A stretch of DNA of 64,000 bases, taken from contig CM059432.1 in NCBI GenBank assembly GCA_030390025.1, positions 98,644,001-98,708,000 on the forward strand. Reading direction: 5' to 3'. Positions 1 to 64,000 of this stretch are shown here, piece after piece (positions within the stretch are counted from its first letter, which is position 1; every line of letters begins with the position of its first letter). This DNA comes from Squalus acanthias (taxonomy: Eukaryota). The notes under the pieces were generated by a model, which was not told the origin of the DNA, did no database searches, and worked only from the letters and a program-made list of their open reading frames with translations. The translations under genes were made by a program, and so were the position numbers.

Positions 1-368
1 TGGCGTAACTCATGTAAACTCTTAATGAGCGCCTCCCCTCCAGAAACCTTCTCCTCCATTTCCTCCTCTAACTGCTTGATTCGAGCGGTTAGCGCTGTAT
101 TGGTCTGGTTTGAAATCTGAACCTGCCTTTTGTAGCACATAAGCCAGACTGCTTTCTCAACTGCCTTTTTATGCTCCTTACTATCAGTCCACCTTTCAGC
201 TGCCTCTAGTGGGCTCTTATCCGCTAACAATTCGCTTATCCACTTTTTCGTTAGATTAACCTTTCCAAATACGTAATCCGCTATCTTTTCCTGCATCACA
301 TTTCGTACAGTCATTCCAAAATCTAACACACTACCCTCTCGCTGCCAGTGTCCTGCCGCGGTCGCCAT
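1..368 (-). CDS. N-terminus of a gag-like ORF of an LTR retroelement/ERV (partial, runs off the left edge)
   Basis: Hand translation from ATG at 368 gives 122 stop-free codons to the edge (MATAAGHWQREGSVLDFGMTVRNVMQEKIADYVFGKVNLTKKWISELL...LTARIKQLEEEMEEKVSGGEALIKSLHELR). It lies directly downstream of the LTR and overlaps the PBS. The gag call is positional; the ORF is absent from the track because no stop is in the window. Confidence 0.7.
   Translation of the reverse strand, partial: MATAAGHWQREGSVLDFGMTVRNVMQEKIADYVFGKVNLTKKWISELLADKSPLEAAERWTDSKEHKKAVEKAVWLMCYKRQVQISNQTNTALTARIKQLEEEMEEKVSGGEALIKSLHELR
350..367 (-). promoter_or_regulatory. Primer-binding site complementary to tRNA-Arg(TCG)
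   Basis: Minus strand reads TGGCGACCGCGGCAGGAC, the complement of the 3' 18 nt (GTCCTGCCGCGGTCG+CCA) of vertebrate tRNA-Arg-TCG as recalled; 5 nt after the LTR terminal CA. Confidence 0.85.
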
Positions 369-372
369 TTTC

Positions 373-1968
373 TGTAAGGGATTCTCTCCTGACCCTGCGT
401 GTCTCGTAGCCTGTGAGATTCACGCGGCTCTGTGCAGCCTGTATGTCAGTGCGGGTCTAGGCCTGGTCTCCAGCCAGTCTGGGAACACTAGACACCCCTG
501 TGAGTGGTTCGAATCACTCTCCCTTACGGTTCTAGACACTGGACTTAGATGCGAGAGCAGTAATGGAGATAAAACTCATGTAGACTTGGTTTGAACGGTA
601 CGAAATGGAAAATCTTTATTGCATGATACTTAAAATTATGAAATACATGTCATATGCACAGATTAATGACAGTACAATCTTACAAACAGTTATAATCACT
701 CTTAGGGAAACGAGGAACGACCAGCACAACGTAAATAGGGCACACATTACAAATATCCTTAATCTTTAAACCCTCCCCTATCAATGTCTATCCTAAACTA
801 GCTTCGTAGGATCTCGAGACTCATGCTCACCACTCGTAATAACTCGGAGAAATCCCGAATAGCTGATCGGATGTTTTTCACCGCAGCACCCACGTGTTGG
901 TCAGGAGATCTCCTGGTCCCACTTGTTTACTGCTTTTGCTGCTCGGTCAGTCAGCTGGACCGTCCGCTGTAGTGAAGACCTCTGTTGGTTGGATACAAGG
1001 TATGGTGGAGCACCGTTGTCAATATCGCTGATACGATGTGTTTGCACAGTCCAGTTATCATCGATGCAATATGTCTTGTTAAAGAAGAAAACTTCCTGTC
1101 GAGAAGACTTGGCTGATCGACCTACAGGCGCGGTCGGGATTTACTGACCGTGGCGATGGATAAGGTCTTCTTCTCTTCTCCTCTCATCTCATCTCATCTC
1201 ATCTCATCCCGGGCCTTCGGTTCCGCTGCCAGCTACCAACATAGGTCTTTGCAACAGTCTTTTACACAGGAGCAGCCACGATGATAACAGCAACAAGCGG
1301 CAAGAGTCAAGAACACGAGGCAAGAGTCAAGAGCAAGAGAGAGAATGGACGGTTTGGGGCCTGCAATTATAGTGCACAGTTCTTCCGTTTCCCGCCCAAC
1401 TACAATGTCCATTCTTTTGTTTAAGGTTTGGCGCCCAAAATGTCCTGTATGGGTGATCTCTGTCCTTAATGGGTTTCGGGGCTACTCCTGAATGTTTGAG
1501 TACCTGCTAATATTTCTCCCATTGTTAAATCGGTCGGTGTTCCCCCTGGAGGGGTTTGGGGCTTCCAAGTGTCCTGTATAACTACCTGCTAACGGCTCTC
1601 TCATCGTAGAGCCGTTGGGAGTTTACATATTAATGTCCTTTGGATGGGCCTTTGATGGCTTTCCTTTGTACCTGGGAGACCGATTCCAGTATCGATGTTT
1701 ATACTGTAAACCCATAATGTCCTGTGTATTGTCTTCACTGTGCTGAATCGTTATCGATCCTGCAAAAAAAAAAATGTTTATTGGAACGCCATCTTGTCTG
1801 CCTGTTGAAAAGTCTAGAATGTTCTGTCACGCGGTGCGGCGGCCATTTTACAGGCTGCTTGTGTCCAATTTAAACCTGACAGCATTCCGCTGAAATAAAA
1901 GCTGTTTTGAACGAAACTTTGTGTTTTCTCCTTATTAAAATGAAATCGCGATAATTGCGAATTCTACA
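373..1968 (-). mobile_element. 5' LTR (~1.6 kb) of an LTR retroelement
   Basis: Minus strand starts TGTAGAATTCGC and ends CCCTTACA (TG..CA). Colinear with 9619-11812. GC box 1391-1397, TATAA 1367-1371, AATAAA 615-620, (ATCTC)n at ~1183-1209. Followed by a PBS. Confidence 0.9.
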
Positions 1969-3037
1969 CCTCCTCGTCCTCTTCCTCCTCTTCCTCCTCC
2001 TCCTCTGGTGGTGCTCCAAGGCCTGGTGGCATTGGCTGGGTCCTGAGGATTGCCATGTTATGCAACATGCAGCACACGACTACGAAGTTCGATACTCGCT
2101 CAGGCGAGTACTGCAGGGCTCCTCCAGAATGGTCGAGACAGTGGAACCGTTGCTTCAGCACGCCGATTGTGCGCTCAATTATGTTCCTGGTAGCTTGATG
2201 GCTCTCATTGTACCGCAGCTCAGCAGGGGTGTTGGGCTTACGGAGCGGTGTCATCAGCCAGGTGCTCAATGCATACCCCTTGTCCCCGAGAAGCCAACCA
2301 ACTGGCTGATGCGGTGCCTCGAAAAGTTCTGCCACAGTAGTCTGGCGCAGGATAAAAGCATCGTGACAGCTGCCAGGACAGTGGGCATTGACAGCGAGTA
2401 TCAGCTGTCTGTGGTCACAGACCAACTGAACATTCAAGGAATGGAACCCCTTTCTGTTCCGGAATTCCTCGGCATTCTCATGCGGAGCACGCAAAGCCAC
2501 ATGCGTGCAGTCAATGGCGCCCTGCACCATGGGGAAGCCCGCTACCCTCGCAAAGCCCAGAGCGCGGTCACGCTGCTTGTCTGGGGTCATGGGGAAAGAG
2601 ATGAACTCTCGTCTCCTTTTAAAGAGGGCATTTGTGACCTGCCGGATGCAGCAATGCACCGCGAACTGGGAGATATTGGCGAGGTCCCCAGCAGCAGCTT
2701 GAAATGAGCCAGTAGCGTAAAAGTTGAGAGCCACTGTGACCTTCACTGCCACCGACACAGACGTCCTGGACCTCAGTTGAGGCTGCAGATCTGGCTGCAG
2801 CAGGTGGCAGAGCTCAGTGACCACCTCCTTGCTGAATCGCAGCCTTCGCAAACACAGCTCCTCAGACATATGGATGTAGGAGAGCTGTTCACGATATACA
2901 CTGGGAGGGTAAGCTCTCCTGTACATACGCCTGTTGGCCCTCCTCCGTCTGGCCATCATTGCCACTCTCTCTCTGCGTCTCTGTATCCTCCGATTCAGCT
3001 GGAGCAGGACGACGCCCCCAATCAGTGCAGCCCCCAT
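1964..3037 (-). CDS. PIF/Harbinger (HARBI1-like) DDE transposase, open frame, C-terminal tail truncated by the LTR
   Basis: 357 aa from ATG 3037 (the track's longer ORF uses a non-ATG start). HTH-like LRFSKEVVTELCHLL, catalytic motifs GAIDCTH, LLGDKGY and RNIIERTIGVLK, NRKGFHSLNVQLVCD, acidic tail. The stop TAG (1966-1964) lies inside the LTR. Confidence 0.92.
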   Translation of the reverse strand: MGAALIGGVVLLQLNRRIQRRRERVAMMARRRRANRRMYRRAYPPSVYREQLSYIHMSEELCLRRLRFSKEVVTELCHLLQPDLQPQLRSRTSVSVAVKVTVALNFYATGSFQAAAGDLANISQFAVHCCIRQVTNALFKRRREFISFPMTPDKQRDRALGFARVAGFPMVQGAIDCTHVALRAPHENAEEFRNRKGFHSLNVQLVCDHRQLILAVNAHCPGSCHDAFILRQTTVAELFEAPHQPVGWLLGDKGYALSTWLMTPLRKPNTPAELRYNESHQATRNIIERTIGVLKQRFHCLDHSGGALQYSPERVSNFVVVCCMLHNMAILRTQPMPPGLGAPPEEEEEEEEEDEEV

Positions 3038-3550
3038 ATTCTCTTTGCAAGCAAAGTAATGAAGGACAGCAACTAAAGAACCAGCGAAGTTAGGATCAGT
3101 AGGCAAAACTACCTCACAAAGCGTTGAGTCAATGCAGAAGTCTCTCTTTCTCTCTCTCCGAATCTCTCTCTCTCTCTCAGAACGAGTGGTGCAAAAATGT
3201 CGACCACAGAAAAAGGCAGGAAGAGGCCCCCTTTAAATAGTGCCCCCCCCCCAGCCCCACAGCGATTGATAGCGTTCCAGTCTTCCGGTCGTTGGATGCG
3301 CCAGGCGGTAAGGCAGGGGGCGCCACTCAATTTCCGCTCCGGGGCGCCACAAGGGCGTTGCACCATGGAATGACGTCACAATCTGCGCGCACAGGTGGTT
3401 GCAGCGGTAAGTTTTAGCGCCGCCGCACAATCTCTAGTTAAGTTCCCGAGCGGCACAAACATCGCTGCGCCCGGGCGTTAGCGGCTTTGCGCCCCATTAG
3501 CGCCCTCTTAAGGCGCTAACGGGAGGTGCAACCAACTGAATTTTTACCCC
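1969..3550 (-). mobile_element. Young Harbinger transposon, transposase-side half
   Basis: Terminus GGGGTAAAAATTCAGTTGG (minus, 3550) and a CpG-rich subterminal region closely matching 26950-27300; contains the transposase. Confidence 0.85.
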
Positions 3551-3553
3551 ATA

Positions 3554-4364
3554 GGGTGGAATCTTACCTGGAAGGCCGAGTTTGAGGCGGGACTGCTGGT
3601 TTTCGTGTTCCAGTCCCACCCCCAGCGAATTCTAATGAGTTGACGCTATTTCCCCCTGATTGGCCTTGTTAAGCCTGCCCTGTCAGTTGATGATGCTTCA
3701 TCTGCCAGTTTTCTTAAAGGCATATGCACCACACTTGTTTGACAGATGATTTGACAGTGTTTGACAGCATTGAGGTGCTGTCAAACACTGGCAATCAGTG
3801 TCCAAAGGTGAGCTCTTGCACCCAGACTGTCCAATTACTCTCTCCTTAGGATAAAACAGATGGTAGCTGCAGCTGAGATTGCAGAAACCATCTGTCACTT
3901 CTCCCGATGAGATGAGCCTACACAAACACTTCACAGCTTGTCACCTGCAGAAACATCTAAACACATTAAACATTACTTTCATAACTTTTCCTTACCAGTG
4001 TCCCATTGAATCCTTTAAACCACTTCTGCAGCTGTCATATATACACAAAAATTACAGTACATCCACATCATGCCTCACGTACCCTGGCGGGGTCCCCTGA
4101 CGTCAGGAAGCTCACAGCAGCAGTGTAAAAATGGGAAAAAGCCTCTTAACTGCCTGTTAACTACCTGTTAACAGGCAGTTAAGTGGCTGTAATCCTCTTC
4201 CCGCCTCTAGGAGTCGGGACCCTGCGCAACTCGGGGACCCGACTCCCGGGAAGATTGATTGGAAGTGGGTTGGGAGCGGGTTTGGGACCCGCTCCCATTT
4301 TTGGGGATTTTCCCAGTATTCCTGCCTCCAGACACACCTCCTCAGGGCTGGTAAAATCCAGCCC
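3554..4364. mobile_element. Non-autonomous Harbinger-type element (MITE)
   Basis: Imperfect TIRs GGGTGGAATCTTACC / GGGCTGGATTTTACC, ATA on both flanks (3551-3553, 4365-4367); internal similarity to 32836-35643. Confidence 0.75.
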
Positions 4365-4367
4365 ATA

Positions 4368-4436
4368 GTCTCCGGATAATTAGTCCAGATCTCTGGATTA
4401 CTCATCCAGTAACATAACCACTATGCTCCCGTACCC
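4368..4436 (-). mobile_element. 5' head fragment of a tRNA-derived SINE
   Basis: Minus strand GGGTACGGGAGCATAGTGGTTATGTTACTGG has an A-box-like motif; cut off by the adjacent MITE. Confidence 0.45.
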
Positions 4437-5905
4437 CTGGACCTGGATCCTGTGCTGCAAGAAGTTTAATGACCTCACATGAGTGGTCAAGGTCAGTGAA
4501 TGTATCTTCAGATGCTATATCCCACCAACTGCACCACTAGCCTCAAGCACTGCTCAATGCACCACACCCCCATCACTCACCTACCAACAATCTCTAGCTA
4601 TCACCACTCAGACCTCACAATCATAGCTTCACCTCACCCTCACACACTTACCACTGCTGCAAGACTCACACCCACATCTCACACCTTGCACAGACTGACA
4701 GCTATTCAACCATGGCAGGCACATCACCCAAACACATTGCACCACACTCACTGACACACTTCCCTTTCTCTAACAGGCAAAGGTGGCTCATAAACGCTGT
4801 GAGCAGCACCAGGTGGGCGGAGGGAAAGCTCGACTTCACAACCTCATGGAGCTGGAGGATACGGTGCTGGAGATAATTGGTGGGGCCGTCACTGAGGCTG
4901 TGGCGAGTGAAAAGGTTGAAAGCATTGCTGATGATGATGTTACACTCATACCTAATCCTTCCTCCACATCCCACTTCCCCCTCATCCCACAATCTCTTTT
5001 CACTTACAAGCTGCTGATGGTGTAAGCATGCACATCTTGCTTTCTCCCCATCCCCTCACCACAACCCGACCCTGGTGCCTTTCAACCTTTAAGATACCCA
5101 AGAAGTCCCACCAGCCCAGCCTGTCCCCGATGTTATGGAGGAGGAGAGTGAAGGAGAAGAAGAGGCACCGTCACTCAATCTGACACTCCAGGGCATCAGC
5201 TCAGAAAATGGCACTGCGTGGACTTTTGAGGGTAGTATTGAGGTGGGATCCACATGTGGTGAGTCAATGGGCACGAGTGGGCTGCAGCCAGGCCAGGGGG
5301 ACAGGGTAGTGCAGGTGCCAGCTCCCCAGAGCACGAGTTCTGCTGCACAGGACTCAGATGATGACTTTGATGGAGCGGCCTCAGAAGAAGGGTGATGGGC
5401 ATGCGCACGGAAATGCTTGGTGCAATGGCAGGCCTGCCAGAGAGCCTCTTGACAGTGTTAAAGAGCATGGAGGAGTTTGGCTCCAACATTGCACGGGGTT
5501 TTGTGCAGAACTTGGAGCCCATGGAAATGATGGACAACTCCATTAGGACACTTGTGGACCCAACCATGATGCTGGGTATGATGGGCGATGTTGCAGCTTC
5601 TATTGCAGCACAAGCGGAAGTGACCCAACATCTCAGTGCTCCTGGGGAAGCTCAAACTGCTCTCCTGCAGTCTCAGCTTGCTCCCATACAATTTCAGTCT
5701 GCTCTCATGCAGTCTCAGCTTGCTGCCACGCAAGATGAGACTGCTGCCATCGTGGCTGGGTTTCCAAGTGTGGGAAGGGGCTTGCAGGGTCTCACAGCAG
5801 TCCAACAATCTGTTCTCCAACAAATGGCTAGGAATGCTGAGGCGTCACCCCAGGGGAGTGGCAGTGGCTCCGTGGAGCAAGAACCTGATGTCCTTTCTCA
5901 GGATG

Positions 5906-6109
5906 GCCATGATGCGGAGATGCCGGTGTTGGACTGGGGTGGACAAAAATGAGAAGTCGCACAACACCAGGTTATAGTCCATCAGTTTTATTTGAAATCA
6001 CGAGCTTTCGGAGCGCTGCTCCTTCACCTGATGAAGGAGCAGCACTCTGAAAGCTCGTGATTTCAAATAAAACTGTTGGACTATAACATGGTGTTGTGCG
6101 ACTTCTCAT
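5906..6109. mobile_element. Penelope-type short inverted-repeat insertion
   Basis: ~78-bp near-perfect inverted arms (5949-6026 / 6032-6109); 13-bp TSD CTTTCTCAGGATG at 5893-5905 and 6110-6122. Confidence 0.8.
6024..6060 (+). ncRNA. Minimal type I hammerhead ribozyme motif
   Basis: TCAC-CTGATGA-a-GGAG cagca CTCT-GAAA-GC-TC-GTGA: stem I TCAC/GTGA, conserved core, stem II, palindromic AGCT stem III. Confidence 0.7.
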
Positions 6110-6580
6110 CTTTCTCAGGATGACAGCATTCGTACTCCCACACTTCCACTCCACCAGTGTCCTTGCTGCTGCCTGTCATCCAGCCAGCCTAGACTGCTGC
6201 TGCTCATGCCGAGGTGGTCCAGTCTACAGCCGGTCCTTCTAGGCCCAGAGCTGCCTAATGTCATCCTGCAAGGCCATCTGCAGTCTTACCCATGGAAAGT
6301 CAGCAGCCTTACACCAGCCATGCTGCAGCCACTGGGGGAGCACTGCGTAGGAGCACTAGAGTAAGATAAGGCACACGAACAACAGGCACTAAGGGATTGC
6401 ACAAGGGTGATTAGTTCATATTGTAATGTTGAATTGTGATAAATGTATTAATTTTGTTTGGAATATTTGTTTTGTGGTGGCTCTCATTTTAACTTTGTGC
6501 CCGGGAAGACGCTGTGATGTTCCGTGACAGAGGGATGGCATGATGGGGATGTGGTGAGCAACAGGGATCTGGGGTTTCAT

Positions 6581-6770
6581 TCACTGGAATTGGAGTCTGA
6601 TGAGCCCTTCACTGGCAGCCGGTCCGGAACAGGGATCTGCTGCCTGCCTCCTCCCTCCCTCCTCATCCTCTTCCTCTTCCTCCTCCTCCTCCTGAGGTGG
6701 TTCCACAATCTCTGGTGGCAAGGGCTGAGCCCTCATGATGGCCAAGTTGTGAAGCAACTTTAGGATTTGG
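6581..6770 (-). pseudogene. Harbinger transposase C-terminal fragment, convergent with the Myb remnant
   Basis: LHNLAIMRAQPLPP...EEEEEEEEDEEGGRRQAADPCSGPAASEGLIRLQFQ matches the tail of the 1964-3037 protein. Confidence 0.8.
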
Positions 6771-7336
6771 CTCATGTGCAAGCGCATGCAGAGATACCAA
6801 AGTTGTGGTCTGTCAATGACAGTTCCGAAACAGGCTGCGTTGTGCCGCCCCCATTCCCCCCACCCCACAGAGCAATCAGTGAAATCTCGTAAATCATTGA
6901 AACTGACGAAAACTCTGGCTCTTCCGCAGTAAGTATGCTGTTAAATTCCCCACTAAAAGTTAGACTCAAAGGGATTAGGTGTAACTGGGATTTTAACAGT
7001 GTATTGACTGCTAAACAAATGTTAAGGACCTGGAAAACTAATTTTAATTTTGTGCAGTGTGAAATTTGTCCATTTTAATAAAAATACATTTTTTTAAGAA
7101 ACTTTAGATTAGTGTTGTAATTATCCCCCAAAACTAACTTCTAAGATTCTAATCTGGTTCTATTGCCCAACAGTTGTTAACAAAATGCAATCAGTTATTT
7201 TTTAAAGTTACATGTGGTACCTGTAGTGCTAAATATGAGATTTCCCACAAAGAAATCGAAGTTTTCAAGCCTCAGCCATATTATCCTTGAAGGAGTATTA
7301 TACACGGATGGAAACAATTCATTAAAACAGACAAAT

Positions 7337-9179
7337 GGCTAGAAATTCATCTCCTTACTGACACTCCGTAGTGCCCTAAAATTACGACAAAATGGCAGCC
7401 GCCACTCTTTTGCCAGCTGGTGGCAGGTCCCGCGGCAGCTGCCATATTGTTCTCCGCCTTTGCGCTGCCGCTAACTGGGAGCGCCCTGGAAAAGAAAATG
7501 GCAGCATGATGACGTTAATCAGCTTGCAACGCCGACTTAACATCACCAATGCGAACTTCGACCATAGCGCTGAATTCAGCTCTGGGTCCGAAGCATGCCT
7601 GGTGTGCAAGCAGGCTGACAGTGACGATGTCTGCAGCTCTTAAAGGGACACACACATCATTCAGGTAAGTTTGAATTGAAGGGTTTGGACTGTCTTTTTT
7701 TTGATTTTATTGAAGTGGTGGCTTACTGTAATAGATGTGAAAAGTTTTTTAAGTGTGTAGGGAGTGCTGCTGAATGCTTGCAAGAGCTCGGATGGTAAAT
7801 GAAGGCCTTTGAGAAGACAGAACATGCTGCAAAATCTCAGCAGGTCATGCAACACCCGTGGACAGAAAAACAGAGTTCACGTCTCAGGTCAGAATGCTGC
7901 CTGACCAACTGAGTATTTCCAGCATTTTATGCTGTCATTTCACATTTACAACATCCACTTGCAGAGGGAAGAGGAAGACACAGAAGAGGAAGAAGCAGAA
8001 GAGGAGGAAGCCAAAGAGGAGGAATCAAACAGAAGGATACATCCCAGACAGCCCCTTTGTGGCCGGGATATCCAGGATGAAATCATCCGCCTGCAGTCCC
8101 ACTGGCTGGGCAGGCTGCCGCTTCTTGTTGACCCACTGGCTGGGCTGGCTGCATTTCTTGGGTGTGTGAAATGAGGAAGGCACAAGGGTGGAGTTGTGCG
8201 GACGGGAGGGCAGGAAAGCAAGAGGCGCATGCCAGAAGGAGGATAATGTATGAGGATACCAGCATCTTGTATCCTTTCAGCCTCACCGCTGGCCAAGGGC
8301 TCAGCCATGCCCCTGCCAAGAATGGCCTGCACCATCTCCACCAAGGGGGTGAGGTGAGGCTATGAATGGGAGATGTGCCTTATCATTGATGCACATTGTT
8401 AGTAGTTGAGTGATTGGGGGGTCGTGCATTGAGCAGTATGTGAGGCTAGTGGTGCAGTTGGTAGGAGACGGCTTTTGAAGATGCATTCACTGACCTTGAC
8501 CAGTGGTCTGAGGTCATGAAGCTTCTTTGGGCACTGGAGCCAGGTGGTGGGGTGACACTGCTGGCACTGACGACCTTAGTGATGTACTCCCACATCGTTC
8601 TTTCTGGAGGGCCTGCTGGCCCCTGTGGATAGAGGGCCGCTCTTGCAGTGTTGACCCCTTGCTCAAAGCTGGACTGTTGTGTGTGAGACCCTCGGTGCCC
8701 CTTCCCTGGCTTGCTGAGCCATTTGTGTTAGTGCTGAGGCAGTTTTCCCATTTGTTTAGGTTAGGAAGGTAATTCAGCTTTTACAGCTGAATATTCACAT
8801 TTGGAACTTCTTTTAAATGTTGAATATTTTTTAAAAGGCAGAAAGGGCTGAAAAATGTATTGATTCACTGCATTTTATTTTGTATTGCTTCAGTGTGCAT
8901 GGCCCCTTTAAATCTCAGACCTCTTCATTGCCCACAATTCCTTGCGAGCTCCACAGCTTCACTCACAGAGGCTGTGGGAAGCTGTAATGCTGCACCTGGA
9001 CAGAAACTTTGTCCCAGATCCCTCCAGCAATACCACCAGGACAGCGTTGCATGGAAGGTGAGCACTGCGCCACCTAGCTCCATGCACCCCAGACCAATTT
9101 CACTCGGTTAGCGTTGCGGCCATTTCCAGCGGCCGTTAACTGCTGGCAACTTTGCTGGCAAACACAACTTTTTCCCCCT
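7337..9179. mobile_element. Internally deleted, decayed Harbinger element (transposase tail on +, Myb exons on -)
   Basis: GGCTAGAAATTC terminus, acidic tail plus RDIQDEIIRLQ at ~7960-8100, Myb exon remnants at ~8250-8640; a small Penelope-type fragment at ~7858-7955. Right boundary uncertain. Confidence 0.6.
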
Positions 9180-9618
9180 AAATACTTCAGCACAGAAATT
9201 GTACAGATACATCAGAGATGCCTGCATGTCTTGACTGGCATTGGATCTCCATTTCTTCTGCATTCCAGTTTCTCTGGTGTGAACCTTCTTCTCAATGGGA
9301 GGGTTAGAAATGTTTACTTGATTGATCTGGCAAGAAAAGCACTTGGACGGCAAAATAGGTTTCCAATCAATCTGATGAATGACAAGTTAGAGACTTCTTC
9401 TGTGGAACAGGGATATGTTTGTGTGCTTTTTATTAAAACATTTATATTTACTTCTTGTAATCTAGCAGAGCTGTATTTACTCTCTGGTATACCATGCGTC
9501 TGCTGCCCTTGTCCTTATATATGGTGGAGGTCATGGGTTTGAGAGGTGCTGCCAAGAAACCTCTCCGGGTTGCTGCGGTGCAAGCTACAGATAGTACACA
9601 CTGGAGCCACAGTGTACT

Positions 9619-11812
9619 TGTAGAATTCGCAAAATTATCGCGATTTTATAATAATGAGAAGGAGACATAAAGTTTTGTATAAACAGCTTTATTTCAGCAA
9701 AATGCTGTCATGTTTCAAAAAGGACACAAGCAGCCTGTAAAATGGCCACCACGCCTCGTGGCAGAAGGTTCTAGACTTTCAGTAGGCAGACAAGATGGCG
9801 TTTCAATAAACATTTCAGCAAGATCGGACAGGACTCAGCACATTTGAGATAATGACAAGACGCGATGGGTTTGCATTTTAAACATGTATACTGGAATCGG
9901 TTTTCCAGGTACAAACAAGAGCTATTGTACTGGGCAATCAAGGACCCATCCAAAGACATTGATATGCAAATTCCCCACGGCTCTACGATGAGAGAGCCGT
10001 TCGCGGGTACTCACAGCAAGCATTTGGAAGCCCCCAAAACCCCTCCAGGGAGACTCCTAGCCGGTTCCACAATGGGAGAAATATTAACGGGTACTCAGAC
10101 AGTTACAAGTATCACCGAAACCCATTAACGACAAGTACCACCCCAACACGGGCAACACGGTGGCATAGTGGTTAGCACTGGTGCCTCACAGCGCCAGGGA
10201 CCCGGGTTCGAATCTGACCTCAGGTGACTGTCTGTGTGGAGTTTGCACATTCTCCCCGTGTCTGCGTGGGTTTTCTCCGGGTGCTCCGGTTTCCTCCCAC
10301 AGTCCAAAAATGTGCGGGTTAGGTTGATTTGGCTATGATAAATTGACCCTTAGTGTTAGGGGGGGATTAAATATGTGGGGTTATGGGGATAGGATAGGAT
10401 ATGTTAGGGGGAATTAAATACGTGGGGTTACGGGGGTAGGGTGGGATATGTGTACTGTGGGGATTAAAGCAGGGACAGGGTACTGGACTTGGATGATCAG
10501 CCATGATCGTATTGAATGGTGGAGCAGGCTCGACGGGCCGAATGGCCTACTCCTGCTCCTAGATTCTATGTTTCATACAAGAAGTTTGAGAGCCAATACA
10601 TGACAAAGATGAACATTTAGATTGGGCGGGAGATAAGGAATGACAGTACTATAAACTGTAGTGTCCAAACGTCCATCTCTCTCTTATTCTCTGCCGACCA
10701 CCGACTCTTATGCTCTTATCCTCTGGCTGTTCATCGTGCTCTTATTCTCTGCCGACCACCGACTCTTATGCTCTTATCCTCTGGCTGTTCATCGTGCTCT
10801 TATTCTTTACCACCGACTGGAGCTCTGGACTCTCATTCTCTGATCCGCTGATTTTCCGGGAGTCAACCTCGTGACTTGCCGCGAAGATCTGTGGAGAACT
10901 GGTCTGCGAAGGCCTGGAAGCGGGCGCACCATCCCAAGGAGTCGGTAAACGGTGTTGGAACCAAAGGCCCGAGAGGAGATGAGATGAGATGAGATGAGAT
11001 GAGAAGAGAAGAAGACGACAACACGTATCGCCACGGTCAGTAAGCCCCGACCGCGCCCGAAAATCGATTAACCACTTCTTTGAATTCTACCGACTTCTTC
11101 ACAACTGGCCCAGGAAGACTCTTCTTCGAATTCTACAGGCAACCGGTGTAGGGCACAGGAAGACTCTTCTTCGAGTGGTGTCCGAACTCCGAAGACCAAC
11201 ACAGATCTTCATGGCAGCAGACGGTCCAGCCTGCTAGCCGGAGCCGAAAGCAAGTAAACAAGTGGGGTACAGAGACCCCTGATCAACACGTGAATAGTCA
11301 GGTGCTGTGGCGAAAACATCCGAGCAGCGTTTCGGAATTCTCCGAGTTATCACGATTGGTGAGCATGAGTCTCGATCCTACAGGTCTATATTAGGACAGG
11401 CATTGATAGGGGAGGGTTTTTGGTTTTAAGGATAATTATAATGTGTGTCCCCTTTTACGATGTGTCGTGCGTTCCTCGTTTCCCTAAAATTAGTTTCATA
11501 ACTGTGTGTAAGATTGTGCTGTCATTAATCTGTGCTTATGACATGTATCTCGTAATCTTGAATAATATGCAATAAAGATTTTCCATTTCGCACTATTCAA
11601 CCGGGTCTACCTGAGTCTTCTCTACGTTATTGCTCTCGCACCTAAGTCCAGTGTCAGAACCGTAAGGGCGAGTGGGTCGAACCACTCACAGGTGTCTAGT
11701 GTCATCAGGTTGGCTGGAGAACAGAACAGGCAACAAGGCCTAACCCCGCACTAGCACCCAGGCTATGCACAGAGCAGCCTTCGGCACCGAGCCGAGCACG
11801 GTAATCCTTACA
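9619..11812 (+). mobile_element. Solo LTR of the same family as 373-1968
   Basis: TGTAGAATTCGC...CCTTACA; near-TSD TACT (9615-9618) / CACT (11813-11816); the host LINE resumes across it; no PBS after it; TATAAA 10650-10655, AATAAA 11571-11576, (GAGAT)n ~10976-11003. Confidence 0.9.
10150..10574 (+). mobile_element. HE1-like V-SINE
   Basis: tRNA head (TGGCATAGTGG, GGTTCGAATC), V-domain GGAGTTTGCACATTCTCCCCGTGTCTGCGTGGGTTT, CR1-type 3' tail. Confidence 0.9.
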
Positions 11813-12630
11813 CACTGGTGGTGGAGGGAGTGAATGTTTAAGGTGGTGGATGGGCTACCGATCAAGCAAACTGCTTTTATCCTGGATGGTGTGGAGCTTC
11901 TTGATTATTGTTGCAGGTGCACCCATTCAGGCAAGTGGAGAGTATTCCATCACACTCCTGACTTGTGCTTGGTAGGTGTGGAGAGACTTTGGGGAATCAA
12001 AAGGTGAGCCACTCACCACAGAATAGCCAGCCTCTGATCTGCTTCAGTAACCATGGCATTTATGAGGCTGGTCCAGTTGAGTTTCTGGTCAATGGCAACC
12101 CCTAAGATCTTGATGGTGGAGAATTTGATGATTGCAATGCCATTAAATGTCAAGGGGAGATGGTTGGACTCTCTCTTGCTGGAGATGGTCATTGTCTGGC
12201 ACTTGTGTGACACAAATGTTACTTGCCACTTATCAGCACAAGGCTGGATTTCGTCCAGGTATTGATGCCTGCGGGCATGGACTAATACATTATCTCAGAA
12301 ATTACGAATGGAACTGAACACTGTGCAATCATCAGTGACCTACTTCTGACCTCATGATGGAGGGAAGGTCATTGATGAAGCAGCTGAATATAGTTGGCCC
12401 TACACACTGCCCTGAGGCAACTCTGCAGCCATGTCCTGGGGCAGAGATGATTAGCCTCCAACAACCACAACCTATCTTCCTTTGTGCTCCAGCCACTAAA
12501 GAGTTTTCCCCCTGATCCCCATTGACTTCAGTTTTATTAAGGCTCCTTGGTGTCACACTCGGTTGAATGCTGCCTTGATGTCAAGGGCAATCACTCTCAC
12601 CTCACCCCTGGAATTCAGCTCTTTTGTCCA

Positions 12631-13660
12631 GGTAATTAATCTAGATTTTCAAAAGGCCTTTGCTAAGGTACCCCATAATACACTGATGAACAAGGTCAGA
12701 GAATGCAGAGTCAGGGGACAAGTAGCAGAATGGATAGCTAGCTGGCTTCAAGACAGAAAGCAGAGAGTAGGGGTAAAAGGTAGCTAATCACAGTGGCAGA
12801 AGGTGGGTAGTGGTGCTCCACAAGGATCAGTGCTGGGACCACTGTTGCAATTACATTAACGATTTAGACTTTCGAATCAAAAACACAATTTCTAAATTTG
12901 CAGATGATACCAAATTGGGGAGGGATAGTCAAAATACTGAGATGGACTGCAACAAATTACAGGAGGACATTAATAAACTTGCAGAATGGGCATATAACTG
13001 GCAAATGAAGTTGAACACAGATAAATGTGAGGTATTGCATTTTGGTAGGAAGAATAGGGAGGTCACTTATGACTTGGTGGGTGCGAGTCTAGGTGGGGTA
13101 GAGGAACAAAGGGATCTCGGAGTACAAATACACAAATCACTCAAAGTTGCGACATAGGTTAGCAAGGCCATAAAAAAAAGCAAACCAAGCGTTAGGGTTT
13201 ATTTCTAGAGGGATAGAATTGAAAAGTCGGGAAGTTATGCTAAACCTGTATCGAACCTTAGTTAGACCACACTGCGTACTGTTCTAGTCGCCATATTATA
13301 AAAAGGATATAGAGGCACTGGAGGGGGTGCAGAGAAGATTTACAAGGATGATACCAGAAATGCGAGGGTATACATATCAGGAAAGGATTAACAGGCTGGG
13401 TCTCTTTTCTCTTGGTTAGACCACACTTAGAATGTGGAACTCGCTACCACAGGGAGTGGTTGAAGCGAATAGTACAGATGCATTTAAGGGGAGGCTAGAC
13501 AAGCATATGAGGGAGAAGGGAATAGAGGGTTATGCTGATAGATTTAGATGAGGAAAGACGGGAGGAGGCTCGAGTGGAGCATAAACGCCGGCATGGACTG
13601 GTTGGGCCGAATGGCCTGTTTCTGTGCCGTATATCCTATGTAATGCTATGTAATCCTATG
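12631..13660 (+). mobile_element. CR1 LINE (family A), 5'-truncated and decayed
   Basis: LDFQKAFAKVPH, ISKFADDTKLG, KCEVLHFGRKN; (CTATGTAAT)n tail. Confidence 0.9.
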
Positions 13661-15554
13661 TTTGGAACAAGACTGTAATGACATCTGGAGTGGTCCTGAC
13701 AGAACCCAAACTAAGCATCACTGAGCAGATGATTTGTGAGTAAGTGCTGCTTAATAGCGCTGTTGACAACTCCTTCCATCACTTTGCTGATGATTGAGAA
13801 TAAGTTGATCGGACAGTTATTGGCTGGGTTGGATTTGTCCTGCTTTTTGTGGACAGGATATACCTAGACCTTTTTCCACATTGTCGTGTAGCTGCCAGTG
13901 TTGTAGCTGTATGTAAACAGCTTGGTTAGAGGCACAGCTAGTTCTGGATCTGAAACTGATTCTTGACAGCGTAGTGATGTCTGTGTTAGATACTTGTTCA
14001 TGTAGATATGAAGTGCAACTGCATTTGCCAGCAGTATAGTTATATAATACAAATATGTCCTCCACTAGTCTAGGAAGGTATCCACACCAACCTGCTTCAT
14101 CAGAATTGGATATTCAGCTTCAGTTCTGTATCGAGAAGCAAATGACAGCCACTGATGGATCTGGACAATTTCTGTGCTAAAGTGTTCAATTTTGGTTCCA
14201 ACCATGTATAATATCCATCCAAAGATAATATGATTGATGCTTAAAAAGCTAAAGCTCATTAATCTTTTTTAAATTAATTAATTATGTGGTATTAATTAAA
14301 AAAGAGGATAAAGATTTTGCTTAATTTTGCCTTTGAAACCCCATGTATATTGACATCTGATATATCCCAAAACACACACTTTTACAGAGAAGGACTCAGC
14401 CAAGCTCATTTGAGATCTGCACATTACAGGTAAACTACAAATATTACATCAAAGCAGAAGATGAATAGCTTTCAGTTACAGATGAGATCTGAACGGATTC
14501 TGATGAGAACATTAAACACATTGAAAGCCAGTGAACAGATCTAATAATAAAGGTCAGAAAGTAGGAATCAGGAGAGAACAAACAGACAACAGGTCCATCA
14601 TATGGTTGATGAAAGTAGAATGCATCACATGAATAACAATTAGATGCAAAGTCACTGCAGCCATCTATTGTCATCTGGTGAAGCATGCTTGTGACATTTA
14701 TACTGCACTGTAATGAAACCTGTGTCGTACAGAATCAAAAGCATTCCAATAGAGCTTCCCCTGACTATCATCAGCATGATAAGCAGTGTCAAAAAAGCAC
14801 ATTTACCGTGGTAAGATAAATTCACTCCCTTACATACAAAGAGAAGCATTTTTCTTAAATACCGCATGCCTATTGTGAAATGCTTAATCAGAAAGGACTT
14901 TTGCCACAGCCAAACAAACACCTACAGTCATACAAGATGGGTGCTAAAATATAACAGACCTCTTGAAATAACCATTCCCAGAAAATATGAAATATTACCT
15001 CAATGCACACATTAGTAACAGATATAATAATGCATCACAATCCTTAAGGGCACTGCTCTGATAAATTATTCAGTAACAGTCCATGATTGCATCTTTACAA
15101 GCTATGAAATATCTTGTTGGTCTCACACACCAATTTAAAAGGATAGGGAGCCATCTTCTGTTAATTTATTACAGTAAACATGCATCGAAGTATCCAATAT
15201 TTAGATGAACAGTTGACTGTGTTACGAGGTAATAATGCAGTTGAGGCTCTTGAAGCTTCCATAAAGCAGAAGGTCAAAACCTATTGCTTTGTAAAATCTA
15301 CCATTTAATTTTGCATTGTATTTTGGCATTCAAGGTCAACCATGTGTTATACCATCTGCAACTGATCTTGTCCTTGGACATTTTTAGCTTTAACTGTTGC
15401 CATCAAATGTTCATATTTGTTATTTAGACTCTTATCTTGCCAAAGTTCTGTCAATATAGTGTTTATTTTCTAGAATTACTAAGTTTTATAGACCAGCTGT
15501 GGGGGTTATGGCTTGTTACAAAATAAAAATACATCTTTAACACTTTTTCCTCAG

Positions 15555-15654
15555 GGAATTCGTTGAATTGAGGCATCTGTACTCACCAACCATCAAGAAA
15601 AAACTAGACTTGTGGAGGTAATGGGAGACAACTCATCGATAACTGTACAACAAG
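15555..15654 (+). other. Candidate host-gene exon (5' UTR plus ATG at 15621, MGDNSSITVQQ, phase-1 donor)
   Basis: Acceptor TTTTTCCTCAG|, donor CAAG|GTGAGA, 100 bp, in repeat-free sequence; ATG context GTAATGG. Gene not identified. Confidence 0.45.
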
Positions 15655-16427
15655 GTGAGACTATTTTGTTTTAGAATGTGTTACAGAATTTTCACTGTCT
15701 TTTATAGAACAATAAATACAGCAAGTTGAATAATGGTTTTGAGGAAAACTGCTGGCTTCATTCCAGTATTAGTAATGCTTCTTTGACAGGGTCCCAGAGG
15801 GGACGATAAAATTATAATATAACTGTACTAAGTATGTCTGCTCTACTGGAGCAGGGCTTAGTATTATTAATGGGTTTTGGCAAAATTTCCATTATGAGCA
15901 GAATTTTCTAAATTACTTTTCTGTTGTATCATTTATCAGTGCTTAGATTTTGATGTTTTAGCCATGTGAAGTCTTTGAAGTATTTAATTTGGTATCATAC
16001 TGTGTTTTTTACGCACTTTAATTCAATACAGATTAGAGTATTCTCAAATAAGTGGAACAGTCCAAAGGAATGATTATAGGAAATAATATGATGGATATCT
16101 TCAAGAATTCCAGCATTAAAAGATATGTAACATTCTTCCTATTGTCTATTTTCCACACCAATCAAATATATCATGATCCTCTAGTAACCTGCAAAATCTG
16201 TTCAGCCTTTTTAAATGAATGACAATTTTTATCTGATTATACTCCTATGAAGTGCCTTGGAATGATTTAGTGCATTAATGGTGCTATAAAAATGCACGTT
16301 GTTGTTGAATGTGTGGTGGAGATTGGAATTAATTGCAAAAGGATTTTTAAGTCGTAGTTGATTATAAGAGAAGCATAAATATCAAGTCAATGAAGTAATT
16401 GTAGTAAAGGTTATTTCATTTTTCTCA

Positions 16428-17055
16428 AGGGCCGATTTTAACTCTGCTCGCCTGATGGAAACTGAGCAGGCAGTTACGGTTATTTTACTACTTACCCGCA
16501 CGAATCCTACTGTCTTCCCATGTGTTGCGATCTTAATTTGCTTTTCTGAGCAGGCAAGCGGGACACTCACCAGAAGCCAGTGGCATCCTTCTTTAAATAT
16601 GCAGATCAGGTTCGAATGACAGAAAGGTAAGTGATTTAAATTTTTTTATTAGTCTCTGTGTGGACCACAGGAGTGCTCCGCTGGGCCCCACAAGAAATTT
16701 TGGGCCTCCCATCCTTCCCTTCCCCCGCAGCTTCTCTACTCCTGGTCCGACCGCAATGCCCTCCCGACCACTCCCCCTGCCCCACCCCCTCCACACCTCC
16801 CAACCACTTACCTGAGTATTATGGACTGTTACTTTCGATCCCGGTGGCTGCTTCCTGCTGCCTGAAATCCTGTCCCCAACCGATGGCCAGCTATCATTTC
16901 CCAGTGGCTTTGGATGGGAGACCGTCAGGACCTGTGCAACTGAGGCCCAGGACTTAAAATTACACTGCGGAGGACTAAACAGTTTGCCGTCCCCCTCGAC
17001 TCAGGAGTTAGACAGGGCTTCAGTTTTTGTGGCTTTTATGTATAAATTTTGCACC
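16428..17055. mobile_element. GC-rich MITE-like repeat
   Basis: GGGCCGATTTTAAC terminus and internal similarity to 53808-54600; boundaries approximate. Confidence 0.45.
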
Positions 17056-17104
17056 ACTGATTGCATCCCTTGTATTTTACTGGCTGTGGCGTGTAGCATT
17101 ACTA

Positions 17105-17243
17105 ATAACAACAACAACTTGCATTTATATAGCGCATTTAACATAGCAAAACATCCCAAGACGCGTAACAAGAGCGATATCAATCAAAACATTTTTAACA
17201 CCCAACCACAGAAGGAGGTATCAGGACAGATGACCAAAAGCTT
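17105..17243 (-). mobile_element. L2 LINE 3' tail
   Basis: (CAA)n-CTTGCATTTATATAGCGC, matching the 3' ends of 29290-31430 and 57710-59060. Confidence 0.8.
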
Positions 17244-18225
17244 GTAAATCAGAAGTGATTGTGGGATGAGTGGGAAGTGGGCTGTAAGAAGGAGCAGTAG
17301 GTATGATGATACCGTCATCTTCTATGGTTTCAGCCCCGCCACTGGCCACGGCCTCAGCAATGGCCATCCCAATAATGGCCAACTCCGTCTCCTCCATGGG
17401 GGTTAGGGGGTGCAGGCGCGCCTGGCCCTCGCCGATTAGCTCCTGCTGCCTCCGGTTGTGCGCCACCTTGACCTGCAAGAGAGAAGGAAATGTGTCAGTG
17501 ATGTGGCTGTCATGGTTGAATAGCTGGCAGTGTGTGCAAGCTGTGAGATGTGGGTGTGAGGCTTGCAGCAGTTCGAAGTGTGGGAGGGTAAGGTGAAACT
17601 TTTAATGTTAGGTATAAGTCCTGATTGATAGAGATTGTTGGTAGGTGAGTGATGGGGGTGTGGTGCATTGAGCAGTGGTGCAGTTGGTAAGTTATGGCAT
17701 TTGAAGACGCATTCACTGACCTTATCCACTCGTGTGAGGTCATTGAACTTCTTGTGGCACTGCATCCAGGTCCTCGGGACTTGACTCCTGGCATGGGCTG
17801 CCATGGCTACCTACTCCCACTGAGCATTTGTCTGAAGGGCCTCCTGAACCCCCTATGATACAGCACATCTCTCCTCCTTTGTATCTCCTCCACCAAGGCC
17901 TCTAGTGCAGCATTGGAAAACTTTGGAGCCCGCTCTCTCATATGTTGTGCTATTATTGGGTGTTTCCCAGGTCATAATCAGTTGTACAATGATTTCCAGC
18001 TACAGCCAAAATGCATCTCCCCTTTAGGAGTTGCAGGCTAGCTTTAAGTAGTGCAGGCTAGCTTTAACTGGTGCCAGCCTCTCATGATTTTGGACCGCCT
18101 GCTGATACGTGCAACTAATGAACAGTGCAAACTTGGCGTGCTGCCTTCATCACTTTGAAGGGGCGGGGGTTAATTGTGCATTGTAATCCCCGTGCCCGTT
18201 TTTGGGGGCTATCAAATTTTGCCCC
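17244..18225 (-). pseudogene. Harbinger remnant with Myb/SANT exons 1-2 and terminus
   Basis: RTWMQCHKKFNDLTRV and VKVAHNRRQQELIGEGQARLHPLTPMEE; splice sites match the 4437 copy; AAATTTTGCCCCC end at ~18225. Confidence 0.75.
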
Positions 18226-18414
18226 CAACATCTATAGTAGGAGAGGCCATTTATGTGTCTACATGATAGCAGAGCAATGGCCTTTGCTCCTGAAGTGTGA
18301 GCAATTGTTCCTCCAACTATATTCAGAATGCTTTCCAGAGATTCTATTTACAAGATAAAAGAGGAATCAAAGCCCTGTAACATATAAATTAATTATATTT
18401 TTGGATGCTCACCT

Positions 18415-21210
18415 CATAGAATCATAGAAAGTTACAGCACGGAAGGAGGGCATTTCGGCCCATCGTGTCCGCGCCAGCCAACAAAGAGCTATCCAGCCTA
18501 ATCCCACTTCCCAGCTCTTGGTCCGTAGCTCTGCAGGTTACAGCATCCCAAGTGCACATGCAAGTACTTTTTAAATGTGGTTAGGGTTTCTGCCTCTACC
18601 ACCCTTTCAGGCAGTGAGTTCCAGACCCCCACAACTGCTCTGGGTGAAGAAATTTCCCCTCAAGTCCCCTCTAAACCTTCCACCAATTATTTTAAATCTG
18701 TGCCCCCTGGTTTTTGACCCCTCTGCTAAGGGAAATAGGTCCTTTCTATCCACTTTATCGATGCCCCTCATAATTTTATACACCTCAATAAGGTCTCCCC
18801 TCAGCCTCCTCTGTTCCAAGGAAAACAGACCCAGCCTATCCAGCCTTTCCTCATAGCTAAGATTCTCTACTCCCGGCAACATCCTTGTAAATCTCGTCTG
18901 TACCCTCTCTAGTGCAATCACATCTTTCCTGTAATGTGGTGACCAGAACTGCATGCACTACTCTACCTGAGGCCTAACTAGTGTTTTATACAGTTGAAGC
19001 ATAACGCCCCTGCTCTTATATTCTATGCCACGGCTAATAAAGGCAAGCATTCCGTATGCCTTCTTAACCACCTTATCTACCTGGCCTGCTACCTTAAGGG
19101 ATCTGTGGACATGCACTCCAAGGTCCCTTTGTTCCTCTACACTACTCAGTGTCCTACCATTTAATGTGTATTCCCTTTCCTTGTTAGCCCTCTCCAAATG
19201 CATTACCTCACATTTCTCCGGATTGAATTCCATTTGCCACTGTTCTGCCCACCTGACCAATTTATTGATATCTTCCTGCAGTCTATAGCTTCCTTCTTCA
19301 GTATCAACCACACAGCTGATTTTAGTATCATCTGCAAACTTCTTAATCATACCCCCTATATTCAAGTCTAGATCATTGATATATACCACAAAAAGCAAGG
19401 GACCTAGTATTGAGCCCTGCGGAACCCCACTGGAAACAGCCTTCCAGTCACAAAAACACCCATCAACCATTACCCTCTGCTTCCTGCCTCCGAGCCAGTT
19501 TTGAATCCAACTTGACACTTTGCCCTGGATCCCGTAGGTTTTTAACTTTGTGACCAGTCTGCCATGTGGAACCTGATCAAAAGCCTTGCTAAAGTCCATA
19601 TACACTACATCAAATGCACTACCCTCATTTACCCTCCTTGTTACCTCCTCAAAAAATTCAATCAAGTTTGTCAGACACGACCTTCCCTTAACAAATCCGT
19701 GCTGACTATCCTTGATTAATCCATGTCTTTCTAAATGAAGGTTTATCCTGTCCTTCAGAATTCTTTCCAATAATTTTCCCACCACCGAGGTTAGGCTGAC
19801 TGGCCTGTAATTACTCGGTCTATCCTTTTCTCCCTTTTTAAACAAGGGTACCACATTAGCAGTCCTCCAGTACCACACCTGAAGCCAGAGAGGATTGAAA
19901 AATGATGGTCAGGGCCTCTGCTATTTCCTCTTTTGCTTTGCTTAACAGCCTGGGATACATTTCATCCGGGACTGGGGATTTATCCACTTTTAAAGCTGCT
20001 AAACCCCTTAATACTTCCTCTCTCACTATGTTTATTTCATCTAATATTTCACACTCCTCCCCCCTGATAAGAATGTCTGCTTCGCCCCTCTCCTTTGTGA
20101 AAACAGATGCAAAGTATTAATTAAGAACCCTACCAACGTCTCCCACCTCCACACACAGATTACCCTCATGATCTCTAATAGGCCCTACCCTTTCTTTAGT
20201 TATCCTCTTACTCTTAATATATTTATAAAACATCTTTGGGTTTTCCTTGATTTTACTTGCCAAGAATTTTTCATGCTCTCTCTTTGCTTTCCTTTTAATT
20301 GCACCCCTGCACTTATTGTACTCTTCTAAAGATTCTGGAGTATTTAGCCCTCGGTATCTGTCATACGCCTCCCTTTTTTTCTTTAACCTACCCTGTATGT
20401 CCCTAGACATCCAGGGGGCTCTAGATTTGTTCGTCCCACCTTTTTTCTTTAAGGGCACATATTTGGTCTGAACCCTTCGGATCTCTCCTTGAATGCCTCC
20501 CACTGCTCTAGCACTGATTTACCTTCAAGTAGCTGTTTCCAGTCCACTATGGCTAAGTCCCCTCTGAGCTTAGCAAAATTTGCTTTTCTCCAATTTAGAA
20601 TTTTTATTCCTGGTCTATCCTTGTCCTTTTCCATAACTACCTTAAATCTAACAGAATTATGGTCACTAGCACCAAAATGCTCCCCCACTGATACGCCTTC
20701 TACCTGCCCAGCTTCATTCCCTAAAACTAAGTCCAGAACCGCCCCCTCCCTTGTTGGGCTTGCTACATACTGGCTAAAAAAGTTCTCCTGGATGCATTTT
20801 AGGAATTCCGCACACTCTATAGCCTTCACACTAATTTTATCCCAGTTAATATTGGGCTAGTTGAAATCCCCTACTATTACTGCCCTATAGTTTGTGCACT
20901 TCTCAGAAATGTGTCTACATATTTGTTCTTCTATCTCCCTCTCACTGTTTGGGGGTCTGTAATACACTCCCAGCAGTGTGATCGCCCTTTTTTGTTTTTC
21001 AATTCGACCCATATGGCCTCGTTTGATGATCGCTCCAACATATCATCCCTCCTCACAGCTGTAATAGTTTCTTTAATCAATACCGCGACACCCCCTCCCT
21101 TTTTACCTCCCTCTCTATCCCGTCTGAAAATCCTGTAACCAGGAATGTTGAGCTGCCATACCTGCCCCTCTTTCAGCCACATCTCTGTAATAGCTATAAT
21201 ATCATAGTCC
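18415..21210 (-). mobile_element. CR1 LINE (family A), most of ORF2 (APE endonuclease plus RT), frameshifted
   Basis: NIPGYRIFRRDR..GGGVA and SDHN (endonuclease); NYRPVSLTS, YMDFSKAFD, GVPQGSILGP, FADD (RT); (TCTATGAT)n tail. Confidence 0.95.
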
Positions 21211-21759
21211 CTTAAGTTGATACTTAGATATATTTGTCTGTGGTTTGGCAGTGCTCTTTAATCTGCAATCTTTTGAGTTGTGCAGCTCCTCCTCTTTCTC
21301 AATAGGGTATCTATCCATGTCTTGACCTCTCCTATATTACCAATGATTTAAGAATTGCATATCTGGAAGGTATCAGCTATTCTAAAGCATTTGGCTCCTC
21401 TGCTATCAGTGGAGTGTTTGCCCTCCCTTTGTCTAAGAGAGATTTCCAAGTGAGTTAGAAATCTCCTCTTCCTGCTGCCATGTAGCTGTTAATTTGGATG
21501 TGTTGTCCACAGAGCTATATTTGGTATAATTCTACTCGTAAACATCTTGGTCATGTCCATTAATGCTAGAACATTAATAATTTCTGTTATCTCCAGCTAA
21601 ACTCCTGCCAAGGAAAATTTGGAATTTTTGAGGGTCTTGCATTTTTCTTATTTTTGAGAACTTGCTCAATGATGGGTTTTTTTTTCGATACAATTTTCTC
21701 TTTCAGTTCCCTCCTCTCCTTAAGGTGCTCAGTCATTCTGAGGACCAGCAGCCCCTGGC

Positions 21760-22090
21760 ACCTCAACGAAGTGGCCATTTTTCAAGTGTGAGTCTGGACA
21801 GTGAGTGTTGGCAGGCCATTTAACTTGGGTGAAGGAGCAGCCAAGACTGATCCTGTTCTCACCTGATGACCATTTTTCCAGCACAATCACTGCATAGTGA
21901 TTAGAATGAATTTCTATCTGATTTTTCTATCCCTTTTCTGGTGACACAGAAGCTAATTTAAGTGTCCCTACTATTACTCACACTGCAATCAGCTAAATCA
22001 GCACCAATAAGGAATCAAACTTGGGGCTTTCCTGGTCTGCACAGCTAAGTATCACATCATCTGGTGCACGTACCCATTGAGACACCTGGA
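21760..22090 (-). mobile_element. Old tRNA-derived SINE, unassigned
   Basis: Degenerate A-box (GTCTCAATGGG) and B-box (AGTTTGATTCC) on the minus strand near 22010-22085. Confidence 0.4.
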
Positions 22091-22609
22091 GAGCTTCTCC
22101 ATGATAAAATCCACTTTCCTATTGTCAGTTCTTTCTTTTGTGAAGCTCTCGATTTCAAGTGGCTTCAAACATCATGACCTATTTTCATGGCGCTGATGTT
22201 TTTGCATGTACCACTGATATATTTTTCTTGGATTTGCATGTCATGTGAGACTAGCAGTACAAATGTAGTTTGTATCACAGAAATTGCATTTTTATACCGT
22301 GGCACAGTATAGCTATGTGATAATATATGTTAAAGTATAACAAGGAACTGTAATCAAATCTAAGCTATTACACTTCATTGGTAATATTCTTGCAAAGGCA
22401 TGCGTTTGTGCTACAATGGATACACTCTGTAAAAGATATTTTGACCTGTTTTATGCATGGATTAGCCATGTTCTTTTGTCGCTTCTGAGTCAAAGAGCAA
22501 CACTGGTTCCAAGCATGTGAGAATCATTCACTTGACTTCAACAGCTTTGTGGACTCACAGTTATGAGTCTAACATAGCTTCTGTTATACCAACTTGGACA
22601 TGGGCTAAA

Positions 22610-24870
22610 GCAACAACAACAACAACTTGCATTTATATAGCGCCTTTAACATAGTAAAACGTCCCAAGGCGCTTCACAGAAGCATTATCAAACAAAATTT
22701 GACACCGAACCACATAAGGATGCATTAGGACAGAAGAGGTAGGTTTTAAGGAGTGTCTTAAAGGAAGAGAGAGAAGTACTGGCGGGCAAAATAAAGGAAA
22801 ATCCCAAGGTGTTTTATAAGTATATTAAGGGCAAGAGGATAACCAGGGACAGAGTAGGTCCCATTGGGGACCAAAGTGGCAATCTGTGTGCAGAGCCGGA
22901 AGATGTAGGTGAGGTTTTAAATGAATATTTTGCATCTGTGTTCACTATGGAGAAGGACGATGTTGGCATAGAAATCAGGCAGGGGGATTGTGATATACTT
23001 GAACAAATTAGTATTAAGAGGGAGGAGGTACTAGTGGTTTTAACTGGCTTAAAAGTGGATAAATCCCCAGGCCCAGATGAGATGTATCCCAGGCTGCTAT
23101 GTGAGGCAAGGGAGGAGATTGCAGGGGCTCTGACACAAATTTTCAGAACCTCTCTGGCCACAGGGGAGGTGCCAGAGGACTGGAGGACAGCTAATGTAGT
23201 ACCATTATTCAAGAAGGGTAGTAGGGATAAACCAGGGAATTACAGGCCAGTGAGCCTAACATCAGTGGTAGGGAAATTATTGGAAAAAATTCTGAGGGAC
23301 AGAATCAGTCTCCACTTGGAGAGGCAAGGATTAATCAAGGCATGGCTTTGTCAGGGGGAGATCATGTCTAACCAATTTGATTGCATTTTTCGAGGGCATG
23401 ACTAGGTGTGTGGATGAGGGTAGTGCAGTTGATGTAGTCTACATGGACTTCAGTAAGGCTTTTGACAAAGTCCCGCATGGGAGACTGGTCAAGAAGGTAA
23501 GAGTCCATGGGATCCAGGGCAATTTGGCACATTGGATCCAAAATTGGCTTAGTGGCAGGAGGCAGACGGTGATGGTCGAAGGTTGTTTTTGTGACTGGAA
23601 GCCTGTGTCCAGTGGTGTACCGCAGGGATCAGTGCTGGGTCCTTTGCTGTTTGTAGTGTACATTAATGATTTAGATATGAATGTAGGAGGTATGATCAGT
23701 AAGTTCGCAGATGACACGAAAATTGATGGAGTGGTAAATAGCGAGGAGGGAAGCCTCAGGCTACAGGATGATATAGACAGGTTGGTCAAATAGGCAGAAC
23801 AGTGACAAATGGAATTTAACCCTGAAAAGTGTGAGGTGATGCATTTTGGGAGGACTAACAAGGCAAGGGAATACACAATGAATGGTAGGACCCTAGGAAG
23901 GTCAGATGATCAGAGGGATCTTGGTGTGCATGTACATAGATCCCTGAAGGCAGCAGGACAGGTAGATAAGGTGGTTAAAAAGGCATATGGGATACTTGCC
24001 TTCATTAGCCGAGGCATAGAATATAAGAGCAGGGAGGTTATGATGGAGCTGTACAAAATGCTAGTTAGGCCACAGCTGGAATACTGTGTGCAGTTCTGGT
24101 CGCCACACTATAGGAAGGATGTGATTGCATTGGAGAGGGTGCAGAGGAGATTCACCAGGATGTTACCTGGGCTGGAGCGCTTCAGCTATGAAGAGAGACT
24201 GGACAGGCTGGGGTTGTTTTCCTTAGAGCAGAGAAGGCTGAGGGGGGATCTGATTGAGGGGCATAGATAGGGTAGATAGAAAGGAACTTTTCCCCTTAGT
24301 AGAGGGGTCAATAACCAGGGGGCATAGTTTCAAGGTAAGGGGCAGGAGGTTTAGAGGGGATTTGAGGAAAAACGTTTTCACCCAGAGGGTGGTTGGAATC
24401 TGGAACTCACTGCCTGAAAGAGTGGTAGAGGCAGGAACCCTCATAACATTCAAGAAGCATTTAGATGAGCACTTGAAACGCCATAGCATACAAGGCTATG
24501 GACCAAGTGCTGGAAAATGGGATTAGAATAGACAGGGCTTGATGGCCGGCGCGGACACGATGGGCCAAAGGGCCTCTTTCTGTGCTGTATGACTCTATGA
24601 CTCGAGAGACGCAGAGAGGTTTAGGGAGGGAATTCCAGAGCTTAGGGCCTAGGCAGCTGAAGACATGGATGCCAATGATTGAGCGATTAAAGTAGGGGAC
24701 GCACAAGAGGCCAGAATTGGAGAAGCGCAGCGATCTCGCAGGGCTGTAGGGCTGGAGGAGGTTACAGTGATAGGGAGCGGCGAGGCCATGAAGGGATTTG
24801 AAAACAAGGATGAGAATTTTAAAATTGAGACGTTGCGGGCCAGGAGCCAATGTAGGTCAGTGAGCACAGA
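22610..24870 (-). mobile_element. L2 LINE 3' portion split by a CR1 insertion
   Basis: (CAA)n tail at 22610, resumes at ~24604; LTDLHWL..FKILILVFKSLHGLA motif. Confidence 0.85.
22775..24603 (+). mobile_element. CR1 LINE (family A), RT region to 3' tail
   Basis: KSPGPDEMYPRLL, NYRPVSLTS, FADDTK, QFWSPHYRKD; (CTATGACT)n tail; GAGAGA flanks. Confidence 0.95.
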
Positions 24871-25502
24871 GCAGCAAAGATGGGTAATCATTTTAAAAGT
24901 TGTCTTTTTCCATGTTCCCGTGGCTTGCGTCAAGTTATGAAAAGTGTTTTTTTTTTACTTCCTGTCAAACACATTGCAGAACATTTCAAGAAATCATAGA
25001 GAAATTGTCATGGACAGAGAATTTATTTAACCTATGTGTCACTGAATCTTTGTACCACTAGTTTTACCCCGAGATGCTATCATGTGGAATGCACTACCTG
25101 AAAGGGTGGTCAAAGCAGATTCAATAGAAACTTTCAAAAAGGAATTGGATATATACTTGAAAAGGACAAATTTGCAGGGCTATGGGGAAAGAGCAGGGTG
25201 TGAAACTAATTGGATAGCTCTTTCAAAGAGCCTGCAAAGGTACATTGGGCCGAAAGGCCTCCTTCTACACCACAATCACTAATATGGATTTCATAAACAA
25301 AATGTTATTAAAGTAGAGTTGGTTCAGCACAACAATTGGGTTTGTGCAGTGGCAATATTTAGAAAGCATTCATGTGTGTAGCAAACCTTTTGAAAGCTCA
25401 TGCACTTTTCATGCGAAGCTCCGGGTATTATAAATGACACAATCTCCTGAGGATTCAAAACTCCAAATATCATGAATTGATTTCTTTTGAATTCTGTATT
25501 GA

Positions 25503-25531
25503 TTTTTACTTTCTCTTTATTCCAGGTAAGT
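25503..25531 (+). promoter_or_regulatory. Candidate recursive splice site (polypyrimidine-CAG|GTAAGT)
   Basis: TTTTTACTTTCTCTTTATTCCAG immediately followed by consensus donor GTAAGT, in unique sequence. Confidence 0.5.
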
Positions 25532-26364
25532 ATGAACGATTAAACAGAAGTAAATACAACAGGGATTTCTAAACTGAATAGAAGGATATAAAAAAGTAGT
25601 GATTCCATTTTCCACACTCGAAAGTCAGATAGTAAGATCGTGCCATTTGCGTTACAAATGACCTGCAGTCAGCACGGAATAAAAGAGTAACAATTCACAT
25701 CTGGTGCTGCAGACCAGAATTCATCTCAGTGACAACTCTTATATGTGCAGCTTGGATAAGCTGCAGCCTCAGCACAGAACAGATGATATGAAGTGCAGGA
25801 CATGTTAGAAACTTGAAAAAGCTATTAGCCCAATAAATTTGCACATTTTCAGCTGACGCCAATTTCATCTTCCCTACTCCTCACTGTATTAATCTATGTC
25901 TTTCATTGGAAATATATCAGGACATTAAAAAGCAGGCCATGTTGCGGCAACATCAACATTCCTTGGTGGCCAATAGAGTGGTACAACAACAGTGTTCTTT
26001 TGCTGACTGTTCCAGCTGATGAAGGAAGCTGTACTTGTCTTTTCAACATCTCCACAAGTGCATCAACTGTCTAAAGGGTATATGCTTCCCAAAAACATGG
26101 TGGATGTCTTCTATATAAACTATGTACAGCTCTTGTATAAGACTAAGGTGACACGTATCAATGTGAACTTTTATTTTGTGCATATTGTGTTAAAACATTG
26201 TTATGTAACTAATTATGCAAACTGTCAAAATTAACTATAATGAAACAACTGCACAGCCGCTGCAAACCTATTATAAAGAAAATATTCGATTTAATGGCAC
26301 TGCAAAAAGATTTTGATTCTGAAGAATGGTCACTGGGTGTTAACAATTCATCTAAAAACAAATA

Positions 26365-26928
26365 CAGGTCGAGCGTCCTGAATCCGGCAACCTCGGGACC
26401 GAGGCCGAGCCGGTTTTCGTGTTTTTCCGGACTTCGGAACGTGTTTCTGATGTCCAAAGTCCGGAAATATCGCAACCTGGGCTCGGGCGTTTCCGGACTT
26501 CGGACATCAGAAACACGTTCCGAGTCCGTAAATGCCTGGGCCGCTCCATGTAGCGTTGACGCGTTTCTCCGCCCCTCCCCTTCTGTTAAAGGGGGGGGGG
26601 ACACTGCGAGCTCTGCAGAGCATCGATAGCCCACACTAGGCCACCAGGGCAGCGTGGTGCCATGGCTGCAGCCTGGCGCAAACACTTAGTGGAGCTGTGC
26701 AGATTAAGGAGGATAAAACACAACTCTAAAATTTTATTGCATCACTCGCATTTTTCATAGGATTTTTCAAAAAAAGACAACAAAAGTTGATGGCTTTTTG
26801 AAGTACAGGTTGAGCGTCCAAAATCCGGAGTTCCGGATTCCCGAACATTTTACTGATTCCGGACGACCCTGCCAACAATCGTCCCGGAGTCCGGATTCCG
26901 GAACTCCAGAATTTGGACGCTCAACCTG
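26365..26928. mobile_element. Tc1/mariner-pogo (Tigger-like) MITE(s)
   Basis: TA|CAGGTCGAGCGTCC at 26365, TA|CAGGTTGAGCGTCC at 26806 and GGACGCTCAACCTG|TA at 26928; TCCGGA-rich palindromic interior. Confidence 0.8.
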
Positions 26929-26949
26929 TATAAAGTTCTTGAAAATATT

Positions 26950-27843
26950 GGGGGGGAAAATTCAGTTGGCTGCGCCTCCCATGAGCGCCTTAAGAGGGCG
27001 CTAATGGGGCGCAAAGCATCTAGCGCCAGGGCGCGGCGATGTTTGCGCCGCTCGCGAATTTAACTAGACATTTTGCGGCGGCGCTAAAGACTACCACCAC
27101 GATCTCCTGCGCCGGCAGAGCGTGACGTCAGTCGAGTGCGCAACGCCCCGGTATCGCCCCGGAGCGGATATTGAGTGGCGCCCCCTGCCTTACCGCCTGC
27201 CGCTAGCAACGACAGGTTGAGGGGAGCGTTTTGCAGTCAGGAAGGGACTGGGGGAGCGCTATTTAAAGGTGACCGCTTTCTGCCTTTTATTGTTGGTGTC
27301 ATTTTTGAACCACGCATTCTGAGAGGGAGAGAGAGAGACTTCTGGAGAGATTCAACGCTGTGTGAAGGAGTTTTGGGTACTGAGCAGCACTTTGCAGGTT
27401 CATTTTGATTTGTCCTTCCTTTTATCGATTTAGAAGAGACTATGGGGGCTGCACTCTGAGCTCTTTCCCTGGTACTCTCCATTGTTCTTTCCAACAGATT
27501 TGATGTGCAGGTCTCTCCAGGCCGAGATTCAAGGCTGCAATGAGCAGGATGTGGATGGAAAGCAAGATCAACCCTTCCCTTTAAGAACTGGCCTGCCTCA
27601 TTGTGTCTGTGTTCCATTGCTGACTGACATCACATGAGCTTCGCCAGCGCTCTGAGGTAGCACCTCGCTCCTCGGCCTTTGTGCCTTAAGACAGTTGTGA
27701 AGTGCCTGATTTAGCGCTCCAATCACCTCCAGGGGCGATAAACGTCAAGTTTGCAGTCAGTGGCGATAATTAGCGCCAGGCGCTAATCTTTGCACCCGGC
27801 CGATAATTGCGCCCCAAATGGGGCGATACTGAATTTCTCCCCC
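26950..27843 (+). mobile_element. Non-autonomous deletion derivative of the Harbinger at 1969-3550
   Basis: First ~350 bp match the reverse complement of 3200-3550; TIRs GGGGGAAAATTCAGT / ACTGAATTTCTCCCCC; ATT on both flanks. Confidence 0.85.
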
Positions 27844-28104
27844 ATTGTGTCCTTATATTTTTGTTCCGGCAGATTTGGATTTTGCGTTATAATGTCAGAT
27901 TGAAGGAGTTAGGAGCATTTTATTGAGCAAAATGTTCAGCTGGGTATGACTAGTAGTCACAGCTTCAATAAATGGTGTAGAGTATTGTCAGGTCTAAAGA
28001 GAAAAGAACATTTTACGTGTATTATTAGTCATGGCAAAAAAAGTGATGCTATCTCTATAATGTTACTTATGATTAAATACAATACAACAAATTAGAAAAA
28101 AAAG

Positions 28105-29252
28105 GAAGACTTGTATTCATATAATGACTTTCACCACCTTAGGATGTCCCAAAGTGCTTTACAAACAATGAAGTACTTATTTTTTGAAGTGCACTCACTG
28201 TCGTAATAGTAGGAAATGCGGCAGCCAATTTGCGCAGAGTAAACTCCCACAAACAGGAATTAAATAAATAACCAGATCATCTGTTTTAGGTAAAAAAAGA
28301 AAATGCTGGAAATACTCAGCAGGTCAGGCAGCATCTGTGGAGAGAGAAACAGAGTTAATGTTTCAGGTCGATGACCCTTCATCAGAACTGGAAAAAGCTG
28401 GAGATGGAACAGGTTTTTAAGTAAGTGCAGGGGCAGGGAAAGGGGGGAGGGGAGGAAAGAACAAAAGGGAAGGTCTGTGATAGGATGGAAGGCAGGAGAG
28501 ATTAAGAGACATTAAGAGATGGTGCAAGGCAAAAGGAGATGGTAATGGGACAAGTTAAGAAACAAAAGATGGCTCTAGATGAAGTGTAAATGGCACTGGC
28601 AGAATGAAAGACAGCTGCCATGTGGGAGGGAGAAAAAAAAAAAAAAAAAAAAATAATAAATAAAATAAATGGAACAAAAAGGATAGGGGCAGAGGTTATG
28701 GTCTGAAATTGTTGAACTCTATGTTGAGTCCATAAGGCTTTAAAGTGCCTCATAAACCTTCCCTTTCGTTCTTTCCTCCCCTCCCTCCTTTCCCTGCCCC
28801 AGCACTTGCTTAATAACCTTTTCGATCTCCAGCTTTTTCCAGTTCTGACGAAGGATCAATGACCTGAAACATTAACTCTGTTTCTCTCTCCACAGATGGT
28901 GCCTGACCTGCTGAGTATTTCCAGCATCTTCTTTTTTTATTTCAGATTTCCGGCATCCGCAGTATTTTTCTTTTCTATATCTGTTTTAGGTGTTTGTTGA
29001 GCGGTAAATATTGGCCAGGACACCAGGAAAACTGCCCAGTTCATCTTTGTATAGTGCCATGGGATATTGTACGTCCACCTGAGAGGGCAGACAGGGCCTC
29101 AATTTAACATCTCATCTGAAAGATGGCACCTCCAACAGTGCAGCACTCCATCAGTGCTGCACTGAAGTGTCAGCCTGGATTATAGGCTCAAGTCTCTGGA
29201 GTGGGGCTTGAACCCACAACCTTCTGACTCAGAGGCTAGAGTGCTACCACTG
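28105..29252 (-). mobile_element. Deu-domain SINE with L2-type tail, split by a Penelope-type insertion
   Basis: tRNA head (GGTTCAAGCCC B-box ~29205), Deu-like core GGTGCCATCTTTCAGATGAGATGTTAAA; homologous to 59680-60026. Confidence 0.8.
28292..28978. mobile_element. Penelope-type element with inverted terminal arms and hammerhead cores
   Basis: Inverted arms ~28295-28470 / ~28765-28935; 13-bp TSD ATCTGTTTTAGGT (28279-28291, 28979-28991); CTGAYGA...GAAA cores at 28353-28389 (-) and 28841-28876 (+). Confidence 0.8.
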
Positions 29253-29289
29253 TTATTACTAGCTGACACATCATTTAGTGCCTCTGAAA

Positions 29290-31430
29290 TACACCTCTTT
29301 GCCTGATTTGACAAAGCCCTTCCCAATCCTCTTCCCACCACTGTTTCTGCTTGTTTCTCCACCCATTCAGACTTGAACGGATATGGCGGACAACTAGTTT
29401 AGCCATTCACCGCCAGATCTGGCTGGACCACGTAAAGCATTATCAGTTCCTGCTCTCATCTCCCAAAATTGCTCACTATTCCAGAATCATTCTGGAATGC
29501 AAAGATAATCCCCGGCTCCTATTCTCTACTGCTAACCGTCTTCTTAAACCCCTCTCGTCTGTCTCCTCCACCCTCACCTCCGACAACAAGTGTGAGGAGC
29601 TCATGGACTTCTTTGTCTCTAAGATTGAGAGCATCCATTCAGCTGCCTCTGCCACTTCCCTTCCTTCCCCTAGCCCACCAGGACAAACTTCCTCTAAGGT
29701 TACCCCCTGCCCTAGCCCTGAACTCACATCTTTCTCCAGTTTCTCTCCGATCTCCCCTCATGACCTCTCCGCGCTTATCTTGTCCATGAGACCCACTTCT
29801 TGCTCCCTCGACCCGATTCCCACGAAACTGCTGACCACCCAACTTCCTTTTCTGGCTCCTATGTTAGCTGATATTGTTAACGGTTCTCTCTCCTCAGGTA
29901 CTGTCCCCTCTCCCTCAAATCTGCCGTCATCACTCGTCTCGTCAAAAAACCAACCCTTGACCCCTCCGTCCTTGCAAACTATAGCCCCATCTCCAACCTC
30001 CCTTTCCTTTCCAAAGTCCTTGAATGTGTTGTCGCTTCCCAAATCCGTATCCATCGTTCCCGCAATTCCATGTTTGAATCCCTCCAATCAGGTTTCTGCC
30101 CTTGCCACAGTACTGAAACGGCTCTCATCAAAGTCACAAATGACATCCTTTGTGACTGTGACAAAGGTAAACTATCCCTCCTCGTCTTCTTGACTTGTCT
30201 GCAGCCTTTGACATGGTTGACCACTCCATCCTTCTCCAACATCTCTCCACCGTCGTCCAGTTGGGTGGGACTGCACTCGCCTGGTTCCATTCTTATCTAT
30301 CTAATCGTAACCAGAGAATCACCTGCAACGGCTTCTCTTCCCTCTCCCACATCGTTACCTCTGGTGTCCCTCAAGGATCTATCCTTGGCCCCCTCCTATT
30401 TCTCATCTGCATGTTGCCCCTTGGCGACATCATCCGAAAACACAGCGTCAGTTTCCACATGTACACTGATGACACCCCGCTCTACCTCACTACCTCTTCT
30501 CTCGACCCCTCCACGGTGTCTAAATTGTCAGACTGCTTGTCCAACATCCAGTTGGATGAGCAAAAATTTTCTCCAATTAAATATTGGGAAGACCGAAGCC
30601 ATTGCCTTCGGTCCCCGCCACAAACTCCGTTCCCTAGCCACTGACTCCATCCCTCTCGCTAACATCTGTCTGTGGCTGAACCACACTGTTCGCAACCTTG
30701 GTGTCATATTTGACCCTGAAATGAGCTTCCGACCACATATCAGCAGCATAACTAAGAACACCTATTTCCACCTCCGTAACGTCGCCCGTCTCCGCCCTTA
30801 TCTCAGCTCATCCGCTGCTGAAACCCTCATCCATGCCTTTGTTACCTCTAGACTTGACTATTCCAATGCACTCCTGGCTGGCATCCCACATTCTACCCCA
30901 TGTAAACTTGAAGTCATCCAAAACTCGGCTGCCAGTATCCTAACTCGCACCAAGTCCCGTTCACCCATCACACCTGTGCTCGCTGACCTACATTGGCTCC
31001 CGGTTAAGCAACGCCTCGATTTCAAAATTCTCATCCTTGTTTTTAAACCCCTCCATGGCCTCGCCCCTCCCTATCTCTGTAATCTCCTTCAGCCCCACAA
31101 CTCCTCGAGATATCTGCGCTCCTCTAATTCTGCCCTCTTGAGCAACCCTGATTATAATCGCTCAATCATTGGTGGCCATGCCTTCTGTTGCCTAGGCCCT
31201 TAGCTCTGGAATTCCCTGCCTAAACCTTTCCGCCTCACTACCTCTCTTTCCTCCTTTAAGACGCTCCTTAAAACCTACTCTTTGACCAAGCTTTTGGTCA
31301 CCTGCCCTAAGTTCTCCTTATGTGGCTCAGTGTAAATTTTTTTGTCTTTTAACACTCCTGTGAAGTGCCTTGGGACGTTTTACTACATTAAAGGTGCTAT
31401 ATAAGTACAAGTTGTTGTTGTTGTTGTTGC
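29290..31430 (+). mobile_element. L2 LINE, 5'-truncated ORF2, frameshifted
   Basis: TSCSLDPIPT, QSGF..HSTETAL, SAAFDMVDH, GVPQGSILGP, YTDD, SRLDYSNALL; (TTG)n tail. Confidence 0.95.
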
Positions 31431-33053
31431 TGCTGCTGCCACAACTTTACAGGCTTATGGAAACAGTAAACATTATGGGCACAGCTATTTTAAAATGCTC
31501 AGCATCTATAACTGGAATATATGCTCTAAGTGGTGCCTTAGAATGCCTGAATAATATCAGCATGTGGCACTGTCAATTTATATAAGTTTGAGTGTGAAAA
31601 GAAGCAATGACATTGATGGAGGAAAAGATACAGAAGGAGAAGATACAGAGAAAGAGTGTGTGGGGACTGGATTTTAATGGATGGGGAACAGACAGGGGTT
31701 TGTAATAGACAATGGATGGATATCACCATCTCAACTTCTTGAATAATGCCCACCTTTTTCTGGAACTCATGAATCTGTCCCTTTTCCATGGCCACCAGCT
31801 TAGGCAGGCAGTGGCAAAAGACTAGGGAGGAGAACTTCTCAATCTCCATAGTGAAGAGCAATCTACTCTTACAGTGATCTTTCAGTGCCTCGCTATGGAA
31901 TCAGAAAACACTGGAAATCATCACCACTGGGCAGAGGGAGTTCAAATTACCCCCATTGTTCCTGACAGGTATGAGTGTAACCAGGGGCAGGCAGGGTCAC
32001 GAGCAGTCCACACTTGCGCTCTCCATTCTCCAACACTGGTTTACTCCTTGTTTCTCTGCTCTGTTCTTTCAGTGACCATGTCACTCCCCTATGGAACTCT
32101 CCCCATATCTCTCCATCTTGGCTCCTTCCTTACCTCCCACAACCCTATTATTTAATCATATCCTTCTCGACTCATTTTTGTTTCCCATTTCCCTCCAGCT
32201 CAGTCTCCACATTTTTTCCCCTTTTGTCCTGGGAACTCCCAGAAATGTTTCTCTTTACATGGTGAGTGCTACAGAAATGTAAGCTAGGTTACTGCACCTG
32301 GTTCTGCACTTACAATCCTTTTCTTGGACTTTGGGCACCCACAATCACCCACCATACATGTTTAAAAATGGATATAATCTTTTTTTGTAGAGATAGTTGG
32401 CAGAAAAGGGATGCAGTGGTCTACGTATGCAATGGAGAGGTTGAGGGTGATGTGCAATGATATTGAATTAATTTCACAGTAATACAGTCTGTAATTTTGA
32501 TTGAAAGCAGGTATAGAAGAAAAACAAATTGATAGCTTTAGCTGAAATACGCTGGCTTTTTAATTCAAAGTTGCTATATATACATGTATGAATATAGATG
32601 CATTCAGTGAGTCAGAAAGTGAAATCCTTCCGGTATGCCCCCTTCTGTCATAATTGACGGAGGTTTAATTACTCTTATTGCAAAGATGCTGGAGTTGTTC
32701 AATTTTACATTAGCACAATAATAATTTAGCATCTACTTCCCTGAAAGCATTTGAGTTTTCTGTGTCTAATTCAAAAGGGGCAAACAAAAGTTTGCAATTG
32801 GGAGGAATCACATTCAAAATTTGTTGCCACATCCTGGCCGTGAATTTAATGGAGGAGGTGGGATGGGGGCGGGACAGCTGGTTTCCGGGTTCTGGTCCCG
32901 CTCCCAGCTGCATTTGCTCTGCAGACGTGATTTTCCCTTCATTGGCCTTGTTAAGCCCGCCCTGCGGGCTTACCAGCCAATTAACAGGAAGCGGGACTGA
33001 TGACATCATTTGATGACGCGTCATCAGCCGGTTTCCTTAAAGGGACCACGTCC

Positions 33054-33503
33054 ACATAGAAACATAGAAACATAGAAACTAGGAAACATAGAAACTAGGA
33101 GCAGGAGTAGGCCATTCGGCCCGTCGAGCCTGCTCCACCATTCAATACGATCATGGCTGATCATCCAAATCCAGTACCCTGTCCCTGCTATCTCACACAG
33201 AATCCCCATCGAGCCTGCACCGACACATATCCCACCCTATCCCCGTAACCCCACATATTTTAATTCCCCCTAACATATCCCATCCTATCCCCGTAACCCC
33301 ACATATTTAATCCCCCCCTAACACTAAGGGTCAATTTATCATAGCCAAATCAACCTAACCCGCACATTTTTGGACTGTGGGAGGAAACCGGAGCACCCGG
33401 AGGAAACCCACGCAGACACGGGGAGAATGTGCAAACTCCACACAGACAGTCACCCGAGGCCAGATTCGAACCCGGGTCTCTGGCGCTGTGAGGCACCAGT
33501 GCT
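33054..33503 (-). mobile_element. HE1-like V-SINE
   Basis: Reverse complement of 10150-10574 including the V-domain; (CATAGAAA)n tail. Confidence 0.9.
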
Positions 33504-34460
33504 GAGTTTGACAGTTGTTCTGTCAGTATTTGACAGCATTGAGGTGCTGCAAACACTGACAATCACTGCACAAAGGTGAACGCTTGCTCCCAGGCTCTCC
33601 AATGACTCCCACCTTGCTTATGGAGGGAGTCACAGCACGCAGGGAGGTTCTCTTCCTTTCCAAGGGTGGAAGAGACCTCCCCAGGACACCAACTTACCTT
33701 GCACCTCCACCCAACCCTCTCTATCTACTTTATCACTTCCCCATCTCACTAGCCACCCCTCACACTCACCCTCATCCTAGTGCAAGCATACCAACTAACA
33801 ATACACAAATGTAGGCACTTGAGAGGTTTAGACAATGTCCGTGTGAAGTTTCTGGTAATGTGTTGTCATACAGTGAAATCTCTTTTTCAAAAAGTGCCCT
33901 TATTGGACTGATCTGAGCGCACCTTCAGAAGTGTCTTACTGAGTTCCAGTGATTGTTCAGTCATAACTCCCCCCCCCCCACCCCCCCATGCACTCCCCCG
34001 CTATAGTGATGAGTGTGCATGGAATGGCTTGGACATTAAAGGGATGCTTCACGGTGCTGGTGTGTGATGGTGTCAACTTGGCGCATCATGTGGCAGCCAG
34101 GATTTACAGCATCAAATGAAGAAAATCTGGCCATGGTGATGCCATCGCTGGCCTCCTGGGCAGCAATGTTGTCAGGGGCTGATGCCCTGTGTCCAGTGCA
34201 GCATCAGGTGATGGCGGAGAAGGTTGGTGATGTTGTTGGTGATGTTGGTGTGCTTGGTGATGTTGGTGTTGGGGTTGATCGTGGAAGGATTCGGAAGACC
34301 AAGGTCTGATTGTTTCATTGGCTCCGATGTTGCTGGAATAGATGGCAGCTGCAGGTGAGATGACAGAAGCGATCTGTCATTGGTGAGAGAGGTTCTCCCA
34401 ATGAGGTGGCACTGGACATACAGTTGGATCTAAAACCTTGTAAGCTAAAGAAATCTCAAT

Positions 34461-35223
34461 GGCCCAGAAATTCGCCTCTCTGGCTTGCTGCGGGAGTAAG
34501 GATCGCGTGCGCTCTTACCTACCGTGCCTGCCGTTGTGTTTTGGGCCCACGGGTACTTCAGCTCCTGGTCCTGCTCCAAGAGCCGGTGCGCAGTGCTTGC
34601 GTGTCCCAGGGGCGTAGTTAGTGCGATGCGTCCCCTGGGATCACGTGGGCCATGGAGAGCCAATGGCAGCAGACCATCTTTCATTCATAGATTTGACAGG
34701 AGACCTGTCAAATCTGTGAATTGAAATCGGCCCCAAAAGAACAGCTAAACTTAAAATAAATTTAAAAACAACCATCACATTTATAAAATAACTATAGTTA
34801 AATAAATTAACCACTTTAATCAAAAATTTAAATTTTTGAAAAAATTAAAATACTTTTTAAAAGTGATAAAAATAAACTTACCTTTCTTTAAAGTATCTAA
34901 AAAAGATAAACCTGTTGAAAATTTTTTTAAATTATACTTAATTAACCACTTACCTTGTTGAAAACGGGTCCTACGCCTCCTTTTTAATAGCGTAGTTTCT
35001 TCAATACTTACCCTCGCGTAGAAACCTGAAAAAAAATCTAAGTTTGCTGCGTGCGCGCAGCCTCTACCGCGCACGCGGTTCCCCTAGGAACCGCCCCCTT
35101 CACCATACCGGAAGTTCTGGTTTCCCGCGCATGCGCAGTGCATGCAGGAAACCGGCACTTCGGGACGCATTACGGGTGAGTACGGACTGTGTACTCACCC
35201 GGGAAGGGCCGAATTTTTGGCCC
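34461..35223. mobile_element. Harbinger-type MITE with internal hairpin
   Basis: TIRs GGCCCAGAAATTCG / CGAATTTTTGGCCC; homologous to 47175-47918. Confidence 0.8.
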
Positions 35224-36749
35224 TATATGTATTAAAAATGCAGTAACCAACATTTTCTTTGCTCTGAAACTCACCATCTGCAACACGGCATCCTTTACAC
35301 CACTTCTGCAGCTGTCAGCTTTTCACAAACATCAGAGCAGACTCAAAATACGCCTGGTTGAGCTGGTGTGTTCCCTAAACAGCGGGTAACCCGTGGGGGA
35401 GACCGTAAAATTAGAAGTAAGCCTCAAAATACTCTTAAATTGGCACTTAACAAGCCATTTAAGTAGTTGAATTGTATCCCCCACCGCTTGGTGTTGGTCA
35501 GTTCTGCGTTGACAGACCCGACACCTGGGAGACTTGCATGGAGGCGGGTTGACAGTGGGTTTTCTACCCGCTGTCAATCTTTCCTACTTAGACAGCGGAC
35601 CCGCCTCCAAACACGCCCCCTCCGCGCTATTAAATTTATGGCCCCTGAGTAAGCATTCAACTTTCTGAAAACCTTCCAAAAATCTAGCTTGAATATACAT
35701 ACCACTTTGATTTCCAGACTTTAATTAGTTTATAGACAAGCATTTTCTGAAGGGCAACAGCACATTTTAATTTGTTTCAGTGGCAGGACTAATTACACTG
35801 ACTTTCTCAGTCATCAGCAATGTCCCTGCTGGTGAACGAACAATGTGATTTCAATCCTTATTGCAAAAACTGCGCTTCCTTGGTGACACTTGCATTTTCC
35901 TCATGTTCAATCATAACAGCAAAAATAACAGCATTAACACTTTGCCCTCACAAGAAAGAGAGGCACCAATAATTGAAGAATATTCGTGTTGGGTAATAGT
36001 GATCCTGTAAAGGGCAAAAACTAACACATCCATTAAACGGGGCTCATTTTTTATGCTCATCATTTATGAGTATAAACATTCCAAGGCAAGGGCCAGAAAC
36101 CTGCCCACGACCTCTGATACTGACCCTGCCAAAGTTTGTGGGATCGGAGGAAGGAGACACAATGAGCAGGCCTTTGGCAAGTTGGGGCAACATCCGGGCA
36201 CCTCTATGCCAAAGAAGCTGGAAATGATGGTTTATATTGCCGGCGCTGCCTTCCCCTGCCCCCCTCCCACCCCAGAAAGGGGAAGTCACTATCCCTTTTT
36301 TTTTTCAGGGGGCCACTTGCAATATTGGGGAGGGGGGGAAGAAAAACCCTTATCTTTGAGGTCCAGGCCCCGATCCCAGCCCGGACCCCCAGATGGGGCT
36401 CACTTCCATCGGTTGTCAAGGAGGTTTTCCTGATGAGGTCAGACATACCTCTGCTGATGTTACACCACTTCCTGACTGGAGTGCAGGTATTTCCGACCTA
36501 TGGAGACTCTTTCCTCGGCCCTGCACCCTTATGTCAATGGCCTTGTAGAAACAGGTGGAAGATCCCACAAGGTCAATCAGGAACTCGTGCAAAGCTGGAA
36601 TGAAGCGTATCCAGATCAGTACAGAGTTTGTGGAGTCCTGCTAAGATTACAGCAGGGGTCTGCTGGTATGGCTGCAGGTTTGACTTGATCAAAATATATA
36701 ATTTGAAACTAAAAAAAGCATTGGATTTTTAATTTGTGATCCTATCAAG

Positions 36750-36965
36750 TTACATAGTATTACATAGAATTTTACAGCAAAGAAACAGGCCATTCGGTCC
36801 AACAGGTATATGTGTGTGTTCATGGTCCACACGAACCTCCTCCCACCTTACTTCAAGTCACCCTATCAACATATCCTTCTATTCCTTTCTTCCTCATGTG
36901 TTTATCTAGCTTCCCTTTGAATGCATCTATGCTATTTGCCTCAACTACTGCATATGGTAGCAAAT
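36750..36965 (-). mobile_element. CR1 3' tail fragment
   Basis: (TACATAG)n tail plus ACAGGCCATTCGG; matches 13430-13660. Confidence 0.75.
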
Positions 36966-39900
36966 CCACAAAGTTCTAAAAGTTATTGCAAGTAATGCAC
37001 TTTAAATGTGCATTATTTTAGAAATTCCCCAAGTCTTTCAGGGAAAGTATCCAGGTCAGTATATTCTGAGGGTGTATGTGAGCTCACAGCTTTTGACCCA
37101 TGACATTCTTGTCTCCCTAGATTAGTCAGAAAATATATAGGTTCTGCTCGCCCTCTCACTTGCAACCCTGTTAGCATGGCTGAGATTGTATAGGGAATTA
37201 TGGCACAAATATATTGAAGCCCCAAAGTGCTCTGTCTTTCATTTAATTTTCTGTCCATTTTCTTACTTTCTGTTTGTTTTACTGGCCTTGAATTTGAGTA
37301 GTGTGATATTATTATTAACACCTTTAATAAGCCTTTGCTTACTGTTTCAACAAAGGCACCAACCCATTTATTTTAAACGGATTAATACCTCCATCAATAT
37401 AGCAGACAAAGACATTCTGTACATGAGCATTAAACATTCAATGGTAACAATGTACCCATTGGTCCTTTCTTTCTCTGCCTCCTTTCTTTGTGTCTCTCCA
37501 CATTTATCTAGTACTGTGTCTGTCAGGGTGTCTGCTTTTTTCCACATTTCTTGCCAGTGTGTATGCATCGCTCTCTCTTTCTATGTCTTAAGGATGATTT
37601 TCTGACTTAGTGCTGCTGACGGAGCCTAAACGACTAAGAGCATATATCGGAAATATGGGTATCAAGGGATATGGAGCAAAGGCGGGAAATGGATTTGAGA
37701 TGCAGATCAGTCATGATCTAATTGAATGGCGGAAGGGGCTGAATGACCTATTCCTGTTCCTAATGTTACTACTATGTTACTAAATGTAGGTGTGTACTGT
37801 TCACGGCCATCCCACCATTTAAAACAATGATGGTAAAATCAGTGGATAGTTGAATTTCTGACATGCACTTTCAGTGGGCTTTGCTGCCCACTGACAATAC
37901 ACAGTTAGAAAATTATCTTTCTCCTGTCCATTTGTCTGTATATACAGAGAGATAAAAAGAAATGAAGAAATATTTAGCAATCAGAAGCTAAGCACTTCAT
38001 GAACAAAAATCAGTAAGTATATCCACATGGAGCATTATCATTCTTGTGGTATACTAGGATTTTTGCACTGCAGTTGTGCTCACAGTTGTGCAAAATCTCA
38101 TTATACTTTCAAACCATGAGATAGCTTCCAGAGCATCAGTTCCATCTGGATCTATCCAAAGTAATAAAGGAGTAACACATCAGCTCCACTGTAACCAAGT
38201 AAACAATCAAAAAGCCACATAGTTCCATGCAAAAAATTCTTTACTACTGGCACAAATCTGTCTTCCTGAATCTGCTAATGATGGCTAAGTAGGTCGGTGT
38301 GAAGTGTGTGTCCAAAATTTACAGGCTCCGCATATTCAGTTCTGTGGCTTCAGAAAATCTACCCTTTGCCCCCATGTTCAATCATGGCTAGCTGCCATAA
38401 CCGCATACCCCCACCCTGGCCCAAGCTGACAAGATCCCAGCAGCACCATAAGAATCATTATTGTTACATTGCCAAATTAAGTGTTAAATCTTCACCAGTC
38501 ATTCCCTATATGGGGTAAAAAAATTCTCTGGTTGCTATGCATTGTGACATTGTAAATGCATTGGTGAGGATTCCTCTCTTTGGCAATTTTACCAAAGTCA
38601 TTCCTTTAAAAGAAAGAAAGACTTGCATTTATCTAGCGCCTTTCACGAACTCAGGATGTCCGAAAGTGCTTTTCAGCCAATTAAGTACTTTTTGGAGTGT
38701 AGTCACTGTTGTAATGTAGGAAACATGTAGAACATGTTTACAATATTTCTGCAAATATGAAACAGAAGACATCTTCACCAATGCATTCACACCTAGCAAC
38801 CAGAAGAGTTCTTACTCCAGGGTGAATTTTCAGTGTTGACTGATTTTCAGATGGAAATGTTAAGGAGAGGTCAGGCATTCCTCCACAGGGAGGGAGAGAA
38901 ATTGGTAGGAGTGTCACTTCCAGATTGAGGTTAAAGCATATCCTTTGAGTTTGTTGAAAAGTAATCTTTGAGCAGCTGGACTGTCTATCATCTTAGCTAG
39001 GAATGGGATGATCTATGACCCAAGAAGACCCAAGAGAAGAAAACATAAAAGGAGGGATTTTTTTTCAAAGAAATATATGTTTAATATTCAGCAGATAGGC
39101 ACAAGGTGTAGAAAAATGGCTTAACCCATAGCCTGTTATTTAAATGCTTCTGCAGTGTCATCTAATAGATTTCCTGGAGACTAAAGATAAAAAAAATGAT
39201 AAGATTACAAAATGACTTCCTTTAAAGTGTTGGAGATGTTCTCAGTTTAAATTTGTCCCATTGCCAAGGAACGATTAGGAAATCAAAATTTCTCATTTTA
39301 GCACCTGCTTCAAGCTATCCTGTAATAAAATATAGTGAGATCGTTATTGGATTTGAAACATGAATAACCTTGGTCAAATCAACCTGCATACGTTAAGAAA
39401 AAGAGAGTGAAATTTATATTAAATCAACTAACTTAAATACTGAGGTGAAACTTGAAATATGCATTTAATATTCTGCACCATTCATGCACTAAATTACATT
39501 GAATTGCCTTTACTTTTATGTTTAAATATTAAAATTGAAAGTGACTCATCTGCATTGAGGTTTTAACTAAGGTGACAATAGTGTGTTACGCAGTAAAACT
39601 TAAGATCAGTGTGTGGACACAGTAGGGAGACTATTGATAAGTGACTGCCAACACATTCATAAACATATTTACAAACAATTAATTTATTACAAAGTTATAA
39701 AAGCAGAGAAATTCAGCATTTGGAATTGAGAAAGTGGATTTTTGAGGGCAGTGATACTGAATCACATTTAGAAAACAACTTTGATCTTTAGTTATTTGAT
39801 TGTTAGGAAAGATGTGAGTGTATCAGATTAAATTAATGGCCTTTATCATGGGATCATTGTGTCAATTTTACAAGCCTTGACAGCTGGCAGCATATGTCAG

Positions 39901-40134
39901 AAATTCAGAACATGCTGCCAATGGTTTTCCTGACCATTAAGGAGCAGAAAATCATGGGCAATGTGCACCCAAGTTCCTGATGTGCGCTGCCAGCCAGAGA
40001 GAACCAGAGAGAGCCGGCAAGGCTCACTGCCGGCAGCACAGGCTCATGACATAACCCAACCCTGCCCCCGACCCCATGAGTAATTAACTTCATTTTAGAA
40101 CATTTTAAAGTCCAATTTTAAATAAAATAGAGTA

Positions 40135-40590
40135 ACATAGGAACATTAGGAACAGGAGTAGGCCATTCAGTCCCTCTAGCCTGCTCCACCATTCAATTAG
40201 ATCATGGATGATCTGCATCTCAACTTCATCCACCGCGTTTGCTCCATACCCCTTGATATTCGTACCTAACAGTCTTGAAAGCTCTAACTGACTCAGCATC
40301 CAAAGCCATCTGGGGGAGAGAGCTCCAAATTTCTATGACCATTTGTGTGAAAAAGTGCTTCCTGATTTCGCTTCTGAATGCCCCAGCTCTAAATTTAAGA
40401 TTATGTCCCCTTGTTCTTGAATATCCCCACCAGAGGAAATAGTTTCTCAATATCTACCCTATCAAATCCTTTTAACATTTTAAACAACTCGATCAGATCA
40501 CCCCTCAATCTCCTCTACTCAAGGGAATACAAGCCAAGTTTATGCTACCTGCCCTCATAATATAACCCCAGAAGCCTCAGTATCATTCTG
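40135..40590 (-). mobile_element. CR1 3' fragment
   Basis: SRTRGHNLK..RKHFFTQ motif and (CATAGGAA) tail. Confidence 0.85.
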
Positions 40591-40674
40591 GTGATAATTA
40601 TGGTAAATAAGTAGCCTATTCATCACAATCTCCTTACATTCATACACATATAATACACCAAATCCTTGCTAAAA

Positions 40675-40890
40675 GGATTCCCTCCCTAAACCTCACCACC
40701 TATCAACTTGTCTTTCCCCCTTTAAAATGCTCCTTAAAATCTACCTCTTTGACCAAGCCTTTGGTCATCTGCCCTAATTTCTGCTTATGTGGCTCGGTGT
40801 CAAATTTTTGTCTTATAACAGTCCTGGGAAGCACCGTGGGACTTTTTACTCCATTAAAAGCGCTATATAAATACAAGTTGTTGTTGTTCT
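40675..40890 (+). mobile_element. L2 3' tail
   Basis: GCGCTATATAAATACAAG(TTG)n end. Confidence 0.85.
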
Positions 40891-41299
40891 TATAAAAAGA
40901 GCGGGAAAGGCACAGCAATGCAGTCAGCATCTGGCAGAAAAAGAGAAGTTAATAATTTGAGTAGGACCCTTCATCCAAACTAGGTTATTATCTTTCAGAT
41001 GCTGACTTATCTATTGTGCTTTTTCAGTTGTTTTCTTAAGATTTGCATCATTTGGATATCTTTTCGTCATAGCTGTTGTTTTAGGCTGGTGTGAATTAAG
41101 ACAGTTCATTTCATTTTCATTTTAATAACATAAAATTAAAAGTTACGGAAGAAGAAAAAGTCATTCACTATCCTGTTTTCTTCATCCTCCCTAGGTGCCA
41201 TCTCCAGCCCAAAGGTTGGCAGCCATAATGTCAAATATCCTTTGATCCCAAGGCTGTAATATAATTGGCTTAGCTTTCTTGACTTAATAACATTTTTTT

Positions 41300-41545
41300 A
41301 ATTCATTCATGGGATATGGGCATCGCTGGTAAGGCCAACATTTATTGCCCATCCCTAATTGCCCCTGAGAAGGTGGTGGTGAGCCGCCTTCTTGAACCGT
41401 TGCAGTCCATGTGGTGAAGAGACTCCCACAGTGCTGTTAGGGAGGGAGTTCCAGGATTTTGACCCAGCGACGATGAAGGAACGGTGATATATTTCCAAGT
41501 CAGGATGGTGTGTGACTTGGAGAGAAACTTGGAGGTGATGGTTGC
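41300..41545 (-). mobile_element. LINE family B 3' tail
   Basis: GSKSWNSLPNSTVGV..QRFKKAAHHHLL, as at 42805-43030. Confidence 0.85.
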
Positions 41546-44500
41546 TCAATGTTGTTGGGCCATGTGCATTTCTGTCGTCATATTATAAAAACAAAAAATG
41601 CAGAAATACACAGCAGATAAATCAGAAACTGTAAAAGGAAGGGAAAGTTTAAGATGTTTCGGGTGTGTACCCTTTACAGATGCTAACTGACCTACTGTGT
41701 ATTTCTAGCATTTACTGATTAATTTTCAGATTTCCAGCTTATCATTTATATTTTTCTCTCACTCTCTGTTTATTCAGCAATTCACATGTTAGTCCAACTT
41801 GTGGTTCTTGAATGATAGAGGTAATTATATGAATTATTATTCTTGGCATAGGGCTTTACTTCCTGGAAGCTCGTATCAGAAATTCATGGGGCCTGCTGAC
41901 CTCTGTGCCCAAACTTCTAACATGTCGTACCAGCATCGCAAATTCTTAAAATTTATCCAGACAGGTGCACATTATCTGATCTTTCTTTGAGCTACCGATT
42001 CCACCAACTCACTTTTTTTTGTCCTGTCAAGCTGAGCACTTGGTCGTTCTTCATGCATTGCACCCAAGAGAATATCTAGCTCTCCACTAATAGATAATGC
42101 AGCTTGCATTATCAAGAGCGCTTCATAAATTATTTGAAGGAAAGGTTCACAAAGATTATATTTGTGAATCTTACTGTAGTATCTGACAGTTTCTGAGGTA
42201 AAATGCAAAGTTAAAACTTTCCTGTGCTTGATATTTTGTTTTTTACTTCATGAGCAACTGTCGCTCATCTGTGAGATACATGTGTTAAAGCGATATATGC
42301 TAGGACAGTATGTTGGCATAAAATGTTAGTTCAGCTTAGCACCCAGCTAAAATTGCCTGAGATCCAAAAATACTCTTAAAAAATTCATGCAAGCCATCCG
42401 GCAGTATCAGTACCACTGGTGGGATTCACATGTGCAAGGATTACAATGTTTACTACCTATTGCACTTACCCAATCATCACTGGAAATATCCCTATTTCAA
42501 TCTGCCTGTATAGCTTACTCCCACTCATTCTCGGTATGGGCACAACTTAACATGCTCCCTGCATACAAACGAGGGCCTTCAGATGTCTCGTTAAATATGC
42601 TAATTTTTGGGCAGAAATACCATCCAGTGTCTTTGGGTCCCAACACAACTCCATTCTCTAACCATTGGGTCCACCTTCCTCCCCAGCAATTCTCCCAGGC
42701 TGAACTACACCGTCCAAAATCTTGGCATTGTTGATATTTGACAAGGCAGCCAGGGTCGCCAAGGCTTCTTCGACAGCACCTCCCAAATCTCAAGGACAGT
42801 TTTTGTTTTATTCGTTCCTGGGATGTGGGCGTCGCTGGCAAGGCCAGCATTATTACCCATCCCTAATTGCCCTTGAGAAGGTGGTGGTGAGCTGCCTTCT
42901 TGAACTGCTGCAGTCCTTGTGGTGATGGTACTCCCACAGTGCTGTAAGGGAGGGAGTTCCAGGATTTTGACCCAGTGACGCTGAAGGAACAGTAATATAT
43001 TTCTAAGTCAGGATGGTGTGTAACTTGGAGGAGAGCTTGCAGCTGATGGTGTTCCCATGCGCCTGCTGCCCTTGTCCTTTTAGGCGATCGAGGTTGCGGG
43101 TTTAGGAGGTGCTGCCGAAGAAGCCTTGGCAAGTTGCTGCAATGCATCTTGTAGATGGTACACACTGCAGCCACGGTGCGCCAGTGGTGGAGGGAGTGAA
43201 TGTTTAAGGTGGTGGATGGGGTGCCAATCAAGCGGGCTGCATTGTCCTGGATGGTGTCGAGCTTCTTGAGTGTTGTTGGAGCTGCACTCATCCAGGCAAG
43301 TGGAGAGTATTCCATCACACTCCTGACTTGTGCCTTGTAGATGGTGGAAAGGCTTTGGTGAGCAGGAGGTGAGACACTTGCCGCAGAATATCCAGCCTCT
43401 GACCTGCTCTTGTAGCCACAGTATTTATGTGGCTGGTCCAGTTAAGTTTCTGGTCAATGATGACCCCCAGGATGTTAATGGTAGGGGATTTGGCAATGGT
43501 AATTCCACTGAATGTCAAGGGGCAGTGATTAGACTCTCGCTTGTTGGAGATAGTCATTGCCTGGCACTTGTGTGGCTCGAATGTTACCTGCCACTTATCA
43601 GCCCAAGCCTAAACGTCATTCGGCTGTTGCTGCATTCAGGCATGGACTGCTTCATTATCTGTGGAGTTGCGAATGAGCTGAACACTGTGCAATCATCAGC
43701 GAACATCCCCATTTCTGACATTATGATGGATGTAAGGTCATTGATGAAGCAGCTGAAGATGGTTGGTCCGAGGGTACTTCCATGAGGAACTCCTGCAGCG
43801 ATGACCTGGGGCTGAGATAATTGACCTCAACAACCACAACTATCTTCGTCTGTGCTAGGTATGAATCCAGCCAGTAGAGAGTTTTCCCCCTGATTCCCAA
43901 TGACTTCAACTTCACTAGGGCTCCTTGATGCCACACTCGGTCAAATGCTGCCTTGATGTCAAGGGCAGTCACTCTCACCTCACCTCTGGAATTCAGCTCT
44001 TTTGTCCGTGTTTGGACCAAGGCTATAATGAGGTCTGGAGCTGAGTGGTCCTGGCAGAACCCAAACTGAGCATTGGTGAGCAGGTTATTGGTGAGTAAGT
44101 GCCACTTGATAGCACTGTTGATAACACCTTCCATCACTTTGCTGATGACTGAGATTAGACTGATGGAGCAGTAATTGGTCGGTTTGGATTTGTACTGCTT
44201 TTTGTGGACAGGACATACCTGGGCAGTGTTCCACATTGTCAGGTAGATGCCAGTGTTGTAGCTGTACTGGAACAGCTTGGCTGGAAGCGCAGCTAGTTCT
44301 GGAGCACAAGTCTTCAGCAGACAGCTGGGATGTTGTTGGGGCCCATAGCCTTTGATGTATCCAGTGCGCTCAGCTGTTTATTGATAGCACGTGGAGTGAA
44401 AAGAATTGGCTGAAGACTGGCTTCAGTGATGGCAGGGACCTGAAGTGGAAGCCGATATAGATCATCCACTCGGCGCTTCTGGCTGATGATGATTACAAAT

Positions 44501-44559
44501 GCTTCAGCCTTGACTTTTGCACTCGCGTGCTGGGCTCTATCATCATTGAGTATGGGGAT

Positions 44560-46339
44560 GGAGATCAGGCTCTGCTACATTGGCCTAGCACACACACACA
44601 AACATACTCCTGCTGTCCTCCTCCCTCCTTCCCACAGGTCCTCTCTGCCTGGGTTTCATAGTCTGCAATGTGGTCTCATTTCTCTTATTTAGATGGAGGA
44701 GAGCATGCCAGGGGATCTCAGAGATGCCATAATTGTGACCATCTTCAAGAAAGGTTACAAGTCCGATTGCAGTAATTACAGAGGAGTCTCCCTGCAGTCT
44801 GCCACAGGGAAAGTCATTCGCAAGAATCCTCCTCAATCGCCTTCTCCCAGTGGCTGAAGAGCTCCTCCCAGAGTCGCAATGCGGATTCCGCCCACTAAGG
44901 GGCACAATGGACATGATCTTCACCGCGGGTCAACTACAAAGAAATGCAGGGAACAGCACCAACCGCTGTATATGGCCGCCTTTGACCTCACAAAGGCCTT
45001 TGACACCATCAACGGTGAGGGATTATGGAGTGTCCTCCTCAAATTCGGCTACCCTCAAAAGTTTGTCACCATCCTCTGCCTGCTTCACGACGACATGCAA
45101 GCCGTGATCCTGACCAACGGATCCACTACAGACCCAATTCACATATGGACCGGGGTCAAGCAAGGCTGTGTCATCGCACCAATGCTCTTCTCCACCTTCC
45201 TGGCTGCAATGCTCCATCTCAACCTCAGTAAGCTCCCCGCTGGAGTGGAACTAATCTACAGAACAAATGGGAAACTGTTCAACCTCCGTTGCCTCCAGTC
45301 CAGATCCAAGGTCGTCCCATCCTCTGTCATCGAATTACAGTATGCAGACGGCACTTGCGTCTGCGCACACTCTGAGGCCAAACTCCAAACCATCGTCAAC
45401 ACCTTCACCGAAGCATACGAGAGCGTGGGCCTTACTCTAAAAATCCGTAAGACAAAGGTCCTCTACCAATCTGCCCCAGCCACACAGTACTGCTCCCCGG
45501 TTATCAAAATCCATGCCGAGGCCTTGGACAACATGGACCACTTTCCATACCTCGGGAGCCTACTGTCAATAAGGGCAGATGTCGATGACGAAGTCCAACA
45601 CCGCCTTCAGTGTGCCAGTGCAGCCTTCGGTCGCCTGAGGAAGAGAGTGTTTGAAGACCAGGACCTCAAATCCAGCACCAAGCTCATAGTCTACAGAGCA
45701 GCAGTGATATCCGCCCTCCTGTATGCTTCAGAGACATGGACCATGTACAGCGGGCACCACAAAGCATTGGAGAGGTACCACCAACACTGCTTCCGCAAGA
45801 TCCTGCAAATCCATTGGCAGGATAGGCGCACCAATGTCAGTGTTCTCGCTCAGGCCAACATCCCCAGCATCGAAGCTTTGACCACGCTCGATCAGCTCCG
45901 ATGTATGGGCCACATCGTCCGCATGCCCGAACGAGACTCCCAAAACAAGCGCTCTACTCGGAGCTCCGACACGGCAAGAGAGCCCCAGGTGGGCAGAGGA
46001 AACGCTTCAAGGACACCCTCAAAGCCTCCTTGAAAAAGTGTAACATCCCCACCGACACCTGGGAATCCTGGCCCAAGACCGCACAAAGAGGAGGAGAAGC
46101 ATCCGATAAGGCGCCGAGCACCTCGAGTCTCTTCACCGGGAGCAAGCGGAAGCCAAGCGCAAACAGCGGAAGGAGCGTACGTCAACCCAAGCACCCCACC
46201 CACCCGCCCCTTCAACCATCGTCTACCCCACCTGTGACAGAGACTGCAGGTCCCACATTAGACTCATCAGTCACCTGAGAACTCATTTTTAGTGTGGAAG
46301 CAAGTCATCCTCGGTTCCGAGGGATTACCTAAGAAGAAG
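44560..46339 (+). mobile_element. RTE-clade LINE, 5'-truncated
   Basis: ESQCGFRP..GTMDMIF, DLTKAFD, GVKQGCVIAP, LQYAD, YLGS, LLYASETW, GGQRKRFKDTLK; (AAG)n tail; ATGGGGAT duplicated at 44552-44559 and 46341-46348. Confidence 0.92.
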
Positions 46340-47174
46340 GATGGGGATATTCATGGAGCCTCCTCCTCCCGTTAGTTGTTTAATTGTTCACCACTATTCA
46401 CGACTGGATGTGGCAGGACTGCAGAGCTTTGATCTGATCCATTGATTGTGGGATAGCTTAGCTCTGTCTATAGCATGCTGCTTCCACTGTTTAGCATGCA
46501 TGTAGTCCTGTGTTGCAGCTTCCCCAGGCTGGCACCTCATTTTTAGGTACGCCTGGTGCTGCTCCTGGCATGCTCTTCTATACTCCTCATTGAACCAGGG
46601 TTGGTCCCCTGGCTTGATGGTAATTGTAGAGTGAGGGATATGCCGGGCCATGAGGTTACAGATTGTGTTGGAATACAATTCTGTTGCTGCTAATGGCCCA
46701 TGGCAAATCATGGATGCCCCGTTTTGAGCTGTTAGATTTGTTCTGAATCTATCCCATTTAGCACGGTGGTAGTGCCACACAACACGATGGAGGGTGTCCT
46801 CAGTGTAAAGACGCAATTTTGACTCCACAATGACTGTGCGGTGGTCACTGCTACCAATGCTGTCATGGACAGATGCATCTGTGGCAGATAGATAGGTGAG
46901 GATGAGGTCAAGTAGATTTTTCCCTCATGTTGTTTTTCTCACCACCTGCCGCAGTCCTAGTCTGGCAGTTATATCCTTCAGGACTCGGCCAGCTTGGTCA
47001 GTAGTGGTGCTACCGAGCCTCTCTTGGTGATGTACATTGAAGTGCCCTTGCTACCCTCAGTGTTTCTTCCAAGTTGTGTTCAACATGGAGGAAGGGCAGT
47101 AGGTCGTAATTAGCAGGAGGTTTTGTTGCCCGTGCTTGACCTGAAGCCATGAGACTTCATGGTGTCTGGAGTCT

Positions 47175-47918
47175 GGCCCAGAAATTCCGGTCGGAGGCTT
47201 CCCGCGGGTGCAAGCCCCCGACCTGCACTTAAGAAGCGCGCCTACCGTTATGCTCTGGGCCCGTGCAGAATTCCGTTCCTGTGCCTGCTCCAGCTGCCAG
47301 TGTGCAGGGCACGTGTATCCCAGGGGCGCAGCTAGTTCTCAGCATCCCTGGGATCACGTGGGCCATGGGGAGCCAATCGGAGCAGGGAATCTCCATTCAT
47401 AGATTTGACAGGAAGACCTGTCAAATCTATGAATAGAGATCGGCCCCAAAACCTAAGTAAAACTTCAAATAAATTTTTTAAAAATCACATTTTAAAAATA
47501 ACTATAAATTACATAAATTAACTACTTTAAACAAAAATTTTGGAAAAAAATAATGAAAATTTTTAACGGGGCTAAAAATAAACTTACCTTTCTTTAAAGT
47601 ATTTGAAAGTGATAAACCTGTGGAAAAAATGTTTCATTTTTACTTTCTTCACCTCTTACCTTGTTAAAAGCAGGCCTTGCGCCTGCTTTTTCCAAGCGCA
47701 GCTGCTAGGGACTTACCCACACTGCATCAACTGAGAAAAAAACGGAAGTTCGATGCGTACGCGCTGCCTCTCCGGCGCACGCAGTTGACCTGTGAACACC
47801 TTCCTTCAAGAGAACGGAAGTTCCGGTTTCCAGCGCATGCGCAGTGCATGCACTTCCGTTCGCCCCACGGGTGAGTACACAGCGCGTACTCACCCGTAAG
47901 GAACGGAATTTCAGGGCC
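47175..47918. mobile_element. Harbinger-type MITE with internal hairpin
   Basis: TIRs GGCCCAGAAATTCCG / CGGAATTTCAGGGCC; interrupts the LINE endonuclease region. Confidence 0.85.
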
Positions 47919-48454
47919 ATTATTGAGGACTCCCAGTGCCACTCCCTCCTGACTGTATACCACTGTGCTGCCACCTCTGGTAGGTCTGTCCTGCCGGTGG
48001 GACAGAACATACCCAGGGATGGTGATGGAGGAATCTGGGACATTGGCTGAAAGGTATGATTCTGTGAGTATGAGTATGTTAAGCTGTTGCTTGCCTAGTC
48101 TGTGGGACAGCTCTCCCAATTTTGGCACAAGTCCCCAGAATTTAGCGAGGAGGACTTTGCAGGGTCGACTGGGCTGTTAGGGACCGCAAGAAATGTTGGC
48201 TTCACCAGCGATGCCCACATCCTGTGAATGAATATTTAAAAAAAATCTACACAACCATCTATGACAGAGCTGTCAATCATCATACTCTAGCTTCCTGGAA
48301 TTCTTTTTCTCTCTCCTTCAATTTCCAAAATCTCTCTCCACTTTCAAAAATTTCCTCTTTCACTGCACCAGTGGTCACTTCCCTTAACTCTCCTCTCAAA
48401 CTCCTGCTGGGTGTCTGTTCCTCCAGGGAAAGTGCCTTGGGGTTTGCTGTATAA

Positions 48455-48745
48455 TGGTCATAAATATAAGATAGTCACGAATGAATCCAATAAGGAATTC
48501 AGGAGAGACTTCTTTACCCAGATAGTGGTTAGAATGTGGAACTAGCTACCACAAGGTGTAGTTGAGGCGAATACAATAGATTAATTTAAGGGGAAGCTTG
48601 ATAAGTACATAAGGGAGAAAGGAATAGAAAAATTTGCAGATAGGGTTAGGTGAAACAGGGTGGGAGGTGATTTGTGTGGAGCATAGCATCGGCATAGACC
48701 AGTTGGAATGAACGACTGGTTTCTGTGCTACAAATTCTATGTATA
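48455..48745 (+). mobile_element. CR1 3' tail fragment
   Basis: TTCTTTACCCAG..GGTTAGAATGTGGAAC; matches 13430-13660. Confidence 0.8.
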
Positions 48746-48849
48746 GACACATTGCAGACCACTCAGTTATTGTTACAGAATCGGATTTTTTAAACAGTTA
48801 TTTCTTTAGTTCTGCACATGAAGAATGGCCACTTACATGAGGTGCCAGA

Positions 48850-50480
48850 TGATGTTCAACACCCATGGAACTGAAGCTGAATATCCAATCCTGATGAAGC
48901 AAGTTAGTGTGGACACCTTCCTAGACCAGTGGAGGACATGTATGTATTATATAACTGTACTGTTGGCAAATACTGTTTCACTTCATATCTACATGAACAA
49001 GTATCTAACACAGACACCACAATGCTGTCAAGAATCAGTTGCAGTTCCAGACCTAAGCAAGCTGTTTGAATACAGCTGCAACACTGGCATCTACCCGACA
49101 ATGTGGAAAACTGTCCAGGTATATCTAGTCCACAAAATGCAGGATAAATCCAACCCAGTCAATAATTGTCCTATCAGCTTACGCTCAATCATCAGTGCTG
49201 TGATGGCAGGAGTTGTCAACAGTGCTATTAAGCAGCACTTACTCACAAATAACCTGCTCACTGAAGCTTAGTTTAGATTCCGTCAGGACCACTCGGCTCC
49301 AGACCTCATTACAGTGTTGGTCCAAACATGGACAAAAGAGCTGAAGTCCAGAGGAGAGGTGAGAGTGACTGCCCTTGACATCAAGGCAGCATTTGACCTC
49401 GAGTGAGGTACCAAGGAGCCCTAGTAAAATTGAAGTCAGTGGGAATCAGGGGGAAACCTTTTCATTGGCTGGAGTCATACCTAGCACAGAGGAAGATGGA
49501 TGTGGTGTTTGGAGGCCAATCATCTCAGCCCTAGGACATCACTGCAGGAGTTCCTTAGGGCCGTGTCCTAGGCCCAACCATCTTCAGCTGCTTCATCAAT
49601 GACCTTCCCTCCATCATAAGGTCAGAAGTGGGGATGTTCGTTGATGATTGCACAGTGTTTAGATCCATTCGCAATTCCTCAGATAATGAAGCAGTCCATG
49701 CCCGCATGCAGCAAGACCTGGACCATGTCCAGGCTTGGGCTGATAAGTGGCAAGTAATATTCGTGCCACACAATTGCTAGGCAATAAACATCTCCAACAA
49801 GAGAGTGTCTAACCACCGCTCCTTGACATTCAATGGCATAACCATCGTCGAATCCCCCAGCATCAACATCCTGGGGGTCATCATTTACCAGAAACTTAAC
49901 TGGACCAGCCAGATAAATACTATGGTTGCAAGAGCAGATCAGAGGCTGAATATTCTGCAGCGAGTGACTCACCACCTGACTCCCCAAAGCCTTTTCTCCA
50001 TATAAGGCACAAGTCAGGAGTGTGATGGAATACACTCCAGTTTCCTGGATGAGTGCAGCTCCAACAACACTCAAGAAGTTTAACACCATCCAGAATAAAG
50101 CAGCCCGCTTGATTGGCACCCCATCCACCACCATAAACATCACTTCCTCCACCACTGGTGTACCGTGGCTGCAGTGTGTACCATCTAGAAGATGCACTGT
50201 GGCAACTCACCAAGGCTTCTTTGATAACACCTCCCAAACCCATGACATCTCGAAGGACAATGGAAGCAGTATATGTCATAAACCATCATGACTTGGAAAT
50301 TTATCACGTTCCTACATTGTCATTGCATTAAAATCCTGGAATTCCCTACTAAACAGCACTGTGGGAGTACATACAGCACACGGACTGCAGCGGTTCACCA
50401 CCACCTTCTCAAGGGCAATTAGGGGTGGGCAATAAATGCTGGCCTTGCCAATGACACCCACATTCTATGAATAAATACAT
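48850..50480 (+). mobile_element. LINE family B derivative (non-coding 5' segment plus RT 3' part)
   Basis: RT-to-tail region colinear with 42805-44300; 5' ~190 bp shared with 13955-14125. Confidence 0.85.
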
Positions 50481-50639
50481 TTTTAAAAAAGTATTTGGGA
50501 AAACATTTAAGCATTTAAACTCATTAACAGGAGAGATCAAACTGAACAGGCTATACTGCAGTTTTTGTTACTTAAGGGGCACTATACTGGTTGCCTTTTT
50601 GTTCCGTTCCGAGCTGGCGCTAAAGGGACCAAGTAGTCA

Positions 50640-52765
50640 CACACAGGAGTGCTGCCTGACAGGCAACAGCAAGGGCACTGGTGGAGTGGCAGGTTTGGGA
50701 GCAGATACGCTATCACCCTGAGAGCCTTCTTCTGCAGCCTGACCCATCGAAGTCCGCATCTATGTCCTCTCCAGTAGAACAATATGTGACCTCACCCACC
50801 GGCGAGCTGATACCTGTGGCGTCCTGTCGTCTCGCCCTGGCTCCTGCACATTTCTGCCCGATGATTCACTATGTGCAGAACCCTCCTCTAATCTAGCCTC
50901 TAAAGTCTGCGTAGTGTCAGTCTCTAAGCTGGTTGCTGCAAGTGTAAGAGCAAGTGATAGTGCACCTTCATCATCGCTCTCTTCACCTTCCTCCACTGTA
51001 TGAGCACCTTCAACATCCCGGTGGCCTGATGTAAAAAAAGGACAAGGATTAGGTTGTGGTGTGAGGAAAGGAGAGAGGGAGAAGTTTGTGCTGACAGCAT
51101 CTGCAGCTTCTCATTCAGAATGTGCGGGGTGATGGAGATGTGAGAGAAGAGAAGGAGGATTAAGTATGCAAATCCCTGTTCAGTGATTCCTTCAACATCG
51201 CCAGTGACCACAGCCTCCGCAATGCCCATTCCTATTATGGACAGCACCATTTCCTCAAGGAGGGAAAGGATGTGAAGACATCGTGCTCCTCTACCAGTTG
51301 CACTCTGCTGCTTCCCAATTATATATCACCTTCTCCTCTTCTCCTGCAAGAAAGCGGGAAGTGAATTAGTGAGAGTCTTGTGATATGTTTCGGTGATGTG
51401 GCTGTTATGGTTGAACAACTGCCAGGGTATGTGTGAGATGTGAGTGTGGGTGTGAAGTTTGCAATGGTGCTGAGTGTGTGAGGGTGAGGTTAAGCATTTG
51501 AATTGAAGCATTTAGCACTGACTGATACAGATTGCCAGTGGGTGGAGGATGGGGGTGTTGCAAATTCAGCAGTTGATGAGGCAAGACCGCCTACTTCCAT
51601 CTCCGTAACATACCCTGTTTCCGCCCCTGCCTCAACTCATCTGCTGCTGAAACCCTCTTCCATGCCTTTGTTACCTCTGGACTTGACTATTCCAATGCTC
51701 TCCTGGCCGGCCTCCCAACTCATCCAAACCTCCGCTACCCATATCCTAACGCACACTAAGTCCCATTCACCCATCACCCCTGTGCTCACTGACCTACATT
51801 GCCACCTGGTCCGGCAACACCTCAATTTTAAAATTCTTATTTTCAAATCCCTCCATGGCCTCGCTCCTCCTTATCTCTGTAACCTCTTCCAGCCCTACAA
51901 CACTCCGAGATCTCTGCGCTCCTCCAATTCTGGCCTCTTGCGCATCCCTGATTTTAATCTCTCCACTAATGGAAGCTGTGCCTTCAGGTGCCTAGGCCCT
52001 AAGCTCTGGTATTCCCTCCCTAAGCCTCTCCGCCTCTCTACCTCTCTCTCCTCCTTTAAGACACTCCTTTGACCAAGTTTTTGGACACCTGTCCTAATAT
52101 CTCCTTATGTGGCTCGGTGCTTGATAACACTCCTGTGAAGCACCTTGGAACTTTTTACAACATTAAAGGCACTATATAAATACAAGTACTTGTTGTAGTG
52201 GTGCAGCTATATTGAGATGCCATTTGAAGATTAATCTTATCTTGAAAACTCTTGTTAAACCACTGAACTTCTTCCTGCACTGCATTCATGTATGAAGAGC
52301 CACACTCTTGGTATTCACCTCATCAGCTACTCTTCCCACTGCTTTTGCATCAGATGCCCGGAAGGCTTTCTGCCCCTCAGCGGATACAAGAGGTCCCTCC
52401 TCCTTTCTGCATCCTGCACCAAGGCCTCCAGCGCAGCATCCGAGGACCTTGGTGCTTGCTCCCTGCCAGCTTCTGCCTTTATTCAACAATGAAAGATCTT
52501 CCAGTTAACTTCCAGCCACATTGCACTTCCCCTTTCAAGAAGTGCTGGCTGCCTTTAAATAGCATTGCCCACTTCCCATATCAGGCCCCCTCCTCATGTG
52601 TGCAGCCAATGAACAGCCCGGGTAGTGATGGCTGCACAGCAGCAATCATTGCAATCAACAGGCATATGGATTTTACATGCTGCCTGCACTGTTATGAACA
52701 GGCACGAGTTAATCGCGTACTGCGATCCCTGTGCCCGTTTTCCCGCACTGTGCAATTTAACCCTC
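50640..52765 (-). pseudogene. Harbinger Myb/SANT gene remnant and terminus, split by L2
   Basis: MEEGEESDDEGALSLALTLA (exon 3), VLSIIGMGIAEAV (exon 2), MQCRKKF-like exon 1 at ~52260-52290; subterminal sequence matches 63840-63985. Confidence 0.7.
51590..52197 (+). mobile_element. L2 LINE 3' portion
   Basis: SPITPVLTDLH..FKSLHGLAPPYL; L2 3' UTR. Confidence 0.9.
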
Positions 52766-53807
52766 CCGTGTATCTGAACCCCAAAGTACCTCTGCTTTCC
52801 TATTTTTTTAAAATCATTTAGTGTACTTGTATTCTCCTGATTGTTCCTCCCAAAATGCATCACCTCACATTTCTCCCCAATAAATTTCATCTGGCATCTG
52901 TGCAATCAACTGTAATACAATATCTGTGCCTTCCTGAGTTAGCTTATAAATAATGAAACACGTTTCCTATTTTTGACATTCTGTTCACATATCCAAGTCC
53001 AAATCATTTATAGGGGAAAACATCACTGTTTAATTCCTTCCAGTACAAAAAATATCCATTAACCTCTTTTGTTTGTTTTCTATCCTTTCACCAACTTCCT
53101 ATCCATACTGTCACATTCTCTTTAATCCCATCCATCTATCCATCTATCTATCTATCTATCTACCTATGAATCCTGTATATCTGAACTCCCAGGCAAGAAC
53201 TTTCTGATTGGTTCAGTGTAGGCTCAGGTCTTATCTTTATGATTGGTTTGATACCATCATTTTTTATTCATCAGTTGAATAACCAATAGTATTGTGGTGA
53301 ATACAACTAACAGCCAGTTTAATAAAGTTTAGAAATTTAACGAAAAGTCTTGAAAGCTGGATTTAATTTTTGCCTGCCTGTCACATCGTTGAAATTTGAC
53401 CCTAACATTCATTGTAACCCCTAATCAGATTTAGTTGGCATATTTAGCAGATGTGTTTGAAATTCACCTGCTTTTCTTGCACCAATGCGGAACAAATAAT
53501 TTTGTAATACATGACCCTTCAATACATAGAGACAAATATATTCATTCACTTCAGTTTTCTCATTATTCCAGCAGTCTTTTATGTGTAGCTCTGCTGTTTG
53601 CTTACATGATTGGATCAATCCATCTGTGCTACTTATACTTTATATGTAATTAGTAGTTAGCTTTAGATCAAATTTTCACACAATGTTTATGGTGAGAGCA
53701 AATATTGATTTTTCTAATGCTTTTTACAGAATAATAGGGAATATAAATATGCCTGATCAAAATAGCTCCTTTCTAAACTATTTATAAAAATATAAAAAAG
53801 TACACTG

Positions 53808-54600
53808 ACCTGGATTTTATCCTGGGGGTGAGTTCTGCGCGCGGGTGTTGTTCTGACGGGTTTTCCGAATGTCCTGCAGAATTTAACTGCAGGGCTCCTT
53901 TAAGTGGTGTTCCCGCCCACAGACAGCCTGATTGACAGGCTGGAGGCCTTCTGGGCGGGAAGCCCGCTTCACAAGGCCAAAGCCAATAAGAGCAGGTAGG
54001 GGGCGGGGTCTGGATCGCGAGTGGGTCCGAATCGCAGGGGGTCTGGATCGCGGGGTAGGGGGGAGCGCAGTCTGGGGCGTCCCAATTGCGGGGGTGGGGA
54101 TGGTTCCGATGGTGGTCTGGAGGGGTCTCAATTGCAGGGGGGGTGTCCAATGGTGGTCAGTGGAGGGGGGGCAGATAGTGATTGGGGGGGGGATCTGATG
54201 GTGGTCGGGGGGGGGGTGGTGGTGGCAGATGGCAGCCAGGAGAGGGTCAGATGGTGGGGGGTGGAGGGGGTGGGTGGAGTGCAGACGGATCGCAGGGCGG
54301 TGGGGAGCGGTTTACAGTGTTGCTTGTTGGGCCTGGAGGAAACACTCCTGCTCCTCCTGGCCCACAAACAGTGCTGTAAAGATCATGGATTCAGCCCTTC
54401 TTGCCTGCTTTCGGCTGCCAAGTTTCCCGAGGCCCAGGAAACCCGGCCGCCTGTGGTTAAAATAGAAAGACTGTTAAAATGAAGGCAGAAAGCCACATTA
54501 TAATATTTAAATGACCAACCCGCTTCCCACGAGCGGATTAGTCGCCCGCCCCTCATCCTGCCTCCGTTAAAATCGGTTGTGAGCGGGTTTGAGGCAAGTT
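53808..54600. mobile_element. G-rich MITE-like repeat
   Basis: CCTGGATTTTA terminus, internal GGGG-rich tandem units; similar blocks in 16428-17055. Boundaries approximate. Confidence 0.5.
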
Positions 54601-55279
54601 CTAGTTTGCGATACTAGTTTTCTATTATCTAAAGCTAACTTAAGATCTGAAATTATCATTGATTTGTTGCACTGCTGAAAAAAAATTGTTCACTTATGTA
54701 AAGAGTTCAACAGCCAGGAAATAATAATTTTTTTGTTACTTATTTGATTTAATTGCTTCAATGTACTTCAGCTAATTGGACTTTTAAATTGTAAACAACT
54801 GAAATATTAATCACAAATGATATTCAAACTGACAAGCTGAGAGAATTAATCACATTTGCTCTGTGATGCAGCAAAGACCATTGCTTGAAATAGTTACTTT
54901 TTTATTTTAATCATAACTGGCCTAGATGGATATTTTAATTTATGCTTCACTCCTCATCAGAATGGATTCATTTGTAAGAAAACGATGTTCAGGTAGGGAG
55001 GCCTTCTTGCTGGTTGGCTACCAAGGTGACAAATTGACCAGCCAGCTGCAGTTGGCCCTTAAAGGAAAGACTCAATAGCAGTTTTGGATTGCAGCATACT
55101 GCTTGGAGTTATTCGGAAATTAGTCGAGGGCAAGAAGCCAGCTTTCAACCCAATGCTTTGGAAGTGCTGAATAGCAGCGGCAAAAGGGGCTGGTGTTATG
55201 CCGCTCTTTGGGGGGGCAGAACACCACACCTCATCCTGAAACCAGACACTCTAACTGCCTGGAAGGAGACAACACAGTG

Positions 55280-55670
55280 AATTAATGCTGTGTCCCAGAA
55301 CAGGCAGATCTGTCTGCAGCATGTTGTACAATTCTGTCACTGCCTCCCTGGTGAATTGGGGTCTTTGAAGGCATTGCTCCTCTGTCAAATTAAGATAATT
55401 CTCTTGTGTGCAGTATATGCAGTTGGCAGGTTAACAGCATGTGGGAACACTCCTCCGATAATGAAGCCATGCTTCCCTGTCATCCAAACGTTCTTCCTAC
55501 TCCTCCTTCTCTGCAGAAAACTGTGTGTAACTCCCCGACTCTCCTTCAAACCTCCTGGATACAGGGCGAATTTACACCATTTCTCTGGGATTTTCACAGA
55601 TCTTTCCCCAAAGTCGCAGCAGGCAATCAGGAGAACCCCTACGGAAATTCACCCCCAAAGATTTCAGGCA
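55280..55670 (-). pseudogene. Harbinger transposase N-terminal remnant
   Basis: Minus-strand translation RENYLNLTEEQCLQRPQFTREAVTELYNMLQTDL aligns with SYIHMSEELCLRRLRFSKEVVTELCHLLQPDL of the intact transposase. Confidence 0.65.
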
Positions 55671-57709
55671 AGGGATTAATTTATTTTTCACTTTTACACA
55701 TTTATGAGCCGCAGGTGGCCCTGGTTAGTTATAGCACAGTTATGTTATGTCCGAATAAACAATCAAATTGGTAGTAACGTAATGGCCGCTTTATTTTGCA
55801 GACCCTCGGGAACATCCCCCTCAAAGAAGAATAAAAATCAATACAAGAGAGACATTGTAGTTTAATTGCTACAATGTGCTTACTCCCATCAGATGGCCAC
55901 TTCGTGTTCAATTAATAATATGCAAGTACCATACACATCACCTGATACAGAGTGAAGCTGAATCCCAGCAATATACCTTAACCCCAATCAGAGGAGACCA
56001 CCACCTGCTGCCCCAGTGAGACATTTCTGTTTCCAACAGTAATATACTTGTCGATTTTCTGAGTGCAACAGTCTATTCAAGGGTAAAATGTACAAATTTC
56101 TGATATTTAGTAGCAGAGCCCTGTAGGACTTTTAAAATAAAATATGAATTCATTAGAGGGGACAGAAGGGCAAATCTGTAAAATGATCTGTAAAATTAGT
56201 GCCAAATCATCGACAGTTTTGCAATGGGACTCCCAACCACCAAGAACTGGTTTTATAGGAACCTTTCAGTTGATTGGTGGGGCGGCGGGGGGCGGGGGGG
56301 GGGGGTCAGGTGGAGAAGAGAGACAGGAGCGGTGTTTGCCTTGTGGGGAATGTTCAGGTTGGGCCCCTAATTATTACCTACAGTTCGTAAGAACTGAATT
56401 CGGTATTTTTCTTCCAGCTCAGTCCTGACTGCGAGAGGTGAAGAGGTGGCGCTAAGGTCGGAGCTCGCTGCAGGCTGCAGCATGTCCTTTGGATTACAAC
56501 TCACTGTAGGAAAGCTGCATATCCGCCGCTCAGCACCCCTGACTGGCTCGGGGCCCTGTGCAATTGCATGGATTGCACGGCCTTAAAACCGCCCCTGAAG
56601 AGAGAGACAGACTGAGAGAAACTATAATTATATCAACTTGGCTTAGTGTGAACACAGATCTCAGAGGTGAAAGTTCAATCCTTTCACTATGAATCACATT
56701 AATTTACTGAAGTTAGCATTGCCTCATCCTATTCCATTACTTTCTATGATTTTCTGTTTCATATAATTGAAAGCCAATTTTCCTCCATAAAGAATCAGTG
56801 CAGTAAGGAAATAAATGACAAATGTTGAATAGGTCATTAAATCTCGTCAGAGAAAATAAATGACATGACACGTGTAAATAGATAAATATATGAAACAGCA
56901 GAGTCTCAACGTTGCAACATTAGGTACTATTTTCCTAGATGGTTCACAGATTTAGGTTCAAATATTGGCAAATTTAAAACAGCATGAAAGTAGAAGATGA
57001 AAAGCTATAATTACTGTTATCGTAATGAGAACAACCACATGAGCCGTCAATAATCTGGACATTCATTTTGATTCTGTAAGGTCTTCAAAGTGACTGCAAA
57101 AAAAAAAAATCAATTGGAAATTTGTGACTTTGAAGTCAGGAACTGGTGGAAACTGCAGCACAAGTAAAGTTTCTTCTAGAGACATGCAAAATCGGTAAGA
57201 ACATAATTGCTCCAAAGGTCTAGGGGGCCCATTGCGCTCTTTCACAATTGGTGCTGGCTCCTTGCACTATTATGCGCTGAGGCCCGAAGCCTTCAAAGTA
57301 TCTGATGTACTGTGCATATAATAATCTAACCCAAAAAACACCTGTTGGACTTAAAGTTTGCACAAGGTTCATTAAGGTTCCAATTTTAATGCAAATTAAG
57401 GAAGTCTCCATCATGTGTTTGCAGTACCAAAAAGCATGGGAGAGAAATGGGGCTCTGTAGCGCCCATTTTTTGGGGTGCTACATGGCCTCTTAATGGTGA
57501 AAAATGGGGTTCAAGATGCGCGCGCACACTTCTGACAGGAAGTGTGTCGGACGCCATCTTGGTAAAGGGATTTGCATGCACACACCTAACGACCACCGGC
57601 AGCATGCAGAGCGGGCAGATTATGACGTCCATCAGTGTGCAACGCTGATTTGATGCCAGCATTGCCATTTTCGAATGTCACGCTCCAGCCTATGCCTTGT
57701 CTTAACCTG

Positions 57710-59060
57710 GAAAAAACTCTCTTCCCAACTCTCTTACAACTGCACGTATGAAATCTGAGCTGTTCTGCCTATGGCCCTCCTTTCACCATGCCATTTTTGG
57801 AGCTACCGATCTGCTCAGCCACACCATCACCACCACCTTTGATGCTGTACTTCCTATTAAAACCATTACTCTCTCTCACCCTGACCGTTCCCCCTGGTAT
57901 GGCTTTCAACTTTGCTAGCTTGAGTCCAAGCTAATCGTAGCCAGAGAATCACCTGCAATTGCTTCTCTTCTCGCTCTTGCATCGTTACCTCTGGTGTCCC
58001 CCAAGGATCTATCTTTGGTCCCCTACTATTTCTCATCTACATGCTGCCCCTTGGCGACATCATCTGAAAACACAGTGTCAGTTTCCACATGTACGCTGAC
58101 GACACCCAGCTCTACCTCACTACCTCTTCTCTCAACTACGCCACAGTCTCTAAATTGGCAGACTGCTTGTCCAACATCCAGTACTGGATGAGCAGAAATT
58201 TTCTCCAATTAAATATTTGGAAGACCAAAGCCATTGCCTTTGGTCCCCGCAACAAACTCCGTTCCCTAGCCATCGACTCCATCCCTCTCCCTAGCATCTG
58301 TCTGAGATTGAACCAGACTGTTTGCAACCTTGGTGTCATATTTGACCCTGAAATGAGCTTCCAATTACATATCCGCGACATAACTAAGACTGCATATTCC
58401 CACCTCCGTAACATCGCCCATCTCCACCCCTGCCTCAGCTCATCTGTTGCTGAAACTCTCATCCATACCTTTGTTACCTCTAGACTTGACTATTTCAACG
58501 CTATCCTGGCTGGCCTCCCACGTTCTACCCTACGTAAACTTGAGGTCTTCCAAAACTCAGCTGCCTGTGTCCTAACTCGCACCAAGACCCATTCACCCAT
58601 CACCCCTGTGCTCATTGACCTACATTGGCTCCCAGTTAAGCAACGCCTCGATTTTATAATTCTCATCCTTGTTTTTAAATACCTCCATGGCCTCGTCCCT
58701 CCCTGTCTCTGTCATCTCCTCCAGCCCCACAACCCTCCGAGATATCTGAACTCCTCCAATTCTGCCCTCTTGAGCATCCCTGATTATAAGCGCTCAACCA
58801 TTAGTGGTTGAGCCGTCAGTTGCCTAGGCCCTAAGCTCTGAAATTCCCTCCTTAAACCTTTCTGCCTCTCTACCTCTCTTTCCTCCTTTAAGACGCTCCT
58901 TAAAACCTACCTCTTTGACCAAGCTTTTGGCCATCTGCCCTAATTTCTCCTTATGTGTCTTGGTATCAAATTTTTGTCTTATAACACTCCTGTGAAGCAC
59001 CTTGGGACATTTTACAATGTTAAAGGTCCAATATAAATCCAAGTTGTTGTTGTTGTTGTA
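57710..59060 (+). mobile_element. L2 LINE fragment
   Basis: YADDTQLY, NLGVIFD, SRLDYFNAIL; (TTG)n tail. Confidence 0.92.
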
Positions 59061-59229
59061 GCAATTGCATGTGTTTTTGGAACTTTTTGATACTTGCCTA
59101 AAGTTTCAATAGTCTACAGGGTGGTGTGGCTGGTGCTGAAGTATGTTTTTGTTCATTTAAAAGTTTGTGCTGAAACATGTTGCTTCCAGACATAGGTAAA
59201 CTGATAAGCTTTCCTCTTCAAATTGAGCA

Positions 59230-60690
59230 TGACTGGGAGAATGAAGAGAGGCCATGCAGAGCAGAACAAGCTGCTAGAAGAGGGAGGAGCAGGAGGGGGA
59301 GAAGGGCACTCAGCAGGAAGCCATATCTGCTGAGGGACTTTAGGAGCAATTCTGTTACCGCAACTTCAGCAACGACCAATGCTTGAGGTGTCTTTGCTTC
59401 ACTAAAGAAGTCATCTCTGAAAACTGCCAACTGCGGTAGCCCCAACTGCAACCTCAAAGCAGGACAAGGACAGCATTGCCTGTGGCTGTCAAGGTAACCG
59501 TGGCTCTTAACTTTTATGCATCTGGATCCTTCCAGCTGCTGCTGGAGATATAAACAACATCTCGCAGTTTGCAGTGGACTGCTGCATAGGGAAAGTCACT
59601 GAGGTTCTCTATACACAGAGAGACAGCTTCATCTCATTCCCTCTTGCCAGAGACAAGTAAGTGGAGCGAGCATGAAGGTTAAAGAAAAAAAAAGAAAGAA
59701 TTGCATTTATATCGCGCCTTTTACGATCTCAGGACGTCCCAAAGCGCTTTACAGCCAATGAAGTACTTTTCAAGTTTAATCACTGTAGTAATGTAGGAAA
59801 CGGGGCAGCCAATTTGTGTGCAGCATGCTCCCACAAACAGCAATGTGATAATGACCAGATAATCTGTTTTTAGTAATGCTGATTGAGGGATAACTATTGG
59901 CTAAGACACCGGGGATAACTCCCCTGCCCTTTGTCGAAATAGTGCCATGAGATCTTTTACATCCACCTGAGAGGGCAGGCGGGGCCTCGGTTTAACGTCT
60001 CATCTGAAAGACGGCACCTCCGACAGATTGCAGGCTTCTCAGTGGTGCAGGGTGCCATTGCCTGCACTCACATTGCCTTGCGTGTGCCTCATGTGAACTC
60101 GGCCATTTTCATGAACCGAAAGGGATTCCACTGTCTCAATGTGCAGCTGGTGTGCGACCACAGGTCGCGCATCATACAGGGGAATGCCCGTTATACTGGC
60201 AGTAGTCACAATTCCTTCATTCTGTGGCAGTCCTTTGTGCCACGGCAAGTTAAAGGGTGGCTACTGGGCGACAAGGTTATCCACTCATGTCATGGCTCAT
60301 GACTCCAGTCCAGAACCCACACACATATGCACACCAAGCCGACAATGAGAGACATGCTGCCACAAGGAACATTATAGAGCACACCATTGGCATCCTCAAG
60401 CAACACGTCCGCTGTCTGGACCGCTCTGGAGGAGCTCTGCAGTACTCAGCTGAGCGGTATCAAGATTTGTAGTAGTATGCTGCATACTGCTTAATCTGGC
60501 CATTATGAGGGAACAGCCCTTACCACCACATATCAGGTGAGGAGCTGAACAGCAGGAGGATGATGAGGAGGAAGAAGTGGAGGAGGAGTAAGTGCAACAG
60601 GAAGTGGAGGAACACAAAGAGGAAGGTAGGCTACAACGTAGACATCCGCTTTCTACCTGATCTCTGTGTGATCAAATAATTAATGAGTGA
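59230..60690 (+). pseudogene. Harbinger transposase pseudogene
   Basis: VAVKVTVALNFYASGSFQ, VQGAIACTH, NRKGFHCLNVQLVCD, WLLGDK, RNIIEHTIGILK; frameshifts and a SINE insertion. Confidence 0.9.
59680..60026 (-). mobile_element. Deu-domain SINE, 5'-truncated
   Basis: GGTGCCGTCTTTCAGATGAGACGTTAAACCGAGGCCCC core and L2-type tail AAAGCGCTTTGGGACGTCC..ATATAAATGCAA. Confidence 0.85.
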
Positions 60691-60879
60691 TACCAGTAAC
60701 CTCAACCACAACTCTCCATTCACCAACAGTCCCACGCTCCTTACCTTTCCTCTGTCACTGACCATCACATTGTCCTCTTTCCGACAACAAAAAATAAAAG
60801 CCACCAGAAAATTTACATTGCAATCCAAATTTAGAAATTCAATCAATAGATAATGTATACAAAAATAAACTAATCACCC

Positions 60880-63760
60880 TTGTCTTCTGTGTGCCTTTGC
60901 CTGTCCTAGTGCTCCTACGAGGCACTTCCCCAATAGCTGCAGCATGGGTGGTGGAAGGTGCTGACCTTCAATTGAAGAGACTACAGATTGCCTTGGAGGA
61001 TGACCTCAAGCAGCTCTGGGCCTAGAAGGCTCAGCTTCAGACTGCACCATCTCTGCCTGGGCTGCAGCAGTATGGGCTGGCTGGCTGACAGGCAACAGCA
61101 AGGGCACTGACATTATGGCAGGGGTGGGAGCAGGAATGCTGTCATCCTGAGAAAGGGCAGCAGGTTCGTGCTCCATGGAGTCAGTGCCACTATCCCGAGA
61201 CAGCGCCTCAGCAATCCTACTGATCTGTTGGAGAACAATTGATGGACTGCTGTGAGGCCCTGGAAGCTCTCTGAACACTAATAGCCAGAGCTGTGATGGC
61301 AGCTGTCTGAGCTTGCAAGGCAGCACTTAGAGCTTTAATGGAAATTGTTTGTACTACAATGGAAGCTTTGACATCAGCCATCAGACATTGCTTCATGGTG
61401 AGTTCCACAAGTGTGCTGATGTATCATAGAATCGTAGAATCATAGAATGGTTACAGCACAGAAGGCGGCCATCTGGCCCGTCGAGCCTGTGCCGGCTCTC
61501 TGCAAGAGCACCTCAGCTAGTCCCACACCCCGGCCCTTTCCCCGTAGCCCTGCAAATGTTTTTCTTTCAGATACTTATCCAACTCCCTTTTGAAAGCCAC
61601 GATTGAGTCTGCCTCCACCAGCCTTTCAAGCATTGCATTCCAGTTCCTAACCACTCGCTGCGTAAAAAAGTTTTTGCTTATGTCGCCTTTGGTTCTTTTG
61701 CCAATCACCTTCAATCTGTGTCCTCTGGTTCTCGAACCTTCTGCCAATGGGAACAGTTTCTCTCTATCTACTCTGCCCAGACCCCTCATGATTTTGAACA
61801 CCTCTATCAAATCTCCTCTCAATCTTCTCTGCTCTAAGGAGAACAACACCAGCTTCTCCAGTCTATCAACGTAACTGAAGTCTCTCATCTCGTAAATCTT
61901 TTCTGCACCCTCTTTAAGGCCTTCACATCCTTCCTAATGTGCGGTGCCCAGAATTGGACACAATACTCCAGTTGAGGCCAAACCAGTGTTTTATACAGGT
62001 TCATCATAATTTCCACACTTTTGTATTCTATACCTCTATTCATGAAGCCCAGGATCCCGTAAGCTTTTTTAACTGCTTTCTTAACCTGCCCTGCCACCTT
62101 CAATGATTTGTGCACATATACCCCTAGGTCTCTCTGTTCATGCACCCACTTTAGGATTGTACCCTTTAGTTTCTATTTCCTCGCCTCATTCTTTCTACCA
62201 AAATGTATCACTTCACACTTTTCCGCATTAAATTTCATCTGCCACGTGTCCGCCCATTCCACCAGCCTGTCTATGTTCTCTTGAAGTCTATCACTATCCT
62301 ACTCACTGTTCACTCTACTTCCAAGTTTTGTGTCATCTGCAAATTTTGAAATTGGGCCCTGTACACCCACATCCAAGTCATTAATATATATCAAGAAAAG
62401 CAGTGGTCTTAGAACCGACCCCTGGAGAACACCACTGTGTACCTTCCTTCAGTCTGAAAAACAACCATTCACCACTACTCTCTGTTTCCTGTCACTTAGC
62501 CAATTTCGTATCCATGCTGCCACTGTCCCCTTTATTCCATGGGCTTCAACTTTGCTGGCAAGCTTATTATGTGACACTTTGTCAAATACCTTTTGGAAAT
62601 CTATGTACACCACATCAACCATTGCCCTCATCAACCCTCTCTGTTACCTCATCAAAAAACTCGATCAAGTTGGTTAAACACGATTTGCCTTTAACTTAAT
62701 TAAGGAATGTTGATGTAGATTCCATGTGGGAAAAGATATGCTCCAAGCTCTGTGCAAAGCCCTGTGCCAAGTTGGTGCTGGACTCCTCCATGCTCCTTGA
62801 TATTGAGCGCAGGCTTTCTGGCAGGCTTTCCAGTGCACCAAGCATTTGGTTATGTACACCCATCAGCTTTCTTCTATGGCCTGGCCCATCGAAGTCCTCA
62901 TCTGACTCCTCTGCAGCAGAACTAGTGTGTGACCTTGCCCTCCGGCGAGCTGGTGCCTGTGCTATCCTTTTCCCCCACTCTGGCTCCTGTGCACTTGTGC
63001 CTGGTGTCTCACCACATGCAGATCCCTCCTCTATCCTAGCCTCTAAAATATGTGCAGTGCCAGTGTGTGAGCTTGTGGATGCGAGTGTGAAATCGATTGA
63101 TGGTGTATCTTCATCTTCCCTGTCTTCTTTCTCTTCCTCCATTGACTGGGAAGTTGCTTATTCTCAGGTATCTGAAATAAAAAAGGGACAAAGGCTGTGG
63201 TTGTGCACCACCTACTCCTGCAAGAAAGAGGGAAGTGTGTCAATGAGTGTCCTACAATATGTTTGGGTGATGTGGCTGTCATGGTTGAATAGCTGCCCGT
63301 GTGTGTGAGTTGTGGGTGCAAGGCTTGCAACAGTGCTAAGTGTGTGAGGGTGAGGTAAAGCATATATGAATTTTAGGGTTGAGTACTGATTGATAGAGAT
63401 TGTTGGTAGGTGGGTGATGGGAGTGTAGAGAATTGAGCAGTAATAGGGCTAGTGCTGTAGTTGGTACAATATGCCATTTGAAGATGAACTCACTCACCTT
63501 TACAACTCCTGTGAGATTGTTAAACTTCTTCCTGCACAGCATCCATGTTCTTGCAGCAACACTTCTGCCATTGACCTCCACCACTACTTGTTGCCATTGA
63601 CCTCCACCATTACTTTTTCCCACTGCCTCCTGAGCATATGTTTGGACGCCCACTTGCCAACCTGCAGATACGTCTCTCCTTCTTTCCACCTCTTCCACCA
63701 AGACCTCCAGGGCATTTTCTGAAAACCTTGGTGCACGTTCTCCTACACCTGTTCAGCCAT
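60880..63760 (-). pseudogene. Harbinger Myb/SANT ORF2 pseudogene
   Basis: LVEEVERRRDV..RTWMLCRKKFNNLT (exon 1); acceptor TTTCAG|ATACCT ~63170; exon 3 MEEEKEDREDEDTPSIDFTLAS; exon 2 largely deleted. Confidence 0.8.
61425..62695 (-). mobile_element. CR1 LINE (family A) 3' part
   Basis: YIDFQKVFDKVSH, QFWAPH, SRTRGHRLK; (TCTATGAT)n tail. Confidence 0.92.
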
Positions 63761-64000
63761 TTCTCAAAGTATCAGAACACAGAATTGCCTTTTGAAAAAA
63801 CTCCCATCACTTCTTGCAGCAACAATGCACTCTCCTTTAAGAGGTGCAGGCTGCCTTTAAGTAGCGCTAGCCATAAGCGATATCAGGTAATGTAAGGTGC
63901 TGCCTGCAATGCAATGAATGGACACGAGTTAATCGCACACCGTGATCCCCGCACCCACTTTCAGGGGTTATCCAATTTCTCCCCCCATATTAGCACCCAC

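Follow-up and report, generated by a model that had tools for sequence, protein, structure and literature searches.

A young endogenous retrovirus of Squalus acanthias, likely related to snakehead retrovirus, with a putative gag start on its tRNA-Arg primer binding site

The provirus and its insertion site

The window analysed here is the whole stretch of 64,000 nucleotides of Squalus acanthias DNA (GenBank contig CM059432.1, positions 98,644,001 to 98,708,000), and it carries on its minus strand the 5' end of an endogenous retrovirus (ERV), the remainder of which lies to the left. The 5' LTR occupies positions 373..1968 (1,596 nt, TG at 1968 and CA at 373), and both its ends are fixed by comparison with the 3' LTR (G000:C8:98633438-98635032; 1,595 nt), located 10.9 kb to the left; from LTR to LTR the whole provirus measures 12,531 bp (G000:C8:98633438-98645968). 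The initial annotation, made from the letters alone, had described a TG..CA LTR of about 1.6 kb, which is thus borne out, and had proposed leftward extension as a check. The added sequence yielded gag, pol, env and the 3' LTR, with the gag frame going on beyond the window and pol following it. A spacer of 5 nt (368..372, minus strand) lies between the LTR end and the primer binding site (PBS; 350..367, minus strand), and its final A is the A of an ATG (368-366) that opens 122 stop-free codons up to the window edge (3..368, minus strand) and, as the annotation had it, overlaps the PBS; the frame runs on into a full gag of 603 aa. Outside the window, a pol frame of 1,487 aa (C8:98642556-98638093) is in phase with gag and an env of 783 aa (C8:98637808-98635457) is likewise open, so that three long open frames lie between near-identical LTRs. 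With a short purine tract between env and the 3' LTR, as expected of the polypurine tract (PPT) of an ERV, and a 4-bp target site duplication (TSD) GAGG (1969..1972, minus strand) repeated beyond the 3' LTR, the LTR-gag-pol-env-LTR layout of the Retroviridae is present in full. Between env and the 3' LTR no ORF reaches 80 aa.

Between the two LTRs there is one substitution and one indel in a homopolymer. The single change gives an age of 0.6-1.4 My with two published shark rates, 2.2e-10 (PMC4422223) and 0.5e-9, and the provirus is about 1 My old or younger. The early view of a recent and possibly intact element is upheld by this near-identity, by the three open frames, by the TSD and by thousands of junctions in the genome. 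LTR length among copies varies from 1,459 to 1,626 nt.

The provirus splits a Harbinger transposon consisting of a DDE nuclease ORF (1964..3037, minus strand; DDE_Tnp_4, E=1.8e-39), which is not part of the element, and a Myb/SANT ORF (L002:6167-8047). The 3' end of the nuclease is broken by the insertion, and its frame now stops at a TAG inside the LTR.

Within the LTR, a TATA-like box (1367..1372) with an initiator-like pyrimidine tract ~25 nt downstream places a predicted R start near 1346, and an AATAAA (615..620) is predicted to act as poly(A) signal close to the boundary of R and U5 (all minus strand). If these motifs function as their sequences suggest, R would be ~750 nt and U5 ~225 nt long, giving an R-U5 leader of ~970 nt with 13 upstream ATGs, so that splicing, shunting or internal entry would be needed. 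The annotation had seen essentially no leader before the ORF; this stands for the DNA, where no untranslated sequence separates the PBS from the ORF, but is probably wrong for the mRNA, which is probably not leaderless. A Cys-rich hydrophobic ORF of 59 codons also lies within the LTR (1233-1412, minus strand), across the TATA-like box, and has no Pfam match.

Primer binding site and the start of gag

The PBS is exactly complementary (18/18) to the 3'-terminal 15 nt, with CCA added, of a host tRNA-Arg(TCG) gene, in agreement with the perfect tRNA-Arg(TCG) match reported initially 5 nt past the LTR; such a match is expected by chance at ~2e-6 (one tRNA end, this window). It doubles as gag codons 1-7. 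Two Arg(TCG) primers were found with very unequal gene numbers, 424 exact matches and 1 match (L077 = G000:C24:44794443; G000:C26:38.9-42.2 Mb), and many of the 424 tRNA-Arg(TCG) matches sit in tandem arrays with a period of ~1,623 bp.

As any CCA-ending primer yields TGG at the PBS, a single A in the spacer suffices for an ATG, and of the first 100 junctions in the list, 98 carry the ATG formed by the A preceding the PBS. Junctions with a variant spacer were examined further, 20 of 21 having been fetched. In 18 of these 20 loci the PBS ATG shares the gag frame and precedes a second Met (codon 25; 294..296, minus strand) by exactly 24 codons; the spacer measures 3, 4 or 5 nt, and the stretch between the ATG and the second Met is free of indels. 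The frame is open to codon 25 in 15 of the 18 and carries a stop before it in three, which counts against use of the PBS ATG. One subfamily differs at 14-15 of the 18 codons between the PBS and the second Met, yet keeps frame and distance. Gly at codon 18 is retained in all 18 ATG-bearing loci and Trp at codon 8 in 17 of them, while the two loci without a PBS ATG have a closed frame and an ATG of their own 10 codons before the second Met. Gag translation probably starts at the PBS ATG, because the latter keeps the gag frame even in diverged subfamilies.

Alternatively, Gag begins at codon 25 in a retrovirus that is otherwise the same, and the PBS ATG is a by-product that serves as a minor start or not at all. 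The ease with which a single spacer A creates an ATG is consistent with this, as is the conservation of the codon-25 Met in every subfamily examined, including both loci lacking the PBS ATG; constraint is also weaker upstream (~4 synonymous vs 5 replacement changes in codons 7-24) than downstream (~14 vs 6 in codons 25-60). The constant frame and 24-codon distance in 18/18 loci, which include the strongly diverged subfamily, the retained Gly and Trp residues and the substitute upstream ATG of the ATG-less family argue against it, and we consider a start at codon 25 somewhat unlikely. In a diverged subfamily (L069, L070) CTG replaces ATG at the PBS and gag has its own ATG ~40 nt downstream.

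Gag, Pol and their junction

Gag comprises a coiled-coil region, a capsid-like core and one CCHC knuckle at residue 521. The coiled-coil-like part noticed initially shows a heptad pattern over residues 85-122 (p=0.016 against shuffles), and the pattern beyond residue 122 is weaker (p=0.03, 0.05 and 0.16). Gag has no match in Pfam, and the Atlas groups it with retrotransposon/Ty3-type capsid proteins (score 0.93).

The gag frame ends on an in-frame UGA followed by CUAG, and pol continues in the phase of gag, with its own in-frame ATG 23 codons past the UGA. UGA-CUAG is a known leaky stop context (PMC13517186) and is common to the full class of copies, the pol-less class and an older neighbouring provirus, all described below. 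No stable RNA structure and no readthrough hairpin was found after the gag stop (z 0.6 to -1.6), which, like the separate ATG of pol, speaks against readthrough. Pol has the order PR-RT-tether-RNase H-IN, for which Pfam reports PR, RT, two RNase H and IN; the catalytic motifs are present, YVDD being that of RT, and ~280 low-complexity residues form a C-terminal tail.

Envelope

Env carries a signal peptide, an RQRR site and a C-terminal hydrophobic helix and lacks CX6CC, and a pyrimidine-rich acceptor-like site lies directly 5' of its ATG. Among named homologues the nearest (62-79%) come from a skate and a sawshark, with remoter ones (19-32%) in other sharks and in frogs. These homologues, a RAG1 gene made of a single ORF of 1,016 codons and a genome of 3.7 Gb point to a likely cartilaginous-fish host; in an uncontrolled comparison, two exons of a cadherin gene match a sawshark protein at 54-60%. 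Sequence searches with Env gave no PDB match and no match to PF00523, and 31 aligned members yielded no Pfam family of informative value. A structure model of moderate confidence (pLDDT 61) matches F proteins from paramyxoviruses and pneumoviruses (best E=6.5e-12), and among viral models it matches lispivirus F, baculovirus F, walleye virus Env and foamy Env. Env is thus predicted to be of the F type, folding like paramyxovirus fusion proteins. Together with the published occurrence of F-type Env in several deep lineages (PMC11468914, PMC7947760), the model matches suggest that such an Env is common to several of them.

An Ig-like head on Env is possible. An Ig-like domain at residues ~85-170 has a Pfam Ig_3 score that is not significant (E=0.011) and weak PDB matches that are nearly all to Ig; the model of this region (pLDDT 48) has no fold match at E<=0.001, its top rows being mostly Ig domains. 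Pieces of the Env family are fused with Niban- and cadherin-like genes in two sawshark gene models (P0122, P0123), which probably reflects annotation read-through.

Phylogenetic placement

A careful tree was built from 75 rows hand-picked from ~170 Pol matches, with P0015 as SnRV (matched by eye with Dataset S2 in PMC7947760), P0016 and P0026 as Loki-type (by supplement motifs), and named foamy and Gypsy rows; the AU test was performed on 30 rows with a simpler model. The provirus RT falls within the Retroviridae clade (100/98 with 75 rows, 100/99 with 30) and, in the 75-row tree, outside the Loki-type (100/99), foamy (100/99), class I and Gypsy rows. There it lies in an unresolved basal grade, and SnRV belongs to a 47-row clade (96/85) that excludes it; the short separating branch (0.09) is lost with 30 rows. 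The AU test rejects a clade with Loki (p=0.002) but neither the grade together with SnRV (p=0.31) nor a foamy grouping (p=0.097). The best match in the RT region is an 88% relative, followed by frog and coelacanth ERVs; among named rows, coelacanth and frog ERVs are nearest (~50-52% RT identity), SnRV stands at 43.5% and Loki-type rows at 35-38%. Ty3/Gypsy (Metaviridae) is ruled out by the position in the RT tree and by the dual RNase H. Of the leads offered initially, SnRV thus proved the right neighbourhood, while Gypsy is excluded, Loki rejected and foamy without support.

We take the primer of CmiERV lineage I to be of the Ser type. This lineage of the elephant shark clusters with SnRV and was dated at 75 My, with decayed copies (Han 2015, PMC4422223); the SnRV-related group has been named Huo (PMC6001957). 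Like the provirus it has a cartilaginous-fish host, and by eye the two agree in RT signature, in having a Gag of the coiled-coil type and in a UGA where gag passes into pol. As judged by eye from the published material, it differs in having an LTR of ~0.8 kb, a leader of several hundred nt and a gamma-type Env with CX6CC, whereas the provirus combines a 1.6-kb LTR, an Arg primer, a PBS ATG, a predicted F-type Env without CX6CC and an age of ~1 My. The initial annotation could place the element in no known family and had allowed for a described family of the same layout. The shared RT signature points to a family after all, while a strict grouping with SnRV was indeed not recovered, and CmiERV lineage I is not such a same-layout family because it differs in primer, leader and Env type.

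SnRV, like the provirus, is primed by tRNA-Arg. The two further share a coiled-coil Gag without Gly2, a single zinc finger and an in-frame stop before pol, and SnRV Gag is joined to Pol by stop suppression (PMC2717909). SnRV has a 518-bp LTR, non-coding sequence from PBS to gag and a 3' ORF (PMC12193657), and a UAG stop (PMC13517186); the provirus differs in its 1,596-nt LTR, the missing gap between PBS and gag, its UGA and the 280-aa low-complexity Pol tail. As neither this LTR, gap and stop nor a 3' ORF was found, the element is not SnRV itself. It works like an SnRV-type retrovirus, and the RT trees neither recover nor reject its grouping with SnRV. We regard it as a likely member of an early-branching, SnRV-related group of the CmiERV lineage I type.

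A different proposal is a separate, earlier branch of the Retroviridae that lies outside foamy viruses, SnRV and class I/III and is not SnRV-related. The position outside the 96/85 clade of SnRV, foamy and class I rows speaks for such a branch, as does the combination of two Loki-like traits, an F-type Env and a long LTR. The shortness of the separating branch, its loss in the 30-row tree and the AU value for the grade with SnRV weigh against it, as do published trees that place CmiERV lineage I with SnRV (PMC4422223) and the composition of our RT trees, which contain no class II, WDSV or CmiERV rows; we judge it unlikely.

Lokiretroviruses share with the provirus the gag-pol-env order, the tether and RNase H, an F-like Env (here a predicted fold), a long LTR and a multi-nt spacer before the PBS (PMC7947760); by eye, Loki-Bsp has a different primer and a long leader (PMC7947760, Wang and Han). 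The dual RNase H, the long LTR and the F-like Env with an RXRR site would fit a lokiretrovirus, which would be the first in a cartilaginous fish, the published Loki survey giving 0/6 chondrichthyan genomes with Loki (PMC7947760). The RT is, however, much closer to its own group (~52%) than to Loki-type rows, a shared clade is rejected by the AU test, and an F-type Env is also found in foamy and walleye viruses; this assignment is very improbable, and at most Env could share a Loki origin. The long LTRs that the initial remark linked to foamy-like viruses are not confined to them, as the Loki-Bsp consensus LTR is also ~1.8 kb by eye (PMC7947760 supplement). A long LTR, YVDD and an F-related Env fold are common to foamy viruses and the provirus (PMC11468914), which differs in an RT outside the foamy clade, a CCHC knuckle, a pol in frame behind the gag stop and an Arg primer.

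Foamy viruses use a Lys primer and have a Gag without a zinc knuckle. The knuckle at 521 and the Arg PBS accordingly speak against a foamy-like ERV. A separate foamy-like ERV family is present in the host (L054, G000:C3278:441626-445117, and 48 other places), and its RT groups with mammalian foamy viruses.

Copies, the pol-less class and spread

The exact LTR-end/PBS pattern, which includes sister subfamilies, occurs 3,375 times in the genome (control 0), and identity is 100% in each of the 40 top-scoring matches to the U5-gag junction. Two classes of copies are distinguished by LTR spacing, a few copies being tandem; exact junction patterns number 691 for the pol-type and 823 for the pol-less copies, and the pol-less 9-kb class is at least as common as the full class. 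Three of the six long copies scored have gag, pol and env all open (seven were fetched, L042 being left out). In each of the seven short copies (8.9-9.3 kb) gag is complete and the segment from PR to IN is missing, and env is complete in six; behind the gag stop all seven retain an open frame that combines a coiled-coil-like insert with the Pol tail. This ORF matches no Atlas family, and the insert shows a modest likeness to the Gag coiled coil (5/500 and 1/500 shuffles score as high). The LTR pairs of the short copies are 0-3 substitutions apart.

Passive spread by the surrounding Harbinger, by segmental duplication or as an assembly artefact could in principle account for such numbers in place of retroviral replication, since this copy sits within a Harbinger element and some copies are tandem. 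It is refuted by the distinct TSDs, each of the seven short copies having its own of 4 bp. Furthermore, 17 of 30 LTR-start loci are 5' or solo ends whose flanks all differ, and the provirus sequence is present in 14 public runs, so that passive spread can be practically dismissed. A target preference for Harbinger or GAG repeats was likewise rejected, the flanks being unrelated.

The public runs (7 studies, 6 organism codes) contain 45-68% of the sampled words, and contigs from them cover all bins of the provirus, the longest pieces listed being ~92-100% identical. No RNA data set was among those listed as containing the sequence, and no GT-AG joint appeared in the contigs, which is uninformative about splicing. 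Presence in several organisms may reflect spread between species or inheritance among close relatives.

Proposed mode of replication and its significance

Taken together, these data are best read as a young 12.5-kb ERV, likely SnRV-related, with open gag, pol and env, whose Gag likely starts on the tRNA-Arg primer site and whose Pol is likely made by UGA readthrough, a reading to which we assign a probability of about 0.72. Under it, transcription driven by U3 would pass through the long R, and Gag would initiate at the PBS ATG. An annealed primer would cover the gag start codon, and could thereby separate translated RNAs from those being reverse transcribed. Gag-Pol would arise at the leaky UGA-CUAG; Env would come from a spliced RNA, be cut at RQRR and mediate fusion by an F-type mechanism, possibly with an Ig-like head. 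The pol-less class would take its enzymes from the full class.

A bolder version, in which a still-active, earliest-branching Retroviridae lineage with an ancestral F-type Env and Ig-like head has recently moved among several cartilaginous-fish species together with a pol-less satellite, and in which primer annealing over the gag start codon is a built-in switch between translation and packaging, we consider quite improbable.

The points that stand out are the youth and copy number of the family, an F-type Env on an SnRV-type backbone, a gag start overlapping the PBS and a pol-less satellite. Each single ingredient has precedent somewhere; the combination was not found in print in the open-access literature. 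No description of PBS-initiated gag, of this family or of its combination of features was found in that literature, which covered, in the portions available, for example PMC10699275, PMC12440569, PMC9040795, 10.64898/2026.05.06.723177 and 10.1101/2023.10.26.564294, with subscription journals and Repbase outside its scope. Among the genomes screened in a published survey of invading retroviruses were 13 from cartilaginous fishes, and its list of 37 host orders includes no chondrichthyan one (PMC10435555). Those cartilaginous-fish representatives of this RT group that have been described are ancient, degraded sequences (CmiERV-I, 75 My), whereas a young family with open frames and thousands of copies makes the biology of the deepest retroviral branches readable from natural sequence. 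It bears on the position of F-type Env in retroviral history, on UGA readthrough and on whether a start codon beneath the primer couples priming to translation.

Neighbouring sequences

About 8 kb left of the 3' LTR, in the same orientation, lies an older provirus that lacks pol and belongs to a sister subfamily (L002:501-3960, L047, G000:C8), with a PBS that fits a second tRNA-Arg(TCG) gene. Compared with the young provirus, its LTR is ~79%, its Gag 70% and its Env 93% identical; the higher value for Env suggests that envelopes were exchanged or are under strong constraint. Elsewhere in the window (3000-64000), the long frames resemble decayed pieces of LINE-type RT along with dispersed repeats, the family names being provisional.
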